64,000 bases of DNA from Chrysemys picta bellii (Eukaryota): assembly GCF_011386835.1 (NCBI RefSeq), contig NC_088791.1, forward strand, positions 281,542,001 through 281,606,000. The letters run 5' to 3'. Positions 1 through 64,000 of the stretch are shown here, piece after piece (the stretch's first letter is position 1; every line of letters starts with the position of its first letter). The translations under genes were made by a program, and so were the position numbers. The notes beneath the pieces were generated by a model that saw only the letters and a program-made list of their open reading frames with translations, searched no databases and was not told where the DNA came from.

Positions 1-944
1 TCGCTGGATAATGCCATTATTCTAGAGAAGCATTTTTTTAGTAGGATCCCTGCAGCTTTGTCTAGAATTAATATTCCCATTTGCTTCTTGTCTCAACAAA
101 TACTCTTCATACAAAGTGAAGCATCTAATGTGCTCAGATTACCTAGACAACATGATAAAATGAAATTTGGATTAATAAAGGAGAAAGATATATATTCATA
201 GTAGTCATTTTGTAAAGATAATAAAAATACTGGAAGGTCAATGATGTCGCCTATCATGAAATAAATTGTGTTCACATTGTTTCCAGTAGACCCAGTTTAA
301 TTCAAAAATGTTTAAAAATTTGTTTTTGTATTACAGATTAAAATAACCAATTCACTGTTTAAATGGCCTAGGTAGCACAACATGCATAGTTTTTCACTGC
401 AGATAACTACAGGATAATAACACCAATATTAAAGAAAAATAGTGCTTGGTGGATTTTTGTTTGGTTAATTCTGTGTTGTCTGTGGGTGCAGTATTTTCAT
501 GCACAGATTCTCTTAATGGAACAGTATAACAGTATTCATTGTCACACATATATAGTGCTTTAGATGGGAGGGAGACCTTGAGTGGGAAAAGGAACTATTA
601 GTTTTGAAATCTAAAACTGCAAGTTATGAGAAGCGGAGTTGTTGTGCTTGATTCTTGTTTACATGAAGGCCAATTTACACCACTTAGGTAACATAAAGGA
701 GCATAAAATTAGATGTACATTATATTTACACTCATATGAAGACCTATTTACATTCTCAGAGCTATGCTGAATGTCCTTAGTATAAATGAGGCCCGTCAAA
801 TATAGATAGTAAATAGTGATATATAATCTAATATTATTAGGTAGCTAGTGTCCAACATAATGAAAATAAAAATAATACACTAAATAAAAAAGAAGTATTT
901 CACACATAGTTTTTGAAGTATTTTATGAAGAAAGGTAAGTCTCA

Positions 945-1036
945 ATATCCCCATTTTACAAATGGGGAAACTGAGGCACAGTGCAGTGAGTGGCACAACG
1001 TCACAAAGCAGGTCACTTTCAGAGCCAGGACTAGAA
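945..1036 (+). mobile_element. MIR/CORE-SINE relic
   Basis: CCCCATTTTACAAATGGGGAAACTGAGGCACAG...AGAGCCAGGACTAGAA resembles the MIR core. Confidence 0.7.
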
Positions 1037-2934
1037 TATAGCTTTTTATTAATATGCGGAATGATGCACAATAGGTGCAATGAGCATTATGTAGAATAAT
1101 TAATTGAATGAGGTGTACAATTGATGTTTTCATGAGGGAAAACTTAGCAAGGTGAGGGATGAGCATGCCAGCACTGGCAATTGCATCAGCAATTTTTTGC
1201 ATAGCACTGTCAGGGACTACTATTCTAGAGACAAAGCTGTTTGATTAATCAAATCAATTTTCCACTGTAACAATGCAGAGAGGTTATGTCTGCCGGCAAT
1301 CTAATTTGAAATCAAATGTTTATGGATTAATGAACACAAGACAATTGCTTCCAAGCTTCTTTTCAAACAAAAGATCTTAGGTCCTTAGAAATGTGGATAA
1401 GTAGAGAATCATTAGCCAGGGCTGGCAGTATAAATAGACCTCAGTCCCCAAACAAACTTTCTTTACAACCAAAAAAAAAAAAGTCCTTGGGTTGTTATTT
1501 ATTTGGTTAAACCGTAGGGTGGCATAAATAAGGGTAACTCCATGTATTTCAGTGAATTGGGTCCCTCAAGTTTAAAGGAAATAGGAAACGAATACATGGT
1601 GTAACATTATAATTCAATAACATTGAGTTCCATGGAACTATGCCTTTTTACATCAATGGAGGATGTAAATCATAATCTCCTTCCAAAAAAGAAATCCAGG
1701 CCATGTTTTGGAATGACCCTTTTGCTAATATCTATTGGAAAATTCAGCCTCCCTTTTGTACTCTTACGTGAGGTTATTCATGACATTATCTTTAAATTCC
1801 CCAACCAATTGACTTATTATAAAAGGAAACATGTAATCCACTTGAGCATAAAAGAAACTTCTTCTGCTTTTATAAGAAACAACTCTGAATTAATTCAGGT
1901 ACCATTTTGTGTTCCCTTTGGTCCCTTTCTTCCCTAAGAAGACTATTTGCTTTGGTTTGATACTAAATTGGTGGTATCTAAATGCTCCCCATTGAGTTAA
2001 TTTTGCATATTGGAAAAAGAAATCTTTGCTCTGATGTTTTATGTCATCCCCATGGTGCCATAGACAAATAAGAAGCATATAGCTCTTATTGAGTCAAGAG
2101 AATAGTACAACTTCTCTGAAGAAAATTGGCTGGCTTTCACTCACTACATAAAAAATGGTCAGTTAAACACAGAAGCAGCTGGAAGTGAAAATCCTCCTGT
2201 TGTCAAAGGTGAAAATTAAACTTCTTCCTGCCTTGACTTGCTCCTTCTCTCTCTAAGATTATTTTATCTTTATACTGTAATGTTTATACAACTGGTTAAG
2301 GCGAGCCTGCTAACGTGAGCTGCTTGGACTCAGTTTTACAAGTTTTCTTCACTTTGGGTAGCACTTGCTTGATGAGTAGTTTCATTGATTTCCACGCAAA
2401 ATGTACCTGAGTCTTTGAGTTTAAATTTTAAGTTTTCAAAAGTGTTCCGCACTGGCCTATGTTTGCTTCCATTGAAGTCAGTGACTCAACTATTGACTAC
2501 TGACTCCAGTGACAGCAGAGAGGCCAGTGCTGAGTGCTTTGGAAAATCCCTTCCAATGACTCCTGTGAGATGACTCATGTGAGTAAGTGTCACTCAGTAT
2601 AAGGGTCACTGAATCAAGTTCTATGGGTTTTGTGAAGGACTTTATCTAAAAGTAAATGAGAATAAATGAGAACATTTTAAATGGACACTTTAGTGGGGGA
2701 AGAAATAGTTGAGAAAAATTAGACAGAAAACATTATGTTTAAAATCTGTTCAACAGGTACTGCAACCTAAAATGTTGTCTGCAACTATGTAAAATATTGT
2801 TTTACAGTTTAAGTGATATGTTGCATTGGGACAAAGCTTCTTGCATTGCATTGCATTAAGCAACATTGTCTGCACATCTCAAGCAATTGTTCTTATCTTA
2901 GAACATTTCACTGACTCTATCTCAAATTATTTTC

Positions 2935-3197
2935 AGTGGTGGTGTAGCTGTGGGTTGGTCCCAGGATATTAGAGAGACAAGGTGGGTGAAGTAATATCTT
3001 TTATTGGGCAAACTTCTGCTGGTGAAAGAGACAAGCTTTTGACCTACACAGAGCTCCTCTTCAGATCTTCGAGCTACATTCAGCTCTTCTGGGAAGATCT
3101 GAAGGGGAGCTCTGTGTAGCTCGAAAGCTTGTCTCTTTCACCAACAGAAGCTGGTCCAATAAACATATTACCTCATCCATCTTGTTTCTCTGTATCT
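2935..3197. mobile_element. Penelope-derived fold-back element with degenerate hammerhead ribozyme motifs on both strands
   Basis: Inverted arms (AATATCTTTTATTGG...GAAAGAGACAAGCTTT vs AAAGCTTGTCTCTTTC...CCAATAAACATATT). + core CTGAAGG-G-GAGCT-ctgtgt-AGCTC-GAAA-GCTT at 3099-3130; mirror copy on - strand at about 3028-3068. Confidence 0.75.
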
Positions 3198-3230
3198 CAC
3201 ATTGTTTTTACTGCTTCTTTATAATTTCAG

Positions 3231-3259
3231 AAGTTATAACAAATAATATCCATGGCAAG
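3231..3259 (+). CDS. Candidate first coding exon (5'UTR plus ATG GCA AG, M-A-R) of the + strand microprotein gene
   Basis: Long polypyrimidine acceptor (ttgtttttactgcttctttataatttcAG), donor AAG|GTGAAT, ATG at 3252 preceded by an in-frame TAA. Ends in phase 2, compatible with the exon at 12255. Confidence 0.35.
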
Positions 3260-3321
3260 GTGAATAGGATGATATAACAATTGTCTCACAACACTATGCA
3301 TATATAGAGTAGTGTATAAGA

Positions 3322-3522
3322 TGGAGCTAGGCTGTTCTCAGTGGTGGCAGATGACAGAACAAGGAGCAATGATCTGAAGTTGCAGTGGGGGAGGTCTAGG
3401 TTGGATATTAGGAAAAAATACAAGGCCCTGGCTGGAATGATTTAGTTGGGGTTGGTCCTGCTTTGAGCAGGGGATTGGACTAGATGACCCCCTGAGGTCT
3501 CTTTTATGATTCTATCACTATG
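3322..3522 (+). mobile_element. CR1 LINE 3' fragment with internal deletion
   Basis: Near-identical to the ends of the CR1 copies at 50460-50767 and 54985-55275, but jumps from GATATTAGGAAAAA to CAAGGCCCTGGCTGG. Confidence 0.9.
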
Positions 3523-4371
3523 AGACATGTAGGGAGCTTTGCATCAGGAGAGTGAGACAAAGTTATTCTACTGCACCAGGAAATATGGCTTTGTACAACT
3601 TGCCCAGAGAACATCAACATATAGGCAATATATGAATGTGTTACCACAGAGTTCGGAGTCTCTTTCAATACATTTAAGAAGACCAGCTTTCTTCTCTTTT
3701 GAGAAATCCCAAACTACTTTTCATCTTTATAATACAAAAATTGGCTAGAGGTCCTCAGCTGGTGAAAATTGTCATAGCTCACTAAAGTGTTTGGTGCTAT
3801 GCTGATTTACATCAGAGGAGGATCTCTTCTTATGAGCTTTGGAAAAATGTAATTTTGTGGGATTAAAAGAAGGGTGCAGACCATTTTATGGCAATGAACT
3901 ATGATATGGGCACTGTTCCACTTCCACTGAAGTTACTGGAAAAATTTCTGCTGGAGTCTTTGGATCAGATCCTAAGAGATAACAGTTTGCAATTGCTTAG
4001 GAATGTCATTAGATCAAAGGGAGATAAAAGACAAAGGGCATAACAAGTTGTGAACTTTCAACCTCTGACTGAAACAGCTTACAATATAAATTAGAAATAA
4101 AAGAGCAAGGGAGTCAGTGGATGTGATATGGAAGGATGAGGATTGTAATAGTGAGAGAGCATGCAATATGTTCATAGTCATGTCTGAATCTCATTTGCTA
4201 CTGTTAGGTTTTATTATTATTATTTTATTTATTTATTTTATTTTTAGTATTTTCTTTTTGATATAATATGGTAAAATTTGGGGGCAGTGTGTGGAGGAGT
4301 TCAGGAAAGGAGCCAAATGGAACTTTCCTATCATACTACAATGGCAGATCTTTCCAAACCTTCACTCTTAA

Positions 4372-4657
4372 AAGCTCTGTCTACATTAATCCTGGAAATG
4401 CACTTGTCAGAAATGTGTTTCAAGACAGTGCATGGTGCTAACATTTCCCCAGTGTAGCTAGGGCTTTGGCATCCGTGTGATTTTTTTTTAAAATTGTGCT
4501 AGACTAGAGAGATCATTATCAAGAGCACAGATTTGTAGACTGGTTTACAATGATTATACCATGGCTTAGCCTTGTCTACACTGATGAGAGAAACTATCCT
4601 AGCACCTCATATTTGAATATGGCATTGGCTATCATAAGCTGCAGTGTAGACTGGGGT
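4372..4657. mobile_element. Two degenerate PIF/Harbinger-like MITEs (GTCTACA...TGTAG termini)
   Basis: CTCTGTCTACATT...AGTGTAGCTAGGG (about 4372-4465) and CCTTGTCTACACT...AGTGTAGACTGGG (about 4569-4657). Confidence 0.5.
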
Positions 4658-5799
4658 GATCTGTTCAGAAGGACCCACATTACTTATCTGCACTTAAATA
4701 CTTCTGCTAGAATCAGCACTGGATAGAAGTTTGTCTTTTGCCTGCCATCTCTGTTCTGGTGAGCAGCATTTCTCAGTTGGATACAAACTCTCTAAATATA
4801 TTTAGAAATGTATTATTTTTATACTCCCATTACCACAAGAGGCATCCTGCTGTTTTATACAGTGTTTTGAATATGCCAGCCTTATGTTGCTGGTTTCCAC
4901 AATGGCACTTTTTTATATGTGCTAAAATATGGCCACCTCATGTTAAGCTTCAAATATAATCCTTGAAACTGGTCATAAATAACGTTTACAGTGTTCTTAT
5001 CAGTAATGAATGTGTTAAGTATGGTTTAGGTTTGAATGGAGTAACATCAGATTTAAGTATAATTCTACATTGCAGAATTTTGTGCAGGTTAACCTCTGTG
5101 CACATTACAGAATAAAATAAACTAGCTCAGTGATCTAGAAATGGTGTACACTGTGCCCATGGGTGAATGAGATTGATTCTTGCAACAGTCTGCTAACAAA
5201 CTTGTTTAGTGTGTGAAGTGCATGTAGATCATGTAATCAGATTCATGGCTGCTGTTCTTATTTAGGGCACAAGGTGTTGCAGATTTCTAGAGAATAATAA
5301 AATACAATCTTAATTTAAAATATAAAAAAAGAGAAACCATACATAGGAGCTAAAATAAATCAATTTCAGACACCTAAGATATCAGAGGAACAATGCTTTT
5401 TAGTTTTCCTGTATTTTGATCATTACTGTTTAGTTATTTTGAGGTTGATTTACTTATTTATTTTTGTTTATTTCAGAATTAAAATTCTAATGAGCTCTCA
5501 TATGTGGAAGGGAAAGTTTTTACCTAATTAAAAAATGCTGTTAAACATGTCACTGAATGTGGACCTTAGTGCAGTTAATTAGCAAACAAGCTTTTATTGC
5601 AGAGTTCACTAGATGATCAATCATAGATTTTTAGATAGTTGGATTCAGCTGTTAACTCTCCCGTCACTGGAATAAAACCAAGCTTTACAAGTTTTAATTC
5701 ATCAAGCCAATCAAAGAAAATAAACAGTGTTCTCTGATATGTGTATTTTTAAAAAGGGTGAATTGACTTCAGACCAAATGAGACGGGAATAGAAATACT

Positions 5800-5858
5800 C
5801 TGTGTGTGTGTGTGTGTATGTGTGTGTGTGAGAGAGAGAGAGACAGACAGACAGACAG
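5800..5858. repeat. Compound microsatellite (TG)n(AG)n(ACAG)n
   Basis: Directly visible. Confidence 0.9.
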
Positions 5859-8225
5859 GAACAGTACCATTTATGAAGAATCTCATATTTAACTAGAACA
5901 ACCCTGAAAGGGAATGCTCTCGGTAATCGCTCTTTAACAGATTCAGGTGGAAGAATGCCAAGTTTTTTTTGTTACACAATAAGTGCAATCATGTGATAGA
6001 GTTTCCAGTTGGGAGTTGAAAACTGAAAACCTGACATGCATAAGTGAATGAAGCTGCCCTATGTGATGTGTTGATTTAGTATTTTTCCTCCTTAAAAATA
6101 CAGCTGGAGTTCTGCCTTTGTCTGGGAACTGAACAGACAAGGCTATGTGAGACGCAAAATTAATTTCGCATTGACGTTCTGGATGTTGGTGATAATTTGT
6201 ACTGACATTGTGGCTATTGGTTATTATTGTGACAAGCAGGCTTGATCCAAGTGGACATTGTAAGAGCCAAATTTAATAGACTTATCATTATAATTTTCTG
6301 CCTTGAGGACAACAGAGACTTTCCAATGTCCCTTTACCACAACAATCATGGATTACAATATAACAAGTCCACAGGATTGGGGGAGGATTGAGGGGATTAA
6401 TGGTGTATGACAAAATTGCACCTAAGGGGGAAAAGTCTGTAGCAGTTTCTCTATGGTGATGTGGTAGACCAGGCAAATTGGCAATTGCTACTGATCTTTA
6501 CACATGCATGTCTTCAAATAAAGTGTGTGAAAGTCAAGCGGAATGCAACTATGTGGCTAAGGCTGTCACAATCATTTATGTCATCAAATGCACAAATCAC
6601 TTAATACTATCGTTTTAAGTATTTCAGTGATCAACTACATTAAGCATCAGTAGATTGTAGGCATTGCACTAAATCATTTTATGCTCTGTTATAACCTCTT
6701 ATCCTGCTAAACTAAATCCTAAAAAAGATTAAAAATGTAGGGTTAGGCCAAGTCTCTTTAAGAATAATTAAGGAATATAATTCCTGTTCAGTAGGAGTGT
6801 TCTAGCCTCAGAATGTTAGAAACACTGATATTAAAATAGGTTTGTTATCTGCATTTATTTGCTGACATGCTTTTAAATAAGACCCCAGTTCCCCATCCCT
6901 TTAAAAATGTCCATCTCACAGCAGAATATATTTTAGCCCTACTTCTCATGGAATATGAGTATATTAGTAACAATATTGGCATAAGCAGGGATTGCCAGTA
7001 TTGGGTCTGGTTCTCCTCTCACACGGTTGTAAAACAGGAGTCAGTCTATTGACTGCAATGCAGTTACACCTGGGTGAAAACAGAGACTAGGAGTATGACA
7101 CTTGTTCTGGTTTGTGACAGGAAATCCTGACTCTTCATTTCAAGCATATTTAGATAATTAGAACTAGATGCTTTTCTCTTTTCACTGGTGAAAATTTGGA
7201 GTAATTTCTTAGACTTCAGTGGCGTGGTTTTAGATTTATGTTGGTGTAAATGCTGGCAGAACCTGGCCCTAGAACATCCTTCTTCCATGGAAATTACTGT
7301 GAGCGCTTCATTATTAATTTAAAAAAACAACAAAACAAGTGGTTAAATGTTGATCTAGCAAGAACTATACAAGAGGGACAAAATTAGCGAAAGAAGAAAA
7401 ATCACAAACATTTATCAGTGGCTGAGGTCATAGCTCATGTGTTTTGAATCATTTAGGAAGTGCTTTTGCAGCAGTGCTGACTGAAGGTCATGTTGCTATT
7501 TAGGCTTTTTGCTAGTAGGCCAGCAGGCAATTCATTAATTCCATTAGCCATCCACTCCGCGGGCTGAGACGTGCAGATGTAATTGTCAACAATTCCTACA
7601 GTATATTTAAGCTGTCAAGGCTTCTGTTATCCTGTTTGGCGATATCAGTAGAGGCAGGGAGGGTTATTTCATGTCGTTTAAAAGCAGAAATAAAGAGAAC
7701 TTTGTACTACAGAATCTATCCTAAAAGATTTCAACTTCACTGTTAACTTAAAGTGACATTCCAGCACAGAAACGCTGAGTAGATTTCTAACTGGCAAAGT
7801 TTCTGATTTTTTTTTTTAAATGAGTCTCGAAGCCATTACAGTGTTCTCTCTAAACCCAAACCTGTATTCTTTCTAATAGCCAGATGGACGAGTTCTCTTC
7901 TCGTTCCCAATGGCACAGTGATCTATACAGTTGCCCCAATCCTGCACACTGCTCAATGTGGGTAGATTCTAGTGCAGAGTACAGCTGAAGCCAGTGGTGC
8001 TCTGTGCAGGTTTCCTCCCGTATGGATCCAATTGCCCGATTGGGGCCTATATTTTTTTATACCAACATTTCGCCCTAAAATTTCTGGTCAATAAGTGAGA
8101 AGAAAAAGTGACAAATGACAAACATGTTTAGTATATATTCTTAATATTAACTGGTTGTTAGTTGCTTTGATGGCTTTTGTGTCTGAGTGATGGTCAGAGC
8201 CAGATGTTTAGAAATGAGAGGCAAG

Positions 8226-8445
8226 CAGGGCCGGCTCCAGGGTTTTGGCCGCCTCAAGCATCCACAAAAAAAAAAAAAAGCCGCGATCGTGATCTGCGGC
8301 AGCAATTCGGCAGAAGGTCCTTCGCTCCTAGCGGGAGTGAGGGACCGTCCGCTGAATTGCTGCCGAATAGCTGGACCTGCAGCCCCTGTCCGGAGTGGCT
8401 GCCCCAAGCACCAGCTTGCCAAGCTGGTGCGTGGAGCCGGCCCTG
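8226..8445. mobile_element. Non-autonomous hAT DNA transposon (MITE)
   Basis: TIR CAGGGCCGGCTCC / GGAGCCGGCCCTG; 8-bp TSD GAGGCAAG / GAGGTAAG. Confidence 0.9.
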
Positions 8446-11400
8446 GAGGTAAGGAGATATTTCTGATTTATGAGCCCAGTCAAAAGTAGATTTTATCTGC
8501 ATGTGTGTGTCTGCCCTCCAAGCGAGGCACTGTTACCAAACAGTGCCCTGCAGAGAAAAGTTTATTTTCTCACGTAGAAGAGACCATTACCTTGAAAAGA
8601 TTGCAAGACTGCTTGGAGTGAAATGCCTCATATTTAACTGTGATGCGTGAGTCCTGGAGAGGTACACAAGAATTTAACTTGCTCTTCTGCTCTAGTAGCC
8701 TACATAAAAATAGCCTGCTCTCTCTTTAGATCTTAATATACCATAAAGCCTTAGTGGCATTTAAAAATCTTTAACTTTCAGTTAATATACATTTCAGCAT
8801 GTTGCTTTTATTTTAACAATAATGAATATAAAGCTGTGCTGTCCTTTGCCATGCTTTGAGCTGTTCAGATAACGCACCGCAGGGTTGTTAGGCATGACTC
8901 AAATAGGCCCACTGTGCGCTATTTGAATGGAAAGTACTTCTTTTCATTCATCATTGCTTAACTAGTTTTCTGGTTATGTGTTTCCTAAACTTTCTGAATG
9001 ACACCCCTATGCCCACAATTCCTAATTTGTTTAAGGTCAGTGCCAAATGCTTGACACTCTGTTAAAGCTTTTATTCCTTAAACTCTGTTTGTAAAATGGT
9101 CAGGTTGCTGCTCATTTTCTGATCTTGCAATAGAAAATGCATTTCACGTATTTCTGCAGAAATACTTTGTCACTGTGTAATAGATGATTATTCTCTGAAA
9201 GATGAAAAAATGTGGCAGAGTCTGTCTGGGAAAAGGTTCCCCCTATTGTGTGATATAATGTATGAGTAATCATAAATGTAAAACACTTGATGTGACAATT
9301 TCCTATATAATTATTATTCAGTAGTTAGTAGGCACAGTATACTATATTACTCCTGTTATATATTTATATGGTGGACGCTATGTATTCATAATATGGTTTA
9401 ACATGTTGTATGCGTAGTATCTACCCATCTGAGGGATATTCTTCCCCCAGGCTGACAATTGAAAACTGGCAGTGTTCTTTTCTTTTCTTATGAGCCACTA
9501 CAGGGTAGAAAAAATTTAAGGATAGCAGTGTATTTACTTCTTCTTTACAATTCCGATTGTTGAATCTCTCTCTCTCTCTATATATATATATGCAAGAAAT
9601 AGCTGAAAAAATCAGGTAAAATGTTTCCATGTTTTAAAGTAGTAGTAGATGCCATTGCTATGTATTTATTACAGGCATAGTTTAGAAGAGAAGAAGATGC
9701 TGTCAATGATTCTGGAATATTTTCTTCACTGTAGTGGCCACTGAGTTGAATGGGAATTCACTGATGTGTATAGTAATGCATCTTGCAATTTATCATTTCT
9801 AATCAGTGTTGGGCAGTGAAAACCAACAAACTGTCCCTTACAAAATGGACCTTTGTGCACTCTGATTTGATTTAAGAATTGATTTCATAAAAGAAGGTAT
9901 TCAAATAGTTGTACATTTAAAATGTATTAAGTTCCATTTTTCTTTTGCTATATTTTGTAAAATATTTTCAAATGTAAACAGTATGCCTCTCACACATGTC
10001 AAATCAAAGTCCTACTATTTATTCAAAAATATATTTACCTAATGTAATTGGAAGCTTATTGCACTCTCATAAATGTATATATTGTGACTTCAAAAGTATG
10101 TACTGAACTTTTGCTTAAACTACTAGTATGTGGATTTCTTTCAAATTTATTTTTAATTAATGATATTAAGGATAAGGTCCTTTACTATATGTACTTTAAA
10201 ATTCACAATAAAGTTTCAGAATTTGTTTTATACAATGCTGAGGTTTTGTGTTGAATTTTATTATGGAAATCTACTTGCATTGATACCTTGGTAAGATCCA
10301 TTCCTCGAGCTGCGTGTGTAAATCTGCTTCACATCATAATGATTTAAATCGGGTCTGTCATATGAGAAATGGCCATATCTCCATTCAGTGAAGAGCAGTC
10401 TTCTTTTAAATAGAGAAAGCTGCTCTGCTGAAGAAAGGAACTACTGACACCTATGTAATCTATGCTTGAGAAGGCAAAAGCCAAGAATTCGTAGTATTTC
10501 AGTGTACTGGGCTCAGTGATGAGGAAATATACAATAACTGGTGGGTCTGTTCTAGCCAGAAAAAGGTACAGAAGAAACTAGGTGGGCTAAAGGAATAAAC
10601 ATGGAGGAAAACATTTAGGTACATTGGGCATATACTAATGAGTATATTAATTTAAAAATTCTAAATCACCATTTTATAACTTTCTATGAATGGAAAAAAT
10701 CATTCACAGATTTACAGTGTTCAAATACACTGTTCACTCGGTTTTATAGCCTTTCATTTTTACTCTTTACCTAGCCATTGTTTTTAATGCTCTTTTATTA
10801 GTTACTTAGTAGTTACTTAGGCAAAGCTTTCGTTGACAATCTGTGAGGATTTCTCCTGCGTAAAACTGTTTTGGATCAGCCTCTTAAAAGCTCCTAATTT
10901 TTTCACTTCTTTTCTCTATACCCTTTTTAAAAAATGACATTGTTTTGCTTATAAAACCTCTCAGTAGTTTTTTTCTTGACAAAATATCATCACCCATTTA
11001 TAAACATCATCAACTGATTGGGACAGCTATGCTCAGGAATATAAGTTTTTTTATTTCAGCTAACTGCTGTGGCAGAGCTAGCCAAGAGCACAACATGTTA
11101 TATTTTTTCCCTGGGAAACACAAAAAATTAGGGACATTAAAAAAAATTATTGACAACACATTCTTAGGGCCTGAGACTTCTCCCATTAAAGTCCACAGTA
11201 GTTTTGCCATTCATTGTAGTGGGACTGGGATCAGGTCCTTAGATTTTATAGATGGAATTTTCAAAAACACTCAGTGTCAGCCTAACAGTGCTCCCATGGA
11301 TGTCAGTTTGAAAACTCCAATTGATTTCAGTGGGAGCAGAGTTAGGTGAATGCTGAGCAGTTCCCCCTATACGGAGATATATATCCCTTTACAGTGCAGT

Positions 11401-11976
11401 TATTCACATTTAAATTTTTAAAATCTAGGAACATGCCCATTTCAGTATTTCTTTCAGAAATCCAAATATATTTTCTAAACTCTGGTTCAGCCAACTGTTG
11501 GCTAATTCAAATGGAGATTTTGTAATAAGAACCTGGCAGAGTTATTATGTAATTGAAGGGTCAAATTCTGCCATCCTTTGTTTCCTATATGTATGGTTCC
11601 CAGTAAAATCCAGGTCAACACTGGATCCCAATGTAGAAAACACTTTGGCCAAGTCACTACTGACAAACAACTTTAATAGAGTTACACCAGTGGAGAATTT
11701 GGCCCCCTCTCTTTTTTTATAGCGTGATTCCTTTAAAAAATGTGAAAAAGAAAGTTGAATTGTCATTTGAAAAGCTGAATTTTAAATTCATGCTCTTAAA
11801 ACACCTTCAGGTCATTGCAGAGATACCTAGTATCTCCATGCTTTGCTGTTTCTGCAACATTTAGTATTATTTGCATAATTAAAGCTATGCTATGGACAGC
11901 CTCTCTCAACATGCTCAGCTGAATTAAAACCCTGACACTCCAACCAAGAGAGAAGCAAACATTTTTCATCCCTAAA

Positions 11977-12032
11977 ATGGAAAAGGATATTGAAGTAGTC
12001 TCATTCGAGGAAACACTCAGGACCAACAGGAG
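11977..12032 (+). CDS. Candidate microprotein coding exon A: MEKDIEVVSFEETLRTNR(R)
   Basis: Strong Kozak aaaATGG, upstream in-frame TGA at 11920-11922, donor AG|GTAGGC, phase 2 end matches the next exon. Confidence 0.55.
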
Positions 12033-12254
12033 GTAGGCTGGATTGTCTGTATCTTGCAAGTATAGCCAGGGTCAAGGAATAACACCGGTGCTATTCTATA
12101 GCATAAATAAAGATGATTATTCATACTTTTCAAGAATTAATGTCATACCATAGTCTATTGCCCATTTTCATGCTACCCATCATCAGTTCTGTCTGTCTTA
12201 TTTCCATGTCATTCATACTGTGATTGTCTTTTGATGAATGTCCTTCTGTTGCAG

Positions 12255-12334
12255 GCTGTTACTGGTGTTCACATTCCCTCTCCTCCTTTTTGCCATATAC
12301 TCTAATATCTTATATTTTAATACAAGTGACAATG
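12255..12334 (+). CDS. Candidate microprotein coding exon B, hydrophobic/TM segment: LLLVFTFPLLLFAIYSNILYFNTSDN
   Basis: Acceptor tccttctgttgcAG, donor ATG|GTAAAT, 80 nt in phase 2 to 1, open frame encoding a hydrophobic helix. Confidence 0.6.
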
Positions 12335-12761
12335 GTAAATGATTTGTGTAATTTAGATCCAGATCTCATAGTCTCGACTCAAGTTGGTGGGCACTTCTAG
12401 ATCTTACGAATGGTCCTGTTGATTTCAATATCATACAGTGCTCCTGTGAGTTAGTGCTCAATAACATGTGAAATGTTGTGTGATTTGGCTCTTAATATAT
12501 TGGTTCACCTATGCAGAATTTGCACTTGGTAAAGGTTACATTGCCCTTTGTTCATCATTATTCATGCTGTTAGGGGCAGAAAGAATTAAACCTGCTGTCC
12601 CTGAGCAATGGGCCCAATTTTGATAATAAAATATCAGTTTTACAATACTGTAACTTGATAGGTATAATTTCTCCTTCTATCCACATGTGTGAGATCAGAA
12701 TCAGAGCTTGGTACTGTCCTCATACAAACCAGAGTGCAGGCTCAAGATCCAATTTTTCAAG

Positions 12762-13385
12762 TCATAGAATCATAGATTCTTAGAAATGTAGGACTAGAAG
12801 GGATCTTGTGATGTCATCTAGTCTGGCGCCCTGCACAGAGTCAGCACCAAGTAAACCTAGACTGTCCCTGCCAGATGTTTGTCTAACCTGTTCTTAAAAA
12901 CCACCAGTAATGGGGATTTCACAACCTCCCTTGGAAGCCTATTCCAGTACTTAACTACCCTTATAGTTAGAACGTTTTTCCTAATAACTAACCTAAATCT
13001 CCCTTGCTGCAGAGTTAGCTGATTACTTTTTGTCCCACCTTCAGTGGACGTGGGGAACAGTTGATCACTATCCTCTTTATAACACCCTTAGTGTATTAGA
13101 AGACTATCAGGTCCACCCTCAGTCTTCTTTTCTCAAAACTCAACATGCCCAGTTTTTTTAACCATTCCTCATTGGTCAGGTTTTCTAAACCTTTCATCAT
13201 TTTTGTTGATGTCCTCTGGACTCTCTCCAATTTGTCCACATCTTTCTTAAAGCATGGTGCCCCAAACTGGACACAATTCTCCAGTTAAGGCCTCACCAAT
13301 GCAGAGGAAAGCAGAACAATTACCTCCTGTGCCTTACATACAGAATGATATTAGCTTTTTTTGCAGCTGCATCACATTAAAGACT
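12762..13385 (-). mobile_element. CR1 LINE 3' fragment (older subfamily), antisense within intron 2 of the candidate gene
   Basis: Starts with TCATAGAATCATAGA (reverse CR1 tail), followed by typical CR1 3' sequence (TAGAAGGGATC..., CCCAAACTGGACACAATTCTCCAG). Confidence 0.9.
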
Positions 13386-13762
13386 TATGTAATGATTACC
13401 ATGTGGGCCCAAGAAACAAGAAAAAATGGCAAATTTGTTATGTATCCAATAGGAATGTAATAAACATTCAAGTTCAGCAGCAATATTCTACAAAAGTGTT
13501 GAACTTTAAATCAGGCATTACTCTGACTGAACAAACATAACAGCATTGTCAGCTCTCAGTTGTTTGATGGTGCATACTTTTTCTACATTATGTGACATTT
13601 CTTTATCCGTCAAGTTAGATGTTAACAAAAGCAACTGAAAGTTATACTCAGGCACTTTCCTCTATATGTATGTATTTAATGGGATTTTTTTTTTAACAAA
13701 ACAAAACATTTCTTTTGCCCATGAAGTGCTGCAGAAAGTGCTTGAGCGTCTTTGTCTTGCAG

Positions 13763-13818
13763 TTTACTTGAAAGAAGAGGCCGAGACTGGAGTGAACTTT
13801 CCAACAGCCAATGTGTGA
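13763..13818 (+). CDS. Candidate microprotein terminal coding exon C: (V)YLKEEAETGVNFPTANV*
   Basis: Acceptor tctttgtcttgcAG, phase 1 start matches exon B, TGA at 13816-13818, followed by UTR-like sequence. Confidence 0.55.
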
Positions 13819-14247
13819 CAAAGCATGCTTAATGGGAAATGAAGTCAAATGTTTTTCTCTTTGAAAATGGCTTCCTCTAGATTTGATGGAGAGCAGATTT
13901 ACTGTAGGAAATTGTTCAATTCCATTCTTGCTTGTTCACTTTGCATTTCATACAAAATGTTTTCTTGCATGCAACATGAAGCAGAATTTTGTCACTGTAC
14001 TGCAGAGGGAAGAAACATAATGTGCTTTGGCGGTCCCTGACAAGATACATACATTAAAACTTTTAAATCTAAATTTATGGGGGAAATGTATGTCATGTCC
14101 CATCATAGAGCTTCACAGCTATTGCATTCATTGCCACTGGTTACTAGCAAAGCTGTTCTTTCTTGTGTTTGTAGCTTGTTTCCCCTGTAAGTGCAATACT
14201 TATACAGAGCTATATTTGGGAGATTGCTTTGTAAAGCTCTGCAAGTA

Positions 14248-14253
14248 AATAAA
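14248..14253 (+). terminator. Putative polyadenylation signal AATAAA
   Basis: About 430 nt after the candidate stop, with a GT/T-rich tract at about 14272-14310. Confidence 0.45.
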
Positions 14254-17200
14254 GTCTTGTTCATAAGCAATTTAACGTGTAACTGTTGGTTAACGTTTTT
14301 TTTAACTGTTTACAAAAAAGTTCAAGTCTTTTTCTCAAACTACATAATTAGATTTTTTTTCAGGTCACAACTCACTGTCTTATCAAAAGGAGTGGGTGGA
14401 TTAGAATTTGGATGTATGAGAAATGCTAAATGGAAACTGTTCAATACTGCTTTGACTGTGGCCAGTCAAACTGTGGTGTCAATTAAAAACTAAGAAGAAC
14501 ATACTGGTAATCCTTTGCTGAATCCAAATGTCTATAACAGTTTGTAGAGCTAGTAAGTATGGGGCATGTTTTAACCAGTTATAAAGCTGTTTAGATGGAT
14601 CAAAAATATATTGGAGAAAGATTATGACAAACATAGAATCCAATTCCCATGTCATATCATCCTTCCTTTTATGTTTTCCATTCTTATTTTAATGTTAAGT
14701 ACTTGAAATACATCCAATATTCTGAACATGTTAATTACAAAATAATTTAAGAGCCTTAGTTCCTCTGAGAGACAGTAGCACCATATTTTCAATCTGAGAA
14801 TACGCAGCAAAATGCTCTGACAATGCTGAATCCCTTTTCTTTTTCCATATTCTGTTTTACATATCCTACACAAGGATTGTACTTGGAAATTTGTCTTTCC
14901 TAAGTAGTGTCCTAACAACAAAGAGGCAAGTTTGCATCCCCTGAGCAGGATCTTGCATTTGTTATTAAAGTTGAATGACCACTGAGGCTAGTGGCAGTTT
15001 AATCTTGAATGAGGAATGCAGGATCTGCCCACTCTAGTTCTTTGCAAACAAACTGTCACAGCTCGGACCTCCTATGGTTTTGCATGTGGGATGTTTATAG
15101 AAAACAGTGGGAGTTTTCTGTGGGGATTATGGCAGGATTAGGAGATATTGCAATGTATCTAGTGCTCTGAGAATTTATCTCCATACAGGTTCTTAACCCA
15201 TGTTTGTAAAATAATTATTTTTGCAGTGGTATGTTCCATATTATGGGAGTTGCTCATAGAAGTCTTAGGGCCCTGTGCAGTAATACCTGCTCACAATAGG
15301 CTTGAATTAAGAGTACTTCGGTAATGTTAACTCTGCATGCCTCTATGTGTATTTGTATTTTATTCATAAAATTATTTTGACATAGCTTTTTTGTGCTTTG
15401 CGTCTTTCTCTTTTCTACTGATCTGTAGCTCACACTGGCATGGTCCCCGTAGGCTTCCACTGACTATGTTTCATATTTTTTCTAATTAATATTCTTTCTT
15501 ATGTGGTCTCTCTGGACCTGTGCTGACATTGCTTCTTTTCACGGCGACACAGTGTCATCCTGTTAGAGACAAATGTTGACATCTTTAAAACGTATACTCT
15601 TAAAAAAGGAATATGTCAGTATTTTACAGTAATGGTCAGTGTGTGGGGCCATTACAGTGAAATGCTGTAGTGTTCTTTTTTAAATATGACAAGAATGTCA
15701 AGTTAAAGTACAAGAAAATGGGAAATTAGCATCATTTAGAAGAAATAATAACTTGATCATATGCAAAAAAATAGTTGTTTGCCAAATGTATATATCTGTT
15801 GTTTCACTTGAATAACTGAAACTCTCAAGCCTAAATTAAAGGGACACTGTCAGTAAGTTTAGGTCAAAAACATAAGTTTGAAAATAGAAAAGTTTTACCA
15901 GTGCTAATAAAAATACTTTCATGCTTTAAAAACAATAATTCAATAAAGCCTTCATAGATATTCTCTGGCACTGTTGGAAACACAACATTACTTCATTGTA
16001 TTAGTGCCAGAGCACTTAATGCTGAACCTGACTAAGCAGCTCTTAGTCAGTGTCTGCCTCTGTAGCTTTTCCATGCTTGATATTCCCAAGTCTGTCTGTC
16101 TACCTACTCAGTCTATAGTATTTCTCTAACGTCTATCACTGTATTCAAGTACTGAGAGTTCTGTACACAGAGTGAAATTCATTGCTCTGCAGAGGTTCCG
16201 TATCACTGTATCATTTAAATACCACTTAAGGCATAGGTTTAAGTGGGACTGAAATGGTGCATAAACTTTGCTCTGGCCCTTTGCATATTGATGAGCTTCA
16301 TCAAGTGACCATGGAATGAGACCCTGATAGTCCATTATGAGTGAAATACACCAGTAAACAGTATAAGTGATAAACCTGTATTTATCTGATTCTTTCACAT
16401 TAATAATTTAAAGTGCTATGTGTAATACTGGTAAAGACTTTTTTTAAAATTAGACTCATAAATACAAAGTCCCCGTAAAAACTAAAGTTTTATAATTAAA
16501 TATTAGGTGCTTTTGGTTTCTGTAGCTTGTTTGAAATAGATGGAAAAAGGCTGTTCCTAGGACATTTCTAGGATCAGGCACTTAGAGGCCGTTAAAAACT
16601 GCATAACTAATTATACTTATTTTTTTTTAGTTGAAAAAAATCTATTAAACACATTTTAAATTAAATTAAATTAAATCTTGACCGACAATTAAGTTTAAAC
16701 CTGATACAATAAAGCCAATTTATCCTTACAGTGTGATTCAGTTCTGGAAAGTGACTGTGTCAAAGTGTTATCCTGGTGTTCCAAGTTCATTGTCTCTCAG
16801 TCACTAGCATATGAAATGTGCCCAATTTTGCTATTCAGAAAAGATATTTTTCTAATGGCTAGCCCAGAAAACTCATCTGGCTTCTGGCCACCAGGCAAAA
16901 TTCTGCTTTCAGTGTCATGGGAATGAATCCTCTGTCTTCAAATTATGCCCTTGTTATGAGGGTAAGGTGGGGTTTGCTTCCTTGTGGAAAAGGTGGGTGG
17001 TCCTGTCTAATCTGTATGGAACTGCACTGTTTCCAGAGCCCCTCCATTCCATTGCATCTTAATGGCAGCATAGAGGGGGCTCACGGCATGGAGGTAGTGT
17101 TCTCCAAAGGTACTTTATGACCTTAATGGTGAATCTCAGCTGGGTTAATATGGGGTGACAATGCATGAAAACTCATTCCTCCATCATGTCTATTTCCAGG

Positions 17201-18809
17201 ACACTACCTCCTGAGGCATGAATCTGGATTGCTACAGAGGAAGATCCAAGCAAGGGAGAGGCAATGCTATTCATGTGGTATTCCCTCCCCTTGTACTTTG
17301 TCTCTTGGAAAACACCAAGTTTTCATACCTTCTGACCATGATGGTGGAGGAAAGGATTTGGATATATACCAAAAACAAATAAGAAGGAATGTAAAAAAGA
17401 TAAGAAAAATATTTCCAAATGTAAACTCAGAAAGGAGGAGCTGTAAGCTTATGGCTATATAATTCCCGAGTCCTACAGAGGCACTGGATTCCCAGTCCAA
17501 TCTTTTTTCCAGATGTTCTGCCTCTGTGGAAGCTGTGGAGTGGTTTGGAAAAGATGGGAGCAGAAAGAGTCCGGAGGCCCTTTAGGACCTCTAGCACAGT
17601 ATGTAACAGCTCTCTACTTAGAGCATGCAGTAGGTGATCTTTTTCAAAACACTCTTTCATTTTCATGGTATTAAAAAGATGTACAAAAACTGACTGTGCC
17701 CATGAGGTCCAGGAGTCGGATCATTTTTCTCTTTTGTGAGTGGGCAGCTGTAACTTAAGGACTGCATGTTGAACGTTAGCTTTCTTGAGATAATAAAGTC
17801 TCGTAGAAGAGAAATATATAAAACTAGATCCATGGAAATAGTAAAAGGTCATTTCCATGGAAACCACAGGAAACTCTCAAACTATGATTTTGAAAGAGTC
17901 TGTCTTTGAAGCTGCAGAATGCTTGAACAATGAGATTTGTTTTAAATTAGAATCCAATCTCTATCTTTTAAGTGATAGACACTTAAAAGTGTTATTTCTA
18001 ATTTAATGCAATCTTTTGCTAGGAAGGAGATGAATGTATATGTCAAAGCCAGCTGTATTGTTAAGTTTGGCCTTCAATAGAACTCTTTGGTATCTTTCTC
18101 TGCTTTTGCCTCCTGTTGTGAATGGCTGAGCTTTTATACTGAGCATGCTAACCTTTTAGGATTTGTGGCTGAGGTTTCCATTTGCTGTGGTTTCATCTGC
18201 TGTCTACACCTTAGGCCATAAATCTAGCCTCAACAGACTGCTGTCTAGAATACTTTATATATATATATATATATGAACTAGAATACACAGTGAAACAAGG
18301 TGAAAATAACTATGCAGCAAAAGAGCTATCTTTATGGGTAAGTTCTGTATAATGGGGTGAAAGCAATAGGGTACTAGATTTTTTTCTTAGATCTCCTTTC
18401 TAGAGAATTTTTTAAACATCCTATAATTAAACAAACAAAAAATTATTCTCTAGCGTGTTACAAAATTCTATAGAAAATGTATCATTCTCCATTTAATTCT
18501 ATAGGGTTTTTTTCCTGTAAGGGTAGAGAAAATTTCTGAAATGTTCATAATAAGGAGGTAGTAGAAGGATGAAAAAAATGGTGGAAACAAGACAATTAAA
18601 GGTGGGTTTTAAGCCACTAGAACATATGTGCACTTGCTTTCAGTGCAGAGATAGAGGCAAATATGAATGTTGTTTGTCACAGCCTCAGAAGTCTGCTACA
18701 TTGTCTTTTTTTATTAAATGATACTATATCAACATTTCAATACGCAAGAGCTTTCAAGCAAGGTAACACATAATGTAGGAATCCTTAACCTAGATAAAGT
18801 TAAAAGTAG

Positions 18810-19010
18810 TACACCTCTACCCCGATATAATGTGACCCGATATAACATGAATTTGGATATAACGCGTAAAGCAGTGCTCCGGGGGGGGGAGGAGGGGCGG
18901 GGCTGCACACTCCGGCGGATCAAAGCAAGTTCGATATAACGCGGTTTCGCCTATAACGTGGTAAGATTTTTTGGCTCCCGAGGACAGCGTTATATCGAGG
19001 TAGAGGTGTA
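18810..19010. mobile_element. Tc1/mariner (Tigger-like) MITE, copy 1
   Basis: TA TSD; TIR CACCTCTACCCCGATATAA / TTATATCGAGGTAGAGGTG. Confidence 0.9.
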
Positions 19011-20874
19011 GTAGAGTAGAACAAGCCATAATGAAAATAGGCTCAGAGATCACTTCCTCCTTTTTTCTTCATCCTCATCTTCTTCCACATAGTGTCTTTC
19101 ATCCAAGGCTCTCAAAATGCTTTACCTATATTAAGCCTCTCAATCTGTAAGGTAGGTAGATATTGTTATTCTGAGTTTGTAGATGAGTCAGTTGAGACTC
19201 AGACAGATTAAGGCTAAAGTTTCAGAAGTGTTCCTTAATTTGATGTGCCTCCGGATTTGGATGCCCAGCCCGAGACAACTAGTGCCTGATATTCAGCGGT
19301 GCCGAGGACCCACAACTCGTGCTGAAGTCAATTGCTTTCCTATAGAAAGGCATCTGATAAATCACTGTAGGAGCAGAAATTCTGTTTAGGAAGTGACAAG
19401 TGGGAAAGCAGAGGTTAGTTATCCACTGGACTGCAGTTCAACCTGGATAGGCTTTATATGGCTTTCTTCCTGCCATTTAGAGTGTTGGTAATCAAAAACA
19501 GATCACAGAAGACACTATGAGCCTTGTGCAACATCACTGATGTCCAGGGCACTGAACAGGGTGGGAGTCAGCACAGTTGGCTGTAATGCTGACAAGTAGT
19601 TACTCCATTTTATTTGGAAGACGTTTTGAATATGCATGAAACATTCAAACATTATAAAAAAGTATAAACATGCAATGGTGCGCTGTGAGGGAATTACAAG
19701 TTGAGCTCCTGGCAACAAGCAACATATATGTAAAAGACTGTTTACAAATTTTTCTGAGTGTTTGGCATTATGACTAACTCAGCCCTGCTTGGTAGTGGAT
19801 ATTGTTGTAGTCACCCTAAGTATGTATTTCATTGCTGTGCTGTTACTTTGGTGGCATTCGTCACGATGCCTCATTTCCCTAGCTAATATCAGCTTTTGCT
19901 CCTGGTTTGATTGGACGAGGTTGTTAGAAATGACACAGTGCCCTTCTGCTCCTTTCTTTGTTTCTTAGCTTTGGCCAGCTCAAGACCCAGAGGTGGAAGG
20001 GAACAGGTTGCGCTGATATTAGACTACCAAGATGCCCATGATCCATGCAATTTTAGGCTATTTTCTAAGGGACCTGGAGGAGATAGATACGCAACTCTGC
20101 TGCACAGTGTCTAACTTCCACCAGCTCTTTGAAAATCGCAGCATTAATTAGTAAATCTACAGAATACAAATTAATTCAAATACATTGAATTATTATATGG
20201 AGAGCTCTTCTTGTCTTCAGATTAGCTGAGCTGCCATTGAAGTCATACCCCCCGTCTGACAATGTCCTATTTCCTGATTATTCTGGAAATCAAACCAAAT
20301 ATTGACCATAGACATCCAGACAACATATTTTATGTGAACAATTATTTCCATAAGGAATCTGCTGAATCCTTACTGGAGTCCTCTATCCCACTGCTTCTAC
20401 CTCCCCAATGTAGAAGCTTTGTGTCAGAGCTCTCATTTCTCTGGTGAAGAAATACTGAACAAGATTCCTTTCAGAGGCTATGTACTTCGTCGGAGAGATT
20501 GCTGTTGAGCCGCACTCCGAGAAGCATCCTCAGCTCTCTCTCTCCCTTTATCTTGGGCCTGATCCAAAGCCATCAAAGTCAATGGAAAGAATCACAATGA
20601 CTTCAAGTTTTGTCTTGCAGGGAGTAAGAGATCAAAAATGAGAATTAAATTGAGCTCTTTTAAATGGTAACAGAACCCCCTGGGGCACTTCATTATTTTT
20701 CTCCAATAGGGTCTGATTCTGTAGCTGCTCTATGTAGGAAACTTGCTTAGAAGTCAGTGGGAGATGTGGAGATGGGGTGGGTACATATCTGAATGGGTAT
20801 GTCTTTGGTGTTTGCCTGAGAGTCAACCTGAAAAAATGTAGATCAGTCATTTTTATATGAATTACTTCCTATGT

Positions 20875-20958
20875 TGTAGGTGCTGGAAGTAGGAGTGCTG
20901 GGGGTCATATACAAGGTTTACAGTTTGGTTCAATGGCTCTCAGCACCCCCATTATACA
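20875..20958. mobile_element. Short MITE fragment, inverted relative to the copy at 38547
   Basis: GGTTTACAGTTTGGTTCAATGGCTCTCAGCACCCCCA closely matches the reverse complement of about 38575-38610. Confidence 0.65.
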
Positions 20959-21742
20959 ATCAGGATCGATTGGTCTGATTTGCCCCTGCCTTACCCCACT
21001 TTTACATCCATGTAAAGGTATTGACTTCAGTGGACTTACTCCTGATTGTTCTCCATTTAAATGAGAGGGGAATCAGGTCCAGTCAGTAGGCCAAATCCTG
21101 CTGTCATTGGGAGTTTTGCCATGGGCATCAATGGGACCAGAATGTAGCCTTTTGTCTATCCATTTGTAAGGTATATTGTTGTTGTTTTTTTTTAAAGATG
21201 GCCTCTATTGGCACAGTGCTTTTTCTCTTACACTGTTATTGTCATCATTAAAACTGCCAATGCTCAAATGTGAATTTTCAAGATTAAAATAAAAGAAAAT
21301 ATGGTTTTAAATGTTTAAAGTAGGTCAAAGGCTTCACTTAAAATGAGGGTTGGTGGTTTGACCACACAAAAAAAAATACTAGGCAATAATTCAGTCGTAA
21401 TTTTCCTGCTCTCAATGATTCTGAAAGTGGGAAGGTGGAAAAAAATCAGTTTGATTTTTTTATAGTATATTTAGCTGTTGAAAGGTCAAATGAAAGGTTA
21501 TCTTTATTTGATATTTTTGAGCATTATAGGAAGGGATGGATGAAATGAAGGACTGTGGAAAGTATTTAAGGTATGAGGAAACTAGGTAAAAAAAACATCA
21601 ACAGAGAAATTATCATTCATTTTGCACTTGCAGAAAAATGCACATTAAAAAGTCCAAGGGAAGATAATCATATTAGTCAAGAACTCAAATTTTCATTAAG
21701 AGAAATGAAACCATTCATCATCATTATTAGTAATTTATTAGT

Positions 21743-21933
21743 TACACCTCTACCCCAATATAACGCGACCCGATATAACACAAATTTGGATATAACGCGG
21801 TAAAGCAGTGCTCCAGAGGTGCGGGGCTGTGCGCTCCGGTGGACCAAGCAAGTTCAAGATAACGCAGTTTCACCTATAATGCGGTAAGTTTTTTTGGCTC
21901 CCGAGGACAGCGTTGTATCGGGGTAGAGGTGTA
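21743..21933. mobile_element. Tc1/mariner (Tigger-like) MITE, copy 2
   Basis: Same TIRs and TA TSD as 18810-19010; internal sequence homologous. Confidence 0.9.
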
Positions 21934-23948
21934 TGTGCATTTTGTTAGTGCTTGCCATGCGGTAGGTGCTGCCAATGCACACAAGGAGGATCAATCAGTC
22001 CCTGGAAGGGCTTACCACCAAAGGCTTTCATTGTAGAAAATGGTCTGCACAGGCAGACCCCAGGTCTCATGTGGAAACCAATTGACTCCAACAGGACTCT
22101 GTATGTGCCCAGCAGTCTGTCTGTATGGAGCAGCTTGCAGGGCTGGGATGTAAGGGCTTAGCCCTAATAACACTCAAGTTTAGGGAACTAAGTTATTCAT
22201 GCCCATAGGTGTTTTTAATAACAGGTCCCAATTTCAGAAGTAACTTAAGAAATGGAGGATGAGCAATTCTCAACTGTGTCAGCCAATGGACAAAAATATA
22301 AACAGAAAGGCAACCAGCAAGAAATTTTAAACTAAAAGCCTGTCCTCAGTCCATTTGTATTACATCATGTGAGTGTCACATGTGGTTTAATCTTTACTGC
22401 TCTAATTGAAGAGAAGAGCAGAAAAGATTGGTCCTGGAATGCTAAAGATTATCAATATTTTTCTATCCAAAACCACAATGAAAACAAACAAAAATATGTG
22501 GTAATCATTCCAACTGCAGTCTGATCTAGACTCGTCCAACCTAATTTAATCTGACCTATCGATCATTAAGAATATTTTCCTATTAATAATAAATAAATAT
22601 GATTGAACAGAAATGTTATACATTTTATTCAATAGCAATGATAGCCAAACATTTATAATTAATGTTAAGATTTTACCAAATAGGGCCATATTGTGTTATC
22701 CAATTTGACCCCCGTGTGCCATCTAGGAAGTTAAAAAGGGCTAGAAACTGGCTCTGTCGGAGATGAACCTCCTGCTTTTGTCAGCCTACTGCTCTTTTTT
22801 TTGTCAGCTACCCTCCCTCTTCCCTGCCGGGGTGTGCTGGGAGCAGGAGTTGGATAGGTCATTGTGAAGGAGATCCATTCCACTACACCTGTGTTGCATT
22901 GGCATTGGGACTATTAAGGACTCTGGACCAGTTTCACAAGTTAAAGCTGTTTGGAAACATTTCTAAGTGTCATAATGGCTGGAGTAGACCTTGAGAGTCA
23001 GGGAGCTAGAACCGGCTTCTTTTCACCTCTCCTGAACTCAGGCTCAGGAAGGATCAAACCCATCATGATTGCTTGTTAATAAATTCAATAGCTGTATATA
23101 ATTTAAAAAGAGAATATCTTGCTCAGGATTATCAGCTTGTGTACAGTCACATACCTCTTTGGTGGAGATATGGTCTTTATTTTTTGTTTAACATAATGGT
23201 GAGCTCATTGTGAGTGCTGATAAAATAAATATTAAGGTGTAATCAGAATAATAATTAGTAATAATGAAGATCCAAGATCCAGTTTTTTCTGTGATGTAAG
23301 TCAGTTGTGGATAATGGAAGTTGCACCAGGGATAAATTTGTCTGTCTAGGTCCTTGCATAATATGAGTACACTGGGTGCACAATAAGATTGTCATGGTTG
23401 CTTGAGGGTACAATTCTGCCTTCATATATACAGGTGCAGGACCGATCCATTAGAGTCAATCGGAACTCGGTGCATGAACTCAAGGACTGAATGTGGCCCT
23501 TAGCTGTGCATTTTTTGACTCCTTAAGTGTTTTAAATCTGTCCTTAATATTCCATGAATGTAGTTGTTTGTACTGAATACACTGTAGTTGCTTTTGTGCA
23601 GTATTCTATGTATCTCTGTCTCTTTTTGTCTTTCAGCCTGTCTTTTTTTTCCCTTTTTTGCCCTAAAATATTACGTTTGTTTACATGGGTTTGCACTGAG
23701 TGCATTACTTGCAAGTAGCAGAGTGAAATACAGATACTATATGAGTAATAAAAGCACTGGTTCCTAACAACTGTACATAAATATAACATTTTAAGGAAGG
23801 TTATAATGTTTGACGTATTTCACATCTCCCTAGAGATGCATTGTTGGCCAGGTAAGTGATTTTCATTTTTATTTTTGTTTGTTTCACCAAATCATTACAA
23901 GAGCTTGTGCAAAAAGAAAACATAACCATACCCCTTGCAGCTATTTTG

Positions 23949-25631
23949 TACGGCTGATGATTAATTGCAGTTAATTCATGCGATTAACTCAAAAAATTAA
24001 TCACGATTAAAAATTAATTGCGATTAATCACAGTTTTAATTACACTGTTAAACAATAGAACACCAATTGAAATTAAATATTTTGGATGTTTTTCTACATT
24101 TTCAAATATATTGATTTCAATTACAACACAGAATACAAAGTTTACAGTGCTCGCTTTATATTATTTTCAATACAAATATTTGCACTGTAAAAATGATAAA
24201 AAGAAGAAATAATATTTTTCAATTCTCCTCATACAAGTACTGTAGTGCAATCTCTTTATCGTGAAAGCTCAACTTACAAATGTAGATTTTTTTTTGTTAC
24301 CTAACTGCATTCAAAATCAGAACAATGTAAAACTTAGAGTCTACAAGTCCACTCAGTCCTACTTCTTGTTCAGCCAATTGCTAAGAGAAACAAGTTTGTT
24401 TACATTTACGGGCGAGAATGCTGCCCGCTTCTTATTTACAATGTCACCTGAAAATGAGAACAGACGTTCGCATGACACTTTTGTAGCCATAAGTGCAGGG
24501 TATTTACGTGCCAGATATGCTAAATATTCATATGTGCCTTCATGCTTTGGCCACCATTTCAGAAGATATGCTTCCATGCTGATGATGCTCGTTAAAAAAA
24601 TGTGTTAATTAAATTTGTGACTGAACTCCTTGAGGGAGAATTGTATGTCTCCTGCTCTGTGTTGTACCCACATTCTACCATATATTTCATGTTATAGCAG
24701 TCTCGGATGATGACTCAGCACATGTTCCTTTTAAAAACACTTTCACTGCAGATTTGACAAAATGTAAAGAAGGTACCAATGTGAGATTTCTAAAGATTGC
24801 TACAGCACTTGACCCAAGGTTTAAGAATCTGAAGTGCCTTCCAAAACCTGAGAGGGACGAGGTGTGGAAGCTTCTTTCAGAAGTCTTAAAAGAGCAACAC
24901 TTAAATATGGAAAGTACAGAACCCGAACCACCAAAAAAGAAAATCAACCTTCTGCTGGTGACATCTGACTTAGGTGATGAAAATGAATATGCATCGGTCC
25001 GCACAGCTTTGAGTAGTTATCGAGCAGAACCCATCATCAGCATGGACGCATGTCCTCTGGTTTAAGCATGAAGGGACATACGAATCTTTTGCGCATCTGG
25101 CACGTAAGTATCTTGCAATGCCAGCTACAATAGTGCCATGCGAATGCCTGATCTCACTTTCAGGTGATATTGTAAACAAGAAGTGGCTAGCATTATCTCC
25201 TGCAAATGTAAACAAAATTGTTTGTCTGAGCAATTGGCTAAACAACAAGTAGGACTGAGTGGACTAGTAGGCAATAACATTTTAAGTTTTATTTTTGAAT
25301 GCAGTTATTTTTTGTACATAATTTAACATTTGTAATTTCAACTTTCATGATAAAGAGATTGCACTACAGTACTTGCATTAAGTGAATTGACAAATACTAT
25401 TTCTTTTGTTTTTACAGTGCAAATATTTATAATAAAAATAAATATAACGTGAACACGGCACACTTCATATTCTGTGTTGTAATTGAAATCAATATATTTG
25501 AAAATGTGGAAAACATCCAAAAATATTTACATAAATGTTATTCTATTATTGTTTAACAGCGCGATTAATCACAATTATTTTTAAGCTTATGATTAAGCGT
25601 GATTAATTTTCTTAATCGCTTGATAGCCCTA
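23949..25631. mobile_element. hAT transposon derivative, fold-back, with transposase C-terminal remnants on both strands
   Basis: Perfect 8-bp TSD CTATTTTG (23941-23948 and 25632-25639). Termini TACGGCTGATGATTAA / TTAATCGCTTGATAGCCCTA with GATTAA subterminal repeats. Contains the ATALDPRFK motif and hAT dimerisation-domain sequence (LARKYLAMPAT..CE). Confidence 0.92.
24754..25250 (+). pseudogene. hAT transposase C-terminal fragment (frameshifted), including the hATC dimerisation domain
   Basis: IATALDPRFKNLKCLPKPERDEVW...; then HLARKYLAMPATIVPCE...SGDIVNKK after a small deletion. Confidence 0.85.
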
Positions 25632-26727
25632 CTATTTTGTTCAATATTCATTGTCTCTATCATATGCAAGCTGAAAATGCTGATAGCATAACTTTTGCAG
25701 ACTGAAACAATGTCAGTCCTGTCCTCTTGGTTATCAATAGGGATTTTGCCACTGACTTCAGTGGGAGCAGAAATGGGCCTATTTACCCATTTAAACCCTC
25801 CATAGTGAAATGTAGAATCTTCCCACAATTTCTTGGATCCAGTTCTGAACTGAGTGACACCAGTGTAATTGGTAGAAACTCATTAGAAGTCAATGGACTT
25901 GCATCCAAACAGCATCACTGTGAGGGAGAATCATGGTGAATCCTTGTATAAATGAGTGCATATACAAAGAGGAAACATGATATTTATTTATAGATATTTA
26001 CTTTTGGCATGCAAATTACAATTTTACGAGTGTCTTTTCTTCCCACATGTATACATAATTCCTGTTCCCTTAAAGGGAGTTGCACACATATAGAGAGGTA
26101 AGAAAAGCTTCCCAGAAATTTGAGCTGAAAAACAATTCTAAAAATGACACTATGGAGTTCTATTTCTATTTTCTCTCAGTGACTTCCATGTCAGTCTAGT
26201 TCAGAAGCCAAAAGATGACTTTTCTAATTGGCAGGTCTGCATACACAGTCTTGGATGTGAAAATCAATGTGTGTTCCTTCTGCCTCTCACATCATCTCTA
26301 CTAAAAAAAACCTCTGCAGTTCAAATTTAGATAAATCATTTTGTTGATGATGGGCGAGACAGAACAGAATTTAGGTCATTCTTCTACAGTGGTGTTGTCT
26401 ATGTAGTGCAAACAGTAGTAAAAACTTGATATTTGTTGTTAAAATAAGTGAATGTGAGTTGCAAACAGTCTGAGCAGATAGGGTAAGTAGGAAGAGAAGG
26501 TATTATTATAACAGTTAATTTTCCGACTATGACCACATTTAAATGTTAATCACTAAGGGCCAGATCCAACACCCACTAAGTCAATGAAAGGACTCCATTT
26601 GGCTTTGGATTGGGGCCTAAATCATAGAACATATCACTTATCTTATTGGTTCTGTCAAGTAAATATAAATGACACTTTGGAGGCTTGTCTGTGTATAGTA
26701 TCCTTCACAAGAGTTCTTCATCTAGAC

Positions 26728-27849
26728 CAGTGGTCTCCAAACTTCTTTGATTGCGCACCCCTATCAGTAAAAAAATTTTGAGTACACACCCCCAATATAT
26801 GTATATTTATTTATGTATAAATTATATACATGTACTACTATAATAATATTTTATGTATATTACAAAACATACAAAAATAGAAATTAAAAAAGGATGAGAT
26901 AAAGATGAAATAAACAATATTTTTTAAATAATTTATTGTATTTTATTTATTAACAGTACAAAAAACCTTTTTGCTCTCACAAAAAATTATTATTAATAAT
27001 ATTTTTTAGTGAGAGCAACGTGATTGGATATACTTCATTATTTCTGAAAATCTTGGTTTAACACTTTGTGATACAGTGATTTGAAGGTCTGTTAGGGTTA
27101 GGGTGCAGGAGGGGGCTCAGAGTGGAGGTGCAAAGTCTGGGAGGGAGTTAGGGTATGGGAGGGCGCTCAGGGTGGGGGTGCGGGAAGAGGCTCAGGGTTG
27201 GGGCAGGCAGGAGGTGCAGAGCACTTACCTGGGGCAGCTCCTGTTTGGTGCAAGGGGTGTGCAGGTGGCTCAGCACAGCGCAGCACCGCCCCCATGGCCA
27301 CGATTCTGGGAGCTTCCCCACTCCCCAGGCCACCCGGAATGCAGGGGCGTAGGGGCTGCAGGGTCCTGGGCTAAGGGGGCCCCGGGGCCCTGGCCTGCAG
27401 CTCTAAAGCCCCTTTCGGAATGCGACTCTGCAAGCACTGGCTGGAGGACTCAGGAGGAGCAGGGGCAGCTGCACAGCCAGTGGCCGGAGAGAAGCGCCGC
27501 TTTCCCCTTCAAAGTGCCGCTTCTCTCCAGCCGGCTTTGAAGGGGAAAGCGCCGCTTCTTCTGGCCGCTGGCTGTGCAGCTGCCCCTGCTCCTCCACGGG
27601 CTGGAGGACTCAGGGCCGCATTCTGAAAGCGGCTTTAGAGCTGCAGGCCAGTGCCCCAGGGCCCCCTTAGCCCAGGGCCCTGCAGCCCCTAAAGCCCCTG
27701 CGTTCTGGCTGGCCCTGCCTGGGGGGGCAGGGTGGGCAGCTTCCTCGCTCGCTCGTTCCCTCCGGCCGCCCTTTTTTTTTTTCCGGTGGTGCTCCTCCTG
27801 CCGCGCCCTCCAATGGATCGTCTTGCGCACCCCACTGTGGAGACTACTG
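26728..27849. mobile_element. Non-autonomous hAT (Charlie-like) element
   Basis: TIR CAGTGGTCTCCA / TGGAGACTACTG; TSD ATCTAGAC / ATATAGAC; AT-rich then GC-rich interior. Confidence 0.88.
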
Positions 27850-29119
27850 ATATAGACTGGACATTTGGACTTTGTTGTTAATCTTGTTAGTCTTATCTGG
27901 TGTTCTAAACCTTGTTCCTGAAAGAGCATCATTTTAGTGTTTTTGGAAACCTAGATTTGATAATTAATGTGTCATCTTTTCTTCATGCTTCAAACAGAAG
28001 AACTTTAAGAAAGCTGAGTATTTTTTTTTCTCTCACTGCCCTCTTCTAGTCAAGAGAAGATATAACAGGCAAGAATGATTCAAAATTAGTTTGATGGAAT
28101 CAAATGATTCTTTGTAATACAGCACCAATATGCACCTGATCCAAGAATTTTTAATGGCTAGAGACCACAGGTGTCTTGAGACATGCCATTTCCCAGTTTT
28201 GGCAGGCTAAAAGCACTGAGACTACAGCGTAAGTCAGCTCTGTCAGAGGACATGTTTATGTAGATTTCAACACTCTGACATTGCACAGTTCCCTGAGGGC
28301 TCAGGGAGACATGAGGAAAGATGTTTATTATTGGTTTCATTTATTGAAGAAGAGAGCTCGTGTTTAGTGGGAGGATCACAGAGGCAGAGTGAAACTCAGA
28401 GAGGTCCCTAAGGTTAACCTACTAACTCTCCCAGGCTTGTTTGTTCTTTTGTTTGTCTGTCATTGTGCACAGAACAGCATGGCCGCTATGTGCCTCCTGA
28501 GTCCAGATGCCAATTGGGGATAGGTGAGAAACACAGTGCAGCAGAAGGGAGGAAATATGTTTACACAGATCTGTTCTGGTGTTGAAGTATATACAGAAAA
28601 GAGTGAGGCTGTGCTGTGTAAGTCACTTGGTAATGCTAAAAGTGATGGTTGCTTGTCATATAATGGAAACTTGCTAAACCTCCTACTAACTTTTATTTAC
28701 TTCATAGAGCAAAGAACTTCCAAGCTCACTCAAGCTCATATAAAGTTTTCATTAGCTTCAGGTCAAGCTGATCAGACTGTCTCCCCCAGCTGAAACTGGT
28801 AAAGCATTGAATTAAGGCAGATCTGTGACCTAATGGGTAGTTGATAAATTTTTGTTCCTTGTGGACAGTTGTGGCTCATCTCCAGCCCGTGTAAACACTT
28901 CCCCATTCATTAGTGTCACCTAAGAATTGATTCTCTATCAGTGTTCAGACAGCTTGGAAAATGGCTTTATTTTTTATCTTCCTTCATGCTGACCCCTTTC
29001 CACTGTGTGAAAAAGACTGTTAGCTCTTTGCTTTCATTATGGGGCATGGGGTTGTTATTCTGCCAGACATGCAGAACCCTGAATTAAATATTACATTTTG
29101 GGCTAGATTTAGCACCACC

Positions 29120-30015
29120 TAGAGCTGCCAGATATCTGGTTTTTGACCGGACTGCCTGGTCAAAAAGGGACCCTGGTGGCTCCAGTCAGCACTGCTGACG
29201 GGGCCATTAAAAGTCCGGTTAGCGGTGCATCTGGGCTAAATCAGGCTCCCTGCCTGCTCTGGCTTCACACAGCTCCCAGAAGAGGCCAGCATATCTCTGC
29301 GGCCCCTAGGTGCAGGGGCGGCCATGGAGGCTCTGCACACTGCCCCCACCCTGAGTGCTGGCTCTGCAGCTCCCATTGGCCAGGAACCTTGGCCAACGGG
29401 AGCTGTGGGTTGGCACCTGCAGACGAGGGCAACGCACGGAGCCCCTGGCTGCCCCTGCGCCTACGGGCTGCGGGGGCATACTGTCCACTTCCGTGAGCTG
29501 CCTGAGGTAAGCACTGCCCAGAGCTCGCACCCCAACTCCATGCCCCAGCCGTGAGCCCCTGCCTGCACCCAAACTCCCTCCCACAGTCCGCAGCCACATT
29601 CCCTCCCACATGCTGAACCCCTCGGCCTCAGCCCAAAGCCCCTTCTGTACCCCAAACCCCTCATCCCGGCCCCACACCAGAGCCCGCACCCCCAGCCAGA
29701 GCCCTCCCTTCCCTGCACCCCAACATCCTGCCCCAGCCCAGAGCCCCTTCCTGCACCCAAAACCCCTCAACCCCAGCACCACCCCAGAGCCCGCTCCCCC
29801 AGCCAGAGCTCTCACCCCCTCCCACACCCTAACCCCCGCCACAGTCTGGTGAAAATGAGCAAGTGAGTGAGGGTATGGGAGAGCAAGCGACGGAGTGAGG
29901 GGGGGATGGTGTGAGCGGGGCCAGGGCCTCGGGGGTGGGGCCTCGGGGAATGGGGTGGGGCAGGGGGCGGGGCAAGGGTGTTCGGTTTTCTGCAGTCAGA
30001 AAGTTGGCAACCCTA
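29120..30015. mobile_element. Non-autonomous hAT element (TAGGGTTGCCA-type ends)
   Basis: TIR TAGAGCTGCCA / TGGCAACCCTA; TSD GCACCACC / GCCCCACC; C-rich internal repeats. Confidence 0.85.
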
Positions 30016-31584
30016 GCCCCACCGCAGTGTGGGAGAGAATGCAGCGCTGCCATATCCCACGAGGAACTTCTATAAAGAACGTACTTCAGGAGTCACACTC
30101 CTTCCTAGAGCTGCCAGTGCATGATAGGAGCATGAACATTGCATCATCCCTTGGAAAGCCGCAGCCTGCTTCTCTTTTGGTGGCTGGCCAGCTTCATTGA
30201 CTGGGGAGGGGAGACAAGTGGTCTCACCTCATCACCTTCTCCCCCATTTTGATACTCAGTGGTGTGTTGAAGGGGCAGTCTCTATGGTCCCGAAATGCAG
30301 GGACGGCAAATACCCCTGGTCCTTGCACTGTGTGTGCAAAGGATGAAAATTTGCTCCCACGCACCGGAACAAGATCCAGCTACAATGGGACTCTACTTCC
30401 CTGGACTATAAAACAATATCAGTGTAGTACACTTCAGCTTCATAGTTCTATATGATACAAATGTACAACTGTTCTATATTCATCTCTGTTAAATGTGGCA
30501 CACAAAGATAAAGCATCAAATAACTGTATGAGTAGCTGCTGATTGGTCCGAGTAGTCAGGTTAGAAGGGCACAACTCATTCTTCCTTGTCCTTTTTCTCA
30601 GTTCATGTGACATCCATCCCTCTCATTGCTGACTAGCTCCGATGCGATGCCCCAACATATGTGAGGCAGTGGTGTCACAGCCACCACACAACCTCATGGG
30701 AGCATAGAGCTGTCCCATAGGAGGTTCAGTATGTGCCAGATTTTTAATATACTGCAGAGTGTTTCAGAGTTTCACGTGCATTAATTTATAGTGTTTGTAG
30801 CTATAAATTAGTACAAAAGAAATCTGTGCAATATAATTAAAATAAAAAGACACTTCAATGCCCCCTTTGTCTTCCAATTCCAATGAGTTTAACCCTTGTG
30901 GAAAATACTATCTCTGTTACAGTAATGGTCAAAATCACCTCAAATCAAATTGTCCTGTGTGTAACATGGGTGAGACCCCCAGGACTTCCCTGTAATAGAA
31001 AAGAGAGTTTTGCCTACATTTAGCAATAGCAATACTGCAGTGATCCAATCACACATTACTGGGCTAATGCTGTAACATACTGTAATATTTCTTTTAAGTC
31101 TCCTGTAGTATTTGCAGTGTAACAGCATGATTCATGCGGGACATCTCTTTGGAGACAGAGCTGGCCATCCACGACACCACTATTCACTTGAGTGAAGTTA
31201 CTCCTGGGCATAGTCTTTGTGGGATTAGACCCTTAGATAATCATATGCATATTTTCCATCTTGGTGTGGCTCTTGGGGGCATTCAAAAACATTGGTACAT
31301 TTTTTTAAATTTGGTACTTAACTTCTTCAATTCAATTTTCAATGACACAATTCTTAGATTCTGAAACAACTTTTATAGAGATGTCATATTGTATCTCACC
31401 AGATGTGTTGATTTTCTGGTTACAAAAAATTAATAAGTAAAAAATACATTAAAATATTTATAATCTAGAGTGACTATGCTACATTCAATTTTTTTGCTAT
31501 ACTGTATGCAAAATATTTGAAAACCATACCACATAAAACTTTGTTTTTACAACCCAACATGAAACTTCACTGAAACTGAATCAC

Positions 31585-31745
31585 ATTTATGTCTGTCTAT
31601 ATTATCTGCCTGTCTATAGATCTTATTTGTCTGTCGGTCTATCTAATTGATGTGTCGCTCTTATCTACGTATTTTATCTGCCTATACTGTCTACCTACCT
31701 ACCTATTTTATCCATCCAATCTAATCTAGCTAATCTATTTTAGGC
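31585..31745. repeat. Degenerate (TCTA)n / (TCTG)n simple repeat
   Basis: Runs such as gtctgtctat, atctacctacctacctatttatccatccaatctaatctagc. Confidence 0.65.
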
Positions 31746-34544
31746 TTTTCTATCATGCTTATCACTGTGGTGCATAAGCACCATATGCCTCGATCCATTT
31801 CTGCTTTTTTTATTTAAATGAACTTGAACAACATTTTAAAAATGTTGTTAATTGGAATCAGCTACCGAGCATAATTTTAGCTCATAATTAGGCCTTTTCC
31901 TTCTAGAATCCCTTCCCAGTCTTCCTAATCGCAATGAATTTTAGCTAACTCAATAATTCTGCGGGGGGAAAAATAGCTTTAAGTGCTTTTGCAAATCCTT
32001 ATTGCATAATTGTACTAAGCATTTTTGTGGAAACTAGAAAATAAGGTTCATATCCTTTTCTGACATAAATTGGAGTTAGTCCATTGAAGTCCATGGAGCT
32101 ATGACAATTTTCACCAGATGAGGACTTGGCCTAAGACATTTAGCAGAGAAACATGCACAAAAGTCTTTGGATGCATTCAGAGGTTTTCATTGGTGTCAAT
32201 GACCACAGAACATATTTATCTGAGGGCTGAGTTTGACCCTAACATTTCTTCCCCATTCATATTTTGATACTATTTAACATTTGTTTATTATTTCTTTACT
32301 TGTGCATCAGTCTAGACCCAGAAATAACTTGCATAGATTAGTTTAAATATCCTTTCCTTTGCAGCCTATTATCCCTGGACTTAAATAAGCCATGTAATGT
32401 TCAAGCAGATAACGATTGTTATTAGTAATGGTATGGTACGTGTGAGGTAGGTGAGCTCTTTGTGCATATGCCATAGGTTTATTTGTTTACCTGCTGTGTC
32501 CTAGGACCCTAATGAAAATGTGACATTGCATTTCATGATTTTGTCCTAGTGAGCAAGAGTTTAATACATCACCAATCCCAGTAAACAACTTACAACTTAT
32601 TCAAAGTAATGCTATACCTGAGGACCATTAGCAACCATTCTCAGCTCCTAGGAGAGCAAAGGCTTCTTCACCAGTGCTTTCTTTATTAAAGTTACCTTGG
32701 ATGCAACTTTGTCTCACTGGGGAAGTATGAGTTAGTGACAATGCAACGCCAAGTCTGTCTCACCCTTGATCTTACTAGTAAGGCTGAATCTACCTGTGAG
32801 TGCTTTCCCCAGAGCTTCTTTGTTGGACTTATTGTCACTGATCCACCAGTTATAAAGTAACATGAAGACGAGATAGTGCTTCATAGAGTAGTCACTATGC
32901 TACAAAAAGGGAGCCAAATATGAGCGTATTAGTTACACACCAAAATATCTTCCTGGTGTTTTTAAAAGTGGTGCAATAGCTTTTTTCAGAGATATTGTGC
33001 ACTTAAGAAAGTAAATTACTCTAACATTATAACATATGTGTATAACTTTAGTGGCGGGGTAAGGGGAGAGACAGATGCTAAATTTAAGCTGCTTTAAATC
33101 TAAGTCTGCACTAAATGGTTTGAAAAATAACCCTTCTACCTTTTGTGCCATACATTCAGAACTAATTATGAGTTGAAGACAAAATAGCTTTGCTTAATTT
33201 AACAGCCATCTTTTCTTTGCATGACATTCTAATAGTTCCAGAAAAACTAGATTTATTCTCTTGCTCTCTTGCTTGCTTTCTATCTTGTATGTTGGATGTT
33301 ATATACTCCAAAGATTCAATGAAAACCTGAGCATTGTTCCAATTGTAGTAGAGTTTGATGCCACTCAGTGTCTTATGAGCCAATTTAAGTATCTAACATT
33401 CTTGAAACCTCTTTGTCTCAAATAGGCCCATACGTATGCTTCTTTACTCAGGCAACATTCCAATTGCATATTAGACCTATGTAGATCTTAAATTAAATTA
33501 TATTATTATAACATGGAAAATCATGTTTAGCTGGGCTAATTCAACTTTTTCAGTGAGAAGAAATATCTAGAATTAAACAAAAGTATTTGTTTCCCCGTCT
33601 ACCTACTGTAACTTAATATCAAACTGATTTGGTCATATTCTACAATTAAAATTGCAATTAATATAGTTTACCCTCTTTGCACATGTTTATACTGAAGAAC
33701 TCTCACTTTATAAATTATTTTGCTTACTGTCATTTAAGGTGCTGAAAAAGAACAATACAACTTAGTGAATACATGCCAGTTTGTTCTTATGATAGCCAAG
33801 AACCAACATCACAGAGTTCTCCTCACCATGATAAATATACTGGGCATGCAAACAGAACAAGACAAGCTGAAAATATTAATGCATCTTTGCCTTGAAAATA
33901 CTAATTGACTTAGTCTTTCCAATCTGTTCTTTACAAAGGTGGAAGGTGGATGTTGTAGATTAAAATCAACAACAAAACACTAGCTACTGTGAATTAGCAG
34001 GACAGAACTAGGGGATATCTAGCAAAACCTAAAAACAGACTAGGAAATATAGAGCAAGAATGTAAATGGAAATATAGAGCAGACTAGGAAATATGAACAA
34101 AGACCAGAGCCCTAAGGATAACAAGGGAAATCTTAAAATCTATAAGTAAAAGTCAGTGAAAGGTACTTAAATTCTGGAGTAATCTGATGGGTTGATTTAG
34201 TGCAAGTGTCTCCTCAGGCATCTACTGTCTGTAATAATAGCAATACCATTGTGCACAGTGAAGCATCAAGGAAACCAACAGTGAACTGTAGTAGTTCATT
34301 GCTGAGATAGCAAAAGCTTACAATAGCAATATTAGCAGAAGTGGACTCAATCATGTAACATTCCTGAGGGAGATGAAAAAGCAGCTCCGCTAAAGTATTT
34401 GTATTGTCATCTACAGTCAAATAATAGTCCATTAACCCCTAATCAGAGCGGTCAAAATACAATGCACCCTAAAAGGTGGTGTTTGAGAAACTGCCTTCCC
34501 TAGGAAATACTGAGGCTCAGTCCAAAGCAGCTTTGCCCTATTGC

Positions 34545-34900
34545 CTATAAGTTCAAATAATGGTTAGAGATCCAACTCCAGCCTTCAGCACCAGTGGGAC
34601 AGCCCAGATGTTGCAGAGACCAGGTCAGATAATAGTCATTCTTTAACTTGTGTATGTCCAGTGCTGTATATGAATTTGTGAACCTCTGATTGTTAGAAAA
34701 GAGAACACCAGAGAACATGCAGATTCTAAAGAGCACTTCTCCACAAAGGATCATCTTCGTGAGATGGCACCCTATCTTGAAGCTAGATGGTGGTGAAAGT
34801 ACATTGATCAATGGCAGATGATAACATTGAAAAAAAAGAACCCAAATTTTCTCAGGAAGGTCAGCTGCCAAGGTCCCCATCTCTCCTGAAGTAAAGATGC
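34545..34900 (-). mobile_element. Possible ancient RTE-type LINE remnant
   Basis: Translation KIGCHLTKMILCGEVL loosely resembles the RTE C-terminal RLPK.ILYGEL motif. Confidence 0.25.
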
Positions 34901-37523
34901 TGAATCCTAAATAGCTGGGCCAGAAAGCAAGCTTGTATCAGAAGCTGGGCATTTGCCGTTCTTCAGGAAGGTAGCTTTTGTTCCATTTTAAGGCTGCAGC
35001 TCAGCAAAACTTTTTTTGGGGGAGGGCTGACATTGGACTGCAGCTTTGCAACTGATACCACCTCAATGGATCTCTTCTTAACACAGTGAAAGGTTGAGAC
35101 AGAGCAAACATTTTTACCAAGCCCCAGAGGGGGAAGTAAGATCCCTGGAGCAAAGAACTGATTATCACAAATTCACACAGTAATCTGACATTTACGGTTC
35201 ACATGAAATCTGAACTTTACACTAAAGGACACTTAGGTACTATGTAGTACATGGAATGTCTAAGCCATAGGGTATTTCTGCTTTCCTCCTTAGTTCCAGT
35301 ACATATTAGGATAGGTGCTTAATTATTTTATCTAAGAACTACTAACTTTAGGTGGTTATTCTTACATAGAAGCTTGATCTAGAGGGGTGTGTTACAAATC
35401 TGCACTGGGTGTTAAGTAGTATAGCCACACTACTCCACTTCACTGAACTTGGCTCCAGTTCCATCACCTGACATTAGGAGTTCCTGTCACTTGTTCAGCT
35501 ATTCTAAGTGCTGGCCATACTAATACACAAAGACAGTATTTTTTATTGGGTTTAGAGAGCAAATATTCGCAAATACATTTCATATATATAATCCTGTTAA
35601 AAATCAAAGGTTATGGATAGAAGTCCTGGCTAAACTGTGACAGACATTAGCCATGGTAGAATTAAAAAGCATCAACAGTGCAAAAAAATGTAATCTAAAA
35701 TACATCTTTTACAGTTTCACACGGTTATGGATGTATGTGCATTTTAAACATGGACGATCTGACTGAGCTCTTTGCTTTATTACAAATTTAATCAGTGTTA
35801 ACGAAAACCAGGCACACAATGCAGTTTTGGAGTAAGTAGGTATGTTGCTAATTCTCTGCCTTCTCTTTTCTTTATTTTCATCCAGGATATATTTCAAGGA
35901 AGCTGTTAAGCTACTGTAATTGCAGTAATTTCATGAATCTGTGTGAAGATTTTCCCTTTAAAGTTGAACACTTTGCTAGTTCAGTTTAGTAGCACAAGTC
36001 TTTGTTGTGCAAATTAAATGCAATATGTTTGCTGTGTTCTTGTTTTTTCCACAAAGATTTCTTTTAGCTCTGCCGGAACTGACTTTTTGTTTTGTTCTGT
36101 TTTTTAAAGTAAAATAATAATACCACCAAATAACTGGCAGTTCATTTAATTAAATCCACCACACCAGAAAAGTTTCTCTCTTGTATTGGACTTGAAACTC
36201 ACAGTGGAAAATGTAAGCCTTTTCTCCAGCTTACTGGTGCTGGGTATATGTGCCCTACTCAGAGTGTCAGCTAACACTGGTAATTATTCTGGACAATATC
36301 TGATCTCTACCCAGTAGTGCTGGAGATTCATCAACACGGGCTGTAATCTCTTTGGAGCCCTAAGAAGAGACTTTTCCCAAATTGTCTCTAGGGTCTGTGC
36401 TCTGATTATGCTATTACTGGGTGGCCATGAGTGTATTGATGGAATCACTCCACTTCAAATACCACAACCAAAAGCCCTTTTCTATTTTGGCTTACCCCTG
36501 TTCAGCCTCAGATAGAGCTCTGCTGGCGTTAACAACCAGCTGCTCCTGCAAAAGAGCTCTACCCAATCCTTTCTCTGATGCATCACACTGGACTGCCAGT
36601 GGTTCCCGTGGTGGTAGTACTTCAGGACGGGGCATTGATTAATCATTTGTTTCTGCATGTAAAATGCTTGGTGCTGGGGACCTGCCCAGTCCTATTTAAC
36701 ATCCTGCCTTGTGAGCTGATACCAGGGTTTTGCTGCTGCAGCCTGGTGTGGACAGAAATTGGACAGAAAATATATGATTTCTATGAAGTGCTGTACCCCT
36801 TTCACATCCACTGGAGTTGGCTTGTCTCTGTCCACTTCAATCTTGTTGGGAACTGCTTTCACTCCCTCTGCTATGAGCAGATGTCCAGTATATGTCACCT
36901 CTTGCTGGTTGAGTCACACTTTTTCTGTGTTCCATTTTATGTCCTTGTACCTGCATCGCTGTAGAAAAGCGTATAGATTTCGGTCATGATTCTGTCAGAG
37001 CTTTGGTATGATTATTCCCTTCACCTGCAATGAGGATATCCTCTGCAATTATTTTCATCCATGGCAGTCCTTCAAGCACTTGGGTGAGTCTTCTCTGGAA
37101 CACCTCTCAGACTGGGCTTATGTCCATTGGCATGTGCAGGCATTTGTAGTAACAAAATAGTGTGGTCAAAGTTGTCAGCATGTTGGACTCTTTCTCCAGG
37201 CCTATGTGCCAAAACCGTTCTTCACATGAGACCATAAAGATTCTGCTTTGGAAAGTTCTGCCAAGTTGTCCTCAACTATGGGCAGTGAATTGTGGCATCT
37301 TTTCAATGCCCAGTTCAGTGGCTTTGGGTCTATGCAGATGCATAATTTGCCAGATGGCTTCTTTATTACCATCATTCTGCTTACCCAGGCTGTACTGGCT
37401 TTTATAGACGCACACTTATAAGCTCCTTCTGTAGTGGATTACATAGTACGACTGAAATTTTCCTTCATGGTAAGCACACAGGTTTCATTGTGGGGTCTTC
37501 TTCCAGTCACAACTTTCCTCTGA

Positions 37524-37716
37524 AAAAAGCAACAGAGGGTCCTGTGGCACCTTTAAGACTAACAGAAGTTACTAACAGATGCAAGCATCTGAAGAAGTAA
37601 GGTTCTTACCCACAAAAGCTTATGCTCCCAATACTTCTGTTAGTCTTAAAGGTGCCACAGGACCCTCTGTTGCTTTTTACAGATTCAGACTAACACGGCT
37701 ACCCCTCTGATACTTA
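37524..37716. mobile_element. Penelope-derived hairpin insertion with degenerate hammerhead ribozyme
   Basis: Perfect 46-bp inverted repeat (37524-37569 / 37633-37678) enclosing AGCAT-CTGAAGA-agtaagg-ttctta-cccac-AAAA-GC-TT-ATGCT. Confidence 0.8.
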
Positions 37717-38546
37717 CCTTTACTCTGAGGCATCTGTTGCTTTTGAAAATATCCTCACGTACCTTTAAAATTGTCTCCATTGTCCACAGGACTCCTCCTT
37801 TTTCTTCTTGCACTGCAGTTATAAAATTCTGATTCTGCACGTTGATTAGATCCATGGCTTGTATGTATAGAGGGATCTGTGGTGCTTACCGTCCACCAAA
37901 ACAAATGTCAGTTGGTAACATCTGTTCTTTTTTGTGTTAGTTACTATGAGGTCACATTTTCTGTGTGCTGCATTATGTCCTTTTTGTACATTTTTAGATT
38001 GTGCCTGCTCTTTGTAATGTGTTTGTTGGAGTCCAGTTCACCCAGAGGAATCACACTGCAGGAGGCCCCACTATCCAGCTGAAATCACACAGGGTGTTTC
38101 CCTGTAAACATTGTTAACTTCACAGAAGTTGGCATTATCCCTTGTTGCTTTCCTGTCTTGAAAGCCTGAACCTGATATGCTCTTTGACTCAAGGAGAGAA
38201 TATGATCACAGCTGTCTGATGTGCCATCCCCCTCTTGTACAAGTCTGAATGAATCTTTCTGAAACCTTCCTCTGCTCTTGCACACACTGCTAAAATGGTT
38301 CAATTTGCCACATTGCTGGCAATTCTGTCCTAATGCGGGGCACTTTTTCCTTCGCCCCCTCAGGCTGTCTCCCACAGTAAATGCATTTCACTATGGGTAC
38401 CCTGGCCACCTGCTTTCCTTTGCTGTTGACTTACTGCATATACTTCTGGGTGTGTTGTTCCTCCTAGGGCTTTCATCCTTTCTCTTGAGGCTTCTGCTGC
38501 ACACCCCTTGTCTAAGCATCTGTCTAATGTCAGATTGCCTTGTTGC

Positions 38547-38660
38547 AGGAGTGCTGGAACAATCTGTGTAGTGGGGGTGCTGAAGGTCATTGAACCAAAC
38601 TGTAAACCCTGTAAATGATGGAAACCACTATACCTTGTTGGTACAGCCACTCCCACAGGT
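38547..38660. mobile_element. MITE inserted in the Gypsy gag
   Basis: GGAGTGCTGGAACAATCTGTGTAGTGGGGGTGCTGA..GAACCAAACTGTAAACCC; homologous copy at 20875. Confidence 0.65.
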
Positions 38661-39131
38661 GGTGATCCCAACTGCTACAGACTATCCTGTCCCAAGTTAC
38701 AAGAGTGTGTCAAATACTCCAAATTGCATGTAGCAGCCAGTGTGCATAAGGCAATAACATAGGGGTTTAATCTCCCTCCCTTTCAGATTGGCCTGTAGCG
38801 AAACACCTGTGTCACTCCACAGTTTTGGTCTGCTTTGGGGAGCAAGAGTTCCCGAGGACTCCTAGGACTGATGTGAGGCTTGAGGCAGTGCTGAGCTTCA
38901 GAGTGGTGCAGACCTGTCTGCCTTGTTCCCCAATAAAGTACAACACTAGTTTTACTTTCCTATCGTCATCCTCCTGCACAGCCAGGTCTGTGTACAGCTG
39001 GAACTCCTCCTTCTACGAGCTCCTTAGTGTCTACAAAATCCAGGGCTCCCAGGGGCTTCAGACCAAGTTCTATGGCTCAGGCTGCCAGGTGCTGCACTTC
39101 AGAGAACTCACAACTCTGATGCTGCCACCAT

Positions 39132-39464
39132 CAGGGCCGGCTCTAACCTTTTTGCCGCCGACTCACCGTAACACCCCCCCCCCAGCACCCAGCCTCCCCC
39201 ACTCTCCCCCCCTGAGCGCTGCCCCCCTCCCCTGCCCAAACCCCCAAGCGCCACGCCGGGCCGCCCAAACCCCCGAGCGCTGCACTGCGCCATGCCGGGC
39301 TGCCGAAACACCCCCCGCGCTGCCCAGGCAAAACAAAAACAAAAAAAACCCCTCGAGCGCCGCCCCGCCGAACAAAAAAACAAACACCACGAGTGCCCCC
39401 CGCCACCCCAAGATTGGCCACCCCAAGGACGTGCTTGGTCAGTTGGTGCCTGGAGCTGGCCCTG
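39132..39464. mobile_element. Non-autonomous hAT MITE with the same termini as 8226-8445
   Basis: TIR CAGGGCCGGCTC / GAGCTGGCCCTG; TSD GCCACCAT / GCTGCCAT. Confidence 0.88.
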
Positions 39465-42400
39465 GCTGCCATGTTTCCTTCACAAAGAGTGAAGCTGAAT
39501 GCTGCTTACGTTGAAAAAGTGGAATTTTATTCAAACCTGAGCACTGTTCCATCCATGTGGCTGAGTTGCTTCCAGGCTAACTCTCCTCATTCCCTGTTTC
39601 ACTGATGTCCTGTCCATAACAGTCCTTCTAGGGGACATTGGCCCTCTGACTCCAATTATCATGATATAAGGATGACAGGTCTAAGTGTCCTGATACCCAC
39701 GTGGCTAGCCTGTCTTCTTTGACTACTCTACTCTTGGGCATCCTAACCCTTGTAAACAGATGTTTGTCAGCTTTTAATGAACAAGACTGTCAAAGACCTT
39801 GGCCTTTCTTCCTCTGACCTCCTCCCTGTAGAAAATTTCTGAGATGCCTAGTGATCGAATATGTTCATCTTCCATTAGGTCTAAGCTGCCACCTGAACTT
39901 CCATTGCAGCAGCTTCTGTGCTCCCTTCAGAAAGGGAATTTCCATCCATTTCTTTGTCAAAATGTTGTTTAAAAAGATAAGATTTATAATTGTGGGTTTG
40001 TGGTCCTAGGAAGCATTTTACCCAATTAAGATCTTCAAAGCAGCCTTCCTGAAGCTCTGAGACTGTCTATTGCCAAGTGACTTAAAAACTATTATCTACA
40101 CTAACATTTTCTTTGCTTTGTCTTGTACAATATTTAGAATAAACAACTATTCCAGTTACTATACTGGCCCATGGGCCAAAAAGTTTGCCCACCCTGATCT
40201 ATATGAATAGCAATCAGCTCCACTACTCTGGAGAATCACCCATAGGTCTTCATTTATTAAGAAAGAAAAATAACTTCCTTATTAAAAAAAGTTGTGGTAT
40301 TATCTGGGTTTACAGAGGACAAAGTAGCTGCTATGATAGTGACATGCCAAAGACTTGAATACTGATTGACTCAAGTTTTGGTTTGCCTGAGTGATGGGTA
40401 AAAGGCTGGGGAGAATGTTCCTTCCAATGTGGCAGATCTTCTGAGTCATAGAATTAAATTTCCAGGTTAAAAATGGCCTTTACCCCAAAACTTTTCTTTT
40501 GTTGTAGTGCTTTTTATACACAAAACCAGAGCCGTTACACATTTTGTTTCCCAGGTTGTTAGCCTTTATTGGACAGATGGAAATACCGCTGGTTTGCAAA
40601 TAGGCTATGAAGGAGAGAATGGTTAGACACTTAGCCACAGGAAGTGTCTGAACACTCTTCCACATTAGCTTGGCATTGGTATGATGGCATTTTGCCTTGG
40701 CCTTGACATGTACATTTCAATGGCTGGAATGTAAGCTCCAGAATAAACCATTGTTTGGATGATAAGAGAGACTTTTTATCGGATGACCTTTTTCGTGTAT
40801 TTATAATAAAAAATAACCTTTCAGAAGCTGTGTTAACTTTCAGTCTGAGGGACCAAAACAAGCAGTGAAAACAAGGATTAATTCTCCAGCAACAATCTAG
40901 TGCATAAGCTCTTTCATTTCCAAATGAAAATCAAGTGCAGACAGGGGTTTCTTTTTATAGTAAAGATGTAGATGCACATGAAAATATCAGTCTTTTAAGT
41001 TTTCCTAATTAAGTTCCTCCTCCAAACATGATTATGAACAAAGAACCTCCCATGGCAAAATAATACTCAATCAAACCAGAGAATAACATTTTTAGGATGT
41101 CACAGCCTTGCCTTCCTTGTATTTTGTACTTTTATAAATAGTCTTTGACAATAGCTACCTCATTGTGTCTTTGATTTTGGTCTGCATTTTGAATATATTG
41201 CTCTTCTTGTGTGTATTGCCATCACAATGTATAAATAGTATGATTTTGGATGCCTGTTATGCATCTCTCCATACACTCTTTAGTCCTGCAGTTGCTGTTG
41301 TATCTTTTCTAATATTTACATTGCAAATTGATCTATTTCTCTGTGTTTCTGTCTGTTCTTTATTTCTTAATGCTGTGGTTATGATGATTATTCTAGATCA
41401 GCCTTCCAAATCTATGTTGCTGCACTACAGCAATGTCAGATAGTGAAATCATCCAGGAGCTTAGCAGGGAGATTATGTATTGAAATGATTACTAACTCAG
41501 ATATTTTACGTTAAGAGAAATCTATGAGAATAAAGGTTTTGTCATGACTTGTCACAGATGTTGAAATGGATTGTCACATACTGGAGGATGATAAGTGAGA
41601 TCCCCCAATGGTAGTCCACAACATTGTTTGGCTTATCAGTTTGCATTCTGCTCAGTTAAAGTTATATTTATCATTTTTTCTCATATGAACTTTGGTTATC
41701 TATTGCTGTATATCCAGACATTTATTTATGTTTGAAGCAGTGATCTTCTACCTGAATATATAATATTAAACCACTGAAAATTTCCCTGCTTGCCTACTTT
41801 TTTTTTTAATTTTAGTACCATTGCAAAAGTTTTATTCTTTGCTCCTTTAGATGAAGACACATTGTATTGGTTTGTACATGAAGATAAACTAGGATGAATG
41901 CCAGTTCTCTTGATTATTTTAGAGAAATTCCAGACAGTTAGAAAGTAGTAGCTCCTTAATGTATGTTTACTATTGTAAGTCTACTGATGGTGCATTAATA
42001 GCTGTCATCAGGAGTATCATACAAAAATGTTGGCGTCAGCAAGCGCTGAGCCTAATGGCACTCCTTGTGAACAGACTACAGAGAGGAGAGTGAAAAAGGA
42101 TAGATGACTGTTTTAGGCTCTTGTCCTTCATCTAAGGGCAAAGAGGGGTGAGACTGTCACTTTAAATGATAGTTCTCTACTTCAAGCAATAGTTTGTTAG
42201 TTATTCTCTATTAATGTTACACCAAAGTTGATTTTTATGTACTAGAGACATTAACTGAAATACAGAGGGATGATACATATTCATAATTTTGTTCTAACGC
42301 TAAAGTGCTTTCCTTGTAAAGCCATCTAGCCAGAGATCTTGTGAGCACCAAAAGCAATTACTTCACTCCTTCAGTTTGGTCTAAAAAGGATACTATTAAA

Positions 42401-42907
42401 CTCCTTGTTCAAAATGTATTGTTCCAATAGGGAACCAGAAGAACAGTCTGCTGGGACACAAGTACAAGGAAAAAAGTTAGGATGCTTTATTTTAATTATG
42501 TCTGACAATGTTGGGCACCTTTCTTTTTTCAATTTCTAAATTAGTAAATTTATGCACCTATCAAAAACAGTGTATAGAGCTCTCCAGTGATAATTTGTGG
42601 CAAAGAAAGTGAGACAAATTTACCAAAGGAGAGACTCTTTTTCCAATTTAAAATGCACACTTGAGATTCTTAGGAAAGAATGCTAGAGTTTCTAGGGAGT
42701 GGTCATCTGGGCTCTTTAGAAATCAGAAGATTTGTGGAAGTAGATAGAAACTATAATGTACTGTTGGATATTCAGCACTTTTGAAAATATGGGCACTTAA
42801 GTGCCTAAGTATGGATTTAGGAGTCTAATTTTAAGATCCTAATTTTTGAAATCCTTTGTCATGGATGTTGTGGATAGACAGGAAGATTGCTATCTATCTA
42901 TCTACTG

Positions 42908-44020
42908 TACAGACCCGTTTACCCATGGATGTCGGGAATCAAGCCGTCACGACCGTGTGATAATGGACCGCTGGTTAAGAAGACCATGCTGGAATATCTT
43001 AAGATATCTATATATTCATGTATAATTATCTAGGATTGCATACGTATTTACAGGATCCCAAATACTGCAGGCCTATCTGTTAACGGTGCTTTGCAAGAAT
43101 ATAAATTCAAATGTGTAATCTAATAAAAAGATTATTATTACTTACACAGGGGTGAAATGAACTCAGGACACTTACCGGTACGGGGCAGGGGCGGCTCTGG
43201 CCCCTGGAAGGGGTGGGGCCTGGGGTGGAAGGGGCAGGGCTAGGGTCAGCATCCCCCTTCCAGGCCACCTGTCTGCTCCGCCCAGGGTTTCCATTGCGAT
43301 TTAAAGGGCCCGGGGCTCTGGACACCGCTGCTGCGGTAGCAGCGTCCGAAGCTCCGGGCCCTTTTAAATAGCCAGCCCCGGCGCAGCTGCTCCCTTTGCC
43401 CCGCCCCCCCCCATTGGCGGCTGAGGGGGGGCAAAAGGGGCAGGGACCTTAAAGCGCTGCAGGGTCCTTTGCCGCGGCAGCGCTTTAACGTTGCTACGCC
43501 CCCCCCACCCCCGTCGGCGGTCCAGAGCTGCTGCAGCAAAGGACCGTCCTTTAAGTGCTGCCGTGGCAGTGCTTTAATGTCCCTACCCTTTTTGCCTCCC
43601 CCGTCGGCGTGTTGTACATCTTTCCTGCTGACGAGGGGGAGGGAAAGGGGAAGCAACGTTAAAGTGCTGCCGTTACTTAAAGGATGTTTAAGGACGGTCC
43701 TTTGCCGTGGCAGTGCTTTGAGGATCCTTAAAGCGCTGCCACAGCAAAGGACCGTCCTTAAAGCACTGCCACAGCAGCGCTTTAACGTTGCAGTCCCTTC
43801 CCCCCTGTCGGCAGTAAAGACGTACAACACGTTTCCGCTCTGCACTTCCTGTCAATTTCTATGTCAGTGAGTTACTGAGCAGATCTGTAGCGCTACATAG
43901 CAAGTTCCTGTATCACGTGTTAACGAGTCTCACATGTTAAATAGGTAGCAGTAGAGGCATGGCGCTACCGCGCATTAAGTGGATTTGCACGTAAACGAGT
44001 CATGCGTAAACGGGTCTGTA
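42908..44020. mobile_element. Tc1/mariner-type non-autonomous element with GC-rich palindromic interior
   Basis: TA TSD; TIR CAGACCCGTTTAC / GTAAACGGGTCTG; flanked by (TATC)n on both sides. Confidence 0.85.
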
Positions 44021-45965
44021 ATCTATCTATCTATCTATCTATGTTCTATTTCTACATGGGTTGTGGGCATGTTCAAGTCATATTTTTCAATAGTAAGTTT
44101 ATTTTCTAACAAATAACAAGAACAAATCTATTGCTGATTCCTTCTTTTATAATAAGCACTGACAAGCTTAGGTCAGAGTATTAAAAGAATTAGGGATATT
44201 TTCTGCAATCCTTACACATTCTCAACTTTGGCAAAACTGTCACTGAAATCAATGGCATTTTGTCTGTTTAAGGAATGGGAATAAGAAGTTGGATTTGGCT
44301 CTTGATGTCGCTTGAAGTTTTGTGTTAGTCCATCAGCTATCCCAGCCATTCATTAATTCTTAAGAAATTATCTGGACTGTAGTCATTACTTAATTAAGTG
44401 TGTACTTAGGAACTTTCATGTAATGTGTTACTTGAAGAACTGTTCTTGGCAAACCCGAGACAGGCAAGCTTTAATTTCAGTGCTTGTGATGACTTCCAGT
44501 AATGTAAGAAATTAAAAGCAACAATCTCTTCTTTTAAGCTGCTCTTAGTATAAATGAAGGCTACTTACAATGAGATATTGCAGTCATTGTCAAAAGCCCT
44601 TTAGTATAAGATTAAATCATTTCATAGTTGTATCATTTTCAGTTGGGGAATTACATATTTGTTTTATGAGAGCTTGCTAATGAAAAACTTCACTGGAACT
44701 TGAAGGAATAAAGAAATTGCTTTTGTGATGATTTAAGATTATAAGTGTTTAGGTAAACGCAGATGATAATTTTAATATAGTTGAATTGTCACCTGAGATT
44801 ATACACGCACCTGGTTTATCTTTTTACTGAACAATCACAGATAACAATTTACAATATATTTTTCATATATGGTCTTGGAGATACTTCCCTTAATAAATAG
44901 AATTCTTCTATGTAACAGAAGCAGTTTTATTCCTCTGCTCTGAATAAACTTAAAATGTAAGAAACAGTAGGAGTAATCTCAGTAGAAAAAAAAATGATGT
45001 TCTTTACATCCTCATTTTGATGTAGTCAGGGCTGGTTATAATCTTTGTGTATTTATTTATACTTGATGTATTCCAATTCCCATTCATGCTCATGGAATCA
45101 CTACAGTAACTAAATCTGCCAAAGCTTTTGTTTGATTTCCATTCCTCCGAATAATGGGCCCAGTTTAAAAGAGCTACTTGTTCTACAAGATGTCTACTTA
45201 ATTATGGCAATTGTGTAAGCACATTTGTTGGTCTAACTGCTGAGAAAGATTAGCCAAATTCAGGAGAAAGTAGAGAAGGATGGGTGATCAGGAAAGTACA
45301 GTTTGTATGTAAATAATTTTACATAGATTTTCCCTGTTAACTTTTTCAGACGTTGATATTAAAATTTAATGGTGCATTTAACAAAGATTTTCTGTTTCAC
45401 TGGTCATGAGCCATACAGCTATTTTCTCGGCTTGCAGGAGCAATTTGTTTCACAGAAAGGATCTTTTCCCCCCAAATACATTAGCACCAAAACAGTGAAG
45501 ACCAAGGAATGCACAATCAGTTTTCATTTTTCTGTGATGCAGCGAATGGTGTTAAAGGCTATGTAGCGCCTTATCTTCTTCACCCACTCAGGCCTGTAGC
45601 CTCTTAGTCAAGAGTACTGAAGTGAGGCCAATTTTTATTTTCTGATGCAGACTCCTGCAGAGTAGAATCTAGGTCAAGACCTTCTGACCTTATTCTATGC
45701 ACAGTCCCTTCTAGTGCTTAGTAGAAATGATATTTGATTGCTGCAATGTGGATTGGGAGTCTAACAATTGAAAAATCATGGTGCATATGCTGTTTGGCCA
45801 TGTTGTGTGAGTGCTGTTGCTTTAAAGTAAACTTTTTAAAGCAGTAGTTGCTAGACATCACTAAACAAACAAACAAGCAGGCATACTTCTCTAATTCAGC
45901 AATTATATTTTGAGATTTAAGAATTTCACAGACATTTGCAACACTGTTGCCATATTATCATAGCA

Positions 45966-46365
45966 CAGTGGCTCTCAACCTTTCCAGATTACTGTACCCC
46001 TTTCAGGAGTCTGATTTGTCTTGTGTACCCCAAGTCTCACCTCACTTAAAAACTACTTGCTTACAAAATCAGACAAAAAAACCCAAAAGTGTCACAGCAC
46101 ACTATTACTGAAACATTGCTTCCTTTATCATGTTTACCATATAATTATAAAATAAATCAATTGGAATATAAATATTGTACTTACATTTCAGTGTATAGTA
46201 TCTAGAGTATAAACAAATACTTGTCTGAAATTTTAGTTTGTACTGATTTCGCTATTGCTTTTTATGTAGCATGTTGTAAAATTAGGCAAATATCTAGATG
46301 ATTTGATATACTCCCTGGAAGACCTCTGCATACCCACAGGAGTACTTGTAACTCTGGCTGAGAAC
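45966..46365. mobile_element. MER5/MER20-like hAT MITE whose right end is interrupted
   Basis: Left end CAGTGGCTCTCAACC; right end GCTGAGAAC broken by the insertion at 46366, resuming at 47179. Confidence 0.75.
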
Positions 46366-47178
46366 TAGGGTTACCATATTTTAATTTTAAAAAAGGAGGA
46401 CACTCCACGGGTCCCGCCCCCGCCCCGCCCCAACTCCACCCCTTCCCCAAAGTCCCAGCCCCAAATCTGCCCCCTCCCCTGAACGCTCCGCCCCCTGCTC
46501 CTTCACCTTCCCTGCTTCCCGCGAATCAAATGTTCGCGGGAAGTCTGAAACAGGAAGGCAGCAGATAAGCTGGGGCTGGGCCGGGGCGGGTCCCAGTCCA
46601 GCCCCCCCCGGCCGAGTGGCTCTCTCTGGCGGCCGGACGGCCGGCCCAGGCCAAGAGGCTCTGGCCCTGGCGTCTCCCGCCCGGCTCGGCTCGGGCCCTG
46701 GGGCGCCGGGCCCTGCCCCCGGCTGAGCACCGCCAGCCCTGACCCGGCCCCGGCCCCCGGCCCCCAGCTGAGCACCACCGGCCCCGGCCCCTGACCCCGG
46801 CCCCCAGCCGAGCACCGCAGGCTCCGGCCCCCGGCCGAGCGCCATGGGCCCCTGGCCCGGCCCCCAGCTGATTACCGACAGCCCCGGGCCCCGGCCAAGC
46901 GCTGCCAGCCCCGGCCCTGCACCGCCGGCCCCTGGCCAAGCACCGCCGGCCCCGGCCCGGCCCGGCCCCGGCCCCCGGTCCTGGCCCTGCACTGCCAGCC
47001 CCGGCCCCCGGCCGAGCACCGCCGGCCCAAGCGGCCCCGGCCCCCAGCCGAGCACCGCCTGGCCCTCCCTCCCTATTTTCCCGGACATATCCGGCTTTTT
47101 GGGATTTCCTCCCGGATGGTGATTTGAGGCCCAAAAAGCTGGACATGTCAAGGAAAATCCGGACGTATGGTAACCCTA
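46366..47178. mobile_element. hAT-like element (TAGGGTTACCATA ends) with GC-rich minisatellite
   Basis: TIR TAGGGTTACCATA / TATGGTAACCCTA; flanking duplication TGAGAAC; CCGAGCACCGCCGGCCCCGGCCC-type tandem units at about 46600-47060. Confidence 0.85.
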
Positions 47179-47521
47179 TGAGAACCATATAGTGTGAATC
47201 CATTGGCTTCTTCCAAACAAAGATGACAATTTTAATATGTTTTTGTGCATTCTTCATCACAAAATCAACCTGAATAAACAATCTACTATTTAGCTATAGA
47301 TAATAGCTATACATACACCTCCTTAGGGGGAGTTAACTAAAAATAATGGGATTATAGAATGAATGAAGCAAAGAACTTAGCTTGAGTATCAGATGGTGAA
47401 ATAGCTTCCTTCGGGAAAATGTGGAAGCTGCATTTCTTGGACATTTGAAACTGAACTAGATGCAGTGCAAGAAAATATATTGAATGGAACAATCCGGCAC
47501 CAGCAGACTGATGGACTAAGC

Positions 47522-47832
47522 CAAGGGTTGGCAAGCTTTCAGAAGTGGTGTGCCGAGTCTTCATTTATTCACTCTAATTTAAGGTTTCGCGTGCCAGTAA
47601 TACATTTTAACATTTTTAGAAGGTCTCTTTCTATAAGTCTATAATATTTAACTAAACTATTGTTGTATGTAAAGTAAATAAGGTTTTTAAAATGTTTAAG
47701 AAGCTTCATTTAAAATTAAATTAAAATGCAGAGCCCCCCGGACCGGTGGCCAGGACCCGGGCAGTGTGAGTGCCACTGAAAATCAGCTCGCGTGCCGCCT
47801 TTGGCACCCGTGCCATAGGTTGCCTACCCCTG
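47522..47832. mobile_element. hAT MITE
   Basis: TIR CAAGGGTTGGCAA / TTGCCTACCCCTG; perfect 8-bp TSD GACTAAGC. Confidence 0.9.
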
Positions 47833-49600
47833 GACTAAGCGAATAAATAAGTCTTTTATATCTGTAATTTCTAGAGCTAGGGAAAAATAGGAAAAGTAAA
47901 TGTAAATTACAATTTTATTTTTTTTTGGATAGAGTAGTTGCATACTACTCAGTTCAGTAAATGCATCAGAATCTGGCACTTAATTTTAACAAGATAAACT
48001 GTTTTCTACAGGTCCCTTTTAATTTAACTCTGTCCCGGAATTCCCACAATCTGTATAGTCTCTCCATGCACCTGTTGACATCATTAGCATGCACGTGCCT
48101 GCTGACAAACATAACAAACATGCATGTGAAACTATGGCTGTCAAGAAATGAAACACTCAAAAAGCTTCCAGACGCTTGATAGAACTGTGCCATCACATGA
48201 GCTGTATGGAGCCTTAGGCTCCTTAGCTAACTTAGGTTTTAAAGAAGAGAGAAAAAAGAGATTTAGATATTTAGAGGGAGGTAAAGTCAGAGAGTGCTGT
48301 GTCAGGTGTTTCAGTCATAGACGAGCTTAAAGCATGGAAGGAGCAATGTACCAGCAAAGCAGGCCTGCTGAATAATTCATCTCTGTCTTACACATGTCTG
48401 CTGCTGTACCATTATTTAGGTAAGAATATTATATTGTTATTGATTACACCACTTGCTGATGCATTTCATTTGCTGTGAGGTGTGTGTATTGTGAGTGTGG
48501 TTTTTACCTCTGACTCTTATACCATCAGCAAAGAAACTTATATATGAGATCTATTGAAACTTAAGAGGCTGTGTAAGTGTCCCAGCTGACCCTCCAGATG
48601 GGGAATGAAAACTTGCATGAAGTTTCAGAGAAAGAGAATAGTAAGAATTCCCATACACATTTTTTTTTCTAAATGACAACAAAAATTCTTTATGAGACTA
48701 CCACAAGCTGCCCTGTTCACCATAACAACAGAGGAAAAGCGAGGGACTGCATGTCATCCTGCAATGCTGCATGAATGTTCTGAGGAGAAATGCACACATG
48801 GATTCTGTTGTGACACTAGGCCTCTGATGTAGCTGTGATCAGAACCAGTCCCACTTAAGGGCCAAGCTCTTCGCTTATGCCCCTGCAGTCGCTGATACAA
48901 ATAGAACTTCAGCCTGCAGTGGGCTAAATGCCCAAAGCATTCCATGGGCATTGCAGTCAATATGTGCCTATTGAATGCCACAAACAAAACTCACTTGAAA
49001 ATAAAAATAGCACTTTCTGTTTGTGGTTTTTAGATTTTTTTTTTAAATGCACCCTATGACTCAGGGTGCCTTGCACCCATTTTTCAGATGTTTTCTGAAG
49101 CCCAGAAGGAAAGAAACATTTTCCTCAGTTGTGGATGAAAAGAAAAATGCCTTGCTTTATCACTTGCGAGCAGGACAGTAAATTATCTAGGATTGTCCTG
49201 AAAGAGGACAGAATATCCAGGAGTGGAGTTGTGGGGATCTTTAGTGAGCACTATCTTGCTTTTTTCACTCCATCTAGCTTTTCTCAAAGAGATGGGCTAG
49301 TGGAACAGTCAGCCATCCCTTAAAAACCACTGGAAGATAAAGAGGAAAGAAATTGGAATACATCCTGCAGGACCTCACCTTTGTCACCCCTCACCCCCAA
49401 AAGCCAGATAATCTCTAAAAAAAACAAACGTCTCTGCAACCTCTGTTAGAGACACTGGATACTGTGCAATGGATTTGCTAGAAAAGAAATGACCTTATGT
49501 CTTCAGGCTGCTCTTCCTTTCTTGGACAATTAGAGAAATTATTGTAGGAAATCCAGTCAAATTGATTCCTGATCAAAATTAGTCAAATAAAAGAGAGAGT

Positions 49601-49690
49601 GTGAAATCCAGACCCCATTGAATTTACTAGGAGTTCTGCCATCAATTTCAATGGGAACTCCTAGTGAATTCAGTGGGGTCCAGATTTCAC
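49601..49690. repeat. 90-bp near-perfect palindrome from an abundant short hairpin repeat family
   Basis: 36-bp arms match at 32/36; centre related to CCATTGA(C/A)(T/G)TCAATGG seen at many other sites. Confidence 0.8.
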
Positions 49691-49796
49691 CTACAATGTC
49701 CAGTGTACACTTCAGGTTTGTCGGGGAAGAAAATGTGATTTCTCTGCTCATTAAGGCTCTGCTCGGGCTTCTATGGGTAGGGATAGGAGCTTAAAA

Positions 49797-50767
49797 TGCC
49801 AAGGGTCGGTCCTGGGGCCGGTTTTGTTCAATATCTTCATTAATGGTCTGGAGGATGGCATGGACTGCACCCTCAGCAAGTTTGCAGATGACACTAAACT
49901 GGGAGGAGTGGTAGAAACGCTGGAGGGTAGGGATAGGATACAGCAGGACCTAGACAAATTAGAGGATTGGGCCAAAAGAAATCTGATGAGGTTCAACAAG
50001 GACAAGTGCAGAGTCCTGCACTTAGGACGGAAGAATCCCATGCACTGCTACAGACTAGGGACTGAGTGGCTAGGCAGCAGTGCTGCAGAAAAGGACCTAG
50101 CGGTTACAGTGGATGAGAAGCCCTTGTGCCCTTGTTGCCAAGAAGGCTAACGGTATTTTGGGCTGTATAAGTAGGGGCATTGCCAGCAGATCGAGGGACG
50201 TGATCATTCCCCTCTATTCAGCATTGGTGAGGTCTCATCTGGAGTACTGTGTCCAGTTTTAGGCCCCACACTACAAGAAGAATGTGGAAAAATTGGAAAG
50301 AGTCCAGCAGAGGGCAACAAAAATGATTAGGGGGCTGGAGCACATGACTTATGAGGAGAGACTGAGGGAACTAGGATTATTTCGTCTGCAGAAGAGAAGA
50401 ATGAGGGGGGATTTGATAGTTGCTTTCAACTACCTGAAAGGGGGTTCCAAAGAGGATGGATCTAGACTCTTCTCAGTGGTAGCAGATGACAGAACAAGGA
50501 GTAATGGTCTCAAGTTGCAGTGGGGGAGGTTTAGGTTGGATATTAGGAAAAGCTTTTTCCCTAGGAGGGTGGTGAAGCACTGGAATGGGTTACCTAGGGA
50601 GGGGGTGGAATCTCCTTCCTCAGAGGTTTTTAAGGTCAGGCTTGACGAAGCCCTGGTTGGGATGATTTAGTTGGGGCTTGGTCCTGCTTTGAGCAGGGGG
50701 TTGGACAAGATGACCTCCTGAGGTCCCTTCCAACCCTTATATTCTATGATTCTATGATTCTATGATT
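49797..50767 (+). mobile_element. 5'-truncated CR1 LINE (RT C-terminus plus 3' UTR)
   Basis: [38 protein letters not shown]; ends in (ATTCTATG)3; small internal deletion at about 50120 and an in-frame stop. Confidence 0.97.
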
Positions 50768-51174
50768 GGAATATTCAGTGCCCCAGCCCATCCTTGCAAC
50801 CCCTATACAAGGGTATAATAAAATGATACTTCTCCTTACATATGATGTGCTTCCTAAAACAATAGGGTCAAATTGCCATGAGGATTTTACCCACTGATTT
50901 GAGATGGGGGTGCTCAGCAGTTGCAATAGTCCATGGGGAACTTCAGGTGAGACTGGGTCTTTGGGATACACAGTCCATCCCTGAAGGGCTCCAGCCAGCA
51001 AAGGGTGCCAGTGCAGGCTGCAACATTCTTTGGAGTGGTAGAGTCTGAATCCCTAGTGTGTCCATCCCCACTCTGTGCATGGTGCTGACCTGGACAGCAC
51101 CATGTCCCCACCTTCACCTGCAGTCTCCTAAGGTTGTGGCAGACAAAGGAATAACAAGATCCAGTAGCTGGCAG

Positions 51175-51412
51175 ATGAAGTTAGATGAATTCAAAGTGAA
51201 AGTAAGACACTTTTTTACAGTGAGGGTTATTAACCATTGGAACAACTTACATGGGGACATGGTGGATTCTCCATCACTTGACGATCTAGCTCAGCCCTGA
51301 TTTATAGGGTTTGAGGTTAGAATCACTGGGTGAGGTTCTTGGGGCCTGTGTTAAGCAGCAGGTCACACTAGATAAGTATAATGGTCCCTTCTGGCCTTAA
51401 ATGCTGTGAATC
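51175..51412 (+). mobile_element. Older CR1 3' end fragment
   Basis: AGTGAGGGTTATTAACCATTGGAACAACTTA..GTGGATTCTCCATCACTTG..GGTCCCTTCTGGCCTTAAA. Confidence 0.75.
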
Positions 51413-51649
51413 GTCACTTGAAGAAACATGGCTTTAACAAATCAGACAATCCAGGTGTGTGTGTATGTGTGTGTGCGCGCGCACACTGGAAAACTGGCGG
51501 AGTGGAATATGTCTAACGCTGCATCTGTTGGGTGCAATGAATGCTACAGCCACCTTTTTAATCCAAGAGGCAATAGTTTTCCTGTACACTGGGCAGATGT
51601 ATGAAGTTTGAAAGCTTGTATTAGTTCTACTATTCTTCCACATTATATG

Positions 51650-52140
51650 CAACCCACCCTGAACCAGATGGGACTCAATTCTATGTGTTGGGTTTGGGTT
51701 CGGTCATGTCTGCAAATAACCCAACTCTCTCAGGCTTGGGTTGGTTCAGGTCATCTCTGATCACGTCCTCCTGCCTATGGAGTTGCCGCCGAAGAAGTTG
51801 CTTGTCCCACTCATGGCTGCCATTGCTTCTCTGCATTGTGTGTGCTGCAGAGTGAGTTTGCTGATAAGTCACAGCACCTCTCAGTCTGAGGGGCATGCAG
51901 CCACCACTGCGCCAACCCCAGGGGCAAGAAGCAGCCAGAGATAGATTGCGGGCACGGGTTGTAAAGAACGGGAAGCCCACACCATGCTGAATGACAAGGA
52001 TGAGGCAGTGGAGCTGGCCCTGCACAGGTTCAGGGGATGTGTTGGGGTCAGGTTGGGTCTGAAAACGAGATAGCATGCTTGATTGGATTCAGTTCAGCTG
52101 TGCTCTGGTCGGATTTTGTTCTGGGCTGGGCTAAGCCTGA
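51650..52140. mobile_element. Degenerate DNA-transposon-like element with (A)CCCGA / GGGTC-type subterminal motifs
   Basis: Clusters of AACCCACCCTGAACC, GGGTTTGGGTTCGG and GGGTCAGGTTGGGTC at both ends. Confidence 0.4.
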
Positions 52141-53094
52141 AAGAGCTCTGTGAGGAATAACTTTCAAAAATGGTAAAGGCATTCAGAAGGGCAGGAATAT
52201 TTTGTGTGTAACCACCCTAAATTAAATATTCCACTCAATTTATACCAGTGATAACTCAGCCTGTGCCTCTATAGCCACAAATCTCTATTTAGGGTTCTCC
52301 ATGTTGCTCTACTGGAGCCCATGAACTCCCAGAGAGATCTCCTTGTTCCACCCAGTTTCAGGCAGATTGAATAGATCACTGTCTACAGATGTGCTTGAGG
52401 GAGGTATAGGAATTATCAACAGCATGCTTTAAAAACTTGTCTTTCCACTAACAGGAGGACATTGGTTCAGCAACATAATATGGACTTGGGAGCCTACCTT
52501 TAGACACCCATTTATGAAAAATCTTGCCCTTAAGTTTTGCCAAGGAAAATTGTGTACGAATAACTGTATGGTCACAGAACTTTGTGGATTCATACGTAGG
52601 TGAATTCAAGTGTTTGTTATGTTACATCAAAGAGTACACACAGTTCTACAATCTAGTTACTGAAGATCATTTGAAAAAAATACATATATCTGTTTAGTCA
52701 GTGTTTTCAGTTTTGGTAACTCAGAGTTAAAATGACTGGAAGGAATCCTGTCCGTCTTAACAAACAACTTGTGTACAGTAGATTCATTATTTACTTCTAG
52801 AGCTTTTTTGTAATTCTGATTCATTTTTAAGGATTGGGGTGGAAAAGGATATTAATCCAGTGTACTGTTTGCAAAATACTCTTGAAAATTTGCACTAGCA
52901 CTGGGACAATTATTATAGCATCATGTTTACAATAAGTCATATAGTATTAGTTATTTTACTTCTGATGTACTATAGGAGCAAGATGTTCCTGATATGCTTC
53001 TCAGAAGTAGGACAAAATGTGCACTCCATTAGTCTGGTAAGCACACGTAATCAATCTGAACTTCATATCTTAATTTTTGCTTTCCTTCACTTAC

Positions 53095-53201
53095 CTTCTG
53101 CAGACAGACATACCTCTCAACCTCCTAAATGCTGAAGTTGAGATTTTCAGGGAATTTAGACAAATGATTGCAGAATTTGTCTCCAGAGATGTATAGGAGA
53201 C
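53095..53201 (-). CDS. Candidate exon 5 of the - strand gene: VSYTSLETNSAIICLNSLKISTSAFRRLRGMSVCR
   Basis: Acceptor ctctttgctatacattttgaAG; donor AAG|GTAAGT (alternative GAG|GTATGT ending at 53114); open in phase 0, matching exon 4. Confidence 0.45.
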
Positions 53202-54276
53202 CTTCAAAATGTATAGCAAAGAGCTAACGTTGCCAGCAATCATTTTTTCCATGAATATAGGCATTTGTATCTTTTCTAGTGTGGTGACTATACATATTTT
53301 GTGATTATTGTAGTTACTGTGCTAAGTGTACCGTATCTGTAAACTTGGCTGTAGTTATTTAAGTTTAAAGTCAACTAAAAATGTAAAGATGGTGCAATGT
53401 TTTTTTCCTTCACCATAAAATGTTTGATCCTGTAAGGTTCTGAACACTGTGGCCTAGTCTGGAAAAGCACTTAAACATGTGTTTAACTTTAAACATGTGG
53501 TCCCATTAAAGCCAATGGGACTGCTCATGTGGTTAAGGCTAAGCGTGTGCTTAAGTGCTCTGCTGGATCAGAGCCAGACTGCAGTTAGTTAGTTCAAAGC
53601 TAGACTAATAGCAGTGCCTGCATCGCTATCCCATAACTGGTTGCTTACCTCCACCTATTTCCAGAATCTGTCTTTTACAGTTTCAGCTGCTTTTAGATCA
53701 CGTGGAGGAGGATCTACATATGCTACTACCGATGGGCAGGAACAGGCCACAGTCATCTCTCAAGATTGATTGGTGATAAATGGATAGCATGAACATTGTG
53801 GGAAAGAGTAGAAGGAACACTTTCTGTTTTCTTGTCCAAATGTATGAGGCTCTCAAAAAGAGAAGCACTTGAATGATTTGAGGACATGTATTTGAATGCT
53901 GGTGTTTTTCATTGAGATGTGGGCAAAGCGGCGAGACAACTAGTAAACTTTGTATGGGGTTATCCGGCTGAGGGAAGATGGAAAATAATGTGAAACTGAA
54001 CTAAAAAACCTTGTAATAGAATGAGAAATGGTATGATGTGGGGGTGTTTGTTGACGTGAATGAAAAGTGTTATGGCTGAGAATAAGGTAATGTCTTGCTC
54101 ACTGTGAATCTGTGTGTCTAACATGTGACCCATGAATGGAGAAAACAGACACACAGTCACATGACCAACTAATGATGACTACACAGACTCCCTAACTGTC
54201 ATGTGATTTGGGAACATGTTTTTGAATGTTGGTGTTTTTCAGTAAGATAAGTGTCTCTTGACCTGATAATATCTAG

Positions 54277-54491
54277 TACACCTCTACCCCGATATAACGC
54301 TGTCCTCAGGAGCCAAAAAATCTTACCGCGTTATAGGTGAAACTGCGTTATATCGAACTTTCTTTGATCCACCGGAGTGCACAGCCCTGCCCACCGCCCC
54401 CCACCCCCACCCCCTCACCGGAGCACTGCTTTACTGCGTTATATCTGAATCCGGGTTCTATCGGGTCGCGTTATATTGGGGTAGAGGTGTA
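54277..54491. mobile_element. Tc1/mariner (Tigger-like) MITE, copy 3 (opposite orientation)
   Basis: Same TIRs and TA TSD as 18810 and 21743. Confidence 0.9.
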
Positions 54492-54565
54492 CATACCAAA
54501 CTGATGCGTTTCAACTACACTAAACAATTTACACATACTTATTTTGAGGAGCCTGAGGCATTTTG

Positions 54566-55275
54566 AGGGAACTGACTGGCTAAGCAGCAGTTCTGCAGAA
54601 AAGGACCTGGGAATTACAGTGGAAGAGAAGCTGGATATGAGTCAGCAGTGTGCCCTTGTTGCCAAGAAGGCTAACAGCATATTGGGCTCCATTAGTAGGA
54701 GCATTGCCAGCAGATTGAGGAAAGTGATTATTCCCCTCTATTTGGCACTGGTGAGGCCACATCTGGAGTATTGCGTCCAGTTTGGGGTCCCCCACTACAG
54801 AAAGGATGTGGACAAATTGGAGAGGGTCCAGCGGAGGGCAACGAAAATGATCAGGAGGCTGGGGCACATGACTTATGAGGAGAGGCTGAGGGAACTGGGC
54901 TTGTTTAGTCTCCAGAAGAGAAGAGTGAGGAGGGATTTGATAGCAGCCTTCAACTATCTGAAGGGGGGTTCCAAAGAGGATGGGGCTCGGCTGTTCTCAG
55001 TGGTGGCAGATGACATGACAAGGAGCAATGGTCTCAAGTTGCAGTGGGAGCGGACTAGGTTGGATATTAGGAAACACTATTCCACTAGGAGGGTGGTGAA
55101 GCACTGGAATGGATTACCTAGGGAGGTGGTGGAATCTCCATCCTTAGAGGTTTTTAAGGCCCATCCTGACAAAGCCCTGGCTGGGATGATTTAGTTGGTC
55201 CTGCTTTGAGCAGGGGGTTGGACTAGATGACCTCCTGAGGTCTCTTCCAACCCTAATCTTCTATGATTCTATGAT
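54566..55275 (+). mobile_element. 5'-truncated CR1 LINE, young copy
   Basis: Uninterrupted ORF2 C-terminal frame (ORF 54544-55194, [32 protein letters not shown]) and CTATGATTCTATGAT tail. Confidence 0.97.
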
Positions 55276-56262
55276 ACTCATAACAAACTGGATTGGTTTA
55301 CAGAAAATCCTGAAACAGTGTGGCGTCTGTAGCTGTTCTCAGTGACAGACTTTCAGTTTCATAATGAATGATAACTGACATTAGTGTGAAAAGGCTAGTG
55401 TGGGCAAAGTGTCTTTGTATGGGGTTACCAGTCTGAAAGACGTTGGAAAATAATGTGAAACTGAACTAAAAACCTTGTAACAGAATGAAAAATGATATGA
55501 TGTGGGGTGTTTGTTGAAGCGAATGAAAAGTCGTATGGCAGAGAATAAAGTAATTTCGCTCACCATGAATCCATGTGTCATGTGGCAAATTCCTGAGACT
55601 TAGAAAATACGGTATGCTTTCCTTCTGCTCTTCTTTCTACTTCAAACCCTCTCATTTTCTCCCTCCACCTCCTTCCCTTTCGTCACTTGTACCTCTTTCC
55701 TTCCCTTGCTTTACAGTGAATGTTTGATTAGCAGCTACTCAAACACCGTACTATCCAAGTTCCGCTTCTTGTAGCAGTGCCCCTCTTCCTTTTCACGTCT
55801 CTCACAGTGGTTCTTTATCCTGGCAGTTTTCATCACTGCTGTGTTTTTGCAACTCTCACTCCCATCACCATTTTCCTTTCTTCTCCTCCCTATGATTCAC
55901 TTCCCCTGTGCTTCTTTCACTGGTGCAAAGGGACACTGTCAAGTATTTTTGTCCAAGACAGAAACAAAATCAAATAGAACTGTTCAGTGTTAAAACAAAC
56001 AAACAAAATCACCTCAGTGAAAAACAACAACAACAACCTTTTTATCTATTGAAATATTATCCTGCAGTGGTGGAAACCGAAACATCGCTTTGCTGTGCAA
56101 AGGCTTGATACACAAATCACTGAGGTCTATAGGAGACGCCTGTTGACTTAAAATGGGCTTTTATTAGAACTGGCTGGAAGATGTGAACATTTTTGTACCA
56201 GTAGGATCTGAGTGACTCAAATCTTTATTTATTTATTGTATCTATCCTACCATTGTATCTAT

Positions 56263-56420
56263 CCTCACAATATCCTGTGAGGAAGGGATTAGCCCCATTT
56301 TACAGATGGGAAACTGAAGCACAGAGAAACTATGTGACTCAGCAAAGGTCATAGAGGAATTGTGTGCTAGAACAGGACTCAAACACAAGTCTCCTGAATC
56401 CCAAAGCTAGCACCGCAACT
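56263..56420 (+). mobile_element. MIR/CORE-SINE
   Basis: CCCCATTTTACAGATGGGAAACTGAAGCACAGAGA..AAGGTCA..AGTCTCCTGA. Confidence 0.8.
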
Positions 56421-56704
56421 GTTGGGTCATCTTTCTCTGTGGTAAGCCCATTGCAAACAAGAACCAGAAAATGAAATTGGCTGTAAACCAAAAGTTAAGC
56501 TGCCTAATAGAGTGTCACTGTCTAAATTGAGCAAAAAGTAAAGAAATAGTATGAAACGTTTTCAGAAGTGCCTAAGTGTCATGGAACTTAGGGACCTAAA
56601 TGATTTAGCACTTTTAAAACCATTGTCTGTAACACAGATGAGAATTTTTAATGTAAATTTTATGTTAAGAATTTGCATTACAATTTGTTATTCATAAAAT
56701 GGAT

Positions 56705-56706
<2 letters not shown>

Positions 56707-56758
<52 letters not shown>
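56707..56758. repeat. (GT)26 microsatellite
   Basis: Directly visible. Confidence 0.97.
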
Positions 56759-56762
<4 letters not shown>

Positions 56763-57868
56763 GGCTGCTTCTCAGGATTTTGGAATGTTAGTGTAAATCC
56801 AGAGGTGCTAGAAGGTGGACACAGGACACAGTAGGTGGTTAACAATAATAAATTAATTTCTCACATGGCTCTACAGCTTACCACATGCATATGCATATAC
56901 GTGTCCATTCATTTTACAGGTGAGTCCCATATAAGAAAATTCAGAGCCACATAAGAAGTATAATGTACTCCTTTGACTGTCACTTTGCCCATTTATTCAT
57001 CTTTCTGGAACTTTAACATTCCAAACCCCAGATCAGCATCAAAAGCTGATACTTATTTTATTCTTTTTAAAAGAGAGAAATCAACCTATTGGAGAAATAT
57101 TCCTCCTCCCCCCTCCATATGTGCAGATACCCTTCCCTCCTGCCCAAATTTACCTCTGCCCAAGGCCCAGCAAGGGCAATGTTCAGTCGTGGATCTTGAA
57201 ACAACCTTTCCTATAAATAAAAAATGTAACAGCTTTAAATTCCAAAACCTCACAGCAAGGCTAGAAATGGGAGTTTATAGCATTGAGAAGTGGAGATACT
57301 CAGTTCCCCAATGTGGACTCAGCACTCACTTGAATATGTGGTTGCATTATACATAGTGGATTTCAAAGTCAGGAGATTTTATGTTTAGAAAAGCTGCTTG
57401 TGAGATATCAGGCTTTTGAGAATAGAGATCTGAAAAGGACTGTGACACACAGCTGAGATAAATAATGATATATGACTACTGAGGAGGCCAAGTGTGGAAA
57501 CAGTAGAGAGGAAATAGTGTCACTTGTTGCTCTTCTGGTTTAAATGGTTAGATAGCAGGTTTTCTTAAGTGTTTGTAGCAATGTGGGAATCCCTTGGAAC
57601 ACTACTATGGAGAAAAAAAAGGAGTAGGCTCAAAAATATCCTTTGTGTTTCAACCAGGAGTTTTGTATTTTTCTCTCTATACAGAGTTTGCCTTTTCTGG
57701 AGATAAAACATGCTCAGAAATTTGCTGCCTTCCACATTGGTGCCTGTCTTTTGCACATACTGTCTTCACTCTCCTAACGATGTTTAAATTCTCCGCCACT
57801 ATTTCAGCCAATGATATTTCTTTGCCAATGGCTTAACACTGTCCAGTAGTGTTTTGTAACCATTTTAC

Positions 57869-57917
57869 CATCTCCCATCTCTTAAAGGGGAAGTTGTAGT
57901 TTTGCTCTCCTTGTTTT
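57869..57917 (-). CDS. Candidate exon 4 of the - strand gene: (R)KQGEQNYNFPFKRWEM; read-through would end VKWLQNTTGQC* at 57833
   Basis: Strong acceptor tcatttttttttcAG; phase 2 start matches exon 3; donor ATG|GTAAAA in phase 0. Confidence 0.55.
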
Positions 57918-58114
57918 CTGAAAAAAAAATGACATGTCAATTCTTCCTTTATTCTTTGAATCTAGCCCCTCCTGGTAGTCTGTATACTCCCTGATTTTCA
58001 ATGTGCTGAATTGCAACTTCTGGATGAATCACCCTATGTTCTAAGGATTGGCAAAGGGTGTCATACTTCAGGAAGTGCATGTTTGGAATGGTGACAGCAG
58101 GTGTGACAGCCACC

Positions 58115-58371
58115 ATCTTGCCGGCCAACGGGATGGCGGCAGCATGCGGAGCCCCGTGGCCCACCCGCTTAGGAGCCGGATCTGCTGCTGGCCGCTTCCG
58201 GGGCGCAGCGCAGTGTCACAACCGGTAGGAGCTAACCTGCCTTACCTGGGCAGCACCATCGACAGGACATTTCACGGCCCAGTCAGTGGTGCTGACTGGA
58301 GCCGCTGCAACCCAGTGCTTTACATTCTGCAACTCAGTACTGGGTCGCGACCCGCAGTTTGAAAATCACTG
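58115..58371. mobile_element. Truncated hAT MITE within intron
   Basis: GC-rich body ending GGGTCGCGACCCGCAGTTTGAAAATCACTG. Confidence 0.7.
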
Positions 58372-58416
58372 AGCTATAGAACCAGGTTCTGAAGCTAAGA
58401 GCTGTAACAGACTCAC

Positions 58417-58498
58417 CTTATGTGTGGATCGGGCACAGATGGGGATTCATAATGCACACTGACAAGTTTATATATTTCCTCTGGTTCATCCTCAGCAG
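58417..58498 (-). CDS. Candidate exon 3 of the - strand gene: (A)AEDEPEEIYKLVSVHYESPSVPDPHI(R)
   Basis: Perfect donor AG|GTGAGT; acceptor cttcAG; 82 nt in phase 1 to 2, open. Confidence 0.6.
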
Positions 58499-59297
58499 CT
58501 GAAGCTTATAGCAGTTTGAATTCCAGATGAGTTCCATTTCTGTGATGGTCACCATGCTATGGATTGTGCTGGCACCTTTAATAGACTCATTCCTCTGTGA
58601 CTCAGGCACACAGAGGGACATGGAACACACACTGACCCATGGGTTACGCAGGCACAATTGAGTACACTGTTGGAGGCAAAGCAGTAATACATATTATGCA
58701 TGTTTGAAATGTCATGTTTGAAATGACAGTATGCTCAATGTAGGCCATCTGGTCATTTTACATGTTGTTATTCATAAAATGGATAAGTGTAAGTGTGTGT
58801 GTGTGTGTGTGTGGGTGGGTGGGTGGGTGTGGGTGCTCCTCAGGATTTTGGAATGTTAGTGTAAATAAGTGATGTGATGGACAGGTCTAACTACAAGGCT
58901 ACATAAGGAGCACAAAATTCCTTTTCCTTATCTACTTTATGTATTTGCAGGTTAGTAGTTGAAATAAGTCAATTGGTTGGGTGAAAAAAAAAAAGGCTCT
59001 TTTTTGTTAAAGTGAGAAGAGAAAAATATTAAACTCTATCAGGTACTAGGCTTTGAGAGTCTCCTCTAATACTGTGGTACTCCTGTGTTGTTCTGCCAAT
59101 TCTATTTTTCCGAGCCACCTTGCCTTTCTTACTTTTTCTCATCCTGCTTTGGAAACTGTACTAATATTAGTAAAAGCTATTGCTCATAATGCAGACTTGG
59201 TCAGTGTCTTTTAGGCTCCAGACCTGAAAGAGGCTCCTAAAAGATGAATGCATTTTAAAACCCTCATTAAAGTGAAGATTCTTTAGCAACATGCTCT

Positions 59298-59336
59298 CCT
59301 CTTTCTTTCTTTCTTTTTTTCTTTCTTTCTTTCTTT
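59298..59336. repeat. (TTTC)n microsatellite
   Basis: Directly visible. Confidence 0.9.
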
Positions 59337-60094
59337 CAAATATTGCTGGCTTTTATGAGAAATACAGGGGTAAGTACCTGTATATATATTGCCATCCAGC
59401 AGGGCCATCAATCATTTTGAAGCTGAAGATATTTTCTGGAAGATGCTCAGGTCTTTTCATATTGGAGGTAGCTTGATTCAATCAGAGATATGAAAACATC
59501 CTTTGACCTTATCATTGAGATCCTGATTTTCACTGGTCTCATGTTGTCACTGTAAAATAAAAGCAGAAATATTGGAGATGCATGTTAGTGAAAGAGACAT
59601 GCTGTTGTGTTTTTTTTTTTCCTATTAGTAAAGCAGAATCAGAATTCTAATGCATGCTTCTTTGTGCAGTCTGAATGGCACAGATTTGTTTCAGATACTG
59701 GCCGTAGATTGCTAATTTTATAAACTTGAATAGAATTAGATCAGGCCTGGAGTTCTGAAAGTTACTAATTCATTAGTTCACTACTTGGCAGAGAGCTGTT
59801 TTCCATCAAGAGTGAGGAGCTGCTGTTCATGCACAGACTTTTGCACCTGTGTGGAACCCATTGAATCACTGTGACTCTGCATGAGTACAGGCTTTCAGTG
59901 CAGGGGTGTTGCTTTCATTTTATTTAGAATGCATCATCCTGAAAACTAACTGAAGGTGTTTGTTCCTTTTAACTTTTTTGGTGTGCTCAAGTTTTCATGT
60001 ATGTGATAGACAGAAGTGACTGGCAGCATGCATTGTGTGCTGTGCAAGCTTTATTCATTATACACATTTGTCATTAAATCCTTTAAGTCCTTAC

Positions 60095-60174
60095 CTGCAA
60101 CATCATAGTTGGCTGCTTCTGAGCAGAGACTGTCAACAATATCAGCTGTACTCTTCATCCATGCCCACAAGGGC
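60095..60174 (-). CDS. Candidate exon 2 of the - strand gene: (R)PLWAWMKSTADIVDSLCSEAANYDVA
   Basis: Donor CAG|GTAAGG; acceptor tatgttctgcAG; 80 nt in phase 2 to 1, open. Confidence 0.6.
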
Positions 60175-60359
60175 CTGCAGAACATAGCTCTTGCCTATCA
60201 CAGCACTGTGATTACCTTCTTCTTGACCAACCCAGGCCACCCAACTCAATGCTATTACACAATGCATGGAACTTCTCCCTTCACTGAATCCTCTGTGCCT
60301 TCCCCCTCTCCATATTAAATCCCCCCTTAAGAAAAAGAAAGTTGCAGGGACATTATTTA

Positions 60360-60795
60360 TTATTGTATATTATCATAGCACCTAGGAGCCCTAATCAAGG
60401 ATCAGGACCCTGTTGTGCACTGTTCAAACACAGATCAGCAAGTCGGTTCTTGCCCCAAAGAGCTTACAATCTAAGTATAAGAAAAAAGACAACAGATGGA
60501 TATGGACAGATGGGGGAGTAAACAGAAACAGACAATTTTGGTCAGCATCATAGGCCGTGGTCTTTGCTTAGCATCAGTGTAACTTGTCTAGTTTTTTGTA
60601 GGTGTCACAGCAAAGCAGGCCAATGCATGTCACACATCACTGCTGCTTGTTGCATCCCTTCCCCTTTCCTAAATTAGTATGTACTGTCTGTCTAGAGTAC
60701 AAGCTCCTGGAACAGGGATTGTTTCTTTTTTAGTTGTCTATAAAGATCATAGGTAATTATGTGGGCTATACAAACAATAAGTAATAATAATAACA
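60360..60795. mobile_element. Two L2-type LINE 3' end relics in opposite orientation
   Basis: CCCCAAAGAGCTTACAATCTAA (about 60452-60475) and TAGAGTACAAGCTCCTGGAACAGGGA...AATAATAATAA (about 60692-60795). Confidence 0.55.
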
Positions 60796-61304
60796 ATTTG
60801 AAATCATGCTACGCTTTTCTGGTTTAGGCAGACAGACACTACATGAGGTTGAGGCCACCACAATCATTTCATTTGTAATATAGCACAGATTTAATGAAAG
60901 CCTGATGTTGTTTGCATTGAGGCCAATGACAACATTTCAGTTGACTGCAGTGGGAACAGGATCAGGTCATACATGCAAAATTCCTGAGGTAATAAACCAC
61001 TCATCTAGTGGTTTTTATTTTTTTAGCTCTTCAAAATTCAGTACAAACATGAACTAATTAGTTCTCCCAACTCCCCTCTGAGGCAGCTAAGTGCAGTAAT
61101 CACCATTAAACAGAGAACTTTTACCAATAGGTTCCATCCTGTAATATTTGACTTACCATAGAATTTCTAGATGGTTAGATTAGAAAATAGGGAATTTTGC
61201 CATTGACTTAGAAGAGGGCAGGATTGTGCCCTAAATGTGGAATCTCAGGTTAGATGGTGTGGTTACCATTGGTAAATATTGACTCTTTCATGGCAACCAT
61301 TAAC

Positions 61305-61445
61305 TATTATTATCCATTTTACAAGTGAAAAAAAATCAAAGCAGAGAGGGTTAGTGGCTTGTCTCAGACCCCAGATGGAATCTGTGTGAGAGCTAAGATT
61401 AGAGCTCAGGAGCTCTGATCTGAGAGCCATTAACCCTGCCCACAG
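61305..61445 (+). mobile_element. MIR-like relic
   Basis: TATTATCCATTTTACAAGTGAAAAAAAATCAAAGCAGAGAGGGTTAGTGGCTTG. Confidence 0.55.
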
Positions 61446-62214
61446 TCCTCTAGAGCACATTACCTTGCAGGTGAATTACATCTGAGCTACTCTTATATAT
61501 TTCTTAACATGGTCCAAGTTTGCTTTTGATGTGCCTCAAAGGGGAACCCGTTCAACATTTCAGTCTCTTAATTAACTGCGCAATTCACTGAAAATTTATA
61601 TGTGTGTGACTGGAGTCGATTATTACAATTAGGGTATTAAACTAATATTCAAACCATATATTTTGGACATGTAATACAATAACCTTTACCAGTGAGATGA
61701 AGGATGGTAAAAGGAGCAGCACATATTTATATAAGTGAATGCTAATTTTTACATCATAATTTAAGCAGTATTAAGTATTAGTCACATCCTCTAGATAGAT
61801 ATTGATAGTTTCTGTTAGGGTGAGCTAGTATAGCTGTTTCTTTGCTCAGCTTGCAGAGAGCTTTAGCCTTGAAGAATGAGGTTTTAGTTGCTGCAGGTAC
61901 TTACTGTTAATGTATTAATGTGTGTGTCTATGTAGTTAGGGGTCTGTGTAACACACTGTATGTAGTGTTGTATGTGTGCACTGATAAAGATTACACGTGT
62001 TGCATTCCAGCACTGGGGAAGCCAACCAAGTCACTGTAGCAGCTGGCAAAGCAGGCCACAGTATAGTGAAACTGAAATAATTTTTGCTGTGTTTCCAATA
62101 AAACTGGTTCAGAACCTAGGTCTGTGAAGCGAAGTATGAACATGGGGAGAATATAAGAAAATAAGAGGAGACGGGTTTGTGTTCATGTTATCCATCCCTA
62201 TAGATCCTTTAGCA

Positions 62215-62432
62215 CAAGGATTCTCAAACTGGGGGTCGGGACCCCTCAGGGAGTCATGAGTTTATTACATCGGGGGTTGTGAGCTGTCAACCTCCACCCC
62301 AAACCCCACTTTGCCTCCAGCATGTATAATGTTGTAAAATATATTTAAAAGTGTTTTTAATTTATAAGGGGGGTCACACTCAGAGGCTTGCTGTGTGAAA
62401 GGGGCACCAGTAAAAAAGTTTGAGAGCCACTG
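62215..62432. mobile_element. hAT MITE
   Basis: TIR CAAGGATTCTCAAACT / AGTTTGAGAGCCACTG; perfect 8-bp TSD CTTTAGCA. Confidence 0.9.
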
Positions 62433-63187
62433 CTTTAGCACCTTCTCCACATGTTGACTCTTTTAATATCCTACTTCTTCACACTGCTCTGCTTGGGCAG
62501 AGCCCTACATGTGCAGAACCTATTGAAATCAGTGGAGCTCTGTGTGGGCACAGGAGTCTTCTGTATGTGGTCTGTTGCAGGATTAGGGCATTAGTTTGGA
62601 GGTTTTGTGTAGTGAAGGGAATTCTCTTCATGCTTTGTCGATTTTTAGGGGGTGCCATTGGCATATCGCAGGGCAGAAGTTAGTCAAAATACTTTTTTTT
62701 GCCTCCCCCATGAACTGCGGAAGAAGGCTTTTCTTTCCACAGTAACCCATAATACACAGTTTGCACAGTTTTAAAGCTGTCACTACCTAGAGACAATTAC
62801 CAAAAGGAAATGTCATGGAGAAGGAGAAAAAAAAACTCAAAACCCAACTCCCTGCTCTGAAGGATCACCTTCATGATCCTGGCTTAGATATATAAGTCAA
62901 AATCCAAAATTTGATCATTCCTCTTCTCACCAGTATCTGCCACATAAAGCTTTCATGCACTGAAAGAATGGCATGTGCCTTTTTTAGCTAAGAAATGGAG
63001 CTTCTCAAAAATAGAACTTTAAAGGTATACAGCAGTGGTTGAGAATGCTGATCCTTACATTCGCTACTCAATGAGGTTTGACAAGGTCATACCATACAGT
63101 ATGCATTGTTTCACTGTCACAATGGGAAGTACAATTTCAATATGTGGATATAGAGCACCAAATGAGCCTGCCTGTCTGGTATACTGA

Positions 63188-63462
63188 GGGCTTGTCTACA
63201 CTTACTAGGGGTTTGACGTGCGGTGATTAATGCATCGGCGGTCGTAGACCCGCTAAATCGACCGCCGATCACTCTCCTGTCAACTCCTGTACTCCATCTG
63301 AACGAGAAGCGCACGGGAAGTCGACGGGAGAGCGTTTCCAGTCGACATCGCGTAGTGTGGACCCCGCGGTAAGTAGATCTAAGTATGTCAACTTCAGCTA
63401 CGTTATTCATAGCTGAAGTTGCGTAACTTAGATCGCTCTCCCCCAGTAGTGTAAAGAAGGCC
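63188..63462. mobile_element. PIF/Harbinger-like MITE
   Basis: Ends GGGCTTGTCTACACT / AGTGTAAAGAAGGCC; 3-bp flanks TGA / TTA (TWA-type); CpG-rich interior. Confidence 0.75.
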
Positions 63463-63954
63463 TTAGTTTAGGTAGGCTGAGATTGATTTAACTAGGTTCC
63501 TTTAGACCACAAAGCACAAGAAGGAGCTGAATGAGCAGGCCAGTTGCTCTTTTAACCTTACAACATGAAACTCTTTGCACTGATCAGCTTTTCCTAAAGG
63601 CCTCCCAATGAACAAGAAAATTATTTTAGTTTAAAATGATGTAATCAGTAGGACCCACAGTGCTGGGAGGAGGAGCCTGTGAGCCCTTTGCCTAGAGAAT
63701 GTCACTGTCTGGAGTTTTTGCAGGAGGAGGAGGAAAATGACTGATCTAGGAGATGGCAGGTATGCAAGGTAAATTGATATCCTTATTGATTTTGCAGTGT
63801 GCTTATTTTCTTTAATGAGAATTCTTGTTCAGTTAAAACTAAAAATTAGCCGTGGTTTTATAACAGAGTGTGAGGGTTACATGTACAGAGCTGAAAAGAA
63901 AACAAACACATTTGCTTTCTGTGTCCCACTGCACACGTGCATCATGCTTGTTAC

Positions 63955-63980
63955 CTAGGAGAGGAAGGACTGCTCCTCAG
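63955..63980 (-). CDS. Candidate exon 1 (within window) of the - strand gene: LRSSPSSP(R)
   Basis: Acceptor cctcctttgaatttctacAG; donor TAG|GTAACA; 26 nt in phase 0 to 2, matching exon 2. Confidence 0.5.
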
Positions 63981-64000
63981 CTGTAGAAATTCAAAGGAGG

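What the first reader, a model, noticed from the sequence alone, without database searches (positions are those of the whole stretch)
11977..14253. Candidate spliced 63-aa single-pass membrane microprotein gene invisible to ORF finders
Three small exons (56+80+56 nt) with canonical GT-AG sites join in frame to give MEKDIEVVSFEETLRTNRRLLLVFTFPLLLFAIYSNILYFNTSDNVYLKEEAETGVNFPTANV*. Seen in sequence: a strong Kozak context, basic residues (RR) just before a hydrophobic helix, an N-T-S sequon after it, and AATAAA plus a GT/T-rich tract downstream. Inference: type II topology, like SMIM-type regulatory micropeptides. I do not recognise the protein, so it may be unannotated.
Basis: partly seen in the sequence, partly recalled or inferred. 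Interest (0 to 1): 0.75.

Follow-up and report, generated by a model that had tools for sequence, protein, structure and literature searches.

The report
Unproven spliced turtle microprotein model
The three small pieces really do join in frame into a 63-residue membrane-type peptide, but nothing found here shows that the peptide is made; the only part that looks constrained is the last exon with its tail, which fits a rare, probably non-coding spliced transcript better than a new protein gene.

Summary
The model has an ATG at 11977 in a good Kozak context, GT-AG borders at 12032/12255 and 12334/13763, a stop at 13816-13818 and AATAAA at 14248. It encodes one hydrophobic helix preceded by two arginines.

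The gene reading is not established.
- Four public runs (three turtle species, four studies; RNA only by guess) gave no contig that joins the exons.
- The one contig over exons 1-2 keeps intron 1.
- Exon-by-exon searches found no relative: a word search of 5.8 billion clusters for exon 3, full phmmer of 1.84 billion representatives for exon 2, and Pfam for all three.
- Exon 2 differs at 4 of 80 bases (two of them amino-acid changes) from a sister species that is about 1.5% diverged, which is more than its flanks.

Two points favour a real transcript.
- Two contigs end or begin exactly at the donor at 12334 and the acceptor at 13763.
- The stretch 13762-14486 shows 0 changes in 725 bases.

Best reading (0.45): a low-level spliced, probably non-coding transcript that carries a chance ORF. 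The real microprotein stands at about 0.2, and pure chance plus a conserved non-coding block at about 0.3.

The scan has one related note on this same window (s1-318517) and none on other DNA.

The parts
11977..12032 (+). Model exon 1: ATG in a good Kozak context and 18 codons plus 2 nt, followed by donor GT at 12033
   Evidence: The donor scores in the 99.1 percentile of GT sites in the window. The open frame around it is only 37 codons (11923-12033), and unspliced read-through stops at TAG 12034-12036.
12033..12254 (+). Model intron 1 (222 nt)
   Evidence: It has GT-AG ends and the acceptor scores in the 99.8 percentile. It is kept unspliced in the only contig that covers it, X2 record 9 (11977-12334, same species, no mismatch).
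12255..12334 (+). Model exon 2: hydrophobic helix encoded by a T/C-rich stretch, with an N-T-S sequon directly after it
   Evidence: Kyte-Doolittle 19-residue mean 2.22. Organism A differs at 12279 and 12291 (synonymous) and at 12297 (Ile>Met) and 12302 (Ser>Cys), against 2 changes in the 277 flanking bases (X3 record 18). phmmer against 1.84 billion representatives found no relative.
12238..12342 (+). Unspliced 34-codon ORF in the exon 2 frame with its own ATG in a weak context. If intron 1 is retained and intron 2 is removed, it would give a 50-residue form.
   Evidence: No gene with this product is on record.
12335..13762 (+). Model intron 2 (1428 nt)
   Evidence: It has GT-AG ends; the donor scores in the 95.6 percentile and the acceptor in the 97.6 percentile. 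Contigs of organisms A and C cross both borders unspliced (X3 record 18, X5 record 31).
12751..13305 (-). CR1 retrotransposon fragment inside intron 2, antisense to the model
   Evidence: It is 68-70% identical to the CR1 copies at 50218-50775 and 54745-55278. A reverse-transcriptase tail ORF lies on the minus strand at 13096-13239. Depth there is in the thousands.
13763..13818 (+). Model exon 3, coding part (17 full codons plus stop)
   Evidence: It is identical in organisms A and C. No protein of 32-103 aa shares three 5-residue words with this frame.
13819..14270 (+). Putative 3' untranslated part, with ATTAAA at 14053 and AATAAA at 14248-14253
   Evidence: It shows no unusual RNA structure (z = -1.37) and no Rfam family.
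13762..14486 (.). Slowly evolving block: 0 substitutions in 725 nt in organism A, and 0 in 494 nt (13729-14222) in organism C
   Evidence: table 8. The background is 40 changes in 2711 nt (1.5%) for organism A and 18 in 1516 nt (1.2%) for organism C over the neighbouring unique contigs. The Poisson chance of zero is about 2e-5 and 3e-3 respectively.
13849..14040 (+). Separate 63-codon ORF inside the conserved block; its inner ATG at 13867 has a good context
   Evidence: It has no relative and no gene on record. About 0.4 such ORFs are expected by chance in a block of this size.

Best explanation
The locus most likely gives a rare, spliced and polyadenylated transcript of the long non-coding kind. 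It uses the donor at 12334 and the acceptor at 13763 and ends at one of the poly(A) signals at 14053, 14248 or 14482. The 63-codon reading frame is most likely a by-product: an ATG, two further good splice sites and a T/C-rich stretch that translates as a hydrophobic helix.

Shown here:
- The sequence features exist.
- The terminal-exon block changes far less than its surroundings among three closely related turtles.
- Two contig ends coincide with the borders of intron 2.

Inferred:
- That these ends reflect splicing.
- That the transcript is non-coding.

If the peptide were made, a 63-residue chain would be finished before its helix has left the ribosome. It would therefore have to enter the ER membrane after translation, as tail-anchored and very small membrane proteins do, with its N-terminus in the cytosol because of the two arginines before the helix.
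For: - Contig ends: X2 record 9 ends exactly at 12334. X1 record 8 begins at 13762, the G that the acceptor AG and the last base of exon 2 share. About 0.03 such coincidences are expected among roughly 46 contig ends in 5 kb.
- Conservation: 0 changes in 725 nt in 13762-14486 against a background of 1.5% in organism A, and 0 in 494 nt against 1.2% in organism C. This covers the non-coding tail as much as the 56 coding bases.
- Poly(A) signals are present.
- No relative of any exon was found in the protein searches.
- Intron 1 is retained in the one contig across it, which puts a stop 19 codons after the ATG.
- Exon 2 carries 4 changes in 80 nt.
- Upstream ATGs lie at 11887, 11892 and 11911 if the transcript starts further up. 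Contigs do cover 10736-12027.
Against: - No contig actually joins 12334 to 13763. The depth bins are fully accounted for by the unspliced contigs listed.
- X1 has no depth on exon 2 and X2 none on exon 3. Dips are not evidence, because human-like contigs are dropped without notice.
- The runs are only guessed to be RNA. Even, patchy depth of 2-10 over introns, flanks and exons alike would also fit low-coverage DNA, and in that case the contig ends mean nothing.
- One more exact contig end, at 11977, has no splicing explanation, which weakens the argument from coincidence.
- Conservation was measured only among species 1.2-1.5% apart.
Confidence: 0.45

Rival explanations
1. Nothing specific is transcribed here. 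The three-exon model is a chance combination in gene-poor, repeat-rich DNA. The slowly evolving block at 13.76-14.5 kb is an unrelated conserved non-coding element (for instance an enhancer) or simply a locally low mutation rate.
For: - Models passing the same thresholds occur at 11 ATGs in this window, and a second one with a helix and a poly(A) signal starts at 22040.
- About 20 such models are expected over the windows already read, even under a Markov null.
- No junction contig was found, and depth is equal over introns and exons.
- No relatives were found.
- No host-gene Pfam domain occurs in any open frame of 55 aa or more in the whole window; only RVT_1 and hAT turn up. This fits a gene desert, where conserved non-coding blocks are common.
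Against: - Two contig ends fall exactly on the borders of intron 2, with P about 3e-4 if the ends are random.
- The conserved block starts at the acceptor within the resolution available: in organism C the last changes are at 13717 and 13728.
- The block carries three poly(A) signals on the + strand.
Confidence: 0.3
2. One reading: a real three-exon gene for a 63-residue single-pass membrane protein with its N-terminus in the cytosol, unannotated and restricted to turtles or a subgroup of them. A 50-residue form that starts at 12238 when intron 1 is retained is a sub-variant.
For: - All four splice sites are strong; intron 1 has the best pair, at the 99.1 and 99.8 percentiles.
- The ATG has a good Kozak context, two arginines precede a helix with KD 2.22, the stop lies in the last exon, and there is a poly(A) signal.
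- Markov expectation is 0.03 per window.
- Contig ends fall at donor 2 and acceptor 2, and the last exon is conserved.
- The frame and splice sites of exon 2 are intact in organism A, and both amino-acid changes keep the helix hydrophobic.
Against: - No protein of 32-103 aa shares words with the exon 3 peptide, although that exon is identical in three species.
- No relative of exon 2 was found among 1.84 billion representatives, and Pfam found nothing.
- Intron 1 is unspliced in the only contig across it.
- Exon 2 changes faster than its flanks, 4 in 80 nt against 2 in 277 nt, which is not what purifying selection gives.
- The conservation of exon 3 extends equally over more than 650 non-coding bases, so it is not a coding signal.
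- The sequon is too close to the helix to count.
Confidence: 0.2
3. The conserved last exon belongs to a longer gene whose other exons lie outside the model or outside the window. The reader's exons 1-2 are then not its true partners.
For: - The length limit of the word search (32-103 aa) leaves longer proteins that end in the exon 3 peptide untested.
- In X1 the last exon is covered but exons 1-2 are not, while 10736-11107 and 11452-11855 are covered.
Against: - No Pfam-bearing open frame of 55 aa or more lies on the + strand upstream or anywhere else in the window apart from transposon domains.
- The ends of the upstream contigs do not sit on splice-like sites.
- The other two frames entering at 13763 stop after 2 and 22 codons.
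Confidence: 0.05

Closest known systems
smORF-bearing spliced long non-coding RNAs of vertebrates (the class from which myoregulin, DWORF and mitoregulin were later recovered)
   Same: It is a short, few-exon, polyadenylated unit in gene-poor DNA. It has no CpG island at its start and carries an ORF under 100 codons with one hydrophobic helix.
   Different: The recovered cases have ORFs conserved across vertebrate classes and relatives in databases. Here no relative exists for any exon, and the helix exon is the fastest-changing part.
Regulin-type SERCA-regulating micropeptides (phospholamban, sarcolipin, myoregulin, endoregulin, another-regulin, DWORF)
   Same: Size class, a single helix, and a cytosolic N-terminus predicted from the basic residues before the helix.
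   Different: Regulins carry the helix at the extreme C-terminus with at most a few luminal residues, whereas here 22-23 residues follow it. There is no Pfam match to any of their families and no sequence relative.
SMIM-named small integral membrane proteins
   Same: It is a small single-pass membrane protein of unknown function, which is all the name means.
   Different: SMIM genes are named because they are conserved and annotated across vertebrates. This model has no annotated or predicted counterpart in the collections searched.
The 48-aa turtle-restricted microprotein reported earlier in this scan (s1-328291)
   Same: It is a three-exon microprotein model in the same genome, from the same reader, and missed by annotation.
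   Different: According to that note (not checked here), the earlier case was kept under purifying selection in all major turtle lineages. No such evidence could be obtained for this one.

Membership tests
Protein-coding gene (generic) | Exons joined in RNA at the predicted borders | tested here: inconclusive
   Four runs gave no joining contig, and intron 1 was retained in X2 record 9. However, contig ends sit exactly at 12334 and 13762. The runs are only guessed to be RNA, and what was laid were contigs, not reads.
Protein-coding gene (generic) | Purifying selection on the ORF (few amino-acid changes relative to silent ones and to flanks) | tested here: inconclusive
   Exon 2 has 2 silent and 2 replacement changes in 80 nt, more than its flanks. 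Exon 3 has no change, but neither have the 650 non-coding bases after it. The differences in exon 1 were not listed. Divergence is too low to give any power.
Protein-coding gene (generic) | Relatives among known or predicted proteins | tested here: not met
   The exon 3 frame gave no candidate in 5.8 billion clusters. The exon 2 frame gave only a tandem-repeat artefact, P0001. Pfam found nothing for the three frames. The exon 1 frame is too short for the word search. The joined peptide was not searched.
Regulin-type SERCA micropeptides | Transmembrane helix at the extreme C-terminus (tail anchor with a very short luminal end) | tested here: not met
   The helix lies within exon 2. Six exon 2 residues, the split-codon Val and 16 residues of exon 3 follow it.
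Regulin-type SERCA micropeptides | Sequence match to a family profile | tested here: not met
   Pfam gave no family at E up to 10 for the exon 2 frame.
Regulin-type SERCA micropeptides | Binding to and regulation of SERCA; expression in muscle or another SERCA-rich tissue | not testable with these tools
   This needs experiments.
Type II (N-in) signal-anchor membrane protein | One helix of about 20 hydrophobic residues with more positive charge on its N-terminal side | tested here: met
   The KD 19-residue mean is 2.22. Arg-Arg comes directly before the helix and acidic residues after it. This holds only if the peptide exists.
N-glycoprotein | Sequon far enough from the membrane (about 12-14 residues) to reach oligosaccharyltransferase | tested here: not met
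   The Asn of N-T-S is the first residue after the helix. The distance rule is taken from established knowledge, not from a tool.
Spliced polyadenylated long non-coding RNA | Splice sites in use, a poly(A) signal, and no conserved ORF | tested here: inconclusive
   Poly(A) signals are present. Use of the splice sites is only hinted at by the contig ends. No ORF has relatives.
Known structured RNA families (Rfam) | Match at the gathering score | tested here: not met
   There were 0 matches in the whole window. The last exon folds no better than shuffles, z = -1.37.

The most novel reading that the evidence does not exclude
A young, turtle-restricted, de novo three-exon gene whose 63-residue product is inserted into the ER membrane after translation with its N-terminus in the cytosol. 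It would have been born from non-coding DNA next to a conserved terminal exon, and its helix exon would still be evolving fast.
Probability: 0.15. Interest if true: 0.55.

Novelty: new member of a known kind. Interest (0 to 1): 0.28.

Why it matters
If the peptide were real, it would be an unannotated, lineage-restricted membrane microprotein. That would give a case of de novo gene birth in a slowly evolving reptile genome, with a clean test system (63 residues, one helix).

As the evidence stands, the practical value is a caution. Strong splice sites, a good start context, a helix and a poly(A) signal can be assembled from non-coding vertebrate DNA about once per few windows. The hydrophobic helix comes for free from T/C-rich sequence. 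The conserved 0.7 kb block at 13.76-14.5 kb is the piece worth a second look, whatever the ORF turns out to be.

Tried and rejected
- **Exact look-ups:** the three local ORFs (13849-14037, 13666-13815, 12238-12339) were looked up in the contig collection, in the hope of fetching orthologous DNA. None is on record.
- **First exons of a longer type II protein (lectin-like receptor or glycosyltransferase):** every open frame of 55 aa or more in the window, on both strands, went through Pfam. Only RVT_1 and hAT appeared, plus a marginal IL18BP-like hit. This reading was rejected at that sensitivity; shorter exons would be missed.
- **The single phmmer hit P0001:** rejected as a relative. It is an 854-aa translated tandem repeat that shares only a nine-residue hydrophobic word.
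- **Structured RNA in the last exon:** rejected.
- **Transposon origin of the exons:** rejected. They are unique in the window and have low depth.
- **Minus-strand exon reading of the contigs 11977-12334 and 13762-14486:** rejected, because the borders give no GT-AG on that strand.
- **U12-type or shifted acceptor to explain the contig start at 11977:** no fit.
- **Neighbouring windows:** the findings look-up does not reach them.
- **Share of words:** the roughly 0.3 share first looked like exon-only coverage. One search showed it is patchy coverage of introns and flanks as well.

Full report
**Observation**

- Exon 1 is 11977-12032, exon 2 is 12255-12334, and exon 3 starts at 13763, with the TGA stop at 13816-13818.
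- GT lies at 12033 and 12335, and AG at 12253-12254 and 13761-13762.
- The two split codons read AG|G (Arg) and G|TT (Val), so the peptide is as written.
- The ATG has A at -3 and G at +4.
- AATAAA is at 14248, followed by a GT/T-rich tract. ATTAAA also lies at 14053 and 14482.

I searched the model exon by exon and by reference only. The joined 63-residue sequence has no reference, so it was not sent to any search, fold or look-up tool. In some searches a local script did translate exon combinations in memory, but only to count models. It printed, saved and searched nothing joined.

**Is it more than chance?**

The four sites fall in the 99.1, 99.8, 95.6 and 97.6 percentiles of all GT or AG in the window.

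I then counted three-exon ORFs of 60-120 codons whose ATG has a good context and whose sites are at least as good as the model's weakest ones.
- There are 44 such models at 11 ATGs on the two strands.
- A hydrophobic helix plus a poly(A) signal is added at two ATGs, 11977 and 22040.
- First-order Markov surrogates give 0.03 such ATGs per window.

The thresholds were taken from the model itself, so the model passes by construction. Over the 734 windows of this genome already read, even the Markov figure predicts about twenty chance models. The helix is encoded by a T/C-rich run, which gives Leu, Phe and Pro in this frame regardless of function. The anatomy is real but does not decide the matter.

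**Reads**

The run search on 11900-14300 listed four DNA runs of the window's own species (0.92-0.94 of the words) and fourteen runs guessed to be RNA that hold 0.06-0.33. I laid four of the guessed-RNA runs (three organisms, four studies) on 10500-15500. All four are Logan contigs.

- **Coverage.** Depth in unique DNA is 2-10 and patchy, and it is the same over upstream DNA, introns and exons. This fits pre-mRNA or contaminating DNA in RNA libraries, or low-coverage DNA runs.
- **Joints.** No listed joint lies at either intron, though 25 joints were not shown. More tellingly, the depth of every bin over exons 1, 2 and 3 is fully accounted for by the unspliced contigs in table 8, so none of the four runs has a joining contig.
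- **Unspliced contigs.** X2 record 9 (same species, no mismatch) runs unbroken from 11977 to 12334, with intron 1 kept. X3 record 18 crosses both borders of exon 2, and X5 record 31 crosses the acceptor at 13763.
- **Dips.** Dips in depth are not evidence, because contigs that resemble human DNA are dropped silently.

Two things in the same table point the other way.

The first is the contig ends. X2 record 9 ends exactly at 12334. X1 record 8 (726 nt) begins at 13762, the G that is both the last base of the acceptor AG and identical to the last base of exon 2. That is where a de Bruijn contig should break if spliced and unspliced reads diverge. With about 46 contig ends in 5 kb of unique DNA, about 0.03 hits on the four intron borders are expected. 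However, the start of record 9 at exactly 11977 has no such explanation, since AA precedes it and there is no acceptor. I leave that unexplained (note).

The second is substitution density.
- Organism A shows 40 changes in 2711 nt (1.5%) over the neighbouring unique contigs, but 0 in 725 nt over 13762-14486.
- Organism C shows 18 in 1516 nt (1.2%), but 0 in 494 nt over 13729-14222, and 1 in 373 nt over 14391-14763.
- The block has an ordinary CpG content.

The constraint, if real, covers the non-coding tail as much as the 56 coding bases. It speaks for a functional exon or element, not for a protein.

Exon 2 behaves the opposite way. It has four changes in 80 nt in organism A: 12279 and 12291 are silent, 12297 gives Ile>Met and 12302 gives Ser>Cys. 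The 277 flanking bases of the same contig have two changes.

**Relatives**

- The exon 3 frame (13639-13815, 59 aa) found no protein of 32-103 aa sharing three 5-residue words in 5.8 billion clusters. This range includes the 63- and 50-residue forms, and exon 3 is identical in three species.
- The exon 2 frame (12238-12339) was scored by phmmer against all 1.84 billion representatives with no length limit. It gave one hit, an 854-aa translated tandem repeat sharing a nine-residue hydrophobic word, so there is no relative.
- Pfam found nothing for the three frames.
- The exon 1 frame is too short for the word search.
- Exact look-ups of three local ORFs found no called gene.
- Longer proteins that end in the exon 3 peptide remain untested.

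**Surroundings**

- All open frames of 55 aa or more in the window, on both strands, gave only RVT_1 and hAT domains and one marginal IL18BP-like hit.
- The window has no Rfam match.
- CpG-island-like stretches lie only at 43.0-44.0 and 46.5-47.25 kb, far from the model.
- Intron 2 holds an antisense CR1 fragment at 12751-13305.
- The exon regions are unique in the window.

The model therefore sits in gene-poor, repeat-rich DNA with no sign of a larger + strand gene that could own exons 1-2.

The conserved block carries its own 63-codon ORF (13849-14040), which has no relatives either. About 0.4 such ORFs are expected by chance in a block of this size. The last exon shows no unusual RNA structure (z = -1.37).

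**Mechanism and verdict**

I weigh three readings.

1. *A rare spliced, polyadenylated, probably non-coding transcript (0.45).* It uses 12334/13763 and carries a chance ORF. This fits the contig ends, the conserved terminal exon, the retained intron 1 (which stops the frame after 19 codons), the fast exon 2 and the lack of relatives.
2. *No specific transcript (0.3).* The model is a chance combination and the block is a conserved non-coding element.

A longer gene that owns the last exon gets 0.05.

If the peptide exists, the two arginines before the helix predict a cytosolic N-terminus. A 63-residue chain would be released before its helix leaves the ribosome, so insertion would be post-translational, as for tail-anchored and very small membrane proteins. 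This is inference from established knowledge.

The N-T-S sequon abuts the helix and is unlikely to be used. The protein is not a regulin by any tested criterion, and SMIM is a name rather than a family.

**Novelty**

At best this is a new member of a known kind: an unannotated smORF-bearing transcript. The interest is modest until junction reads and distant orthologues are examined.

Noticed in passing
window 13762-14486 (perhaps to about 14760): This block has no substitution against two sister species that differ by 1.2-1.5% elsewhere in the locus. It covers the model's last exon, all three poly(A) signals and a further 230 nt or so.
   Followed up: partly
window 11977, 12334 and 13762: Three contig ends fall exactly on the model's ATG, on the last base of exon 2 and on the G of the second acceptor. 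The first of these has no splicing explanation.
   Followed up: partly
window 13849-14040 (+): A 63-codon Cys-rich ORF lies inside the conserved block, and its inner ATG at 13867 has a good context. It has no relative and no called gene on record.
   Followed up: yes
window 22040-23079 / 23767 (+): A second three-exon ORF model (64 or 95 codons) passes the same thresholds for splice sites, start context, helix and poly(A) signal. It serves as a measure of the false-positive rate.
   Followed up: no
window 14194: Organisms A and C both carry one extra A here relative to the window (table 4). This is either a one-base deletion specific to this species or an assembly slip.
   Followed up: no
window 49755-50667 and 54505-55191 (+); 12751-13305 (-): These are CR1 retrotransposon remnants with reverse-transcriptase tail ORFs.
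   Followed up: partly
window, one + frame in 14191-63955 and one - frame; not located: Two open frames match the hAT transposase dimerisation domain (E = 2.6e-10 and 8.6e-12). Ten long frames tried were not the ones.
   Followed up: partly
window, one - strand frame of 55 aa or more; not located (not in 53-64 kb): There is a marginal Pfam hit to YLDV-IL18BP-like (an Ig-type fold), with E = 1e-3 among 149 frames. It is probably chance.
   Followed up: partly
window 43001-44000 and 46501-47250: These are the only CpG-island-like stretches in the window. The second overlaps a G+C-rich 40/60-nt tandem array at 46711-46958 that produces long spurious ORFs on both strands.
   Followed up: no
window 56707-56758: A perfect (GT)26 microsatellite.
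   Followed up: no
window 3231-3260 (+): The alternative first exon of note s1-318517 is a short AG-flanked piece with ATGGCAAG|GT next to a repeat-like inverted stretch. Nothing was laid on it, so it remains untested.
   Followed up: partly
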